Source of the DNA: an uncultured Erysipelotrichaceae bacterium
Lineage (GTDB): Bacteria > Bacillota_I > Bacilli_A > RF39 > UBA660
Direction of reading: 5' to 3'
Assembly (NCBI GenBank): GCA_902767375.1
Contig: CACXGV010000048.1
Coordinates: 1 to 46,987, forward strand
Length of the DNA stretch: 46,987 nt
Shown here: positions 1 to 46,987 of the stretch, piece by piece
Layout of the letters: each line of letters begins with the position of its first letter
Position numbering within the stretch: position 1 is the first letter of the stretch
Position numbers and translations under genes: made by a program
Notes under the pieces: generated by a model
Seen by the model: only the letters and a program-made list of their open reading frames with translations
What the model was told of the DNA's origin: nothing
The model's database searches: none

Positions 1-1646
1 ATAACATCGTCTAGTTTTCTTTCAAGTTCACGTACTCCTGGTTCTTTTGTATAATCTTTGATTATTTCAAGAACTTCTTCATCAGTTAAGTTAATCTTTT
101 TTGTATTATATTTTTTTAATAAATTTGGAATTAAATGATTTAGAGCGATTTCTTTCTTATCATAGATTGTATAATTATCTACATATATTATTTCTAATCT
201 ATCTCTTAGCACTATTGGAATTGCATCTTCATCATTAGCCGTTAAAATAAATAATACTTTTGATAAATCAAAGGATTCTTCAATATAGTTATCAATAAAT
301 TCTTTATTTTGATTGGAATCTAGAATATCTAAAAGAACTGATGCCGGATCTCCTTTATAATCTTTAACCATTTTATCTACTTCGTCAATTAAGATTACAG
401 GATTATTTGTTCCGCATTTAATTAGTGCTTCCATTATTTTACCAGGAGCGGCTCCAAGATAAGTACGCCTATGACCAGTAAGTTCTGATGAGTCATTTAA
501 ACCACCCACTGATATTTTATAGAACTCTCTTTTTAAAGCTTTAGCAATAGCTCTAGCAATAGTTGATTTACCAACACCAGGAGAACCAATTAAACAAATT
601 ATTGGATTTTCTAAATCCGGATTCTTGTCTTTTAATAAAGCATACTCAATAATTCTATTTTTAACATTTTCCATCTTATAATGAGATGTGTTTAAGACTT
701 TAGATATCTTATCTTTTTTATTTTCTTCTTTAGATGATTTATTAAATGGTAAAGATAACAAAGTATCAATATAGTTCCTAATTACAGATATTTCAGGGTT
801 ATTACTTGGAGTATATTCATATTTTGTTATTTCTGATTCTAATTTCTTTTTGATTTTATCATCTGCATTTAATTCTTTGACTTTTTCAATGTATTCTTCA
901 GTTTCAGTTTCTTTAGTGGATTTAATACCTAATTCTTCATTTAGTTTTTTAATTTGAGCTTTGATTAAATATTCTCGTTGTTCTTTTTCAATAGATGAAT
1001 GAATTTCATCTTCTATTTTATTATTTAAATCAGTTATTTCTAATTCGATGTTTAGGTCTTGAATTAACATCTTAGCACGAATTGTTTCATCAAATTCATT
1101 TATATATTTAATTCTCTTATTCATAGGGAATTTTAGAAAATTAACAACAATATCAGTTAATTCATCTAGTGATGTATTATCTTTAATTTTAGATAAAACA
1201 CTATTAGAGATTGATGGTGATGAATCAATATATTGATATAAGAGAGACATTATTTTTTTCTTTAAAGCACTTTGATATGAAGTTTCTTCTTTTTCAATAA
1301 AGATTCTTTTAATGTTAGCAATTAAAATACTTTTATCTTCTTTATAGTTAGAATATTTATTTACTTTAATACGATTTAAACCTTTTAATATTATACGGTA
1401 ATTTTTATTGGGAAGAACAACACATGATTTAATATATGTTAAAACTCCAATTGTTGGAAGATCAGTAATAGTTGGTGACTCTTCTAGAGTGTTGGTCGGT
1501 AAAATGACAACTACTTTTTTATCAAAACTACTAATTGATTTATCAATTATTTTTTCGGATAATTCATTATTTAATTCTAAACGGACTTCTTGGGTAGGTA
1601 AAAGGGATAATTTTTTGAGTAATAAGACTGGTAAGTTCTTATCCAT
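1..1646 (-). CDS. lon: ATP-dependent Lon protease, 3' part truncated by the window edge (missing from the ORF track)
   Basis: Manual translation from ATG at 1646 (SD GGAGGTG): MDKNLPVLLLKKLSLLP..., Walker A ICLIGSPGVGKST, GHRRTYLGAAPGKI, Walker B ILIDEVDK, GDPASVLLDILD, RDRLEII, PGVRELER. Confidence 0.95.
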   Translation of the reverse strand, partial: MDKNLPVLLLKKLSLLPTQEVRLELNNELSEKIIDKSISSFDKKVVVILPTNTLEESPTITDLPTIGVLTYIKSCVVLPNKNYRIILKGLNRIKVNKYSNYKEDKSILIANIKRIFIEKEETSYQSALKKKIMSLLYQYIDSSPSISNSVLSKIKDNTSLDELTDIVVNFLKFPMNKRIKYINEFDETIRAKMLIQDLNIELEITDLNNKIEDEIHSSIEKEQREYLIKAQIKKLNEELGIKSTKETETEEYIEKVKELNADDKIKKKLESEITKYEYTPSNNPEISVIRNYIDTLLSLPFNKSSKEENKKDKISKVLNTSHYKMENVKNRIIEYALLKDKNPDLENPIICLIGSPGVGKSTIARAIAKALKREFYKISVGGLNDSSELTGHRRTYLGAAPGKIMEALIKCGTNNPVILIDEVDKMVKDYKGDPASVLLDILDSNQNKEFIDNYIEESFDLSKVLFILTANDEDAIPIVLRDRLEIIYVDNYTIYDKKEIALNHLIPNLLKKYNTKKINLTDEEVLEIIKDYTKEPGVRELERKLDDV

Positions 1647-1672
1647 TTTGTCACCTCCAAAATATGTATTTT

Positions 1673-1701
1673 ATTATAGTGATTAATTATATCTTTGTAA
1701 A
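1673..1701 (-). promoter_or_regulatory. sigma-A-type promoter of lon
   Basis: TTTACA-17 bp-TATAAT upstream of the lon SD. Confidence 0.7.
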
Positions 1702-1720
1702 GTTTATTTTTAAGTTTTTT

Positions 1721-1752
1721 AAAAAAAGTCTGCATGATTGGCAGACTTTTAT
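1721..1752 (-). terminator. Intrinsic terminator after mutS
   Basis: AAAAGTCTGC-loop-GCAGACTTTT hairpin with a U-tract on the minus strand. Confidence 0.8.
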
Positions 1753-4283
1753 TTTTTTGATATTTCTTTTAATTCATAGAGAATATTTATAGCTTCAATT
1801 GGGGTTAATTTTAAGACATCTATCTCGTCTAATTTATCTTTTAATTCATTACTATTTGAATTATTAAAATCAAGTTCTAGTTGTTCATTGAAACTCTTTC
1901 TAGAATTATTTGATTCTCCTTCATATTTTCGGAGTATTTTTGAAGCATTTTCAATTATTTCATCAGGTAGTTTAGCTAGAGATGCTACGTGAACACCATA
2001 ACTCTTATCAACTGCCCCATCTTCTATTTTGTGAAGGAAAGTAAGTTTTCCTCCCTCCTCAGTCGCACTTACATGAATATTTTTAATAGTTTTGTATTTT
2101 TCATCTAAGCTGGTAAGCTCATGATAGTGAGTGCTGAAAAGAGTTTTACATTTTATCGTCTTTGTACAGTATTCTAAGATAGCCTGGGCAATTGCAATTC
2201 CATCATAGGTAGCAGTCCCTCTTCCTAGTTCATCGAAGAGGATTAGAGAATCATTGGTAGCGTTAGTTATAGCGTTTTTAGCTTCTAACATTTCAACCAT
2301 AAATGTTGATTCTCCACTTACTAAATCATCTGATGCTCCAATTCTAGTATAGATGGCATCAAATATTGGTAATGATGCATATTCAGCTGGTACAAAAGAG
2401 CCTATCTGCGCCATAATAATGGTAATAGCAAGTTGTCTCATATATGTTGATTTACCACTCATGTTAGGACCAGTTATTAATAACGTATTTGTATTTTCAT
2501 CCATATAGACATCATTTTTAACATAGGTCCCACCTACAACTATATTGATAACAGGATGAAAACCATTTTTAATATCAATTATGTGATTATGATTAAATTC
2601 TGGTCTTACCAAATTATAATTTTCAGATATAACAGATAAAGAACATAAAGCATCAATTATACCAATAGTTTTAGCAGTCTCTTTAATTTTTAAAACATTA
2701 TTTTTTAAGATATCTTTAATATTCATAAAAAGATTATATTCAAGTTCAATAATCCTTTCTTCAGCATTTAATACTAAAGCTTCTTTTTCTTTTAATTCAG
2801 GAGTTATATATCTTTCACCTGTAGTAAGAGTTTGTTTCCTTTCCCAACCAAATTCTTCTTTAACGTTTGAAAGTTGGCCTTTGCTTACTTCAATATAATA
2901 ACCAAAAACTTTATTAAAACCAACTTTTAAATTTTGAATACCAGTTTTTTCTCTTTCTTTAGCTTCTAGAGATGCGATAAAGTCTTTACCTCCAGAACGA
3001 ATAGATTTAAGTTCATCTAGTTCAGCATTATATCCTTCTTTAATTAGATATCCTTCTTTTAAAGATATTGGTGGTTCCTCATATAAAGCTTGCTCTAGTA
3101 GACTATATAAATCTTCATGAACATCAATATCAATACCGATATTTAATTCTTTTAAAGATTCTTTAATGGATGGTAAGTATTTTAAACTCTTTTTAATTTG
3201 AAGAGCATCCCTGGCATTAAAAGAACCGCATATAAGCTTACCGCATAATCTTTCTAGGTCATATACTTCATATAAATCTTTTAAAAGATTTTCTCTTATC
3301 AAAAATTCATTGTTTAGTTTAGTTATAAAGTCTAGACGATGATTAATCTCTTCTTCATTTTTTAAAGGAGAAGATAACCATGATTTTAAAGTACGACTCC
3401 CCATAGACGTTTTACATTTATCTAATAGCCAAATTAAGCTGTACTGTCTTTCTTTTAAACGAATGGTTTCAAATAATTCTAGATTTCTAATTGAATGAAT
3501 ATCTAAATTTAAATATTTATTATTATCAATAATAACAACATTACTAAAGTGAGATATGTCTTTTAGTTGTTCTATGATTAGGTAATATGCTAGATGTTTT
3601 ACCCCTTCAATTACTCTGATATCTTTAATATTTGCTAAGATATTTAATTCATCTTCATATAATTTATCACTAATAGAAATACTAATACCATAAGTATTTT
3701 TTAAAATATTTAATAACTTTAAATCAAAATCTTTTTTAATTACTACTTCTTTTAAATTTAAGGTAAGTACTCGATTTAATAAGACATCTTCTTCATGAGG
3801 AAGGATTTCACTTTTAATTTCACCAGTGGAAACATCAGCATACGTTATAACATAGATATATTCTAAATCTAGTAAACTACCAATATAGTTGAAGTCATTA
3901 CTATTTAAGAAGTCTAAATCAACTAAAGTACCCTTAGATACTACATTAATAACTTCTCTTTTAACCATACCTTTAGCAGTTTTAGGATCTTCTACTTGCT
4001 CACAAATAGCTACTTTAAAGCCTTTGTTAATAGCTTTTTCTAAATAAGTTTTAACTGCATGATAAGGCACCCCACACATAGGCACTCTTTCTTTTAAGCC
4101 AGCATTTTTACCAGTTAAAGTTAGTTCTAGTTCGTGAGATGCGGTTAAACCGTCTTCAAAGAATAATTCGTAAAAGTCACCAACACGATAAAAAAGTAAG
4201 ACATCTTCATAATCTTTCTTAATATCTAGATACTGCTGCATCATTGGACTTAAATCATTGTAGTTTACATCTTCTCTTCTCAT
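1749..4283 (-). CDS. mutS: DNA mismatch repair protein MutS
   Basis: SPMMQQY, FYRVGDFYELF, VPMCGVP, GPNMSGKSTYMRQ, STFMVEM, DELGRGT, FSTHYHEL. Confidence 0.98.
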   Translation of the reverse strand: MRREDVNYNDLSPMMQQYLDIKKDYEDVLLFYRVGDFYELFFEDGLTASHELELTLTGKNAGLKERVPMCGVPYHAVKTYLEKAINKGFKVAICEQVEDPKTAKGMVKREVINVVSKGTLVDLDFLNSNDFNYIGSLLDLEYIYVITYADVSTGEIKSEILPHEEDVLLNRVLTLNLKEVVIKKDFDLKLLNILKNTYGISISISDKLYEDELNILANIKDIRVIEGVKHLAYYLIIEQLKDISHFSNVVIIDNNKYLNLDIHSIRNLELFETIRLKERQYSLIWLLDKCKTSMGSRTLKSWLSSPLKNEEEINHRLDFITKLNNEFLIRENLLKDLYEVYDLERLCGKLICGSFNARDALQIKKSLKYLPSIKESLKELNIGIDIDVHEDLYSLLEQALYEEPPISLKEGYLIKEGYNAELDELKSIRSGGKDFIASLEAKEREKTGIQNLKVGFNKVFGYYIEVSKGQLSNVKEEFGWERKQTLTTGERYITPELKEKEALVLNAEERIIELEYNLFMNIKDILKNNVLKIKETAKTIGIIDALCSLSVISENYNLVRPEFNHNHIIDIKNGFHPVINIVVGGTYVKNDVYMDENTNTLLITGPNMSGKSTYMRQLAITIIMAQIGSFVPAEYASLPIFDAIYTRIGASDDLVSGESTFMVEMLEAKNAITNATNDSLILFDELGRGTATYDGIAIAQAILEYCTKTIKCKTLFSTHYHELTSLDEKYKTIKNIHVSATEEGGKLTFLHKIEDGAVDKSYGVHVASLAKLPDEIIENASKILRKYEGESNNSRKSFNEQLELDFNNSNSNELKDKLDEIDVLKLTPIEAINILYELKEISKK

Positions 4284-4316
4284 AAAACACCTAAGTGTTA
4301 TTTTAACACAAAAAAT

Positions 4317-4345
4317 AAAAAACTGATATATTTTATCAGCTTTTT
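4317..4345 (-). terminator. Intrinsic terminator after the 354-aa hypothetical gene
   Basis: CTGATA-TATTT-TATCAG stem flanked by A/T tracts. Confidence 0.6.
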
Positions 4346-4346
4346 A

Positions 4347-5411
4347 TTATAATCTAAATGAACTTTGAGATTCTTTAATATAGTTTTTCTTTTCAATTAA
4401 GAAATCGGATCCCATTTCAGTAATAATAGAAAACTCTACTACTTGATTCATTTTTCCTTGTTCTCTTAGCATAGGAATTATTGTATCAATTTCACTATCT
4501 TTTAATTCAATAACAGTTCTTACTTTTTTATGATCAGCACGACTGGCATATTCAGCGTTATGTTCATTTTGAATTATTTTTGGGGTTTTGCACCAAATAA
4601 TTTCTCCATTAGCATCAGTTCCTATGTTATTAAGTTCACATGCTTCACCGAATGTTGGCCTTTCAGTGGCGGGATCATATTCATAGAAAGTTACAATTCT
4701 TTCTTTTGGTAGTCCATCAGGTTTATATGGGATGTCATCTTTATCGTTGTATACAACAGTAGTATCTAAATTTTGTTCTAGAGTTGTTTTAGTAATAGTT
4801 GTTCCGTTTTGAACAAATGTGTCAAAATGATTATCATTAAGTAAGAAAGATGCAAAGCCTAATTCTTCAATCTTTTTAATATCAGTAACAGTTATTAATG
4901 ATCCTTGTTTAGCAAATAAACCATCTTGTTCATTTGGTTTATCAAAAACTATAGAATAATCGTTTTCATTTTCAATTACCCAGCAGGTATCAGATAGATC
5001 AATACCTTTCATTTTTCTTCTCATTGGAGCAGGTACATCTCTTAAGAAGAAGTATTTCTTTTCGGTAATAATACCTTGGCCTTTTTCATCAACTTCGATA
5101 GTTACTTTACCCTGACTTAAATCATGACGCATCTGGGCAGTCTCCGGAACATCAGATATCTCAAAATATAGGTCACAACCAGGCATAAATTCTCTTAAAC
5201 GTTTTCTGGTTTTTTGAAATCCTTCTTTAAAGCCTGGAATTCCTATCTTATATGATTCTTTGTCAAAGAAGGCAGCATTTTCTACTCTTACTTTGCCATC
5301 GCCAATAGGAAATATTCCTTTTGGGCTTATTAAGTGAGATAATCTAATGTATTGTAATCCAGTTAGGTATTTATTAATTTCTTCTATACTATATAATTCT
5401 ACTCTTTTCAT
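4347..5411 (-). CDS. Hypothetical cytoplasmic protein, 354 aa
   Basis: Long ORF with SD GGAGGG, starts 1 nt after the ylbL stop; no motif recognised. Confidence 0.8.
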   Translation of the reverse strand: MKRVELYSIEEINKYLTGLQYIRLSHLISPKGIFPIGDGKVRVENAAFFDKESYKIGIPGFKEGFQKTRKRLREFMPGCDLYFEISDVPETAQMRHDLSQGKVTIEVDEKGQGIITEKKYFFLRDVPAPMRRKMKGIDLSDTCWVIENENDYSIVFDKPNEQDGLFAKQGSLITVTDIKKIEELGFASFLLNDNHFDTFVQNGTTITKTTLEQNLDTTVVYNDKDDIPYKPDGLPKERIVTFYEYDPATERPTFGEACELNNIGTDANGEIIWCKTPKIIQNEHNAEYASRADHKKVRTVIELKDSEIDTIIPMLREQGKMNQVVEFSIITEMGSDFLIEKKNYIKESQSSFRL

Positions 5412-5412
5412 T

Positions 5413-6423
5413 TTATCCCTCCAATGAATTTAGATAATTTAGTGCATCGTCAATTGTCCCAACTTCAACTATAATTATATCATATTTTTTCTTTTTTGCA
5501 TACTCTACTGCATCTTGATAGTTTTCTTTAGGACATAAGAAGATATCAGCGTGTTTATGCTCAGCCGCATCTATTTTATAATTGACGGCTCCAATTTCTC
5601 CTACAGTACCATCTAAAGCAATGGTACCAGTTCCAACAATTTTTTTACCATGCGTTATATCTTCTTTAGTTAATGCATTATAAATTGCTAGTGTGGTAAT
5701 TAGTCCTCCACTCGGACCAGATTCTGATCCTTTGGTTTTAACTGATATGTTATAATCTGACTCAATTTCTTTAATATTAATAATTGATAATCCTATATAT
5801 AATCGATCTTCTTTTTTATATATGGTTGATTTTGATTCTAATTCATTTTTTCCTTCTTTATATTTAATAGTAATTTGGTCATTTTCTTTTTTAGTATTTA
5901 TATATTTTACTAATTCATTAAATGATTCAAAAGGTATATTATCATAACTTATAATTTCATCCCCTACTTTTAGGTTTGAATCATTTTCTTTTGTTTTATA
6001 ATATACGTAATAATTATTTTTGGTTTCTTTGAAAGGAATATTTGCTTTAGTAAAAGCTACATATAAAGCATTACTTAGGGCTCCTTTATAATCCAAATTA
6101 TCTCTGGCATATACGTCTTCAATATTTTCATTTTCATTTATAACAAATTTTTCATTTTTTACTAGTTCCCAGCTAGGAATAACTTTTGCTAGAAGATAAA
6201 ATGGAAGTTTGCCTTTCATCATACCAACATATGCCATGTTAAATGTTCCTTTGCCTTTATTAATATTAGTACCAGATACTCTTTCACTAGCGTTAATAGT
6301 GCCACCTGGTTTATAGATACTATAACCAGTATCATAAAAGCAAAAGATACTGAATAGTATTAAAAAGATTATTGTAAAATAATTTTCTTTAAAAAATGTT
6401 TTAATATTATATTCTTTTTTCAT
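5413..6423 (-). CDS. ylbL: Membrane-anchored PDZ + Lon-like (S16) serine protease, YlbL/SepM family
   Basis: N-terminal TM, PGGTI, PDZ-like 'LKVGDEII', Ser-Lys dyad motifs GPSGGL and GTGTI...GAVNYK; divergent from ylbJ as in B. subtilis. Confidence 0.9.
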   Translation of the reverse strand: MKKEYNIKTFFKENYFTIIFLILFSIFCFYDTGYSIYKPGGTINASERVSGTNINKGKGTFNMAYVGMMKGKLPFYLLAKVIPSWELVKNEKFVINENENIEDVYARDNLDYKGALSNALYVAFTKANIPFKETKNNYYVYYKTKENDSNLKVGDEIISYDNIPFESFNELVKYINTKKENDQITIKYKEGKNELESKSTIYKKEDRLYIGLSIINIKEIESDYNISVKTKGSESGPSGGLITTLAIYNALTKEDITHGKKIVGTGTIALDGTVGEIGAVNYKIDAAEHKHADIFLCPKENYQDAVEYAKKKKYDIIIVEVGTIDDALNYLNSLEG

Positions 6424-6454
6424 ATTTTAATTATAACACGTTATAGGAGATTTT

Positions 6455-7339
6455 ATGAAGAATATCTTAATATTTGTCAGTTTCTTACTTATTTGTTTAA
6501 AAAGAACTATAATTAGTATTAGTGTTAGATATAGTTTTAATTTATGGATTAATAGTATATTTCCTAGTATATTTCCATTAATGATTCTAAGTGATTTAAT
6601 TCTTTCTACGGATTTTATTAGATATATTGCTAATAGTATAGGAAGAATATTTAGTAAATTATTTAAAGTAAATAAATATGCTTCTTATGTTTTTTTAATG
6701 AGTATGATTACAGGATGCCCTTCAAATGCTAAATATATTAAAGATTTATATGATAATAAAGTAATATATGCTGAGGAAATAGTTAAAATATTATCAATGA
6801 GTCTTTTATATAATCCTTTATTAATTATTAGTATTACTCCTTATTTAAGAATAAATGAACAATTATTTCTTATTGGAATAAATATACTTATTAATTTAAT
6901 TATAGGTTTTATTAATCGTAATTTTAATGTTTCTTATTCTAATAATGATTTAAAAATGAGAAAGTTTAATCTGGTTAATAGTATAAGTAACGGGATTAAT
7001 AGTTTAATGCTAATTTTAGGGGTTATTATTACTTTTAATATTATCAATAGTTTATTATTTTTTAAACATCCTTTAATTACAGGCATATTAGAAATTACTA
7101 ATGGTATTATTTTGATTAATAATTCTTATCTATTATATAAATATAAATTTATATTTACAGGAATATTGTTATCTTTAGGTGGCTTTAGTATTTTAATGCA
7201 AATAAAAAGTATCTTTAAAGATACTTTAATTGATTATTCATTATTTTATAAATCTAGAATTATTCATTTATTATTAATGATTATCATGTGCTATATATAT
7301 TATTTTATCTCAAAACCGATATTGGATCCCCTAGTATAG
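6455..7339 (+). CDS. ylbJ: Sporulation integral membrane protein YlbJ-like
   Basis: Polytopic; LWINSIFPSIFP, GCPSNAK, GILEITNG, SLGGFSILMQ motifs; synteny with ylbL. Confidence 0.8.
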   Translation: MKNILIFVSFLLICLKRTIISISVRYSFNLWINSIFPSIFPLMILSDLILSTDFIRYIANSIGRIFSKLFKVNKYASYVFLMSMITGCPSNAKYIKDLYDNKVIYAEEIVKILSMSLLYNPLLIISITPYLRINEQLFLIGINILINLIIGFINRNFNVSYSNNDLKMRKFNLVNSISNGINSLMLILGVIITFNIINSLLFFKHPLITGILEITNGIILINNSYLLYKYKFIFTGILLSLGGFSILMQIKSIFKDTLIDYSLFYKSRIIHLLLMIIMCYIYYFISKPILDPLV

Positions 7340-7965
7340 TTTAGTTCATTTTTAGTATATATATATGCTGCTATTATATCGTAATTATTTCCTTTTTCGT
7401 CAAATACTGGCAAGGTTATTTTTAATGAGCATTTAGCATTAGCAGCGGCAGATGAACCACAAGAAGTAGTAACAGTTCCGGGATTAATATTTGGATCCAT
7501 GATAATTGAAGATTCTCTAATTGTTTGATTATTTCCTCTTTTATAACCTAGGACGTTTTTTTCTACTTTGGCAGTATCACTACCACTATAATCATAAGTG
7601 TATTGTAAAATATAGCCATTATTATTTGTCCCTAAAATGTCAGTTCTAAAGGTTAGTTTCAAACAATATAAATTTCTTGGAAGATTACCATTACTATCTA
7701 AAGGAACTATTCTTCTTCGACCGGTTGATGTACTTAATTCACTTTCGTTACAAACTTCAACACCAGTTAGGCCATATTCATTCATATCTTTTTCTATTGC
7801 TTTAATTACAAGTGCTTGATTAATAACTAAATCAGCTGAATTGTTATTATCGACTCCAGCATTTTTAACTGTTATTAGAAGGTTTAGAATAAAAACCATA
7901 ATAACGCTTACGATTAAGATACAAACTATAATTTCAATAATTGTCATTCCCTTTTTATTTTTCAT
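7300..7965 (-). CDS. Type IV prepilin-like protein (class III signal), 221 aa
   Basis: MKNKKG|MTIIEIIVCILIV N-terminal methylation motif, hydrophobic helix, four Cys in the globular part. Confidence 0.85.
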   Translation of the reverse strand: MKNKKGMTIIEIIVCILIVSVIMVFILNLLITVKNAGVDNNNSADLVINQALVIKAIEKDMNEYGLTGVEVCNESELSTSTGRRRIVPLDSNGNLPRNLYCLKLTFRTDILGTNNNGYILQYTYDYSGSDTAKVEKNVLGYKRGNNQTIRESSIIMDPNINPGTVTTSCGSSAAANAKCSLKITLPVFDEKGNNYDIIAAYIYTKNELNYTRGSNIGFEIK

Positions 7966-9119
7966 TAGATACTCCTTAATAAATCTTTAGTCTTATTATT
8001 GTATTTTTCAATTACTACTCTTTGATTTAAGAATAATAGGAACATTAAGTTAATATAGAATGAGCCACCATATGATAAGAATGGAACAGGCACTCCAGTA
8101 AGTGGTATAAGTGCTAGAATCCCCATGAAGTTAATTAGTAAATGAAGTAGAATATAGCAAAATGTTCCGTAGGCAATTATAGACCCCCTTATAGTGCCAG
8201 CATTTGATGCTATTTTTAAGAGCCTCCATAAGATTATACCAAATCCAATAATAATTAATGATCCCACTATAGTACCAAGTTCTTCACATATAATTGGAAA
8301 AATAAAATCAGTATGGGCTTCTGGTAGATACAAATATTTTTGGGTAGAATTACCTAGTCCAACACCAAATAATCCCCCATTTGAAATAGCAATAAATCCA
8401 TTACATACTTGATAACCGGTTTTTTGAGTATATCTAGTACAAGGATCTTTAAAAGTAAGACGATCTTTTTGTTCTGCGTTTAAGAAACTGCCACCAAATA
8501 TGATAAAAATTCCAACAACTGCAGCGGTTATGATAGCCCCTGTTTTCATTTTTTTCATTATATCAGTTTTAATTGGCAAAGCTAAGAATACTAAACCAGC
8601 TATACCAGCTACAATGATAGCGGTTCCTAAATCTGGCTGATACGCTATTAAACCACAAGCCACAACTATAATAATATAAGGGAAAATTATCTTTTGAATA
8701 TCAAAATCTTTATTTAAAATTATTTTCTCATAGTATACAGCTAAGAATAAAATCATTATTGATTTAACAAACTCACTTGGTTGGAACGAAAAAACACCTA
8801 AATCATACCATGATTTAGCACTATTGGTTATCTTTCCATAAGGAATTAATAAGATTAATGCCGCAGTAATGGCTAGCATAGCAAGTGGAGCTAGTTTTCG
8901 ATATTTACTTGTTGGAAATTTTAATACAAAACCAATACCCATAATCCATGAAGCTAAAACAAAGATTGATTGTTTTTTAAAGAAGTATGATTCAGCTACA
9001 CGATTATATAAAACAGCGGTTATAGATGACGCACTAAAAATCATTACTAATCCTAAGATAGTATATAAAATCATAAAAAAGAATAATGTTTTATCCATTT
9101 TTTTGAAAATATCTTTCAT
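7965..9119 (-). CDS. ftsW: SEDS family peptidoglycan polymerase FtsW/RodA/SpoVE
   Basis: GLVMIFSASS, SFQPSEFVK, QPDLGT, GYQ...GGLFGVG, LPEAHTDFIF, LPLTGVPVPFLSYGGS. Confidence 0.9.
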   Translation of the reverse strand: MKDIFKKMDKTLFFFMILYTILGLVMIFSASSITAVLYNRVAESYFFKKQSIFVLASWIMGIGFVLKFPTSKYRKLAPLAMLAITAALILLIPYGKITNSAKSWYDLGVFSFQPSEFVKSIMILFLAVYYEKIILNKDFDIQKIIFPYIIIVVACGLIAYQPDLGTAIIVAGIAGLVFLALPIKTDIMKKMKTGAIITAAVVGIFIIFGGSFLNAEQKDRLTFKDPCTRYTQKTGYQVCNGFIAISNGGLFGVGLGNSTQKYLYLPEAHTDFIFPIICEELGTIVGSLIIIGFGIILWRLLKIASNAGTIRGSIIAYGTFCYILLHLLINFMGILALIPLTGVPVPFLSYGGSFYINLMFLLFLNQRVVIEKYNNKTKDLLRSI

Positions 9120-9146
9120 ATATCCACCCTATATTAATTTTATCAT

Positions 9147-9173
9147 AAAAAAAACCATATTTAAATATGGTTT
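9147..9173 (-). terminator. Intrinsic terminator ending the tad operon
   Basis: AAACCATAT-TTAA-ATATGGTTT hairpin with an 8-U tract on the minus strand. Confidence 0.7.
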
Positions 9174-9178
9174 GTAAA

Positions 9179-9871
9179 CTATCCAATTAATTTAATAATT
9201 ATTGGTCCTAAAATAATTATTAATATTAATGGTACAAAGATAATTACACTAGCAATACTTATTTTTATTGGCATTTTATTAATTTTAGCTTTAGTTTCTA
9301 GTAAAAGTTTATCATTTAAATAATCTAACTGATTATTTAGTGATTCAATCATATTATTACCATAAATATTGCTTTCTAGTAGATTTAAGATAATATTATT
9401 AACGGTATCACTAGGGATTCTAAGTTTTAAATCATCTAAGGCTTCAGTTAAACTCTTACCTAGTTCAACGTCCTCAATTACTTTTTTAAATTCGCGAGAT
9501 AAGGTATTATCTAGATTTTTACTTGTTAGTTCAATAGCTCCTTTAAGATTAGCCCCTGATTCTAAAGTTAAAGCTAAAATTTGGAAATAGAATGATGATT
9601 CTTTTTCTAATAGTCTTGCTCTTTTAGCTAGACGATAATCGAAGAAAAGATACTCAGCACCATAGAAATATATTATAGATATTATAGTGCTTATTAAGAT
9701 GTCTTTTTTAATTATCATTGTAATTATAAAGATGAATAAGACTATTAATAAATGCATTTGTAATAAAGTGTCTAGATTATAACTGTATTCTATTCCCAGT
9801 AGTCTATTCTTCTTTTTTATACGTTCTACAGATTTTTTGGTGTAGATACCATCAATTATACTGTTTTTCAT
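9179..9871 (-). CDS. tadC: Tad pilus platform protein TadC (T2SSF domain)
   Basis: LESGANLKGA, GKSLTEAL, ESNIYG, KAKINKMPIKI; position after tadB. Confidence 0.85.
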   Translation of the reverse strand: MKNSIIDGIYTKKSVERIKKKNRLLGIEYSYNLDTLLQMHLLIVLFIFIITMIIKKDILISTIISIIYFYGAEYLFFDYRLAKRARLLEKESSFYFQILALTLESGANLKGAIELTSKNLDNTLSREFKKVIEDVELGKSLTEALDDLKLRIPSDTVNNIILNLLESNIYGNNMIESLNNQLDYLNDKLLLETKAKINKMPIKISIASVIIFVPLILIIILGPIIIKLIG

Positions 9872-10845
9872 TATTCTAACCTCAAAATCTTTCTAATTAC
9901 TAAAATATAAAATATATATAATATTAAGGCAGCAAAACTTAAGAGGATTCCAAGTGGGTTTTGAAACATAGGGCTAAAGAAAGTTGGATCTAACCATAAT
10001 AGAATTATTATTATAACAATAGGCATTCCTAGTAAGATATAGAATACTAATTTTGAACTACTAGTCATAGCATTAAGTTCATCTTTTATTCTTTTACTAT
10101 TAGTAAATGATTTTTCAATACTTGTAAAGATACCTACTAAGTTCCCACCAGTTAAGTTAAGTAAACTTAAACTACTGGTAATATATTTAACATCATCTAG
10201 TTTAACTCTGGTATAGAATCTATCGAATACATCTTTAAGTTCTAAACCATATTTCATATCACTAGATATTCTTTTAAATTCATCACTTATTGGGCCAGTC
10301 AAATCTTTAGATACGAATTCAATTGCTTGGGTAATATTATATCCTGATTTAAAGGCATTATTCATTATGATAATTGCCTTAAGCAAGTCTTGCTCAATTT
10401 GTTTGTTACGGATGTGCTCATTAATAAGAAGATAAACATTATACGATAAATAACCAATTATTAAAAATAATAGTAAAACTGGTAGTTCAAAGTTTAATTC
10501 ATACATACTTGAAATTATATATACAATTCCAAAGAGAATACTAAATGTAAATTTAGTTGCAATTAAATTTATTGGTGTATCTATATAACTAAATCTTTCA
10601 TATTTAATAGCTTTATTTTTAAAATAAATAGATTTTTTTAAATATTTAACTAAGGATTTTCTTAAGTTAGAATGAACATTTACTACTCGATCACCTAGGG
10701 ATAATCTTTTGGCACTATTATTTTTAACGGTATATTTACTTATACGATTATTATATTTGTTACTTTTATTAGATTTTAATAAGATAAAGCCAATAATTAA
10801 TACTATTATAACTAATATTAATCTAACATATTCAAAGTTACCCAT
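9871..10845 (-). CDS. tadB: Tad pilus platform protein TadB (T2SSF domain)
   Basis: NAFKSGYNITQA, GPISDEF, TGGNL; position after tadA. Confidence 0.88.
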   Translation of the reverse strand: MGNFEYVRLILVIIVLIIGFILLKSNKSNKYNNRISKYTVKNNSAKRLSLGDRVVNVHSNLRKSLVKYLKKSIYFKNKAIKYERFSYIDTPINLIATKFTFSILFGIVYIISSMYELNFELPVLLLFLIIGYLSYNVYLLINEHIRNKQIEQDLLKAIIIMNNAFKSGYNITQAIEFVSKDLTGPISDEFKRISSDMKYGLELKDVFDRFYTRVKLDDVKYITSSLSLLNLTGGNLVGIFTSIEKSFTNSKRIKDELNAMTSSSKLVFYILLGMPIVIIIILLWLDPTFFSPMFQNPLGILLSFAALILYIFYILVIRKILRLE

Positions 10846-10861
10846 AGTTAAATACTCCTTT

Positions 10862-12187
10862 CTATTTAAATATTTTGTCTAATTCGTCTACTCCTCTTGA
10901 TTTTAATATTTTATATACATGGGGAGTTTTGCTTACTTTTCTAAATTCTCCTGCCTCTTCCCCTTTATCAGTTAATCCTTTTTGAACAAATTCATATATT
11001 GGATTTAATTTAATCATGTCATTATCAAAGCCAACTACTTCGCTTATATTTACAATTTTTCTTTTACCGTCATGCATTCTTTGGATATTAATTACCAAAT
11101 CTATAGCGTTTTCAATATACTCACGAATGGCTGCAATAGGTATATCGATGCCACTCATTAGAACCATTGTTTCTAAACGATTTAAGGCATCTGCTACGCC
11201 ATTGGCATGTAAGGTAGTTAATGATCCATCATGACCAGTATTCATCGCTTGCAACATATCAAATGCTTCTTTTCCACGACATTCTCCAACAATGATACGA
11301 TCTGGTCTCATACGAAGAGCATTAATTACTAAATCACGAACAGTTACTTCAGATGTACTATTGTAGTTAACTGTTCTTGTTTCTAAATTTATAACATGTT
11401 CTTGTTCTAATTTAAGTTCTGCAGCATCTTCAATAGTAATGATACGTTCATTATTACCAATGAAACTACTTAAGATATTTAGAAGAGTTGTTTTACCGGA
11501 ACCAGTACCACCACATACTATAATATTTAGTTTCCCTTTGACACAAGCTTCTAAGAAAGTTGCCATCTCAGCAGTTAAGGAACCAACTCTTAATAAGTCA
11601 TCAATACTAGTCATATTTCTTTTAAATTTACGAATTGTAATGACAGGCCCATTAACACTAAGTGGTGGTATGACAGCGTTGATTCGGGAACCATCTGAAA
11701 GTCTTGAGTCAACCATTGGTGAAGCTGAATCTATCGTTCGACCAAGTGGTTGAATTAGTCTTTGAATAGTTCTAATAATATGATCATCATTAATAAAAGA
11801 TATACTATTGTCTTTTATAAGTTTACCTTCTATTTCAACATAAATATCTTTAGGCCCATTTACCATGATTTCCGTAATATTATCATCAGTTAATAACTCA
11901 CTAATTGGTCCATATCCATTTATTTCATCATCTATTAAATTAAAAATATGGCTTCTTTCTAGATTTGTTAAATCGTAGCCTTCAAGACATTCATCTATTT
12001 TTTCATTAATAAAATCATTAAGTTCTAAGCCTTCAGGAATATCTTGATCAATTAAGTATTCAATTATCTTTTTTCGTAATTCATCTAATAACTTTTTATC
12101 AGGAAATACATCATAATCAGTAAGTATTTCTTTAGAAGGTACTTTTTTATTTTTGAAGTTAAAGTCTTCAATTAAAGATTTACTCAT
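10862..12187 (-). CDS. tadA: Tad pilus assembly ATPase TadA/CpaF
   Basis: [62 protein letters not shown]. Confidence 0.96.
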
Positions 12188-12926
12188 TTGGACCTCCTAT
12201 TATATCTTTAGCTATTAATTCAAATACTTTATAATCTTTGAAATTATTTGATTTTAAAGTCATAATTTCGCCATTATAAATAACTGAATCAATCTTTTTA
12301 TTGTAAAAATCACTACTAATTAAATAATCAACATTGTTACTTAACATATTTTTAATATCATATAATGAAAAATATGTTTTGTTTGGATTGATACTTTCAT
12401 TTAAAAGAATTTTATAATTATTAAATTCATTATCTTGCATAATATTTAAAATATTTTTTAAGTTTTTAATTGATATTAAATCATTACTAGTCATAAATAA
12501 TATTTGATCTACTTTATCTAAAGCAAAAACGTTTATTTCATTTAATGAATAACTAGTATCAATTAAGATACAGTCATATTTATAAATACATTTGTCAATT
12601 ATAATATCAATATATTTAATATCTATTTTATTGGCTTGACGGGGATCTTTAGGACTTGAAATAAAGCTTATATTCTCGTTGTAGGTAGTTATATAATCAT
12701 CCATTGTATCAAAACGATTGTTGTTATAATCATCACAAAAATTGTAAATAGTCTTATTTACATTTGAATTTAAAGAACATGCAATTGCACCATTAGATAA
12801 ATCTAAATCGATAATTAGGCATTTCTTTTTTAAATTAGATAAAACGCCAGCTAAATTTGTAACAAATACTGATTTGCCAATACCACCTTTAGCTCCGTAT
12901 ATACATACAGTTTTCCCCTTTGCCAT
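12180..12926 (-). CDS. tadZ: CpaE/TadZ-like ParA/MinD ATPase
   Basis: Deviant Walker A GAKGGIGKS, LIIDLDL, ILIDT; directly upstream of tadA. Confidence 0.8.
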   Translation of the reverse strand: MAKGKTVCIYGAKGGIGKSVFVTNLAGVLSNLKKKCLIIDLDLSNGAIACSLNSNVNKTIYNFCDDYNNNRFDTMDDYITTYNENISFISSPKDPRQANKIDIKYIDIIIDKCIYKYDCILIDTSYSLNEINVFALDKVDQILFMTSNDLISIKNLKNILNIMQDNEFNNYKILLNESINPNKTYFSLYDIKNMLSNNVDYLISSDFYNKKIDSVIYNGEIMTLKSNNFKDYKVFELIAKDIIGGPNE

Positions 12927-12927
12927 T

Positions 12928-13323
12928 TTAATAACTCCCTTGATTATCCTCGATAATTAATTTTCCATCTTTGTAATATGCTTTCAAATCTACTTCAGTT
13001 CGATATGATTTTATTCCAAATAGTCTTGATAGGAATGATGGATATACATGTACATTATATACATATAAAGTTTCATCTGTATATGATGCAGCTAATTGAG
13101 TTGTTTCATAATCTTGATCTTCATATAATCTTCCAACCATATTAGCTTTTTCACTATCGGCATAACTATTAGTAAGTACTTCTTTAATAATATTTTCTGA
13201 ATCCATGCGATATTTTTTAGCAGTACCAGCCATAATAGCATTATCATATATTATCGATGCTACTATCATTACTAATGGAATTATGATAATAAATATTTTG
13301 CCACCTGATTTTTTATTCTCCAT
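12928..13323 (-). CDS. TadG/TadE-like pseudopilin (degenerate)
   Basis: Basic N-terminus, G then hydrophobic helix FIIIIPLVMIV; inside the tad operon. Confidence 0.6.
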   Translation of the reverse strand: MENKKSGGKIFIIIIPLVMIVASIIYDNAIMAGTAKKYRMDSENIIKEVLTNSYADSEKANMVGRLYEDQDYETTQLAASYTDETLYVYNVHVYPSFLSRLFGIKSYRTEVDLKAYYKDGKLIIEDNQGSY

Positions 13324-13660
13324 TTACAATCACTCTTTCACATTTGATGTCATATTTTTTTCCTACAATATTACTTAATCCTGGAGTCATAAACTCGTAC
13401 TCCATATCAACAACTATATAGGTGTATTTGCCATCATTTTGACTTTTAAAATTAACATTTTCTAAATCTTTATTTAAATAATCCTTTATTTCGGCTGAAC
13501 GATTATTTTTATATAAATATACAACTTCTTCCATTCGACCTTCTAAACTACTTTTTTTATTATATATTACAAATATGTCTATCATTACTAAAAGAACATA
13601 TACTAATACTGGTAAAATAATAATAAACTCAACTAATGCTTGTCCTTTTCTATTCTTCAT
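13313..13660 (-). CDS. tadE: TadE-like pseudopilin
   Basis: KG|QALVEFIIILP signature. Confidence 0.88.
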   Translation of the reverse strand: MKNRKGQALVEFIIILPVLVYVLLVMIDIFVIYNKKSSLEGRMEEVVYLYKNNRSAEIKDYLNKDLENVNFKSQNDGKYTYIVVDMEYEFMTPGLSNIVGKKYDIKCERVIVNGE

Positions 13661-13698
13661 ATTATCACCTGTTAGACATATTTATCTATTCTTTATTT

Positions 13699-13727
13699 AT
13701 TATAAAACAAATGGGTGTTTTTTTCAA
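13699..13727 (-). promoter_or_regulatory. sigma-A-type promoter of the tad operon
   Basis: TTGAAA-17 bp-TATAAT. Confidence 0.75.
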
Positions 13728-13751
13728 TAAAAACCATTTGTTAGATTTGAC

Positions 13752-13780
13752 TTGATATTTTCTTAATAATTTGTTAGAAT
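13752..13780 (+). promoter_or_regulatory. sigma-A-type promoter of tRNA-His
   Basis: TTGATA-17 bp-TAGAAT with extended TG. Confidence 0.75.
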
Positions 13781-13792
13781 TAAATACGTCAT

Positions 13793-13869
13793 GGCGGAAT
13801 TGGTGAAGTGGTTAACACGCCGGATTGTGGCTCCGGTATGCGTGGGTTCGATTCCCACATTCCGCCCCA
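13793..13869 (+). tRNA. tRNA-His: tRNA-His (GUG) with G-1 and encoded CCA
   Basis: Acceptor GCGGAAT/ATTCCGC, G-1:C73, anticodon arm CCGGA-TTGTGGC-TCCGG, T-loop GGTTCGATTCC, 3' CCA. Confidence 0.98.
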
Positions 13870-13872
13870 TTT

Positions 13873-13904
13873 AAAAAAATACTAGCTTATTAGCTAGTTT
13901 TTTT
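13873..13904. terminator. Bidirectional terminator between tRNA-His and spoIVB
   Basis: A7-T-ACTAGCT-TATT-AGCTAGT-T tract. Confidence 0.8.
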
Positions 13905-14867
13905 GTTTAATAATTTATCTCCTTCTTCAAGCATGTTTACAATAGATATTCCGTAACCTGTGGTTGGATTATCTACTATAACATGAGTAACTGCACCAAT
14001 TATTTTATTATTTTGGATAATTGGAGACCCACTCATTCCTTGAACAATTCCTCCGGTTTTATTGATTAGATTATTATCGGTTATTATAAAGTGAATATTT
14101 TTAATATTTCCTGGATTTATTCTATCTATTTCAATCTCATATTTATTAATATTTTCTTTATCTAAGACAGTGTAGATGTAAGCTTTACCCTTTTCGATAT
14201 CAGATAGATTTCCAACTTCTAAAGTGTCCATATTAGAAATATCACTTGTATAGATTCCATAAATACCTTGATAGGTATTTTTATTAATTTCACCGTATTT
14301 TTCATCAGAATAAAATTTTGCATTTTTTGTTCCAGCTGAACCGATAGTACTTTTATCAATACCGGTTATTGATGATCTAAAGATTGAACCATTATTAACT
14401 TCAATTAAATATCCTGTATTTGATTCAATTATTTCATGACCCAAAGCGCCAAATATTTTTGTTTCTGGATCTATATAAGTTAAGGTTCCTATACCGGATA
14501 TATTATCTTTGACATATAAACCTGTTTTATATTTACCATTTATGTTATGAAGTTTAAAAGGGACAATTAATTCTTTATTATTTCTTTCAATAGTTAAATA
14601 TACTAAATTATCATTTACTTCTTTTTCTATTTCATTTATTAATTCTTCAATTGAATATACCTCTTTGTTATTAACTTTTGTAATAATATCTCCTATTTGA
14701 AGATTATTTTGATTTATTTTATTATTAATTACATAGTATCCAATTACAATTATTCCTTTGTTTTTAACATCAATTCCAACTGTGTTCCCACCTGGAATAA
14801 TATAATTTGAATATGCAAATACATTAATAGGTATAATTGCAAGTAACAAAATAATAAATTTTTTCAT
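13890..14867 (-). CDS. spoIVB: SpoIVB peptidase (S55) with PDZ domain
   Basis: IPGGNTVGI, GLYVKD, GIGTLTY, FGALGH, GGIVQGMSGSPIIQ, GAVTHV. Confidence 0.95.
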   Translation of the reverse strand: MKKFIILLLAIIPINVFAYSNYIIPGGNTVGIDVKNKGIIVIGYYVINNKINQNNLQIGDIITKVNNKEVYSIEELINEIEKEVNDNLVYLTIERNNKELIVPFKLHNINGKYKTGLYVKDNISGIGTLTYIDPETKIFGALGHEIIESNTGYLIEVNNGSIFRSSITGIDKSTIGSAGTKNAKFYSDEKYGEINKNTYQGIYGIYTSDISNMDTLEVGNLSDIEKGKAYIYTVLDKENINKYEIEIDRINPGNIKNIHFIITDNNLINKTGGIVQGMSGSPIIQNNKIIGAVTHVIVDNPTTGYGISIVNMLEEGDKLLNKKTS

Positions 14868-14906
14868 TATTTATCACCTACTATTATTATGGTTTTTATT
14901 AATATA

Positions 14907-14933
14907 AAAAAATAACCAATATTTGGTTATTTT
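14907..14933 (-). terminator. Intrinsic terminator after the SipW-type surface protein gene
   Basis: AAAATAACCAA-loop-TTGGTTATTTT hairpin. Confidence 0.7.
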
Positions 14934-16608
14934 ATGAGACTACAAATGGGTTAGATTGAGTGCCATTTCCACTTGAGATAGTTGTATTTGATTTAAGAGA
15001 AACTGCTGGTCGGATTCCAAAAAAACCAGAAATATTAACAGCAGATGTTCCAAATGAACTTACATTAGTTGTAATTATTGTATAAGCATTATTACCCGTA
15101 CCGTAGCTGTGTGGAGTCAAAGTCCAGTAATATTTTGAACTGGTGTTGGCATTTTTATATAAATAATATTTGTTATTGCCAGGGCCATATGTTTCTCCAG
15201 CGAATGCTATTTCATCAGCTGTTAGTAATCCTATTTTATATCCATTTAGTTTTCCATTACCATATCCACCATCGGTTGTAGTTGATGCGGTAAATTTACT
15301 TATTAGATTATCTGTTTTACTTGTTCCACATTTAAGTGAAGGCGCTGCCTCACTTATTGGCGTGAGTCTTCTGGTACCCTGATAATAAGTACCCTGCGTT
15401 CCTAGACCGGTTCCAATTATATCACTATAACCCTCAGGATTATATGTTGTATCTGAGACTACTCTTTTATCATTACACCATATTACATCTGCTAACTTTT
15501 CTTTATCTGTTTGGGTAAATACATCGTCATACCATGCTTTTAAATTAGTTAGAATTGTACTATCTACATCATTGGCATGGGCTATATTATAATCTGTTGA
15601 ATCAGGGTTATTTGAATACATATATCCTATATAGGTATTTTTATCATAGTTTGTATTAAATACACCTATACCATTTGATGCACTATCGTATCTAGCAAAA
15701 GCTGCACCGGCTGCATCTAGTGATGCATCACATGGTGTTGCTGAATTAGTTGGATTATAGTTATATAATGTTATTTTAGTATTACCTAAGCCATCTATTC
15801 TTACGATTCTCCAGCACATATTTGCAAATACTAAATAATTATTATCTACTGCTCCTCTATAATAATATGAAGTACCATAATCATCTTCAGTTGTTCTTAA
15901 TCCTTCGCTCATATATGTTCCACTTTGAGCAGTAACTTGTTTACCAGGGGTAGTCATTCCCACTGCATCATCTGCATTTGGAGTGCTTTGATTGGTTCTT
16001 ATGCCAGCTAGTAAGCTTCCTGCTGGGGCATATTTCCAACCATTAGGTGCTTCTAATCCGTCAGATTCTTCGACGTAGATTTTGGCATTAAATACTGCTT
16101 CTTGCGCATCATTTTGATCCTCGCCATTATCTTTAAAGTATATCTTCAATTCATAGCTATGAGCTTCTCCATCTGCGGCTAAAAATGACCCCATTCCAAA
16201 TGGAATCTTTCCGGTTCCATTTATGGCTACTCCTGTTTTACTTGCTACTGGAGTTCCATTTGTTCCACTTAAAAGGGTTAAATCATAAGTTAAATAATCA
16301 TTTGTAAATGTATTAGTTATAACATTTAGTCCAATTTTGTAATACATTCTTTGATCAGTTGTATTCCATCCAGTTAAGGTAAATGTCTTAGTAACCCAGG
16401 CTTCTTCTCTTGGATAGATATTTGATGCAGCAACATTTTCATCACCTTCTGAATATACTATTCCCATTCTACCAGCGGTAAGTCTTATTATACTTGCTGA
16501 TTCTAACCCAGTTATTCTGGCACTAAAATATGCATAGGTTACACCAATAAGTACTAGTGCTAGTGCTATTACACTAACTATTATCGTATTCTTAGCTTTT
16601 TTATCCAT
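14932..16608 (-). CDS. Secreted/surface protein with SipW-cognate-type signal, TasA/CalY-like N-domain and DUF6273-like C-domain
   Basis: LIGVTYA|YFS signal; DDYGTSYYYRG, WRIVRI, GLLTADE, YWTLTP, GIRPAVSL motifs. Confidence 0.7.
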   Translation of the reverse strand: MDKKAKNTIIVSVIALALVLIGVTYAYFSARITGLESASIIRLTAGRMGIVYSEGDENVAASNIYPREEAWVTKTFTLTGWNTTDQRMYYKIGLNVITNTFTNDYLTYDLTLLSGTNGTPVASKTGVAINGTGKIPFGMGSFLAADGEAHSYELKIYFKDNGEDQNDAQEAVFNAKIYVEESDGLEAPNGWKYAPAGSLLAGIRTNQSTPNADDAVGMTTPGKQVTAQSGTYMSEGLRTTEDDYGTSYYYRGAVDNNYLVFANMCWRIVRIDGLGNTKITLYNYNPTNSATPCDASLDAAGAAFARYDSASNGIGVFNTNYDKNTYIGYMYSNNPDSTDYNIAHANDVDSTILTNLKAWYDDVFTQTDKEKLADVIWCNDKRVVSDTTYNPEGYSDIIGTGLGTQGTYYQGTRRLTPISEAAPSLKCGTSKTDNLISKFTASTTTDGGYGNGKLNGYKIGLLTADEIAFAGETYGPGNNKYYLYKNANTSSKYYWTLTPHSYGTGNNAYTIITTNVSSFGTSAVNISGFFGIRPAVSLKSNTTISSGNGTQSNPFVVS

Positions 16609-16609
16609 G

Positions 16610-16637
16610 AAAAAATCACTATCTTTCTATAGTGATT
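16610..16637 (-). terminator. Terminator-like hairpin after xseB, ending 1 nt before the next ATG
   Basis: AATCACTAT-AGAAAG-ATAGTGATT followed by Us. Confidence 0.65.
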
Positions 16638-16646
16638 ATCTCATAT

Positions 16647-16871
16647 TTAATTATTCTCTTCAATATCAAAATCTTTTAATTCGCCATTTTCAGCTAATAT
16701 CTTATTAACCTTTTCAGTAGCAGTATTTAAAATATCACTCGCTGTTTTAACTAGTTTCATAGCTTCAGTATATTTATCAATGGCTTTTTCTAGAGGTACT
16801 TCTCCAGATTCTAATTCTTTTACTAGATTTTCTAATTCTTTTAAAAGTTCTTCAAAAGTTTTATTTTTCAT
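16647..16871 (-). CDS. xseB: Exodeoxyribonuclease VII small subunit
   Basis: TFEELLKELENLVKELESGEVPLEKAIDKY. Confidence 0.95.
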   Translation of the reverse strand: MKNKTFEELLKELENLVKELESGEVPLEKAIDKYTEAMKLVKTASDILNTATEKVNKILAENGELKDFDIEENN

Positions 16872-18201
16872 CTTTATTTATCTCCTTTACTTTAGCTTTA
16901 ATATTCCCTTTAGAAAACTTAATATTTATTTCATCATCTATTTTTAATTTAGCTGCATCTTTAATAATTTTATCATTTGACTTAACCAGTGAGTATCCTT
17001 TACTTAGTATATTTAAAGGATTTACTAGATTTAAACTATTTATTAAGTATTCTATATTATGATTAGAAATAGTTAATTTTTTATCAATAATATTATTTAG
17101 ATTGAGAGTATATTCTTTTAAAGTGTTTTGTTTGTTTTGAATAATATTTTGAGGGTTTAATAATTTAACACTATTAATTGATGTTTCTAGGTTATGTTTA
17201 CTTAAATTTAAATAATTAATGATATTGTGATTTAAGTTGTCAATCAATTTATCTAGTTTTTGTTCTTTCAATTCATATAAACTCATCGGATTTTTTAAAA
17301 TAAATGAGTTTTTTAATCCTTTTAATTCAATAAATTTATTATTTACTAATGATTTAATATTTTTTTCTAATCTTATTTGATATTGATTAATTAATTCTTG
17401 GGTTTCTCTTACGGTTGGGACGGCCATTTCAGCTGCTCCGGTTGGCGTTGGTGCACGCAAATCAGCAACATAATCCGCAATGGTGTAATCTGGTTCATGC
17501 CCTACAGCACTAATTATAGGTGTTTTAGCTTCATAGATGGCACGAGCTACTATTTCTTCGTTAAAAGCCCATAAATCTTCAATAGATCCACCACCACGAC
17601 CGACTATTAAAACATCTAAATTATAATTATCGGCTTCTTTTATTTGCTTAACTATATTAGGTGCTGCCCCTTCTCCTTGAACTAAACTAGGAAAAAGTAT
17701 TACTTCGCATAAAGAGAATCTTCTTTTAATAGTTGACATGATGTCTCTTACAGCTGCTCCAGTTGGGGCAGTTACAACCCCTATCCTGTTAGGATATTTA
17801 GGAATTGGTTTTTTTAATGATTCATCAAATAATCCTTCTTTAAATAATTTATTCTTTAGTTCTTCATATTTTATATAAAGTTCCCCTAGCCCATCTAGGG
17901 TCATTTCTTCAACATATATTTGATAACTACCACTAGCTGGATATGCGGAAATACGACCTCTTATAAGTACATTATCTCCATCTTTAGGGACAAATTTTAA
18001 AGTTCTGGTGTTTCCAGCAAACATAACAGCATTTAAACGGGAATTTTCGTCTTTTAAAGTAAAATATAAGTGCCCTCTAGTATGATTTTTAAAATTAGAT
18101 ATTTCTCCTTTAACATAAATCATATTTAAATGAGAATTGTTATCTAAAATTAATTTTATGTAGTTATTTACTTCAGTTATTGTACGATATGTGATATCCA
18201 T
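16861..18201 (-). CDS. xseA: Exodeoxyribonuclease VII large subunit
   Basis: GEISNF, GHLYFTLKD, TAPTGAA, RGGGSIEDLWAFN, GHEPD, PTPTGAAE. Confidence 0.97.
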   Translation of the reverse strand: MDITYRTITEVNNYIKLILDNNSHLNMIYVKGEISNFKNHTRGHLYFTLKDENSRLNAVMFAGNTRTLKFVPKDGDNVLIRGRISAYPASGSYQIYVEEMTLDGLGELYIKYEELKNKLFKEGLFDESLKKPIPKYPNRIGVVTAPTGAAVRDIMSTIKRRFSLCEVILFPSLVQGEGAAPNIVKQIKEADNYNLDVLIVGRGGGSIEDLWAFNEEIVARAIYEAKTPIISAVGHEPDYTIADYVADLRAPTPTGAAEMAVPTVRETQELINQYQIRLEKNIKSLVNNKFIELKGLKNSFILKNPMSLYELKEQKLDKLIDNLNHNIINYLNLSKHNLETSINSVKLLNPQNIIQNKQNTLKEYTLNLNNIIDKKLTISNHNIEYLINSLNLVNPLNILSKGYSLVKSNDKIIKDAAKLKIDDEINIKFSKGNIKAKVKEINKDEK

Positions 18202-18202
18202 A

Positions 18203-18595
18203 TTAGCTATTTACCATCTTATCTAAAGAAGCATTAATCATTTTGCGAACAGAATCATCACTATATTTTTTAGCTAGTTCGATGGCTTCATTTATTACAA
18301 CAATTGGAGGTGTATCCATATATTTTATTTCATATATGGCCATTCTTAAAATGGATGCTCCTGTTAAATCTAATCGATCAATAGTCCAATTATTCAAATA
18401 TTCATTTGCTAAAGTTGTTAGTTCATCATAATTTGTTACAATACCATATACCATATCTTTAACAAATTCATTATCTATTTCTAAATTTTCTTTTATTACC
18501 TCATCAACATTAAAATCTATTTTATTTTTTTTATATAAAGATATTTGATAAATAATAGTCATTGCTTTTTCTCTTAATTCAGATCTATTTGCCAT
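18203..18595 (-). CDS. nusB: Transcription antitermination factor NusB
   Basis: RSELREKA, NNWTIDRL, ILRMAIYE, INEAIELAKKY. Confidence 0.95.
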   Translation of the reverse strand: MANRSELREKAMTIIYQISLYKKNKIDFNVDEVIKENLEIDNEFVKDMVYGIVTNYDELTTLANEYLNNWTIDRLDLTGASILRMAIYEIKYMDTPPIVVINEAIELAKKYSDDSVRKMINASLDKMVNS

Positions 18596-18626
18596 TTAAA
18601 TCACCTATATATGAGTATATCATAAT

Positions 18627-18655
18627 AAAAGAAAGATTTCTATGTAATCTTTCTT
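18627..18655 (-). terminator. Intrinsic terminator after the GT2 gene
   Basis: AAGAAAGATT-loop-AATCTTTCTT hairpin. Confidence 0.7.
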
Positions 18656-19874
18656 ATTTTATTTCTTCTAGTTTAATTGATCTATTATGTTTTATTTCTT
18701 CCCATTCAATATTTTGTTTAAAGATACATATTAGGTTAATTGGAAGCCAGCTAAATATAAACAATGGAAATAATAATATTCCTTTCCACAAGCCTCTAAT
18801 TTTCTTTTTTAGTATTATTAAAGTAATGATTGGTACTATCATTTGAATTAGAATGCCAAATATCCAACTTAAGTAATCTTGTTCAATTAAAGGGTTTCCT
18901 ACAGTAAAATTAGCTATTCTAAAAAAGAATAAATTAATAAATACTATAACTTGGGCCATGATACCGCAAAAGTTAAATGCCATATCTAAAAGGGCCATTT
19001 TTCCTTTTTTAAAGAATGATTTAATTAGGGTCAAAAAGTATATTTGCATACATTGAATATTTCCTACAGACCATCTTTTTCTTTGCTTCCAAGATGTTTT
19101 AAAATCTACCGGGTATTCATCATAAGTAATAGCTTTTTCAGCATAGTAAATTCTTTCATTTTTTAGAGCACATTGACCAGCAAATTCCATATCTTCTGTT
19201 AGAGTATAGGTATTAAATCCATCATCGTCAATGATCTCTTTTTTGACCATAAAACCAGTGCCAGTAATTGTTGCATTCGCTTTAAAAGCCATCCTGGAAC
19301 GGCAGAAGAATAAGTTTTGAATATAATAAAATATGGTATAACTACCACTGATCCAGCTATCTGATGGGTTCTTAGAGTCTCTAAAACTAGTAGCAACGCG
19401 GTAGCCATTATTAAGAACATCATTCATATGAGTTAAAAAGTCCTTATGAACAACATTATCAGCATCAAAAATAATATATGCATCAATTTTTTTATTCTTT
19501 TTTAGTTTATCAAATGCAAATGATAAAACGTCAGATTTGGTCTTAACTGGCACCTCGCAATCTATTACTTTAGCGCCATGCTCTAATGCCACTTTTTTAG
19601 TATTATCAGTGGTATTATTAACTATTACATATGGTGTATATAACTCTTTAGGGTAATCTAAATTATTTAAACTATCTATTAGATTTCCTACTACTTGTTC
19701 TTCATTTCTAGCAGGGATTATGATTGCAAAATTATTAGTTTTTTTGGTCTTTTTTAAATCTTTATGTGTTAAAGTTTCAATTATAACTCCGATCGTTCCT
19801 ATTAAAACATAATATGTCCCATATATTAAAGTAATTGCTGAGATGATGCGATATATAATTAAAAATTGTTCCAT
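18654..19874 (-). CDS. Membrane-bound processive glycosyltransferase family 2
   Basis: IPARNEE, FDADN (DxD), LTED, QRKRW (QxxRW), N- and C-terminal TM helices. Confidence 0.9.
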   Translation of the reverse strand: MEQFLIIYRIISAITLIYGTYYVLIGTIGVIIETLTHKDLKKTKKTNNFAIIIPARNEEQVVGNLIDSLNNLDYPKELYTPYVIVNNTTDNTKKVALEHGAKVIDCEVPVKTKSDVLSFAFDKLKKNKKIDAYIIFDADNVVHKDFLTHMNDVLNNGYRVATSFRDSKNPSDSWISGSYTIFYYIQNLFFCRSRMAFKANATITGTGFMVKKEIIDDDGFNTYTLTEDMEFAGQCALKNERIYYAEKAITYDEYPVDFKTSWKQRKRWSVGNIQCMQIYFLTLIKSFFKKGKMALLDMAFNFCGIMAQVIVFINLFFFRIANFTVGNPLIEQDYLSWIFGILIQMIVPIITLIILKKKIRGLWKGILLFPLFIFSWLPINLICIFKQNIEWEEIKHNRSIKLEEIK

Positions 19875-19980
19875 TTTATCATTCCTTTAATTCTTTTGCT
19901 TATTTAACTATATCATTTAAATTAGTAATAATCAAACTAATATAAATAATATTTACATTTTTATAATATCAGTATTTTAT

Positions 19981-20010
19981 AAAAAAGCAATCTAATTTAG
20001 ATTGCTTTTT
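19981..20010 (-). terminator. Intrinsic terminator after pdp
   Basis: AAAAAGCAATCTA-loop-TAGATTGCTTTTT. Confidence 0.8.
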
Positions 20011-20029
20011 GTCTATTAAATTTAACATT

Positions 20030-21250
20030 TTATATGATAGTAAAGAGATTTAAATCTTCAGCAGATAAATCTATATTAACATCGTTAGTATAAATTTCTG
20101 CTAAGACATCTCCTTTTTTTACCCTATCACCTTTGTTTTTTAATAGTTTTACACCTACGCTATAATCTATTTTAGAATCTTTTGTTTGACGTCCTGCGCC
20201 TAATTTAATTGATAATTTGCCACATGCTAATGCACTTATATGAGTTATTTGACCATCTTTAGCACTTCTTAAAGTTAAAACTTTATCACTTACTTTTATT
20301 TTAGATAAATCTCCACCTTGAGTACTTATCCATTTTTCAAATGCTTCGTAAGCCTTACCATTTTTTAATACTTCTTTTGCTAGGATATATCCTGATTCAG
20401 GAAGTAATCCTTTGTAGCTAGCAATTAATGTTGCTGCTACATCTAAAGATACTTTAGTAAGTTTAGTTTCTTTGCCTTTTAAAACTTCTATAGCTTCTAG
20501 TACCTCAAGAGCATTACCAATAGAATTAGATAGAGGTTCATCCATAGGTGTTATTAATGTTTTAACGTTGACATTAAACTTGCGTCCCATTTTAATTAAC
20601 CACTCACTTAAGACTTTAGCATCTTCTTCCGTTTTAATTAAAGCTCCTTCACCACATTTAATATCTATTACGATGAAAGATGCTCCACAAGCTATTTTTT
20701 TGCTCATAATAGATGATACTATTAAGGGGATTGATTCGGTGGTGCCGGTTACATCTCTTAATGCATAAATAACTTTATCCAAAGGAACTAAATTATCTGT
20801 TTGAGCTCCTATTGCAATCCTACATTCTTTAATATTTTTATAATACTCTTCTTTAGTTAAATTAATATTATATCCAGGGATACTTTCTAATTTATCAATT
20901 GTACCTCCGGTAATACCCAATCCTCTACCAGACATCTTTGCTATTGGAATATCTAAAGCAGCTAAAATTGGAGCAATTATAAATGTAACGGTATCACCAA
21001 TTCCACCGGTACTATGCTTATCACATACTTTTTCATCAAAATGATATGTTTCTCCACTTTCAACAAATATTTTAGTTAAGTTGTATGTTTCATAAAAAGA
21101 TAAACCATTAATAGTAATAGCCATTAGTAAAGCAGACATTTGATAATCAGGAATATCTTTATTTAAATAGCCATTAAAAGCATATGATAATTCTTCATAT
21201 GTTAATTCTTTATTTAATCTTTTCTTATTTATGATATCTAATATATTCAT
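20030..21250 (-). CDS. pdp: Pyrimidine-nucleoside (thymidine) phosphorylase
   Basis: DYQMSALLMA, DKHSTGGIGD, KMSGRGLG.TGGTIDKLESIPG, SSIMSKK, LGAGR. Confidence 0.96.
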   Translation of the reverse strand: MNILDIINKKRLNKELTYEELSYAFNGYLNKDIPDYQMSALLMAITINGLSFYETYNLTKIFVESGETYHFDEKVCDKHSTGGIGDTVTFIIAPILAALDIPIAKMSGRGLGITGGTIDKLESIPGYNINLTKEEYYKNIKECRIAIGAQTDNLVPLDKVIYALRDVTGTTESIPLIVSSIMSKKIACGASFIVIDIKCGEGALIKTEEDAKVLSEWLIKMGRKFNVNVKTLITPMDEPLSNSIGNALEVLEAIEVLKGKETKLTKVSLDVAATLIASYKGLLPESGYILAKEVLKNGKAYEAFEKWISTQGGDLSKIKVSDKVLTLRSAKDGQITHISALACGKLSIKLGAGRQTKDSKIDYSVGVKLLKNKGDRVKKGDVLAEIYTNDVNIDLSAEDLNLFTII

Positions 21251-21302
21251 AACTACCTCTTTATTCTATTTAATTATAACCTATTTTGGGAAATATTTAA
21301 AG

Positions 21303-22178
21303 TCATTCTTCCCATGGGTTAACATGAATTACGGTTAAATATACTTCTTTAACTTTTTCATCAATTTCTTTTTCTAAATTATTGGCTATTTCATGGCTTT
21401 TGAAAGTTGACAAATTACCATCTAAATAGATTGTAAAGGAGATATGATATCTAAAACCTACAGGATTTGAATTAAAATGAATTACTTTTTTAATTTCTGG
21501 ATGAGTTTTAATAATATCATATACCTTGTTTTTAATCTCTTCTGGAGCACTTTTATCCATTAGAATATCATAGCTTTCTTTATAGATTTTAACGGCAGTG
21601 ATTAGAATCCAAATACCAATAACGATACCTACCATACTATCAACTATATAAATATTATTCATAGCACATATACAAGAAATTAAGTTTAAACTAGATATTA
21701 AAATATCATTACGATGGTCTTTACAATTAGCTTCTAATAAAAGATTCTTTTGTTTTTGACATATTCTTCTAGTATAAATATATAAAAATAGCTTTATTAA
21801 TATAGTTATAATACAAACTACTATTAAGGATGGAGAAAAAGAAAATTTAGTGTGACGGATTATAGCTAGTATTGAATCCTTTAATACTTTATAGGATGTT
21901 AGCATAATAATAATACTAACTAAAAGAGAATAAATATATTCAGCTTTTCCATGGCCTAGGTTATGATCATCATCAGAAGGCATGCTAGCTATTTTATTAC
22001 CAATATAAGTCATTAGTGAAGAAATAATATCTCCTGCACTGTTAAAAGCATCAGCTGTCATAGCCTCACTGCCAGTTACTATTCCTGATATACCCTTAAT
22101 AATTAAAAGAACTAGGTTCCCAATGATTCCTAAAATACTTGCTGATTTTACTTCTTTATGTCTATTCATTTTTATCAC
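21303..22178 (-). CDS. Cation diffusion facilitator transporter
   Basis: ADAFNS, HNLGHGKAE, DHRND, C-terminal dimerisation domain ending IHVNP. Confidence 0.93.
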   Translation of the reverse strand: MIKMNRHKEVKSASILGIIGNLVLLIIKGISGIVTGSEAMTADAFNSAGDIISSLMTYIGNKIASMPSDDDHNLGHGKAEYIYSLLVSIIIMLTSYKVLKDSILAIIRHTKFSFSPSLIVVCIITILIKLFLYIYTRRICQKQKNLLLEANCKDHRNDILISSLNLISCICAMNNIYIVDSMVGIVIGIWILITAVKIYKESYDILMDKSAPEEIKNKVYDIIKTHPEIKKVIHFNSNPVGFRYHISFTIYLDGNLSTFKSHEIANNLEKEIDEKVKEVYLTVIHVNPWEE

Positions 22179-22204
22179 CTTATTTAATTATACATTTAGA
22201 TATG

Positions 22205-22232
22205 AAAAAAAGAAACTATAATTAGTTTCTTT
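22205..22232 (-). terminator. Intrinsic terminator after rplS
   Basis: AAAGAAACTA-TAAT-TAGTTTCTTT hairpin. Confidence 0.7.
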
Positions 22233-22560
22233 CTTTTGGTTTGTATTCTTTTTCCATCTTGTCGATGAATGTAAGTTTCTTTCTTCTAACAGAACCTTTT
22301 TTAACTACTGTTATTTTATCAATAACTGGTGAGTTAATAGCAAATACTCTTTTTACAATAGCATTTCCGCTTTTCTTTCTTATTGTGATTCTTTTTGATA
22401 CTGAACCACCTCTTACATTAACAACTAAACCTTCAAATGCTTGTATTCTTTCTTTTTTACCTTCTTTAATCCATACGTCTACTCTTACAGTATCTCCAGA
22501 TTGAATGTTAGGCATATCAGGTTTAACTTGTTTTGCATTAATCTTGTCGATTAAATTCAT
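22222..22560 (-). CDS. rplS: 50S ribosomal protein L19
   Basis: GDTVRV, EGKKERIQAFEG, IDKITVVKKGSVRRKKL. Confidence 0.95.
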   Translation of the reverse strand: MNLIDKINAKQVKPDMPNIQSGDTVRVDVWIKEGKKERIQAFEGLVVNVRGGSVSKRITIRKKSGNAIVKRVFAINSPVIDKITVVKKGSVRRKKLTFIDKMEKEYKPKERN

Positions 22561-22564
22561 AAAA

Positions 22565-22637
22565 CGATTCTCCCTTCAATATATATTCCACATTAATCAT
22601 AGATATTCCAGCGGATTAAGGGGCTCTTTAAACGAGC
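22565..22637 (-). promoter_or_regulatory. Structured 5' leader of rplS, L19-leader-like
   Basis: TTAATC/GATTAA stem enclosing CGCTG, between the promoter and the SD. Confidence 0.5.
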
Positions 22638-22643
22638 AAGTAA

Positions 22644-22682
22644 ATTATAACAAATTAAAAAGCCTTTTTCAAGGGCTTTTTA
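22644..22682 (-). promoter_or_regulatory. rplS promoter whose -35 overlaps the upstream terminator hairpin
   Basis: TTGAAA-17 bp-TATAAT with extended TG; hairpin AAAAAGCC...GGCTTTTT. Confidence 0.8.
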
Positions 22683-22699
22683 ACTCTTTTTATTTTAAA

Positions 22700-23098
22700 T
22701 TATCTTGTTCTTCCTTTTGATACAGTTGGTTTTGCAATGCGTTTTTTACGGGATATAGATTTTAATTCATTGGATAAGACATGAATGTTTTTCATAAATT
22801 CATCTTTAGCTTCACTGGATAAATAGTTTTCATAGTTATTTAGATATGTTGAATAAACTCTTGATAATTCATCTAATAAAAATGGTGCAGTATCTGGATC
22901 ACTGTCTTCTTCCATAAAAACTATTATAGTTTTAATTATCTTATTGAATTCTGGATATAGTTTTTCTTTAATAACTAGATCTATTAATAATTGATCATAT
23001 AAAACGATTGTTTTGCGGTTAATCTTTACTTCATAACCAATTAACTCTAGCATAGTATTAGATGAATGTTTAACATTCTTTTTTACTAAGGTATACAT
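22700..23098 (-). CDS. Hypothetical helical protein, 132 aa, coupled to trmD
   Basis: SD GGAGG, starts 1 nt after the trmD stop; basic C-terminal tail KGRTR. Confidence 0.8.
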   Translation of the reverse strand: MYTLVKKNVKHSSNTMLELIGYEVKINRKTIVLYDQLLIDLVIKEKLYPEFNKIIKTIIVFMEEDSDPDTAPFLLDELSRVYSTYLNNYENYLSSEAKDEFMKNIHVLSNELKSISRKKRIAKPTVSKGRTR

Positions 23099-23099
23099 T

Positions 23100-23765
23100 T
23101 TAGTCCTCCATTAAATCTTTTCTTTTTTCCCTAGTTATTCTTATTCTTTCATTTTGGCGATATTCATCTATTTTTTGATGATTACCAGACAAAAGTATTT
23201 CTGGAACTTTCATACCACGATATGCTTCTGGTTTAGTATAAACTGGATAGTCTAATAAATTTTCATTAAAGCTTTCACTATCTAAACTATCTTTATTAAT
23301 AACACCGTCTAGAAGTCTGGTAATACTGTCAGTTATCATCATGGCAGGAAGTTCTCCACCAGTCAGAATAAAATCTCCAATAGAAATTATTTCATCAGCA
23401 AGTGATTTAATTCTTTCGTCAAATCCTTCATAGTGGCCACATATAATAATTAAATGTTTGATTTTAGATAATCTCTTAGCAATAGTTTGATTATAAGTAG
23501 TCCCTTCTGGTGATAAAATTACAATATGTGAATCAGCAGTTTTAATATCATCGATGCAGTCAAAAATAGGCTCACATCTTAAAACCATCCCAGCTCCACC
23601 GCCATAAGGAGTATCATCTACTTGATTGTTAGATAATTTAGAGTATTTTCTAAAATCGATTATTTCTATTTCAACCTTTTTATTTTCAATGGCTCTTTTG
23701 ATGATTGATTCATTTAAGAGACTATCAAACATATGAGGAAATAATGATAAAATACTTATTTTCAT
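23100..23765 (-). CDS. trmD: tRNA (guanine37-N1)-methyltransferase
   Basis: DDTPYGGGAGMVL, CGHYEGFDER, SIGDFILTGGE, DYPVYTKP, LLSGNH. Confidence 0.98.
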   Translation of the reverse strand: MKISILSLFPHMFDSLLNESIIKRAIENKKVEIEIIDFRKYSKLSNNQVDDTPYGGGAGMVLRCEPIFDCIDDIKTADSHIVILSPEGTTYNQTIAKRLSKIKHLIIICGHYEGFDERIKSLADEIISIGDFILTGGELPAMMITDSITRLLDGVINKDSLDSESFNENLLDYPVYTKPEAYRGMKVPEILLSGNHQKIDEYRQNERIRITREKRKDLMED

Positions 23766-24241
23766 ATTATTAACCCCTCCAAATCTTTAGCGTATATGGT
23801 TTTATTTTCTTTATCTATTTTAATTATATAATTACCTTTTAAAGGTATATAAAACCGATTATTTATTTTAATTAATGGATTTATTATGTTGTTATCAAAA
23901 TCAGTTACTTTACCTATTTCTTGATTATTTGAGATTACTTTGTAATCTAGCAATTCACTAATAATATATTCATCCTCTTTAAGATGCAAATCTTCTTCAT
24001 TAAAGAATACATCATACCCTTTTAAGAACTCTATTTGATTAATATCTTTAATATTATTAAGTTCAATCAAATAGTTATGATGATGAAATCTTACATTAGT
24101 TATTATATAATCAGTGTTATTAATATGTAATATACTCCCCTTTTTAAATACTTTTTGAGGCATTTCAAAACGAGTAACTATTTTAAGTTCTCCTTTAATT
24201 CCAAAAGTATTTACAATTTTTCCAACATTTAAAGATTTCAT
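23762..24241 (-). CDS. rimM: Ribosome maturation factor RimM
   Basis: VGKIVNTFGIKGELK, PRC-barrel; directly upstream of trmD. Confidence 0.9.
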   Translation of the reverse strand: MKSLNVGKIVNTFGIKGELKIVTRFEMPQKVFKKGSILHINNTDYIITNVRFHHHNYLIELNNIKDINQIEFLKGYDVFFNEEDLHLKEDEYIISELLDYKVISNNQEIGKVTDFDNNIINPLIKINNRFYIPLKGNYIIKIDKENKTIYAKDLEGLII

Positions 24242-24286
24242 GATTTTATTTTATCATATTTAAATAAAAAATAAACCCTTAGGGAT

Positions 24287-24925
24287 TTATTTTTTGGCTT
24301 TTACAGGTGCATTTGTGGAATTTTGAATTGCAGATAATCTTTGATATACTTCAATTCTTGACCATGGATAGATTTTAGGATAACCACCTAATTTTTCCAT
24401 TTCCCACTTATTAATCATACCTGTATCTAAGTATGAGCTTAGAATTCTCATTAATGATAAATCTTTTTTGAATGTTTCATTAGAAAAACTACTAACTAAT
24501 CCGGATACCATTGCTGGTAAATCAAAAGCTTCTAATCCTTTTTTTATTAATGATATTCTTTCATATAATGCTTTTTGATTTGTTTTATAATCTAAGATTG
24601 TATTAGCAAAATGAATGGTTGATTCGCAAAAATCTTTTACTAGTTTGAAATAAAGATTTATAGCTTCCTCAATTTCCTTATTAACACTCATATCTTCACT
24701 AAATTCATGGCGTGATACTAAATAGTATGGAGGCCATTCAATATCTAGTGGTGTTGTTATAAAGAAATCTTCTACTTCTTCAAGTGGAGTACGTCTGTGA
24801 TATTTATAATACTCAATACTTGAGAAATATAATCCTACAACTTTGCAAATGTATTTCATTGGTAATAGATTGTTTTGTATCTCTTTAGCTTTTTCTACTG
24901 CAGATATTTTGGAATTATTTGGCAT
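24287..24925 (-). CDS. Hypothetical protein, 212 aa
   Basis: ORF with SD AAGGGGG and its own terminator (about 24266-24294); no motif recognised. Confidence 0.75.
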   Translation of the reverse strand: MPNNSKISAVEKAKEIQNNLLPMKYICKVVGLYFSSIEYYKYHRRTPLEEVEDFFITTPLDIEWPPYYLVSRHEFSEDMSVNKEIEEAINLYFKLVKDFCESTIHFANTILDYKTNQKALYERISLIKKGLEAFDLPAMVSGLVSSFSNETFKKDLSLMRILSSYLDTGMINKWEMEKLGGYPKIYPWSRIEVYQRLSAIQNSTNAPVKAKK

Positions 24926-24988
24926 AAAATTTTCCCCCTTTGTTTATGACAAGTTAATACTATAACATATTATTTAATAATTGAAAAG

Positions 24989-25015
24989 AAAAATAGATAA
25001 TTATTTATCTATTTT
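24989..25015 (-). terminator. Intrinsic terminator of the der operon
   Basis: AAAATAGATAA-TTAT-TTATCTATTTT. Confidence 0.65.
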
Positions 25016-25657
25016 AATATTTTGATAATTATCTATTACTAGATAATCAAATTCATTTTTAAATTCATCATATTTCATTTGATTATTTAATGAATATGCA
25101 ATTATTGGTTTATTATCTTCTCTTAATTTCTTTAAATAGATAGCATCATAATAATCAACATCATAACTATAATAGTCAGTTTTAATCATGAAGTTTAGTA
25201 GAGAAAACTTTCTTTTTTTAGTTAAAATCTCTCCTACTTTTAGATTAGAATGATTTCTATTTATCTCGTGAATTACTTTAGGATTAGATAATAGCATAAA
25301 ACTACTTTTATACTCATTTAACATTTTGTAGATATCTTTATTCTTTGAATTCATTTTTAAATCTAATATAATATCTACTTTATTTTCAGTTAGTCTTAGT
25401 ACTTCTTCTAGTAAAGGGATATGATAGAAAGAAATGTATGATAAATCTTCATAAGTCATATCGCTAATTTTATCTTTAATATTTTGAAGTCTAGATAAAT
25501 TACCATCTTCATAGATTATTAGTACGTGGTCTTTAGTTTCTCTTACTGTTAGGTATAGTCCTTGTTTGGCTATAATTGCTTTTTTTATTGATTCTAAGGT
25601 ATTTTCAAAGATGTTTTTATTATCATAAATACCTTTATTAATATATATTTTATTCAT
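25001..25657 (-). CDS. Glycerophosphodiester phosphodiesterase-like protein with degenerate active site
   Basis: ENTLES, TKD, L.R and P.LEEVL GDPD framework; HRG replaced by NKG and HD by ED. Confidence 0.75.
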   Translation of the reverse strand: MNKIYINKGIYDNKNIFENTLESIKKAIIAKQGLYLTVRETKDHVLIIYEDGNLSRLQNIKDKISDMTYEDLSYISFYHIPLLEEVLRLTENKVDIILDLKMNSKNKDIYKMLNEYKSSFMLLSNPKVIHEINRNHSNLKVGEILTKKRKFSLLNFMIKTDYYSYDVDYYDAIYLKKLREDNKPIIAYSLNNQMKYDEFKNEFDYLVIDNYQNIKIDK

Positions 25658-26378
25658 AATTATCCTCGTTTAGGGTATACATTAAAATACTTGCAGATAC
25701 TCCGGCATTTAAGCTTTCACAATTCTTATTCATTTTAATGTATAAATTTTTGTCTGTTAATTTTTTGATTTCTTCACTCATGCCAATTGCTTCTGAGCCA
25801 ATAATAAGAGCGTGAGGTTTTAGTTCTTTGGTTGGTTTATGACCATTTATTACATCGGTTCCATAAATTAAATATCCTTTATTTTTTAACTCTGTAATAA
25901 AACTTGGTAGATTTCCAGTTAAGATATTTATGTTAAATAGCATTCCTTCAGTAGCACGAACTACTTTAGGATTGTATATATCTACTGAATTAGAACTTAA
26001 GATGATAGTTTCATAATTAAAAGCTACAGCAGATCTAATGATTGTTCCTAAGTTACCAGGATCTTTTATATCATCTAAGATGATAGTGTTACCTTTAATA
26101 TTAGTATTTTCTTTCATATGACAGATGGCTAAAACTATAGGAGCATTAGATAAATCTGATACTTTTTTTAGAATATCTTCAGTAACGTATGTTACATCCG
26201 AATTATATGTATTTTCCTCCCCTTGCAATAGTAATATTTCTTTGACAAGATTGGATTTAATTGCTTCTTCTACTAAGTGTTTTCCTGGAGCAATAAATAG
26301 TTTATTTTCGTAGCGATATTTTTTATCATTTAGTTTAGCATATAGTTTAATTTTTTCATTATTAAGTGATTCTATCAT
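25650..26378 (-). CDS. TrmH/SpoU family RNA methyltransferase
   Basis: DPGNLGTIIRSA, IIGSEAIG, ESLNAGVSASI. Confidence 0.93.
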   Translation of the reverse strand: MIESLNNEKIKLYAKLNDKKYRYENKLFIAPGKHLVEEAIKSNLVKEILLLQGEENTYNSDVTYVTEDILKKVSDLSNAPIVLAICHMKENTNIKGNTIILDDIKDPGNLGTIIRSAVAFNYETIILSSNSVDIYNPKVVRATEGMLFNINILTGNLPSFITELKNKGYLIYGTDVINGHKPTKELKPHALIIGSEAIGMSEEIKKLTDKNLYIKMNKNCESLNAGVSASILMYTLNEDNYE

Positions 26379-27022
26379 TAGTAGTTAAGCTCCTTTCTTG
26401 CTTGTTTATAATATGGATAATGAAGGGATACTTCTTTCCAGAATGATGAACTATGGTTCATATGTTTAAAATGACATAGTTCATGGACAATTACATAATC
26501 AATTAAATGAATGTCTTTTTCGATTAAATATGTATTTAAAGTTACAGACATGCTTTTAATGTTGCATACTCCCCATTTTGAAGTCATTTTACGTACTTTT
26601 AGTTTAAAACTTGGTAAATTATTAAAACTTTCTTTAACTTGCTCTAGACGGGCCCAAAATACGTCATATGCCTCAGAGTAAATATAATCTTTGGCAGATT
26701 TAATGTCTTTAGCATAAATACAATCATTACTTATGTATGGTTTATTATTGGATATAATTAGTTCAAGTTTATTTCCAAGAAAATAAATATCGTTATCTTT
26801 AGATAGTTTTTCTACCTCTCTTTTATACATTTTTATGATAGAAGCAGCATTATCTTTTAGGAGTGATTCAATATAATTAACTGAAACTCTAGGGTTAGCA
26901 GTTACATATATTTTTAAGTCATCTTTTACTCTAAAATAAATGTTTTTGATTTTTTTATAATTTATTATATAAGTAAAATTTTGATTATTAATTTGAATAT
27001 TATTTTCCACTATAGATTTCAT
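26378..27022 (-). CDS. YgjP/DUF45-like M48-type zinc-dependent protein
   Basis: MTSKWGVC, IDYVIVHELCH (HExxH), NHSSSFW. Confidence 0.9.
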   Translation of the reverse strand: MKSIVENNIQINNQNFTYIINYKKIKNIYFRVKDDLKIYVTANPRVSVNYIESLLKDNAASIIKMYKREVEKLSKDNDIYFLGNKLELIISNNKPYISNDCIYAKDIKSAKDYIYSEAYDVFWARLEQVKESFNNLPSFKLKVRKMTSKWGVCNIKSMSVTLNTYLIEKDIHLIDYVIVHELCHFKHMNHSSSFWKEVSLHYPYYKQARKELNY

Positions 27023-27959
27023 ACCACTCTTTTAGTTTAGCTAAGCCTTTGTTTCCAAGTTTTTTTATAAATTCCCAGGTTACACCATAATCTTTTTTCA
27101 TTTCGGCAAAATCTTGTTTAGCTTGAGCACAAACGTTATCATGATTAGCACAGTACTCAGCTGTCTTATCTAAATAGAATTCAACTAATTTACCTTTTAT
27201 ATTTTGATATTTATTATTTAAGTTTTCTTTATAATTAGGAAAATATTTATCAGCTAAGGTATCTAGTTTTAATGTTAGTTTAATAACCGTTAGTTTAGCT
27301 TTATTAGTTAATTCTTTAAAGTATACTCCTTTTATTGGTTTATCATAGAAAATAAAATCTACAACATCTGTAAAGTATTCTTTGACATTTTCTTTAAATG
27401 ATTTATTATTTTTATTTAATTCAATGTTACTAATCTTTTCATTTAAGTTATTAATAACTATATCGTCTTTACTAAGTGTAGTTTGAATCTTGGTTGTAGT
27501 TTTTGCTGTGGTAGTTGTTGGGGTAGTTTTAGTAGTTGTAGTTTTTGTTGTGGTTGTATTATTGTTTCTATTATCTTCAGTAATATGAATACTTTCTTCT
27601 GGTGCTTTAGTAGTTGTGGTAGTAGTAGATGAATTAGAAGTATTTAATACATATTCGTATTCCTTAACATTAATCTTTGGTGGATAAGTTTCTCTAAAAG
27701 ATCCATCAGTTTTAATTCTTATAATGTCTCCTTCTGATAGATCGCCAACATTTATTTCCATGATTGGATAATCTTTTGAAATATTATTATTTTGGTAAGG
27801 TTCTACTAAAGAAAATCCATTATATGATTCTTGGACTTTTACTAAAAATTCTTTTTCTACTGTTTTGTGAGTTAATAGATAAACTATTACTCCGAGTAAT
27901 AATAAAATAATAACAGAAAGGATTATTAATCCTTTTTTCTCTTTACTCATCTTTTTCAC
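27000..27959 (-). CDS. Membrane-anchored protein: DUF3221-like domain, Thr-rich linker, helical C-domain
   Basis: Single N-terminal TM; GDII.I...G.FRETYPPKI motif; long Thr runs. Confidence 0.65.
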   Translation of the reverse strand: MKKMSKEKKGLIILSVIILLLLGVIVYLLTHKTVEKEFLVKVQESYNGFSLVEPYQNNNISKDYPIMEINVGDLSEGDIIRIKTDGSFRETYPPKINVKEYEYVLNTSNSSTTTTTTKAPEESIHITEDNRNNNTTTTKTTTTKTTPTTTTAKTTTKIQTTLSKDDIVINNLNEKISNIELNKNNKSFKENVKEYFTDVVDFIFYDKPIKGVYFKELTNKAKLTVIKLTLKLDTLADKYFPNYKENLNNKYQNIKGKLVEFYLDKTAEYCANHDNVCAQAKQDFAEMKKDYGVTWEFIKKLGNKGLAKLKEWYEIYSGK

Positions 27960-37180: not shown

Positions 37181-37763
37181 CATTTAATTGTTTTTCAATT
37201 ATGTCTAATATTTCTTCTTTACCTTTTTTAGTTATACTTGAAAAATATATAATTAAATCATTTGAATCTAGTTTTAATGCTTCTTTTATGGTTTGCATAT
37301 TTTTATCTCGTTGACTAGATTTAATCTTATCGTATTTAGTAGCAATAATAGTTACAGGAATATTATAATATTTTAAATAATCATACATGAGTTTATCATT
37401 TTCAGTTGGTTTTATGCGCCCATCAATTAGCATAAATACTGTTTTTAAATTAGTTCTTTCTTGAAGATACTCTTCAATCATAAGACCAAATTTCTTTTGG
37501 GTTGCTTTATCAACAGATGCATAGCCGTATCCAGGTACATCAACTAGGTAAAAATCATCATTACATATGTAGAAATTTAATGTTTGTGTCTTTCCAGGAG
37601 TACTTGATGTTTTAGCATAGTTTTTGCGGCCTATAAGGGTATTAATAAAACTACTCTTGCCTACATTACTACGACCTACTAAAAGGAATTCAGGTTTATT
37701 ATCGGTAGGATATTGAGTATTTCTTACTGCAATTACATTTAAATTTGAACTTTCAATTTTCAT
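37176..37763 (-). CDS. ysxC: Ribosome biogenesis GTPase YsxC/EngB; true start probably 37763, not 37919
   Basis: GRSNVGKSS, TPGKT, DVPGYGYA, TKYD; SD GAGAGTG before MKIESS. Confidence 0.96.
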   Translation of the reverse strand: MKIESSNLNVIAVRNTQYPTDNKPEFLLVGRSNVGKSSFINTLIGRKNYAKTSSTPGKTQTLNFYICNDDFYLVDVPGYGYASVDKATQKKFGLMIEEYLQERTNLKTVFMLIDGRIKPTENDKLMYDYLKYYNIPVTIIATKYDKIKSSQRDKNMQTIKEALKLDSNDLIIYFSSITKKGKEEILDIIEKQLND

Positions 37764-37875
37764 AAAATCACTCTCACTACGTATTATAAAGGAAATGTTA
37801 ATGAAATGCAAATACTTAGCGGAATATATGGAAAAAAAAGACGTTTTAAAGTATAATTTTAAGTGGTGAGGCAAA

Positions 37876-38442
37876 TTGTTATATCCAAATAAAATAAAGA
37901 AAGAAAGTAAAAGTAACATTTCATATGCAAATCGTGGGATGGATCTTGAATATTTAATAAATGAAGCTAATAAATATTATTTAGATAATGATATAGCTGT
38001 AATATATAAAAAGCCTACTCCTATTCAAATTAACAAAGTTAGTTTTGCTAAGGGTATGCCAGAAGTAGTAAAAGGAAAGTTTAATCAAAAATCCACTTTA
38101 GATTATGTTGGTCTATATAAAGGAAAATATTTAGATTTTGATGCTAAGAAAACCTTAAATAAAACTTCTTTTCCACTTGAAAATATTCATAGTCATCAGA
38201 TAAAACATATTGAAAGGATTATAAAACATGGAGGTATTGCTTTTCTACTAATAGAAATATGCGGAGAATTGTATTATTTTCCAGGAGAAAAACTAATTGA
38301 TTTTATTAGACTTGAAAAAAGGAAAAGTATTCCATATAATTATATTAAGGAACATGGTTATATGATAAAGTATAGTTATTGTCCAGTAATTGATTATTTA
38401 AAAATAATTGAACAATTATATTTTAAGAAAGAAAGGGATTAA
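37876..38442 (+). CDS. recU: Holliday junction resolvase RecU (TTG start)
   Basis: NRGM.LE, KKPTPIQI, STLDYVG.YKG, FDAK, HQI.H; upstream of PBP1A. Confidence 0.96.
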   Translation: MLYPNKIKKESKSNISYANRGMDLEYLINEANKYYLDNDIAVIYKKPTPIQINKVSFAKGMPEVVKGKFNQKSTLDYVGLYKGKYLDFDAKKTLNKTSFPLENIHSHQIKHIERIIKHGGIAFLLIEICGELYYFPGEKLIDFIRLEKRKSIPYNYIKEHGYMIKYSYCPVIDYLKIIEQLYFKKERD

Positions 38443-38444
38443 TA

Positions 38445-41216
38445 ATGAAAAAGAAGATTATTAAAACAAAACCTTCAAATGAGAATAAAGTGAGCCAATT
38501 AAAAAAATTTGGCAAAAGATGGAAAAAAGGAAATATTGGGGAAAAAATATTAACAATTATTATGATTTTTTTAGTACTAATATTTATGGCAGTAATAGCA
38601 TTTGCTCTTTATATTGTTATTTCAGCACCAGATTTTGATGCAGAAAAACTTTATACTAAAGAGGCAAGTATTATTTATGATTCGGCTGGTAATGAAATTG
38701 CAAGACTTGGTACAGAAAACCGTGAAAGAGTTACTTATGATGATTTGCCAGAGGTATTTATTGATGCTTTAATAGCAACAGAAGATTCAAGATTTTTTCA
38801 ACATAGTGGCGTTGATATGGCAAGATTTATTAAAGCAACTGCTGGTCAGCTTCTTGGTAGAAGCGGTGCCGGAGGTGCATCTACACTAACAATGCAAATT
38901 GCAAAGCAAAGAATAAATGGTAATGAAGCATCTGGAATCAAAGGTATTATTCGTAAATTTTCAGATATTTATGTTGCTGTATTTAAATTAGAAAAAAATT
39001 ATACTAAAGAACAAATTATTGAACTATATGTAAATATTCCTCAATTTAGTGGTAATGCATGGGGAATTGAACAAGCTAGTCAAAAATATTTTAATAAATC
39101 AATTAGCGAAGTTACTTTATCTGAAGCCGCCCTACTTGCTGGTTTATTCCAAGCACCTAGTGCTTATAATCCATTTAGTTATCCAGATAAAGCTGAAGCG
39201 AGACGTAATCAGGTTTTAAACTTAATGGAAAGACATGGTTATATCTCTAAAGAAGAGTGTGAACTGGCTAAATCTATTAAAGTACAAGACTTAGTAGTTA
39301 AAAATGGTAGTACAAATAATATTAATCAAGGATTTATTAATACAGTTATAGAAGAAGTTAAGAAAAGAACTGGAAATGATCCTTATAGAGTTTCTATGAA
39401 AATATACTCTACTATGGTTCAAGAAAAGCAAGATGTTGTAAATGATATTTATGAAGGTAAAATTTATAAATGGCCTAATGATGCTATTCAAGCTGGTATA
39501 GCTGTTACAGATGTTAAAACTGGTGCATTAATTGCAGTTGGGGCATCTCGTCAAAAAGGTGAACTTGTATATAATTATGCAACTATGATTAATAGACACC
39601 CGGGTTCATCTGCTAAACCTTTATTTGATTATGGTCCTGCTATTGAATACTTAAATTGGTCAACTGGTACAACACTAGTAGATGATGTTTATACGTATAG
39701 TAATGGTGCATATATTAAAAACTGGGATAATGGTTACCGTGGCATAATGACTGTTAAAACAGCTCTTGCTTCATCTAGAAATATCCCTGCTCTACAAGCA
39801 TTCCAAGCAGTTAATCAAGATGACATTAGAAAATTTGTTACCGGTTTAGGTATTAAACCACAATATGATAAAGGCTCTACATTTATTAATGAATCTCATA
39901 GTATTGGTGGATTTAATGGAGTTAATCCTTTAGTAATGTCAGCTGCTTATGGTGCGTTTGCTCGAGGTGGCGTTTATATTGAACCATATTCATTTACTAA
40001 AGTAGAATATTTAGATTCTGGTGAGGTTTATACTGTTACTCCAGAAAAAAGAACAGTTATGAGTGATGCAACTGCATATATGATTAATATGATTTTAAAA
40101 TATGCTGTTACTTCAAATAATGTCACTGCTGGTTCTAAGAGTGGAACTGATATTGCTAGTAAGACAGGTACTTCTACTATTCCTTCAGCACTTAAGCAAC
40201 AAGAAAAAATTACTGGTAATGTAATTGGCGATTCATGGCAAGTTTCTTATTCCCCAAAATATGTATGTGCAGTATGGGTTGGTTATGATGAAACTACTCA
40301 CGAACATTATTTAACAAGTAAAGTTGGTGGTGGTGCTCGTAAAGAACTATCAAAATTATTAACCAAGGGAATTCAAGAGTCTGGATATACATGGAAAAAG
40401 CCAAATTCTGTTGTTTCAGCTACGATTGAACTTGAGACTATTCCACTACAACTTGCAAGTGATTATACACCTTCAAAATTAAAGAGTACTGAGTATTTTA
40501 AAGCTGGAACTGTTCCTGATGAAGTATCTACAAGATTTAGTAAATTGGAAGCTCCATCAAATTTAAAAGCTTCTTATACCAATGGTCAAGTTAGTTTAAC
40601 ATGGAGTGCTATTAAAACTCCTGATGCTATTGATACAAATTATTTAACAGAATATTTTAAGAATGGTTATAAAACATTCGCAGATAAATACTTAAAGAAA
40701 CGTTTAGAATACAATAGTAATAATATTGGGGTAAATGGATATCAAGTATATATTAGTAATTCATCTGGTGGTTATACTGATTTAGGATTTACAACTAATC
40801 CTTATTATACTTACACAGGAATGCTTACTGATAGTAGAACATTTATGGTTAGATCTGCATATTCTAAATTTAAAGATAATATGAGTAGTGGTGTTACTGT
40901 TACAGTTAATCCTACGGGAGAGGTTTTACCTTCTCCAACTACTAATTGGAAAATTGAACTTAATGGTAATTATTCTATGACTGTTCAAGAATATTATAAT
41001 TTTGTAAATGCTGGAAATTTACCGGTAAAAGTTACTGATGAAGGATTTGACGTTACTAAAAATGCTAAGATAAATACTCCTACATGTTTTGATGAAAATA
41101 ACAATGAAGTATCTTGCTCTACATTAGATTGTAATGAAAAATATTCAATTCAGCATTCTGTAACATATAATAATAAGACGAAAGTTGTTTCTAGAGAACT
41201 TACTCCAGGATGTTAA
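38445..41216 (+). CDS. ponA: Class A penicillin-binding protein 1A
   Basis: EDSRFFQH, GASTLTMQ, SSAK (SxxK), SRN, KTGT, FN3-like C-terminal extension. Confidence 0.96.
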   Translation: MKKKIIKTKPSNENKVSQLKKFGKRWKKGNIGEKILTIIMIFLVLIFMAVIAFALYIVISAPDFDAEKLYTKEASIIYDSAGNEIARLGTENRERVTYDDLPEVFIDALIATEDSRFFQHSGVDMARFIKATAGQLLGRSGAGGASTLTMQIAKQRINGNEASGIKGIIRKFSDIYVAVFKLEKNYTKEQIIELYVNIPQFSGNAWGIEQASQKYFNKSISEVTLSEAALLAGLFQAPSAYNPFSYPDKAEARRNQVLNLMERHGYISKEECELAKSIKVQDLVVKNGSTNNINQGFINTVIEEVKKRTGNDPYRVSMKIYSTMVQEKQDVVNDIYEGKIYKWPNDAIQAGIAVTDVKTGALIAVGASRQKGELVYNYATMINRHPGSSAKPLFDYGPAIEYLNWSTGTTLVDDVYTYSNGAYIKNWDNGYRGIMTVKTALASSRNIPALQAFQAVNQDDIRKFVTGLGIKPQYDKGSTFINESHSIGGFNGVNPLVMSAAYGAFARGGVYIEPYSFTKVEYLDSGEVYTVTPEKRTVMSDATAYMINMILKYAVTSNNVTAGSKSGTDIASKTGTSTIPSALKQQEKITGNVIGDSWQVSYSPKYVCAVWVGYDETTHEHYLTSKVGGGARKELSKLLTKGIQESGYTWKKPNSVVSATIELETIPLQLASDYTPSKLKSTEYFKAGTVPDEVSTRFSKLEAPSNLKASYTNGQVSLTWSAIKTPDAIDTNYLTEYFKNGYKTFADKYLKKRLEYNSNNIGVNGYQVYISNSSGGYTDLGFTTNPYYTYTGMLTDSRTFMVRSAYSKFKDNMSSGVTVTVNPTGEVLPSPTTNWKIELNGNYSMTVQEYYNFVNAGNLPVKVTDEGFDVTKNAKINTPTCFDENNNEVSCSTLDCNEKYSIQHSVTYNNKTKVVSRELTPGC

Positions 41217-41243
41217 AAAAGAACGCTATTTAGCGTTCTTTTT
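41217..41243. terminator. Bidirectional terminator between ponA and nth
   Basis: AAAAGAACGCT-ATTT-AGCGTTCTTTT. Confidence 0.85.
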
Positions 41244-41840
41244 ACATTGTTTTTTAAATTTACAAATATCACAATTTGGGTTAATACTTTTGCAGGTGTA
41301 TCTACCAAATAATAGTAATTGTTCCCCTACTTTATTCCATTTCTTTTTAGGAATAATTTGCATTAGCGTATTCTCTATTTTATTAGGGTCTTCTTCATTA
41401 TTTACTAGGCCAAGTCGATTAGATACTCTAATAACATGAGTATCTACTGGTATACATGGAACGTTATAAATATTCTTAAGTACTACATTAGCAGTTTTGC
41501 GACCAACTCCTGGAAGAGACTCCAAGTACTTTCGATTATTTGGAACATTACCATTATAATTTTTAACTAGGCTGTCTGCTGCTTCAATTAAATATTTTGC
41601 TTTTTTGGTATAAGATCCACAAGGTCTTATTATATTTTCAATATCTTTGATGTCAGCTTTAGCAAGCGAAAATATATCATACTTTTTAAACAAATCTTTA
41701 GTAACAATATTTACTCTTTTATCAGTGCACTGTGCACTAAGAATAGTTGCTAAGAGTAGTTCGTAATCTTTTTCATAATCTAGTTCACATTTATATGTTG
41801 GAACATGATAGTCTAATTTTTGATAAAAGCTAGTCTTCAT
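41226..41840 (-). CDS. nth: Endonuclease III
   Basis: LSAQCTD, LPGVGRKTANVV, VDTHV, C-x6-C-x2-C-x5-C Fe-S motif. Confidence 0.97.
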   Translation of the reverse strand: MKTSFYQKLDYHVPTYKCELDYEKDYELLLATILSAQCTDKRVNIVTKDLFKKYDIFSLAKADIKDIENIIRPCGSYTKKAKYLIEAADSLVKNYNGNVPNNRKYLESLPGVGRKTANVVLKNIYNVPCIPVDTHVIRVSNRLGLVNNEEDPNKIENTLMQIIPKKKWNKVGEQLLLFGRYTCKSINPNCDICKFKKQCKKNAK

Positions 41841-42486
41841 CTTCTAACCAATTATATTCAAATAATAATTTATTATCATTTTTTGAATCTTTTTCCTCTG
41901 TTTTCTTTTTTAGATGATTATTTACATCTTCCATTGTTTTGAACCCCTTACGGCCCCATTCATAAATAATACGATCGATATATCTTAGATTACTTACACC
42001 GCTAAATGTTGCTTCTTTTAAAGCTCCAATGATTAAATCTTCGTTCATACCACTTTTAACCCATTCATTAATCATTTCATATTCCATTGGGCTTAGTGGT
42101 CTTCCAAACTCTTTTTCAAAGATTTCAAAGATATTTTTTTGACTTTTATTTTTTATAGTTGTGTTTAAATCACTGACTATTGCACGATATACATTTGAAA
42201 GATCTATTTCTTCATTAACTTTTCCATCTTTTCCTTTACTCATTTTTATGGTTAGCAAGCCTTTTTCTGTTAATAGTGTAAATCCTTCTAGAATTTCTTT
42301 TTCTTCTAGAAAAGTAACTGTTTTGATATAATTAGTATCTAGTGTAGGATTATCTTGATTTAAAAAATATACTAATAATAATAATTCTTCAATAGATAGT
42401 TTATAGTCTTTAACAATTTTAAATAATTGCTTTTTAAAAGTATAATCTTTATCTTTAACTAATCCTTCTAATACACTATTACTCAT
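41830..42486 (-). CDS. dnaD: Primosomal protein DnaD
   Basis: FEKEFGRPLSPME, ALKEA, YIDRII.EW; upstream of nth. Confidence 0.93.
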   Translation of the reverse strand: MSNSVLEGLVKDKDYTFKKQLFKIVKDYKLSIEELLLLVYFLNQDNPTLDTNYIKTVTFLEEKEILEGFTLLTEKGLLTIKMSKGKDGKVNEEIDLSNVYRAIVSDLNTTIKNKSQKNIFEIFEKEFGRPLSPMEYEMINEWVKSGMNEDLIIGALKEATFSGVSNLRYIDRIIYEWGRKGFKTMEDVNNHLKKKTEEKDSKNDNKLLFEYNWLEDED

Positions 42487-42491
42487 TTATA

Positions 42492-43574
42492 TCACTTCCA
42501 CTTTTGTAATAAATATTTTTTGATTTCTTCATAATCATTTTTAAGACTATTTGTAATAATATTCAATTCAATATCATTATATACATCTTTTAATTTTTTG
42601 CTTGGTTTAATATTTAATATATTAATTATATCAATATTATTTATACAGATATCCTTGCGGCTTTTAATTTGCATATTAGCGTACATATTATTTATTTCTT
42701 GTTTATTTATTTTTAGCACACTTGCTGCTACTTGGCATATATATAGTCCCTCTTTATATAATGTTAAACAATCTATTTTTCCTTGTTTTGTAATTTCTCT
42801 TATTTTATTGATTACTTTTAAATTATCTTTTGTAAAAGGATAATTTGGGGAAAAAGAAATTTGGGACCATATTGCTAATAAATCTGAACTATGTATTATT
42901 TTATCATAATTTATTTCTAATGCTGATAATAAATCTAATTCTTTTAAAAATTTTAAACCTTTTAAGACATTTTTGGATGAAAAAATCTTATCTAGTTCTT
43001 CTTTCTTTCTTGTATAACTTAAATTCTTTATTAAATCTTTATGTAGATTTATAAAATTAATTATTTCATCATCAAGCTTAAAACCCAAGATTATTGAAAA
43101 TCTGATAGCTCGTAAAATTCTTAATGGATCTTCAGTTAATTTTTCATCGGTATTACCGATTACCTTAATTAAGTGATTTTCTAAATCTTTTTGGCCATTT
43201 AAGTAGTCAAAGATTGTTCCTTCTTTGTTCATGCAGATGGAATTAATCGTAAAATCTCTTCTTTTAATATCCAGTATGAGATTATTGGTATATTCTACTG
43301 TTTGAGGTCTACGATTTTCATAATTTGATTCTTTACGATAGGTAGTAATGTCAAAATTGTATTTACCATTTTTTATCGTGATTGAACCATAAGATGATGT
43401 TTCTTTTTTGATGTTAAAGATATTGATTACATCTTTTGGTAGTGCATTAGTTGAGATGTCAACATCTAACGATTTTATGCCTAATAGATAATCTCTAACA
43501 TATCCTCCTACAATATATGCTTCAAAGCCATTTTCTTCGATTTTTTCTAAGATATTTTTAATTTCTATATCCAT
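42492..43574 (-). CDS. cca: CCA tRNA nucleotidyltransferase (class II)
   Basis: VGGYVRD, DVDIST, RRDFTIN, EDPLRILRAIRF. Confidence 0.92.
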   Translation of the reverse strand: MDIEIKNILEKIEENGFEAYIVGGYVRDYLLGIKSLDVDISTNALPKDVINIFNIKKETSSYGSITIKNGKYNFDITTYRKESNYENRRPQTVEYTNNLILDIKRRDFTINSICMNKEGTIFDYLNGQKDLENHLIKVIGNTDEKLTEDPLRILRAIRFSIILGFKLDDEIINFINLHKDLIKNLSYTRKKEELDKIFSSKNVLKGLKFLKELDLLSALEINYDKIIHSSDLLAIWSQISFSPNYPFTKDNLKVINKIREITKQGKIDCLTLYKEGLYICQVAASVLKINKQEINNMYANMQIKSRKDICINNIDIINILNIKPSKKLKDVYNDIELNIITNSLKNDYEEIKKYLLQKWK

Positions 43575-43622
43575 CTTAACACCTAATTAAAGTATATCAA
43601 ATTAATTATTATTTGTGAACTA

Positions 43623-43772
43623 TTAACATACTCTGCCCGTACGATATCTATTTAATGATGAGCCAATTGCGCGGCCTACTTCTAATAGAATTGATAGAAT
43701 TCTAGAGATGGAGTTTAAAAGATTACCATTTACTTCCCCGCCAGTTATTTTTGCCATATCTTTATCAGCCAT
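43623..43772 (-). CDS. Double-glycine-leader peptide B, 49 aa (not in ORF track)
   Basis: MADKDMAKITGG|EVNGNLLNSISRILSILLEVGRAIGSSLNRYRTGRVC*; ATG overlaps the peptide A stop region by 8 nt. Confidence 0.8.
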   Translation of the reverse strand: MADKDMAKITGGEVNGNLLNSISRILSILLEVGRAIGSSLNRYRTGRVC

Positions 43773-43902
43773 TGCACTTCATTGGCCTAAAGTATCCGTC
43801 TATGATTCCAGCTATGAGACTAAGTCCAGCCCCAAGTATGGCATATATTATCCAACCTTTTCCACCGCCAGTAATATTTTTCATTTCTTTATCTTTAAGC
43901 AT
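43765..43902 (-). CDS. Double-glycine-leader peptide A, 45 aa, class IIb bacteriocin-like (not in ORF track)
   Basis: MLKDKEMKNITGG|GKGWIIYAILGAGLSLIAGIIDGYFRPMKCNG*; SD AGAAAGGA; overlaps the transporter stop by 8 nt. Confidence 0.88.
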   Translation of the reverse strand: MLKDKEMKNITGGGKGWIIYAILGAGLSLIAGIIDGYFRPMKCNG

Positions 43903-45862
43903 TTTCTTCCTTTCTAGCAGTTATTTTAATTATTCGATCAAATGAATAGTTCTCTAAATTATGGCTTACATATATTATTAATTTGTCTTTATAATAATTA
44001 TTTATATTATAAATAATCTTATTACGTAAATTATAACTTATTTCAGATAGGGATTCATCCAATAGTAAAATTTCTTTATCTTGATATAGATTTCTAGCTA
44101 GTATTATTATTTGTTCTTCTCCCCTACTTAAATTATTATCGATAATTGAGTTTAATTTATAATTTTTTTTATTAATAATTTTTTCTATGTATAATAGTTT
44201 AATTATAGTTAAGAATTTATTTTTGTGATACTTTTTATTTAATATAATGTTGTTTATGATAGTATCTTTAAATAGGATATCTTTGTTACTCGAATAAATA
44301 AGATGTTTTTTTATGTCTAGGTTTCTAATATCTTGATTATTTATGGTTATAGTGCCTTCATAATTAGTTATATTTTTACTTATGATATTTAATAATGTTG
44401 ATTTTCCAATCCCATTTGGGCCTTTTATTAATATTTTCTCTTTAGGTTTAATGGTTAGGTAATAATTTTGAAATATTATATTATTATTTATTTTATAACC
44501 TAAATCCTTAATTTTGATATTACCAATTTTAAAGCCTTTTAAGGGTTTTTCTTCTTCAATGTAGTAAATACCATTAATTCTGTCAATTATGCTTTTAAAA
44601 TGGTTTAAATTGCTTAATAGACTATTAAAATATGTTAAACATTCATTATAGTAGCCATATAAAAGAATTATTATAATAATATTAGACAAGTTGTTATTAT
44701 AATTATATATAAATATAAGGACTAATAAAATATCATTAAATATATTATTAATAACAGATAATTTATTTAAATATATATCTAAAGAATATGATTTAATGTT
44801 ATTATCCTTAATATCCTTTTTTAGAATACTTAAAAAATGGTTTTCTAAATGAATATTTTTTATATTAATAAGACTATTAATATATTCAATTAACATATTA
44901 TTTAAGCTACTTTCAGAATCTAAATAGTTTAGATAGTTTGTAAATCCTTTTTTATTAAGTAAATAATAAAATATGATATAAATTATTGATACTACTATTA
45001 GTATTATAGTAAGCTTATAATTTAAATGGTAAAACAATATTAGTATTATGATAAATGAGAATAAGTATATAAAAGAATTTACTAGCTCTTTTATATATAA
45101 ATTCTTGATACTTTGTAAATCATTAATACGAGATATTATTTCTCCGCTACTTTTTAACTGCAAATATGATGAAGGTAAGAAAAAAACATGTTTTAAGTAA
45201 TTATTGATAATCTTAATATTATTATTTTTATCTAAATGCGCTAGTAAAATATTTTTTAAATATATTAAGACATTCTTACTTAAAGCTAGAATTATAAAAA
45301 CAGGTAATTTTTGATAACTTGTTATTAGTGATTTTAGATTGTAAGTATTAATTAATGAAAATAGTATTACCATTATACTTAATAATAAAATAATTATTAT
45401 TTGTAAGTATTCTTGTTTAATGTATGTTTTTATATTATCAAAGAAGTAATTATTCTTCTTATATTTAATTATTCTGTTAATTGGTAAAAGTTTTAATACA
45501 TTTCCAGTTGAAATATTATTATACTCAGTGCTGGACATTTTAACTAATCCTTTAGCAGGGTCCATACATAGATAATAATTATTTTCATTTTTATATACTA
45601 CAATGAAATGATAATAACCATTTTCTAGAGTTTGAACAATATATGGTGGTTTTATTTCTTCTTTATAATATCCATATACTTCAAAGCCGTATCTTTCAGC
45701 AGCCTTTTTTAAATTATAAAAATTTGTTCCTTTATTAGTAGTTAAAGTATCTAACTTTATAATTTCTAGTGGAACAAAGCCACCATAATATTTAATAATT
45801 GATAAAAGACAACTTGCACCACAATCATTATTATCATTCTGCTTTACAATATATTTTTTCAT
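43895..45862 (-). CDS. C39 peptidase-containing ABC transporter (PCAT)
   Basis: QNDNNDCG (Cys), YHFIVV (His), DPAKG (Asp); TMD; GPNGIGKST, LSRGE, LLLDE, VSH. Confidence 0.92.
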   Translation of the reverse strand: MKKYIVKQNDNNDCGASCLLSIIKYYGGFVPLEIIKLDTLTTNKGTNFYNLKKAAERYGFEVYGYYKEEIKPPYIVQTLENGYYHFIVVYKNENNYYLCMDPAKGLVKMSSTEYNNISTGNVLKLLPINRIIKYKKNNYFFDNIKTYIKQEYLQIIIILLLSIMVILFSLINTYNLKSLITSYQKLPVFIILALSKNVLIYLKNILLAHLDKNNNIKIINNYLKHVFFLPSSYLQLKSSGEIISRINDLQSIKNLYIKELVNSFIYLFSFIIILILFYHLNYKLTIILIVVSIIYIIFYYLLNKKGFTNYLNYLDSESSLNNMLIEYINSLINIKNIHLENHFLSILKKDIKDNNIKSYSLDIYLNKLSVINNIFNDILLVLIFIYNYNNNLSNIIIIILLYGYYNECLTYFNSLLSNLNHFKSIIDRINGIYYIEEEKPLKGFKIGNIKIKDLGYKINNNIIFQNYYLTIKPKEKILIKGPNGIGKSTLLNIISKNITNYEGTITINNQDIRNLDIKKHLIYSSNKDILFKDTIINNIILNKKYHKNKFLTIIKLLYIEKIINKKNYKLNSIIDNNLSRGEEQIIILARNLYQDKEILLLDESLSEISYNLRNKIIYNINNYYKDKLIIYVSHNLENYSFDRIIKITARKEENA

Positions 45863-45878
45863 TTCTCACCCTCTAAAA

Positions 45879-45914
45879 CTTATATTAACGATAAACTGGG
45901 GATTTCCTTTTTTC
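45879..45914 (-). promoter_or_regulatory. sigma-H-like promoter of the PCAT-peptide operon
   Basis: AAAGGAAAT-N12-GTTAATATAAG; second copy at 46738-46772. Confidence 0.6.
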
Positions 45915-45939
45915 TTTGTCATTTTGTTTATAAGTATTT

Positions 45940-45968
45940 AAAAACTGCGTTTTATTTACGCAGTTTTT
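45940..45968 (-). terminator. Intrinsic terminator after the CmpB-family gene
   Basis: AAAAACTGCGT-loop-ACGCAGTTTTT. Confidence 0.8.
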
Positions 45969-46644
45969 TTCTTTTTGAGAAATCTTTTTTTAAGCTCTTT
46001 AATCTTTCAACTCTCCTTGGATTCTTTTCAATATATGGGAAAGCATCAAATAATCTTGTTCTAATACGATTTATTTTTATATTATTATTCTTGGTATATT
46101 CATTTAATATAGTATCTAAGTGACCAGCAATATTATTGGTCCTAATAATATTTATAATACTAGCAGTACTATCTGCAATTAAGATAATTATTATAATTAG
46201 TGAAGCTATCATTCTAGTTTTAGCGGGAATAGATAATACAAAAGCAAATATATATTGATTTGCCAAGTAAATAGTAAATAATCCTCCCACTCCAAAAAGA
46301 GTACTATTTAGAAGACATACTCTTCCATTAATATGATATTTTCGATAGGAATAATCCCACCATTTTCGTTTGAATATTTTTTCAAGGGCAAAACTTGTAA
46401 AATATTCTACACATGAACAAATTATAAAACTGAAAGTAAAAACTACTATCGGATCATTATAATAACCAGTAAGAAGAAAAGTAATTAAAACTCCGCCCAC
46501 TCCATAAATTGGAAGATATGGGCCAATTAAAAAACCTCTATTTACAAGTTTTTTAGTTCTAAAGTATACAAATAATGTTTCGGATATATACCCAATAACA
46601 CAGTAAATAAAGAAAATTAAAAAGTAATAATAGAAATCTTTCAT
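45952..46644 (-). CDS. CmpB-family ('putative ABC transporter permease') membrane protein; start probably 46644
   Basis: NRGFLIGPYLPIYG, WWDYS, NGRVCL; SD AGGAG before MKDFYY; TTGATA-17-TAATAT promoter upstream. Confidence 0.85.
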   Translation of the reverse strand: MKDFYYYFLIFFIYCVIGYISETLFVYFRTKKLVNRGFLIGPYLPIYGVGGVLITFLLTGYYNDPIVVFTFSFIICSCVEYFTSFALEKIFKRKWWDYSYRKYHINGRVCLLNSTLFGVGGLFTIYLANQYIFAFVLSIPAKTRMIASLIIIIILIADSTASIINIIRTNNIAGHLDTILNEYTKNNNIKINRIRTRLFDAFPYIEKNPRRVERLKSLKKDFSKRKKLRK

Positions 46645-46737
46645 ATTAATCTCCTTTAATAAAATATTACTATTTTGATCATAATTTATCAATAAGTTTT
46701 CAACAAAATGGTTTTTTTATCAACAAATTTAGTTTTA

Positions 46738-46772
46738 GAAAAAGGAAATTATTATCTAATAGTTAATATAAG
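46738..46772 (+). promoter_or_regulatory. sigma-H-like promoter upstream of the 18-aa ORF and spoIIIAH-like gene
   Basis: AAAGGAAAT-N12-GTTAATATAAG, same spacing as the PCAT copy. Confidence 0.6.
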
Positions 46773-46825
46773 TTGTAGAGGTAAAGAAATACCTCTGGTG
46801 CGTTAGTAATAGTTAGGAGGTAAAA

Positions 46826-46882
46826 ATGATATACTTAAGAATTTTAAGAACTATAATCAAAATATTAAGTTTTATTATATAG
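46826..46882 (+). CDS. Putative 18-aa amphipathic small protein MIYLRILRTIIKILSFII
   Basis: Perfect SD AGGAGG at normal spacing; polar residues R5, R8, T9, K12, S15 fall on one helix face. Confidence 0.55.
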   Translation: MIYLRILRTIIKILSFII

Positions 46883-46928
46883 TAATAAATAAGATATTAA
46901 ACTAATATAATTTATTAATGGAGGATTT

Positions 46929-46987
46929 ATGATTAATAAACAAAAATTATGGTTTTTAACGTTATTCAGTTTAATATTAGTACTTGC
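46929..46987 (+). CDS. spoIIIAH: SpoIIIAH-like protein, 5' end only (truncated by the window)
   Basis: SD GGAGG; MINKQKLWFLTLFSLILVL resembles the SpoIIIAH N-terminal anchor (KKQTVWLLTMLSLVVVL). Confidence 0.7.
   Translation, partial: MINKQKLWFLTLFSLILVL

Follow-up and report, generated by a model that had tools for sequence, protein, structure and literature searches.

A core three-gene operon of uncultured gut Bacilli encoding a C39-peptidase ABC exporter and a putative pair of membrane-active peptides

Introduction

Do two very small genes behind a C39-peptidase ABC exporter (PCAT), set among housekeeping genes in a reduced chromosome, encode a two-peptide bacteriocin or something that the producer uses itself? 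The window (the whole stretch of DNA analyzed, 46,987 nucleotides) belongs to a 1.05 Mb, 87%-complete genome from an order of uncultured gut Bacilli whose genomes span 0.6-1.6 Mb. Its minus strand carries a trio consisting of a 655-aa exporter of this kind followed by ORFs designated A (45 aa) and B (49 aa). Bacteriocin loci are usually regarded as fast-turnover accessory genes. The class IIb two-peptide bacteriocins, including lactococcin G and plantaricins EF and JK, have leaders of 15-30 residues, a dedicated ABC transporter that cuts the leader and exports the peptide, GxxxG or GxxxG-like motifs in both peptides and, by definition, an immunity gene in the operon that holds both peptide genes (PMC2850506). 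No prior description of the PCAT-A-B system was found in the literature on RF39/UBA660, bacteriocins, PCATs or core genomes.

Organization of the operon

The three genes are as follows.

43895..45862, minus strand: PCAT, 655 aa (Pfam matches)
43765..43902, minus strand: peptide A precursor, 45 aa (ORF, alignment, profile match and AF2)
43623..43772, minus strand: peptide B precursor, 49 aa (ORF, alignment, profile search and AF2)

A preliminary description had two small ORFs chained to the PCAT by 8-nt overlaps, and both coordinates and overlaps are exact: PCAT and A share 43895-43902 (ATGCTTAA), and A and B share 43765-43772 (ATGGCTGA). The ribosome-binding site of A (AAGGAAG) sits within the 3' end of the PCAT gene. 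There is no additional ORF in the operon, and cca begins 48 nt past B. Local gene order is SpoIIIAH-like, (CmpB-like), PCAT, A, B, cca, dnaD, nth. The same description placed the operon at a core-chromosome site by cca-dnaD-nth, which agrees with a syntenic gene order found throughout the genus and outside it; the housekeeping neighbors are cca-dnaD-nth in the window and rsmD and yqeY in other relatives.

The exporter has the architecture that defines a PCAT, with an N-terminal C39 domain followed by ABC transmembrane and nucleotide-binding domains (Peptidase_C39 PF03412, E = 5.8e-23; ABC_membrane PF00664, E = 9.2e-19; ABC_tran PF00005, E = 4.5e-22).

45494..45856, minus strand: C39 cysteine-peptidase domain, residues 3-123, with Gln8, Cys14, His85 and Asp101 (Pfam)
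44705..45400, minus strand: ABC transmembrane domain, residues 155-386 (Pfam)
44051..44470, minus strand: ATP-binding domain (Pfam and motif alignment)

Among 53 aligned orthologous PCATs, His85 is present in all, Asp101 in 51 (Asn in the other two), and Gln8 and Cys14 in 48, with the remaining five gapped there by a mis-called start. The ATPase motifs are Walker A GPNGIGKS, signature LSRGE, Walker B ILLLDE and H-loop H634. Walker A, Walker B and the H-loop are kept across the same alignment; the signature of the window protein has R at the position where 50 of the 53 have G (LSGG). Of 23 same-genus genomes, 22 have kept the exporter.

Peptides A and B

Each precursor divides at a double glycine into a short leader and a predicted mature peptide.

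43864-43902, minus strand: A leader, 13 aa (sequence)
43768-43863, minus strand: A mature peptide, 32 aa (sequence)
43737-43772, minus strand: B leader, 12 aa (sequence)
43626-43736, minus strand: B mature peptide, 37 aa (sequence)

The leaders (MLKDKEMKNITGG and MADKDMAKITGG) are hydrophobic at -12, -7 and -4, acidic at -8 and end in GG, so the double-glycine consensus claimed for both is found in the sequence. Leader length is 12-13 aa in the window and 11-16 aa across the family. When a regular expression for such leaders was run over six frames of the whole 1.05-Mb genome, only the A and B ORFs were returned. Among the ABC matches listed for this genome, no second protein covers the C39 region. 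From these two observations the exporter appears to be dedicated to A and B.

Mature A had been described as a hydrophobic 32-mer with a GIIDG motif, and mature B as an amphipathic 37-mer with GRAIG; both descriptions held up. For A, the Kyte-Doolittle 19-mer score is 2.06, the net charge +2 and the predicted average mass 3369.0 Da, and AF2 returned a helix over residues 15-43 (pLDDT 83). The motif G32xxxG36 is present in all 54 A sequences aligned and is accompanied by invariant D35, R39, P40 and C43. Mature A contains a single Cys in 52 of the 54, and a Cys lies seven residues after GxxxG in 53. For B, the helical moment is 0.65, the net charge +3 and the predicted average mass 4044.6 Da; AF2 placed a helix over residues 13-45 (pLDDT 78.5). 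All 50 aligned B sequences have G33xxxG37, and C49 is also called invariant (single Cys in mature B in 48/50; Cys 12 residues after GxxxG in 48/50).

In its sequence profile, peptide A is similar to the lactobin A/cerein 7B family of class IIb. The model for that family, TIGR03949, matches A in 13/13 orthologs at E values up to 1 (best E = 1.9e-7), and the window peptide scores 19.1 bits (E = 8.4e-4) against a curated cut-off of 21.5 bits. Residues 2-37 of A, comprising the leader and the glycine-rich helix, align to positions 4-45 of the 45 in the model; the invariant tail of A, D-G-[YF]-x-R-P-x-K-C-N, falls outside it. PF10439 matches A weakly in 31/54 sequences. For B, profile and database searches found no named-bacteriocin relative, and the B family (∼1,540 clusters at 90% identity, unnamed) has no Pfam or NCBIfam model. 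Comparison of the two families by hhalign matched 32 columns at 28% identity overall. Because the likeness is clear only in the shared leader, A and B are not called paralogs. Public annotation leaves both peptides mostly unnamed.

Distribution, inheritance and selection

Conservation of the ORFs across relatives had been set beforehand as a test. A and B lie downstream of the orthologous exporter, adjacent to each other, in 20/20 same-genus loci, and the B family extends across the order (239/251 genomes, ∼95%; 110/111 genera), almost always in one copy. A is encoded in 170 species genomes, and B was recognized beside it in about 70 of 79 wider loci carrying A. The PCAT is directly upstream of the peptide genes in every locus examined, and in nearly all of them A and B either overlap or directly adjoin. 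In a sample of the class, B is confined to the order plus one other family; with mycoplasma-type genomes of that sample the B profile gave leader-like matches only. Searches of 72,556 plasmids with A and B by tblastn gave chance matches or none; note that these taxa are barely represented there.

Most apparent absences are assembly artefacts: three PCATs run off the end of a contig, and in one genome the flanking trmB is missing as well. In one genome (G217), a ParA/Rep-like insertion replaces the end of A and the whole of B, and there is no B elsewhere in that genome, so the pair is dispensable in at least one species.

Values of pN/pS for close species pairs were 0-0.16 for the peptides versus 0.16-0.31 for the PCAT, and B differs between two loci (L019 and L020) by 17 synonymous changes and one non-synonymous change. 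The peptides are thus under purifying selection that is stronger than that on their own exporter. PCAT divergence tracks that of the neighboring gene (Mantel r = 0.80). Over 39 loci, the mean distance is 0.42 for mature A versus 0.57 for the downstream gene, which is cca in most. The operon is inherited vertically with its housekeeping neighbors, as a single-copy locus that is core to the order.

Promoter elements

Upstream of the PCAT are two elements.

45884..45914, minus strand: promoter-like element GAAAAAAGGAAAT-N12-GTTAAT (sequence)
45863..45878, minus strand: exporter ribosome-binding site, GAGGGTGA (sequence)

The consensus for SigH is RNAGGAWWW. The -35 box ahead of the PCAT resembles it, which suggests this sigma factor. 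The box together with GTTAAT occurs seven times in the genome, once without a following gene. Five of the other six, including those of dnaG and the PCAT, are followed at a short distance by a ribosome-binding site and then a gene encoding at least 67 aa, and the sixth, on the spoIIIAH side, precedes an 18-aa ORF only. Upstream of the PCAT start, at a distance of 46-59 nt, AGGAWWW is present in 30 of 51 non-redundant relatives, against an expectation of 4.4 from shuffled sequences; in 29 of the 30 the distance is 46-53 nt.

A further match, made by consensus only, lies in the 48 nt that separate B from cca, and no terminator was found after B.

43591..43619, minus strand: sigma-70-like promoter, TTCACA-17-TGnTATACT

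Comparison with known systems

The preliminary description had assigned A and B to class IIb. The part of this claim that stands is the adjacency of the two genes in one operon, the double-glycine leaders, the peptidase-domain ABC exporter, the profile match of A, and the prediction for each peptide of a cationic helix of 30-40 residues with a GxxxG motif. Other features depart from the class. No immunity gene was found in or beside the operon, in either the window or the wider loci of relatives; three CPBP/Abi-type genes are located elsewhere in the genome, unlinked to the operon. The leaders are shorter than those of class IIb, the exporter gene comes first, and each peptide has one conserved C-terminal Cys. 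An accessory protein is absent from the window, while relatives carry a putative miniature one (130-158 aa). Finally, class IIb loci are variable and accessory, whereas PCAT-A-B is core, single-copy, order-wide and vertically inherited. We know of no bacteriocin locus that is near-universal, single-copy and syntenic, or under such purifying selection. Readings as a lanthipeptide or sactipeptide were rejected because no modification enzyme is encoded in any locus.

For the exporter, the NCBIfam bacteriocin_ABC and Mbov_0121-type models both match under their cut-offs. The top-scoring named model is NF045998 (Mbov_0121-family mycoplasma PCATs, from reduced-genome relatives in the same class as the window organism), which aligns over the full length at 239.8 bits; this is far under its 500-bit cut-off, and the exporter is therefore not called a member. 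The three-domain architecture is shared with PCAT1 of Clostridium thermocellum (PDB 7S5J; PMC8794836), although the cargo is unrelated and the exporter described here is shorter. Profile searches of PDB sequences with A and B returned only chance matches and the leader of CtA (ELTDEELMEMTGG), the substrate bound to PCAT1 in 7S5J, to which both leaders align weakly (E about 0.8). HetC, a PCAT of Nostoc, is reported to drive heterocyst differentiation, a precedent for a chromosomal PCAT with a developmental rather than an antagonistic role (PMC10986499). The comparison concerns role; lineage and cargo are unrelated.

Proposed function and alternatives

From their motifs, predicted helices and exporter, A and B are probably a pair that is cleaved from its leaders, exported and active at membranes. 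The fuller reading, a PCAT-processed, membrane-active helical pair encoded by a three-gene core operon, is in our view the best explanation, and we hold belief and doubt in it to be evenly balanced. PCAT-A-B would be transcribed from its own promoter, with translational coupling of the three genes. Within the exporter, the C39 domain would cleave both precursors after GG and the ABC part would export the products: mature A as a 32-aa glycine-rich helix of transmembrane type and mature B as a 37-aa cationic amphipathic helix. These would then associate in a membrane as a heterodimer of parallel helices, held together by their single GxxxG motifs, and disturb or gate the permeability of that membrane. 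A mechanism of this kind has been put forward for the class IIb two-peptide bacteriocins.

What the pair does is a separate matter. Antagonism against other bacteria falls somewhat short of an even chance. The trio may be no ordinary weapon, since the operon is core, vertical and single-copy and lacks an immunity gene. A function in the producer's own envelope is only slightly less likely, a role of some other kind is rather unlikely, and signaling is more unlikely still.

The envelope alternative, in its specific form, takes the pair to be a self-directed core component: once exported and freed of their leaders, A and B would insert from outside into the producer's membrane as a small heterodimer with a physiological task, for example as an ion path or in membrane remodeling at transition phase or sporulation, with the PCAT as the dedicated maturation and insertion machine. 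It is favored by the retention of one copy in 239/251 genomes and 110/111 genera even as genomes were pared to about 1 Mb, by the artefactual nature of most absences, and by the fixed housekeeping neighbors. The missing immunity gene, the selection on the peptides relative to the PCAT, and the SigH-like box common to the operon, dnaG and the spoIIIAH-side transcript all point the same way. Against it are the profile relationship of A to a bacteriocin family, the loss of the pair in G217 and the failure to find a partner protein; nor do we know of any precedent for a PCAT-exported housekeeping membrane pair. We regard it as unlikely on balance, while keeping it ahead of the readings that follow.

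A bolder reading would have a covalent A-S-S-B heterodimer (predicted average mass 7411.6 Da) as the mature product, acting as a non-weapon core factor under SigH-type control at transition phase or sporulation. One Cys per peptide at a rigid spacing from GxxxG fits a parallel pair locked by an interchain disulfide at the membrane surface. The habitat is reducing, however, and the 87%-complete genome has no DsbA-like (PF13462) or VKOR (PF07884) gene, both of which count against this product; we consider it improbable. The conserved Cys pair does offer a simple, testable structural hypothesis.

In systems of the ComC, BlpC and PlnA type, the genes for peptide and exporter are accompanied by those for the cognate histidine kinase and LytTR response regulator. 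Either mature peptide, or both, could likewise act as a pheromone that is sensed by a membrane kinase and drives a density- or stage-dependent program. Pheromones are among the double-glycine peptides that PCATs export (PMC7595303, PMC7018657), the genome encodes one LytTR-type regulator, and the promoter box hints at control in transition phase. This sole LytTR gene, however, is an orphan on another contig, where its neighbors are an amidase-like gene, hpf, secA and smpB and include no kinase, and no histidine kinase or regulator was found beside the operon in about 100 loci. A length of 32-37 aa, combined with a transmembrane-type helix, an invariant GxxxG and a second peptide as partner, is also not pheromone-like, and a signaling role has little to recommend it. 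That the ORFs, short and mostly unnamed as they are, might be chance frames or decaying remnants beside an exporter with some other substrate is a negligible prospect, refuted by genus-wide (20/20 loci) and order-wide conservation in hundreds of genomes and by the synonymous excess, and at odds with their invariant motifs; being the sole double-glycine ORFs in the genome, with low pN/pS, they are beyond chance.

If the processed pair proves to be a bacteriocin, then an entire order of gut and rumen bacteria that are abundant, uncultured and genome-reduced has kept one as a core single-copy trait without any visible immunity gene; this would challenge the fast-turnover accessory view and indicate a new immunity or target logic. 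If it is not, a class IIb-type pair and its PCAT would have been co-opted for the producer's own envelope or development, which would put this export route to a new use. In both cases, B founds a large family that awaits a model in Pfam or NCBIfam.

Neighboring genes

Two features adjoin the operon on its upstream side.

45940..45968, strand not assigned: hairpin flanked on each side by a T-run, where the CmpB-like gene ends (sequence)
45952..46692, minus strand: PF06541 (CmpB-like) polytopic membrane protein (Pfam, E = 1.3e-45)

The hairpin separates the CmpB-like gene from the PCAT operon. In distant relatives, a single-pass ORF of 147-158 aa lies between PCAT and A. Since Pfam gives no match to it, its label as a miniature accessory or adaptor protein stays a guess. 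The literature found holds no tested function for PF06541, and this protein is a possible partner of the pair. Its gene precedes the PCAT in most of the genus. One subclade lacks it at that position, and in three loci (L074, L088 and L097) it follows A-B instead.

Operon layout and coding status

The exporter gene PCAT (a C39-peptidase ABC exporter) is followed by genes for two double-glycine peptide precursors, A and B. The ORF listing for the window gave:

43895..45862, minus strand: PCAT, 655-aa ORF
43765..43902, minus strand: peptide A, 45-aa ORF
43623..43772, minus strand: peptide B, 49-aa ORF

The preliminary description of two small ORFs chained to PCAT by 8-nt overlaps, both with double-glycine leaders, was borne out. 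The overlaps are ATGCTTAA (PCAT/A) and ATGGCTGA (A/B), in agreement with the coordinates, and the leaders MLKDKEMKNITGG (A) and MADKDMAKITGG (B) carry the consensus. When all six frames of the window's whole genome (1,054,087 bp, 27.7% G+C) were scanned with a leader regular expression, A and B were the sole matches. A six-frame search of 40 relatives recovered a full-length PCAT ortholog (39–53% identity) from 20 of 23 other genus members and contig-cut pieces from two more. A follows PCAT and B follows A in all 20 genus loci fetched, allowing an AG cleavage-site variant of B in locus L008.

Values for pN/pS were derived from Nei-Gojobori counts for close species pairs, all of the relatives compared being MAGs.

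pN/pS for pairs of related loci
L019/L020: A, 0.04; B, 0.02 (17 synonymous, 1 non-synonymous); PCAT, 0.24
L011/L013: A, 0.11; B, 0.00; PCAT, 0.16
L009/L012: A, 0.03; B, 0.16; PCAT, 0.31

From these values, A and B are real coding genes, constrained more strongly than their exporter. Mean pairwise distance rises from mature A (0.42) through the downstream gene (0.57) to PCAT (0.63), and distances between PCATs correlate with those between the downstream genes (Mantel r = 0.80, p = 0.001).

Exporter, peptides and proposed mechanism

PCAT contains Peptidase_C39 (E = 5.8e-23), ABC_membrane (9.2e-19) and ABC_tran (4.5e-22) domains. Its best NCBIfam models were the mycoplasma Mbov_0121-type PCAT (239.8 bits, cut-off 500) and bacteriocin_ABC (190.2 bits, cut-off 523.85); because both scores fall below the cut-offs, it was assigned to no named subfamily. 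Protease and ATPase look active, since Gln8, Cys14, His85, Asp101, Walker A and B, S579/G581 and H634 are conserved across 53 aligned PCATs. Note that the ABC signature at residue 580 (window 44126-44128, minus strand) reads LSRGE, with an Arg that is unusual there; 50 of the 53 orthologs have LSGG. Note also that the cleavage site is AG instead of GG in B of L008 and L025 and in A of L040, L044, L078 and L081, which requires the exporter to tolerate Ala at −2.

In mature A (GKGWIIYAILGAGLSLIAGIIDGYFRPMKCNG, net charge +2) the Kyte-Doolittle mean is 2.06 over a 19-residue stretch, and mature B (EVNGNLLNSISRILSILLEVGRAIGSSLNRYRTGRVC, net charge +3) has an 18-residue helical moment of 0.65. AlphaFold2, run with family alignments, predicted that each precursor begins with a short leader helix, is interrupted at GG and continues as a single long helix (A residues 15-43, mean pLDDT 83; B residues 13-45, mean pLDDT 78.5). 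Both leaders show a weak alignment to that of CtA, the substrate in the PCAT1 structure 7S5J. Invariant positions are Gly at −1, G32, D35, G36, R39, P40 and C43 in 54 A sequences and Gly at −1, G33, G37 and C49 in 50 B sequences. Profile-profile comparison of the two families aligned 32 columns at 28% identity overall; we did not call A and B paralogs, since clear similarity is confined to the common leader.

TIGR03949, the class IIb family of lactobin A/cerein 7B, was matched by 13 of 13 genus orthologs of A (best E = 1.9e-7), while the window's own A scored 19.1 bits against a cut-off of 21.5; 31 of the 54 A sequences matched PF10439 weakly. B has no named family, its matches to known families being at the level of the leader. 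Searching a collection of 5.8 billion proteins with the B profile returned 1,540 clusters from Bacilli or Mollicutes MAGs, lacking any Pfam domain and, where named, annotated as “hypothetical protein”, “bacteriocin” or “bacteriocin-like protein”. No description of a PCAT-A-B system turned up in literature searches.

Class IIb bacteriocins have two adjacent peptide genes and an immunity gene in one operon, double-glycine leaders of 15–30 residues, a dedicated ABC exporter and GxxxG in both peptides, and their activity needs both (PMC2850506). The preliminary description placed A and B in this class and read GIIDG (A) and GRAIG (B) as GxxxG motifs. Each proved to be the single invariant GxxxG of its peptide, and the adjacent gene pair, leader consensus, exporter and GxxxG all agree with the class; the A and B leaders, however, are short and the immunity gene is missing. 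Because the fit is partial, we adopted the mechanism and not the class IIb label. Judging from sequence features, PCAT probably cleaves and exports A and B; the two would then form a parallel helical heterodimer within a membrane, held together through GxxxG.

Of the mature A sequences, 52 of 54 contain exactly one Cys, as do 48 of 50 for B; the Cys follows GxxxG at a distance of 7 residues in A (53/54) and 12 in B (48/50). An interchain disulfide, which would fix the parallel orientation, is suggested by this pattern but is unlikely, given that neither a DsbA-like (PF13462) nor a VKOR (PF07884) gene was detected in the window's genome and that the gut is a reducing habitat.

Neighbourhood and regulation

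Features upstream of PCAT were as follows:

45884-45914, minus strand: promoter-like GAAAAAAGGAAAT-N12-GTTAATATAAGTTTTAGAGGGTGAGAAATG, between the hairpin and PCAT
45940-45968: hairpin with T-runs, ending the upstream gene
45952-46692, minus strand: PF06541 (CmpB-like) membrane protein gene, neighbour of PCAT
46930-46987, plus strand, running off the end: start of a SpoIIIAH-like protein (MINKQKLWFLTLFS...), divergent from the CmpB-like/PCAT side

The core-chromosome site next to cca-dnaD-nth, as originally described, recurs in the genus and nearer relatives, where the order is SpoIIIAH-like (divergent), sometimes PF06541, PCAT, A, B, cca, dnaD, nth and PBP1 (convergent). In distant members rsmD lies upstream and yqeY downstream of the cassette. 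The SpoIIIAH-like gene is syntenic in most relatives, and a GerE-like 67-aa HTH gene lies near it in L009, L015 and L016; sporulation genes are thus present in a genome of ~1 Mb.

In distant relatives (L034, L035, L050, L062, L067, L076, L082, L099, L104, L105, L110, L118 and L120) an ORF of 130-158 aa, whose product has a single N-terminal transmembrane helix, lies between PCAT and A; the window's genus has lost it. Four tested (147-158 aa) had no Pfam match; for the product, a role as a miniature accessory or adaptor protein is possible, as is one in immunity. The PF06541 gene lies upstream of PCAT in the genus, lies downstream of A-B in three relatives and is missing from the site in one subclade (varied arrangements were seen in L074, L088, L097 and L083); its product is a possible functional partner or immunity protein. 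None of the loci had an immunity-like ORF, a kinase, a regulator or a modification enzyme linked to the operon. Elsewhere, the window's genome has three CPBP/Abi-type genes and a single orphan LytTR-type regulator (233 aa; contig C42:3590-4291, minus strand). The regulator gene is flanked by hpf and an amidase-like gene, has secA and smpB close by and lacks an adjacent histidine kinase gene.

The promoter-like motif AAAGGAAAT-N12-GTTAATA, searched as AGGAAAT-N11-13-GTTAAT, occurs in 7 copies in the window's genome, including:

window 45884-45914, minus strand
window 46737-46790, plus strand (46743)
C5:4039
C7:11388
C26:15935, minus strand
C46:36278

One copy has no gene behind it; five of the other six lie shortly upstream of a ribosome-binding site followed by a gene of 67 aa or more, dnaG (C26) and PCAT among them. 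The sixth is the near-identical 46743 copy on the spoIIIAH side, which has only an 18-aa ORF behind it. Among 51 non-redundant relatives, 30 have AGGAWWW at 46-59 nt ahead of the start of PCAT (46-53 nt in 29 of the 30); shuffles gave 4.4 on average and 10 at most, and the reverse strand gave 4. The −35 box fits the Bacillus SigH consensus RNAGGAWWW; the −10 is TAAT-like, not GAAT, and a SigH-like sigma gene was detected in the genome only as a sub-threshold match (73.8 bits). A SigH-type transition-phase promoter before PCAT is plausible, and the seven copies resemble a regulon under an alternative SigH-like sigma factor. No terminator was found behind B; a separate sigma-70-like promoter serves cca.

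Distribution and role

An A motif scan of 185,579 species genomes found A in 170, nearly all uncultured MAGs from gut, rumen or digester. Most are labeled Bacilli, Tenericutes, Mollicutes or Erysipelotrichaceae and several Muribaculaceae or Clostridium (Clostridium sp. CAG:710 and CAG:1000 among them), labels that presumably belong to RF39-type orders. Of 80 loci kept, 79 had a recognized A, with PCAT upstream in every case and B recognized downstream in about 70. No credible match to A or B was found on 72,556 plasmids. Across the window's order (genomes of 0.6-1.6 Mb), the B profile matched 239 of 251 genomes sampled, 238 of 250 high-quality genomes and 110 of 111 genera, almost always once per genome. 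Among 300 genomes of the class, B was confined to this order and one further family, and in that family the locus runs PCAT, 158-aa single-pass ORF, A-like, B-like.

Follow-up of the 12 order members without a B match found causes for five. PCAT is cut by a contig end in three; in genome G270 the region is probably unassembled, since the flanking housekeeping gene trmB is missing too. Genome G217 (L118; C9:4500-6900) is a natural knockout of the pair: A breaks off after GVIDGQ, B has given way to a ParA gene and a 260-aa Rep-like gene, and no B occurs elsewhere in the genome.

That G217 shows the pair to be dispensable, and that A is homologous to a bacteriocin family, both favor antagonism, a role we propose tentatively. 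Near-universal, single-copy vertical inheritance in minimal genomes, strong purifying selection, the lack of an immunity gene and a promoter box in common with other genes point instead to a self-directed envelope or developmental function, which we hold to be possible. Signalling is improbable, there being no linked receptor.

A second, often partial B-like match lies directly beside the first in G048, G049, G064, G070, G093, G201 and G203, which suggests occasional tandem duplication of the B gene in the order.

Follow-up and report, generated by a model that had tools for sequence, protein, structure and literature searches.

Organisation of the locus with two probable promoters

The window, i.e. 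the whole 46,987-nucleotide stretch analysed from an uncultured Erysipelotrichaceae bacterium (the host genome), ends with a locus comprising, in that order, two double-glycine (GG) peptide genes, a C39 exporter gene, a promoter-like element, a cmpB-like gene, another promoter-like element, a gene for an 18-aa peptide and a SpoIIIAH-like gene (Table 1). The whole arrangement is kept in the 11 species examined.

Table 1. Position of the features of the two-promoter locus in the window
Feature	Position	Strand	Basis and remarks
Double-glycine peptide pair	43623..43902	-	ORFs of 45 aa (43765-43902) and 49 aa (43623-43772); overlap exporter end
C39-peptidase ABC exporter (PCAT), 655 aa	43895..45862	-	Pfam Peptidase_C39, ABC_membrane, ABC_tran
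Exporter Shine-Dalgarno GAGGGTGA	45866..45873	-	Read directly
Predicted exporter-operon transcription start	45875..45877	-	Inferred: 7-9 nt past -10
Exporter promoter -10 CGTTAAT	45884..45890	-	Extended form GTTAATATAA reaches 45880
Exporter promoter spacer, 11 nt	45891-45901	-	Between -35 and -10
Exporter promoter -35 AAAGGAAAT	45902..45910	-	Read directly; fits sigma-H -35 consensus RMAGGRWWW (PMC4754846)
Minus promoter copy GAAAAAAGGAAAT-CCCCAGTTTATC-GTTAATATAAGTTTTAGAGGGTGAGAAATG	45914->45860	-	Read directly
Intrinsic terminator, cmpB-like gene end	45940..45968	-	Sole terminator-like site in 43500-46987
cmpB-like membrane protein (PF06541)	45952..46644	-	Pfam E 1e-45; between the two promoters
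Plus promoter copy GAAAAAGGAAAT-TATTATCTAATA-GTTAATATAAGTTGTAGAGGTAAAGAAATA	46738-46791	+	Read directly
Peptide/SpoIIIAH-like promoter -35 AAAGGAAAT	46741..46749	+	Read directly and motif scan
Peptide/SpoIIIAH-like promoter spacer, 11 nt	46750-46760	+	
Peptide/SpoIIIAH-like promoter -10 AGTTAAT	46761..46767	+	Extended to 46771
Predicted transcription start, plus promoter	46774..46776	+	Inferred, geometry only
5'-proximal stem-loop AGAGGTA-AAGAAA-TACCTCT	46777..46796	+	RNA fold -10.4 kcal/mol
18-aa cationic amphipathic peptide gene MIYLRILRTIIKILSFII	46826..46882	+	SD AGGAGG at 46815-46820
SpoIIIAH-like gene start (164 aa)	46929..46987	+	Continues on contig C58

The minus-strand genes have the composition of a two-peptide (class IIb-like) bacteriocin operon with a PCAT, namely an exporter with an N-terminal C39 domain and two adjacent peptides with double-glycine leaders, the cleavage contexts of which read ...ITGG/GKGW... 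and ...ITGG/EVNG... (slash, cleavage position). In 10 other species, too, this promoter precedes an orthologue of the exporter, and the peptide pair is conserved in all 10 of the other species examined. No extra small membrane ORF that could be an immunity gene occurs between the peptide genes and cca; the cmpB-like gene, found at the same position in all species examined, is a candidate for the immunity function. The terminator that closes the cmpB-like gene insulates the exporter promoter, and the cmpB-like gene itself probably has its own sigma-A-like promoter (46692-46664, TTGATA-17-TAATAT).

On the plus strand, the 18-aa peptide has orthologues of 18-19 aa in at least 16 species and a hydrophobic moment about twice that of shuffled sequences. 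The stem-loop in its leader pairs a vestigial Shine-Dalgarno (SD)-like AGAGGT, and a 5' hairpin, differing in sequence, occurs in about 12 of the 21 orthologous leaders. Contig C58, which overlaps the window end, carries the SpoIIIAH-like gene and, after it, GerE-like and GerM-like genes; the SpoIIIAH-like orthologue scores 31.8 bits against the Pfam SpoIIIAH model (cut-off 30.6). A conserved TAATATAAT box directly upstream of the SpoIIIAH-like gene suggests that this gene also has a promoter of its own, so that its dependence on the plus promoter is uncertain and its co-transcription from there putative.

Both probable promoters share one motif, which is enriched in the genome and always precedes genes

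According to a repeat search, no inverted repeat in the region is longer than that formed by 45861-45912 and 46739-46790 (52 nt, 77% complementary); on both strands it carries AAAGGAAAT-N11-nGTTAAT. The minus and plus sequences quoted in the first-pass annotation proved exact on direct reading, and the last ATG of the minus copy is the start codon of the exporter. The same annotation had stressed that 25 of the 30 nt downstream also match. They do, but this match is not special to the pair, since it consists of the extended -10 GTTAATATAA and a Shine-Dalgarno at a fixed distance, which most members of the regulon possess. In the window, AGGAAAT-N12-GTTAAT with at most one mismatch was found three times (0.40 expected), a number reached in none of 100 shuffles. 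A scan for sigma-70-type promoters in the 77 nt separating the cmpB terminator from the exporter start found none. From the start site predicted for the exporter operon to the SD there would be no more than 1-3 nt, an unusually short distance that counts against the sigma-H explanation given below.

The genome-wide scan that the first-pass annotation had called for revealed a strong enrichment, always upstream of genes. The 1.05-Mb genome contains six exact copies of the core motif (about 0.2 expected) and a further copy with one mismatch, at comEA. A scan with a softened position weight matrix was sharply bimodal, with seven sites at 27-41 bits and the next best at 18 bits, and all seven lie directly upstream of a gene, on its coding strand. 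Besides the pair, these promoters precede comEA-comEC, dnaG-sigA, a Bro-N gene upstream of spo0A, an unknown gene upstream of hrcA-grpE-dnaK, and the gene of a secreted protein. An SD and a start codon follow the -10 by 20-24 nt in six of the seven cases; at the comEA site the sole start candidate at that distance is ATA, and the window's plus copy has a longer leader than the other sites. Across 15 genomes, 54 of 69 non-redundant sites have an SD and a start 19-27 nt after the -10 core.

At the 30 sites with this type of promoter (class A), the -35 and the -10, (C/G/A)GTTAAT, are invariant and the spacer, 11 nt long at all of them, varies in sequence. The genome search for AGGAWWW-N11-12-RNNGAAT gave 19 matches, none of them in a convincing promoter context; a GAAT-type -10 does not appear to be used by the host. 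Some sites, in the host genome and its nearest relatives, are preceded by tandem TTATCCACA-like repeats, so that extra regulators probably act there. We rejected the idea that these DnaA-box-like repeats characterise the regulon as a whole, as they are confined to the host genome and a few close relatives; the second perfect tandem pair of the genome (C1:32530) falls within a coding sequence.

With its site ahead of comEA-comEC, the regulon includes DNA-uptake genes. We nevertheless rejected a full competence regulon: DprA is absent from 23 of the 24 genus genomes, and the motif matches include no T2SSE ATPase locus and no comG-type gene.

The genome encodes a divergent sigma-H orthologue at the canonical locus

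The sigH homologue that the first-pass annotation wished to see confirmed is present at the canonical mrnC-rlmB-sigH-secE-nusG locus. It encodes a divergent protein of 197 aa (C59:7266-7859) in the order lgt, mrnC, rlmB-like, sigH, a 416-aa protein, secE, nusG, an insert, rplK and rplA, which corresponds to the conserved sigH locus running from rlmB (yacO) to secE-nusG-rplK (PMC3364868). Its best NCBIfam matches are five SigH models, aligned over the full length. The best score, 85.3 bits, does not reach the equivalog cut-offs of these models (208-414), and orthology therefore rests on the best hit, synteny and the helix of region 4.2. The sole match in the PDB was 3MZY, an "RNA polymerase sigma-H factor" (E 1.6e-15, residues 51-195 aligned), the recognition helix of which (IDNTIQRIR; KSIDNTIQRIRKK in 3MZY, KQIDNTIQRIRNK in the host) is near-identical, of sigma-H type, whereas the overall identity is only moderate. 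The host genome also carries spo0A, sigE, sigG and sigK, and nine Sigma70_r2 proteins in total.

Comparison with known sigma-H systems

The host promoters have the sigma-H -35 (R-M-AGG-R-W-W-W) and the 11-12-nt spacer, but depart from the -10 consensus R-R-M-GAA-W, in that the best-conserved base, the G of GAAT, is a T. In Bacillus subtilis, where sigma-H (Spo0H) recognises RNAGGAWWW-N11-12-RNNGAATWW, the -35 and the spacing are those of the host and this G is kept. The sigH gene occupies the same chromosomal locus in both bacteria (mrnC-rlmB-sigH-secE-nusG). The sigA operon of B. subtilis has a sigma-H promoter, P3. The spo0A gene of B. subtilis has a sigma-H-dependent promoter, Ps (PMC12090719). 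In contrast to the few, near-identical promoters of the host, B. subtilis has a large regulon with degenerate promoters; furthermore, comE depends there on ComK and not on sigma-H.

The closest likeness is to Listeria, where the sigma-H promoters are only six, comEA included, and combine AAAGGAATT or GAAGGAAAT with an 11-nt spacer and GGCGAAT (PMC4754846). Listeria monocytogenes and the host share a 9-nt -35, an 11-nt spacer, a 7-nt -10, conserved elements separated by variable spacers, a tiny regulon and comEA as a target. They differ in the -10 (GGCGAAT versus nGTTAAT), in the additional comGA and coiA targets of Listeria, the host having no further com gene with the motif in a search that covered dprA and the T2SSE ATPase loci, and in the PCAT/two-peptide operon and the 18-aa peptide, which belong to the host regulon only.

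ComX (sigma-X) of Streptococcus pneumoniae recognises the cin-box, a -10 element only. As proposed for the host, one sigma-H-family factor directly drives both DNA-uptake genes and the two-peptide bacteriocin CibAB (PMC5295010). The immunity gene CibC accompanies CibAB, whose export takes a different route, whereas the host operon holds its exporter and no evident immunity gene; moreover, the host, unlike S. pneumoniae, is likely a spore-former without DprA. Staphylococcus aureus and Lactobacillus sakei resemble the host in the conserved sigH locus and in the direct activation, proposed for the host, of comE-type genes by a fast-evolving sigma-H-like protein (identities in the genus Lactobacillus run from below 20% up to 67%), and differ from it in being non-sporulating (PMC3486894, PMC3364868). 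In the limited literature consulted, no report on S. aureus or L. sakei described a regulon-wide respelling of promoters within a genus.

Promoter dialects across the genus

The motif is conserved upstream of the same genes in relatives. The class-A motif yielded 33 matches in 10 genomes (4 for the reversed control) and lies upstream of orthologous genes in related species. The most widely shared target is comEA, preceded by the class-specific motif in the host (contig C12) and in all 24 genus genomes. In six species (class B), 4-11 promoters each have the form AAGGAAAT-N11-TTACAACA, a motif with 46 matches against 0 for the controls and essentially absent from other species. Between classes A and B, the 4.2 helix hardly differs and the -35 is the same (AAAGGAAAT at each of the 30 class-A and 46 class-B sites). 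In class C, the -35 becomes AAGTAAAT and the helix becomes IK(T/Q)(I/V)YN..(G/Y)RI; SigH of this class is 37-45% identical to that of the host, whereas for the SpoIIIAH-like protein classes B and C lie at the same distance (60-63%). The -10 of the sister clades is TTACAAC or TACTAAAT, in which only the central AA is retained. Because the AT-rich class-C pattern is noisy (10 matches versus 11 for the reversed control), class C rests on comEA, on the peptide/SpoIIIAH-like promoter and on a few other sites.

In these data the promoter dialects follow the sigma-H variant across the genus, a change in step that amounts to some 3-4 independent events, as the promoter classes coincide with clades. 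The sigma factors of classes A and B are separated by five fixed amino-acid differences only, none of which obviously accounts for the switch of -10 or clearly falls in a position that reads the -10.

Probable recognition of both promoters by the host sigma-H

We conclude that the look-alike pair very probably consists of real promoters and, with a probability of about 0.75, that both are read by RNA polymerase carrying the host sigma-H orthologue. On this reading, the system is a regulon of the sigma-H family in which the -10 is a variant one, as the first-pass annotation had surmised from the layout (TAAT for GAAT), and the promoter type itself is already known biology. We propose that region 4.2 of the sigma factor would recognise the -35 AAAGGAAAT, and region 2 the -10 nGTTAAT placed 11 nt downstream. 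Transcription would start 7-9 nt past the -10, nearly at the ribosome-binding site. From behind the cmpB-like terminator, the minus promoter would drive the C39 exporter and the two double-glycine peptides, and the plus promoter would drive the 5'-hairpin leader and the conserved amphipathic peptide, probably with read-through into the SpoIIIAH-like, GerE-like and GerM-like genes.

That the motif is a promoter read by another alternative sigma (a SigF-like factor, SigE, SigG, SigK, an ECF factor or one of two long sigma-like proteins) is unlikely. Nine Sigma70_r2 proteins offer candidates, and SigH was assigned by inference. However, a spacing as short as 11 nt and an AGGA -35 are characteristic of sigma-H, the -35 changes together with the SigH 4.2 helix, and neither the sigma-E/K consensus (ATA/AC-N16-18-CATA) nor those of sigma-F/G and ECF factors (the latter AAC-N16-CGT) fit the motif. 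Among these candidates, the 478-aa sigma adjoining nusG was rejected, because it is strain-specific and thus cannot read a genus-wide regulon: the other 23 genus genomes have no orthologue of it, its best matches there being SigE/SigK at no more than 41%.

Slightly less probable still is the proposal that AAAGGAAAT binds a transcription activator and that the AT-rich GTTAATATAA serves as a weak sigma-A -10. It draws on the TAATAT and TATAAA contained in GTTAATATAA, which are similar to TATAAT, and on the tandem repeats upstream of some sites. Against it, first, the 9-mer has neither the dyad nor the direct repeat usual in activator sites. Second, the sigma-70 scan found nothing suitably placed. 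Third, the class-B "-10" TTACAACA is not sigma-A-like and affects all promoters of the regulon together, a regulon-wide switch that a change of sigma fits better than a change of an activator bound at the -35.

That the similarity stems from local duplication or gene conversion, or is a chance match of AT-rich sequence without regulatory role, could account for the vestigial AGAGGT and ATA that the plus copy has in place of the SD and ATG, as in a relic of a duplicated exporter 5' end, and for an extra similarity around the SD/ATG that is specific to the host genome, but it is effectively refuted by the seven dispersed copies with unrelated genes downstream, the conservation in at least 15 species with variable spacers, and the near-zero shuffle and reversed-pattern controls.

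Significance

Under the sigma-H reading, the operon of the exporter and the GG peptides forms one regulon with the transcript of the 18-aa peptide, as the first-pass annotation proposed; enrichment, the presence of sigH and cross-species conservation all support this view. The terms "stationary-phase" and "peptide-controlled developmental circuit" that it attached to the regulon are speculation, and our search for a peptide sensor found none; the timing of activity and the function of the peptides are presumed.

The finding delineates an alternative-sigma regulon, down to the coordinates of its promoters, in never-grown Bacilli with small genomes from the gut and rumen. The genes of the two-peptide system and of the unannotated 18-aa peptide belong to the core, are inherited vertically and are co-regulated, unlike a typical accessory bacteriocin, which suggests a function in development or in interactions among kin. 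The conserved core of the regulon comprises comEA-comEC, the vertically inherited two-peptide PCAT system, the 18-aa peptide and the secreted protein. The promoter forms across the genus are AAAGGAAAT/GTTAAT, AAAGGAAAT/TTACAAC and AAGTAAAT/TACTAAAT.

As a tentative and rather doubtful extension, sigma-H and its whole regulon may have been respelled jointly on three or more occasions in the genus, around a core that would be a sigma-H-timed programme of kin lysis and DNA capture, or of a cannibalism-like kind, preceding sporulation in a lineage that lacks DprA. If true, the respelled series would represent natural, mutually orthogonal sigma-H/promoter pairs. The regulon-wide dialects make a compact natural test case for the evolution of sigma/promoter specificity, and orthogonal sigma/promoter pairs might be drawn from them.

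The promoter pair and its genomic copies

The two look-alike sequences that the first-pass annotation quoted on opposite strands occur in the window letter for letter, and together they form an inverted repeat (52 nt, 77% complementary), the longest that a repeat search returned for the region. The start codon at the end of the minus-strand copy belongs to a 655-aa ABC exporter whose N-terminus carries a C39 peptidase. When one mismatch was allowed, AGGAAAT-N12-GTTAAT matched three times in the window versus 0.40 expected, a number reached in 0 of 100 shuffles. The additional downstream match of 25 of 30 nt exists as a similarity, but it consists mostly of the extended −10 and of a Shine-Dalgarno (SD) sequence at fixed distance, common to most of the regulon, because invariance is confined to the −35 AAAGGAAAT and the extended −10 GTTAATATAA, the spacer sequence being variable.

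In the source assembly (1.05 Mb, 27.7% G+C, 76 contigs, 87% complete; the window is one whole contig), the exact core occurs six times versus about 0.2 expected, and a seventh copy carries one mismatch (AAAGGAAAG). A softened position-weight scan was bimodal, with seven sites at 27-41 bits and the next best at 18 bits. As all seven lie directly upstream of a gene on its coding strand, the enrichment proposed for the motif ahead of genes holds genome-wide. An SD and a start codon follow the −10 by 20-24 nt at six of the seven sites, and by 19-27 nt after the −10 core at 54 of 69 non-redundant sites in 15 genomes. The leader of the plus-strand window promoter is longer than at the other sites.

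Features of the window and promoters on other contigs of the source assembly
Feature	Location	Strand	Description
Minus-strand promoter	45914 to 45860	−	GAAAAAAGGAAAT-CCCCAGTTTATC-GTTAATATAAGTTTTAGAGGGTGAGAAATG; precedes C39 exporter and two double-glycine peptides
Double-glycine peptides	43623-43902	−	with the PCAT exporter, form the minus operon
Terminator	45940-45968		of cmpB-like gene
Plus-strand promoter	46738-46791	+	GAAAAAGGAAAT-TATTATCTAATA-GTTAATATAAGTTGTAGAGGTAAAGAAATA; precedes 18-aa ORF and SpoIIIAH-like gene
5' stem-loop of predicted transcript	46777-46796	+	−10.4 kcal/mol (folding)
18-aa ORF	46826-46882	+	after AGGAGG, downstream of stem-loop
TAATATAAT box	~46902-46912	+	~20-25 nt before SpoIIIAH-like start
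Degenerate DnaA-box-like copies	46697-46725, 45925-45933		TTTTCAACA, TTATCAACA, TTATAAACA; upstream of both window promoters
Promoter	C12		precedes comEA-comEC
Promoter	C26		precedes dnaG-sigA
Promoter	C5		precedes Bro-N gene, itself directly upstream of spo0A
Promoter	C7		precedes 148-aa unknown and 128-aa gene, upstream of hrcA-grpE-dnaK
Promoter	C46		precedes secreted protein gene

At comEA, ATA is the sole candidate start at the expected distance (C12:6787), where all relatives start with ATG (MEFI...), and no other in-frame ATG, GTG or TTG stands ahead of the membrane segment; the ATA reflects initiation at a non-canonical codon, recent loss of the start codon or an error in the assembly. 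The comEA promoter is immediately preceded by two perfect DnaA-box-like repeats (TTATCCACA, 21-nt period; C12:6694-6723). Degenerate copies also occur in the relatives G019 and G011 and at some class-B exporters (classes are defined below), and TTATNCACA is rarer than expected genome-wide (36 versus about 90).

The sigma factor

In silico evidence supports the reading of these promoters as members of the sigma-H family with a non-canonical −10. Their layout (9-nt −35, 11-nt spacer, 7-nt −10) is that of sigma-H, the consensus of which is (A/G)(A/C)AGG(A/G)WWW-N11-12-(A/G)(A/G)(A/C)GAA(A/T) (PMC4754846), and the annotated change of GAAT to TAAT within this layout was confirmed, the −10 being nGTTAAT. 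The six Listeria sigma-H promoters, including that of comEA, read AAAGGAATT or GAAGGAAAT, 11 nt and GGCGAAT (PMC4754846); the 11-nt spacer is thus common to both organisms, whereas the −10 differs. Since the −10 lacks the strict GAAT, we class the promoter as a variant rather than a canonical sigma-H promoter.

The genome encodes nine Sigma70_r2 proteins, namely SigA, SigE, SigG, SigK, a SigF-like protein, one ECF, two long sigma-like proteins and a 197-aa protein (C59:7266-7859). The following lines of evidence identify the latter as the sigH homologue that the annotation had called for. First, its five top NCBIfam matches, all of them SigH models, align over the full length, with scores (at most 85 bits) below the cut-offs of 208-414. 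Second, its sole PDB match is 3MZY, an 'RNA polymerase sigma-H factor' (E 1.6e-15), and the 4.2 recognition helices of the two are near-identical (KQIDNTIQRIRNK versus KSIDNTIQRIRKK). Third, its gene stands at mrnC-rlmB-sigH-...-secE-nusG-...-rplK-rplA, and a locus of the mrnC-rlmB-sigH-secE-nusG type defines sigH orthologues in Firmicutes (PMC3364868).

A 478-aa sigma-like gene between nusG and rplK was ruled out as the reader: none of the other 23 genus genomes contains an orthologue of it, and it therefore cannot read a genus-wide motif. As for a sigma-70 promoter, a consensus scan found none suitably placed in the 77 nt between the cmpB-like terminator and the exporter start. We infer both that SigH reads these promoters and where their transcription starts. 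The 478-aa protein is SigE/K-like with long C-terminal repeats and is accompanied by an HNH gene (C59:10119-11910); like a 907-aa RpoD-like protein with repeats (C20:5675), it looks like a sigma of mobile-element or phage type.

Conservation of the two operons

In 40 relatives, the source-type (class-A) pattern yielded 33 matches in 10 genomes, versus 4 for the reversed control, all within the genus bar one chance match and placed before orthologous genes: comEA (7 relatives), the SpoIIIAH-like operon, the C39 exporter, a 148-170-aa unknown, dnaG, an ABC ATPase/permease and a 143-aa membrane protein. Some 143-145-aa membrane protein genes (L015, L020 and L032; genomes G011, G006 and G004) have a sigma-H-type promoter followed by TTCGACA/TTTGACA and a long leader; this element resembles a 0A-box or a sigma-A −35, in what looks like a dual-promoter arrangement.

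The locus, fetched from ten species, has a single conserved order, from left to right: on one strand cca, GG-peptide B, GG-peptide A, C39 exporter and cmpB-like gene, with the first promoter immediately ahead of the exporter, in the stretch that separates it from the cmpB-like gene; on the opposite strand the second promoter, the 18/19-aa peptide and the SpoIIIAH-like (164 aa), GerE-like and GerM-like genes. The proposal of one regulon is supported for the GG-peptide/exporter and 18-aa-peptide transcripts, which share a promoter type conserved in relatives. The SpoIIIAH-like gene is a presumed member that may have its own promoter, since classes A, B and C all retain the TAATATAAT box, irrespective of their sigma-H dialect. 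This box is probably a second promoter, recognised by sigma-A or a sporulation sigma and serving the SpoIIIAH-like, GerE-like and GerM-like genes.

Both GG peptides show strong conservation between species (L140-L149), with one C-terminal Cys each and the motifs ...AGI(I/L)DGY(L/F)RP.KCN (A) and ...LNS.(A/S)R(I/V)...G(K/R)(S/A)(I/V)G(T/S)S...C (B). No histidine kinase, response regulator or evident immunity gene occurs at the locus, nor any immunity-like ORF before cca. Unlike typical bacteriocin loci, which are accessory, this locus is core and vertically inherited.

The 18-aa ORF belongs to a conserved family (18-19 aa, charge +2 to +5, at least 16 species) of amphipathic helices, with a helical hydrophobic moment about twice that of shuffles. 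It occurs in all promoter classes, always between a sigma-H-type promoter and the SpoIIIAH-like gene (L140-L172), and in two copies in some class-C genomes. The SpoIIIAH-like gene runs on into contig C58, which overlaps the end of the window, and its orthologue narrowly exceeds the Pfam SpoIIIAH threshold (31.8 versus 30.6 bits). A 5' hairpin near the predicted +1, within which a vestigial SD-like AGAGGT is paired in the window, occurs in about 12 of 21 orthologous leaders with stem sequences that differ between species; it may stabilise the 5' end of the mRNA or have a regulatory role. AATGAGCAA often follows it.

Likeness to known regulons

Through comEA-comEC, this set resembles small competence-type sigma-H/ComX regulons, and pneumococcal ComX drives a two-peptide bacteriocin, CibAB (PMC5295010). 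This likeness is weakened because DprA (PF02481) is absent from 23 of the 24 genus genomes, though comEA-comEC is universal and under a sigma-H-type promoter, and because the motif matches include none of the three T2SSE ATPase loci. Targets of the B. subtilis type, dnaG-sigA and the gene upstream of spo0A, are also present, in a genome that has spo0A, sigE, sigG and sigK. The stationary-phase timing and peptide control that the annotation proposed are speculative readings of this set.

Promoter dialects within the genus

The region upstream of comEA defined promoter classes in all 24 genus genomes.

comEA promoters and SigH proteins by class
Class	Genomes	comEA promoter	Identity to source SigH	SigH 4.2 helix
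A	9 (one variant included)	AAAGGAAAT-N12-GTTAATATAA	71-82%	ILNKEPKQIDNTIQRIR
B	6	AAAGGAAAT-N11-TTACAACAATAA	62-65%	almost as in A (N/G, T/S differ in some)
C/C2	8	AAGTAAAT-N12-TACTAAATATATA and AAGTAAAAT...GCTATATATA	37-45%	IL(K/N)LNIK(T/Q)(I/V)YN..(G/Y)RI
D	1	AAAAGAAAT...GGTGTATATATA	50%	ILKKDIKKIYNTVHRIKNKI

The six class-B genomes each contain the class-B pattern 4-11 times (46 matches in total versus 0 in controls), and outside them it gave one stray match. It stands before the same genes, among them the divergent pair of exporter and 18-aa peptide, which lie about 800 nt from each other, as they do in the window. Class-B promoters also precede an MvaI/BcnI-family restriction endonuclease, RhuM/Fic proteins, a Schlafen-AlbA_2/HATPase protein and a DUF2204-like protein (L105, L107, L112, L119), which are accessory, defence-like members of the regulon. 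Class-C genomes have their own motif, which stands ahead of the peptide/SpoIIIAH-like operon and of a small number of further genes.

Classes A and B have a common −35 and an almost unchanged 4.2 helix, whereas in class C both are altered. The extra divergence of the class-C SigH is not merely phylogenetic, because the SpoIIIAH-like proteins of classes B and C diverge to the same extent (60-63% identity). When the SigH proteins were compared, no residues emerged that would account for the change of the −10 between class A and class B. As the classes resemble clades, they represent about 3-4 events. A concerted change of all promoters in the regulon would nevertheless be expected if one trans-acting reader had changed.
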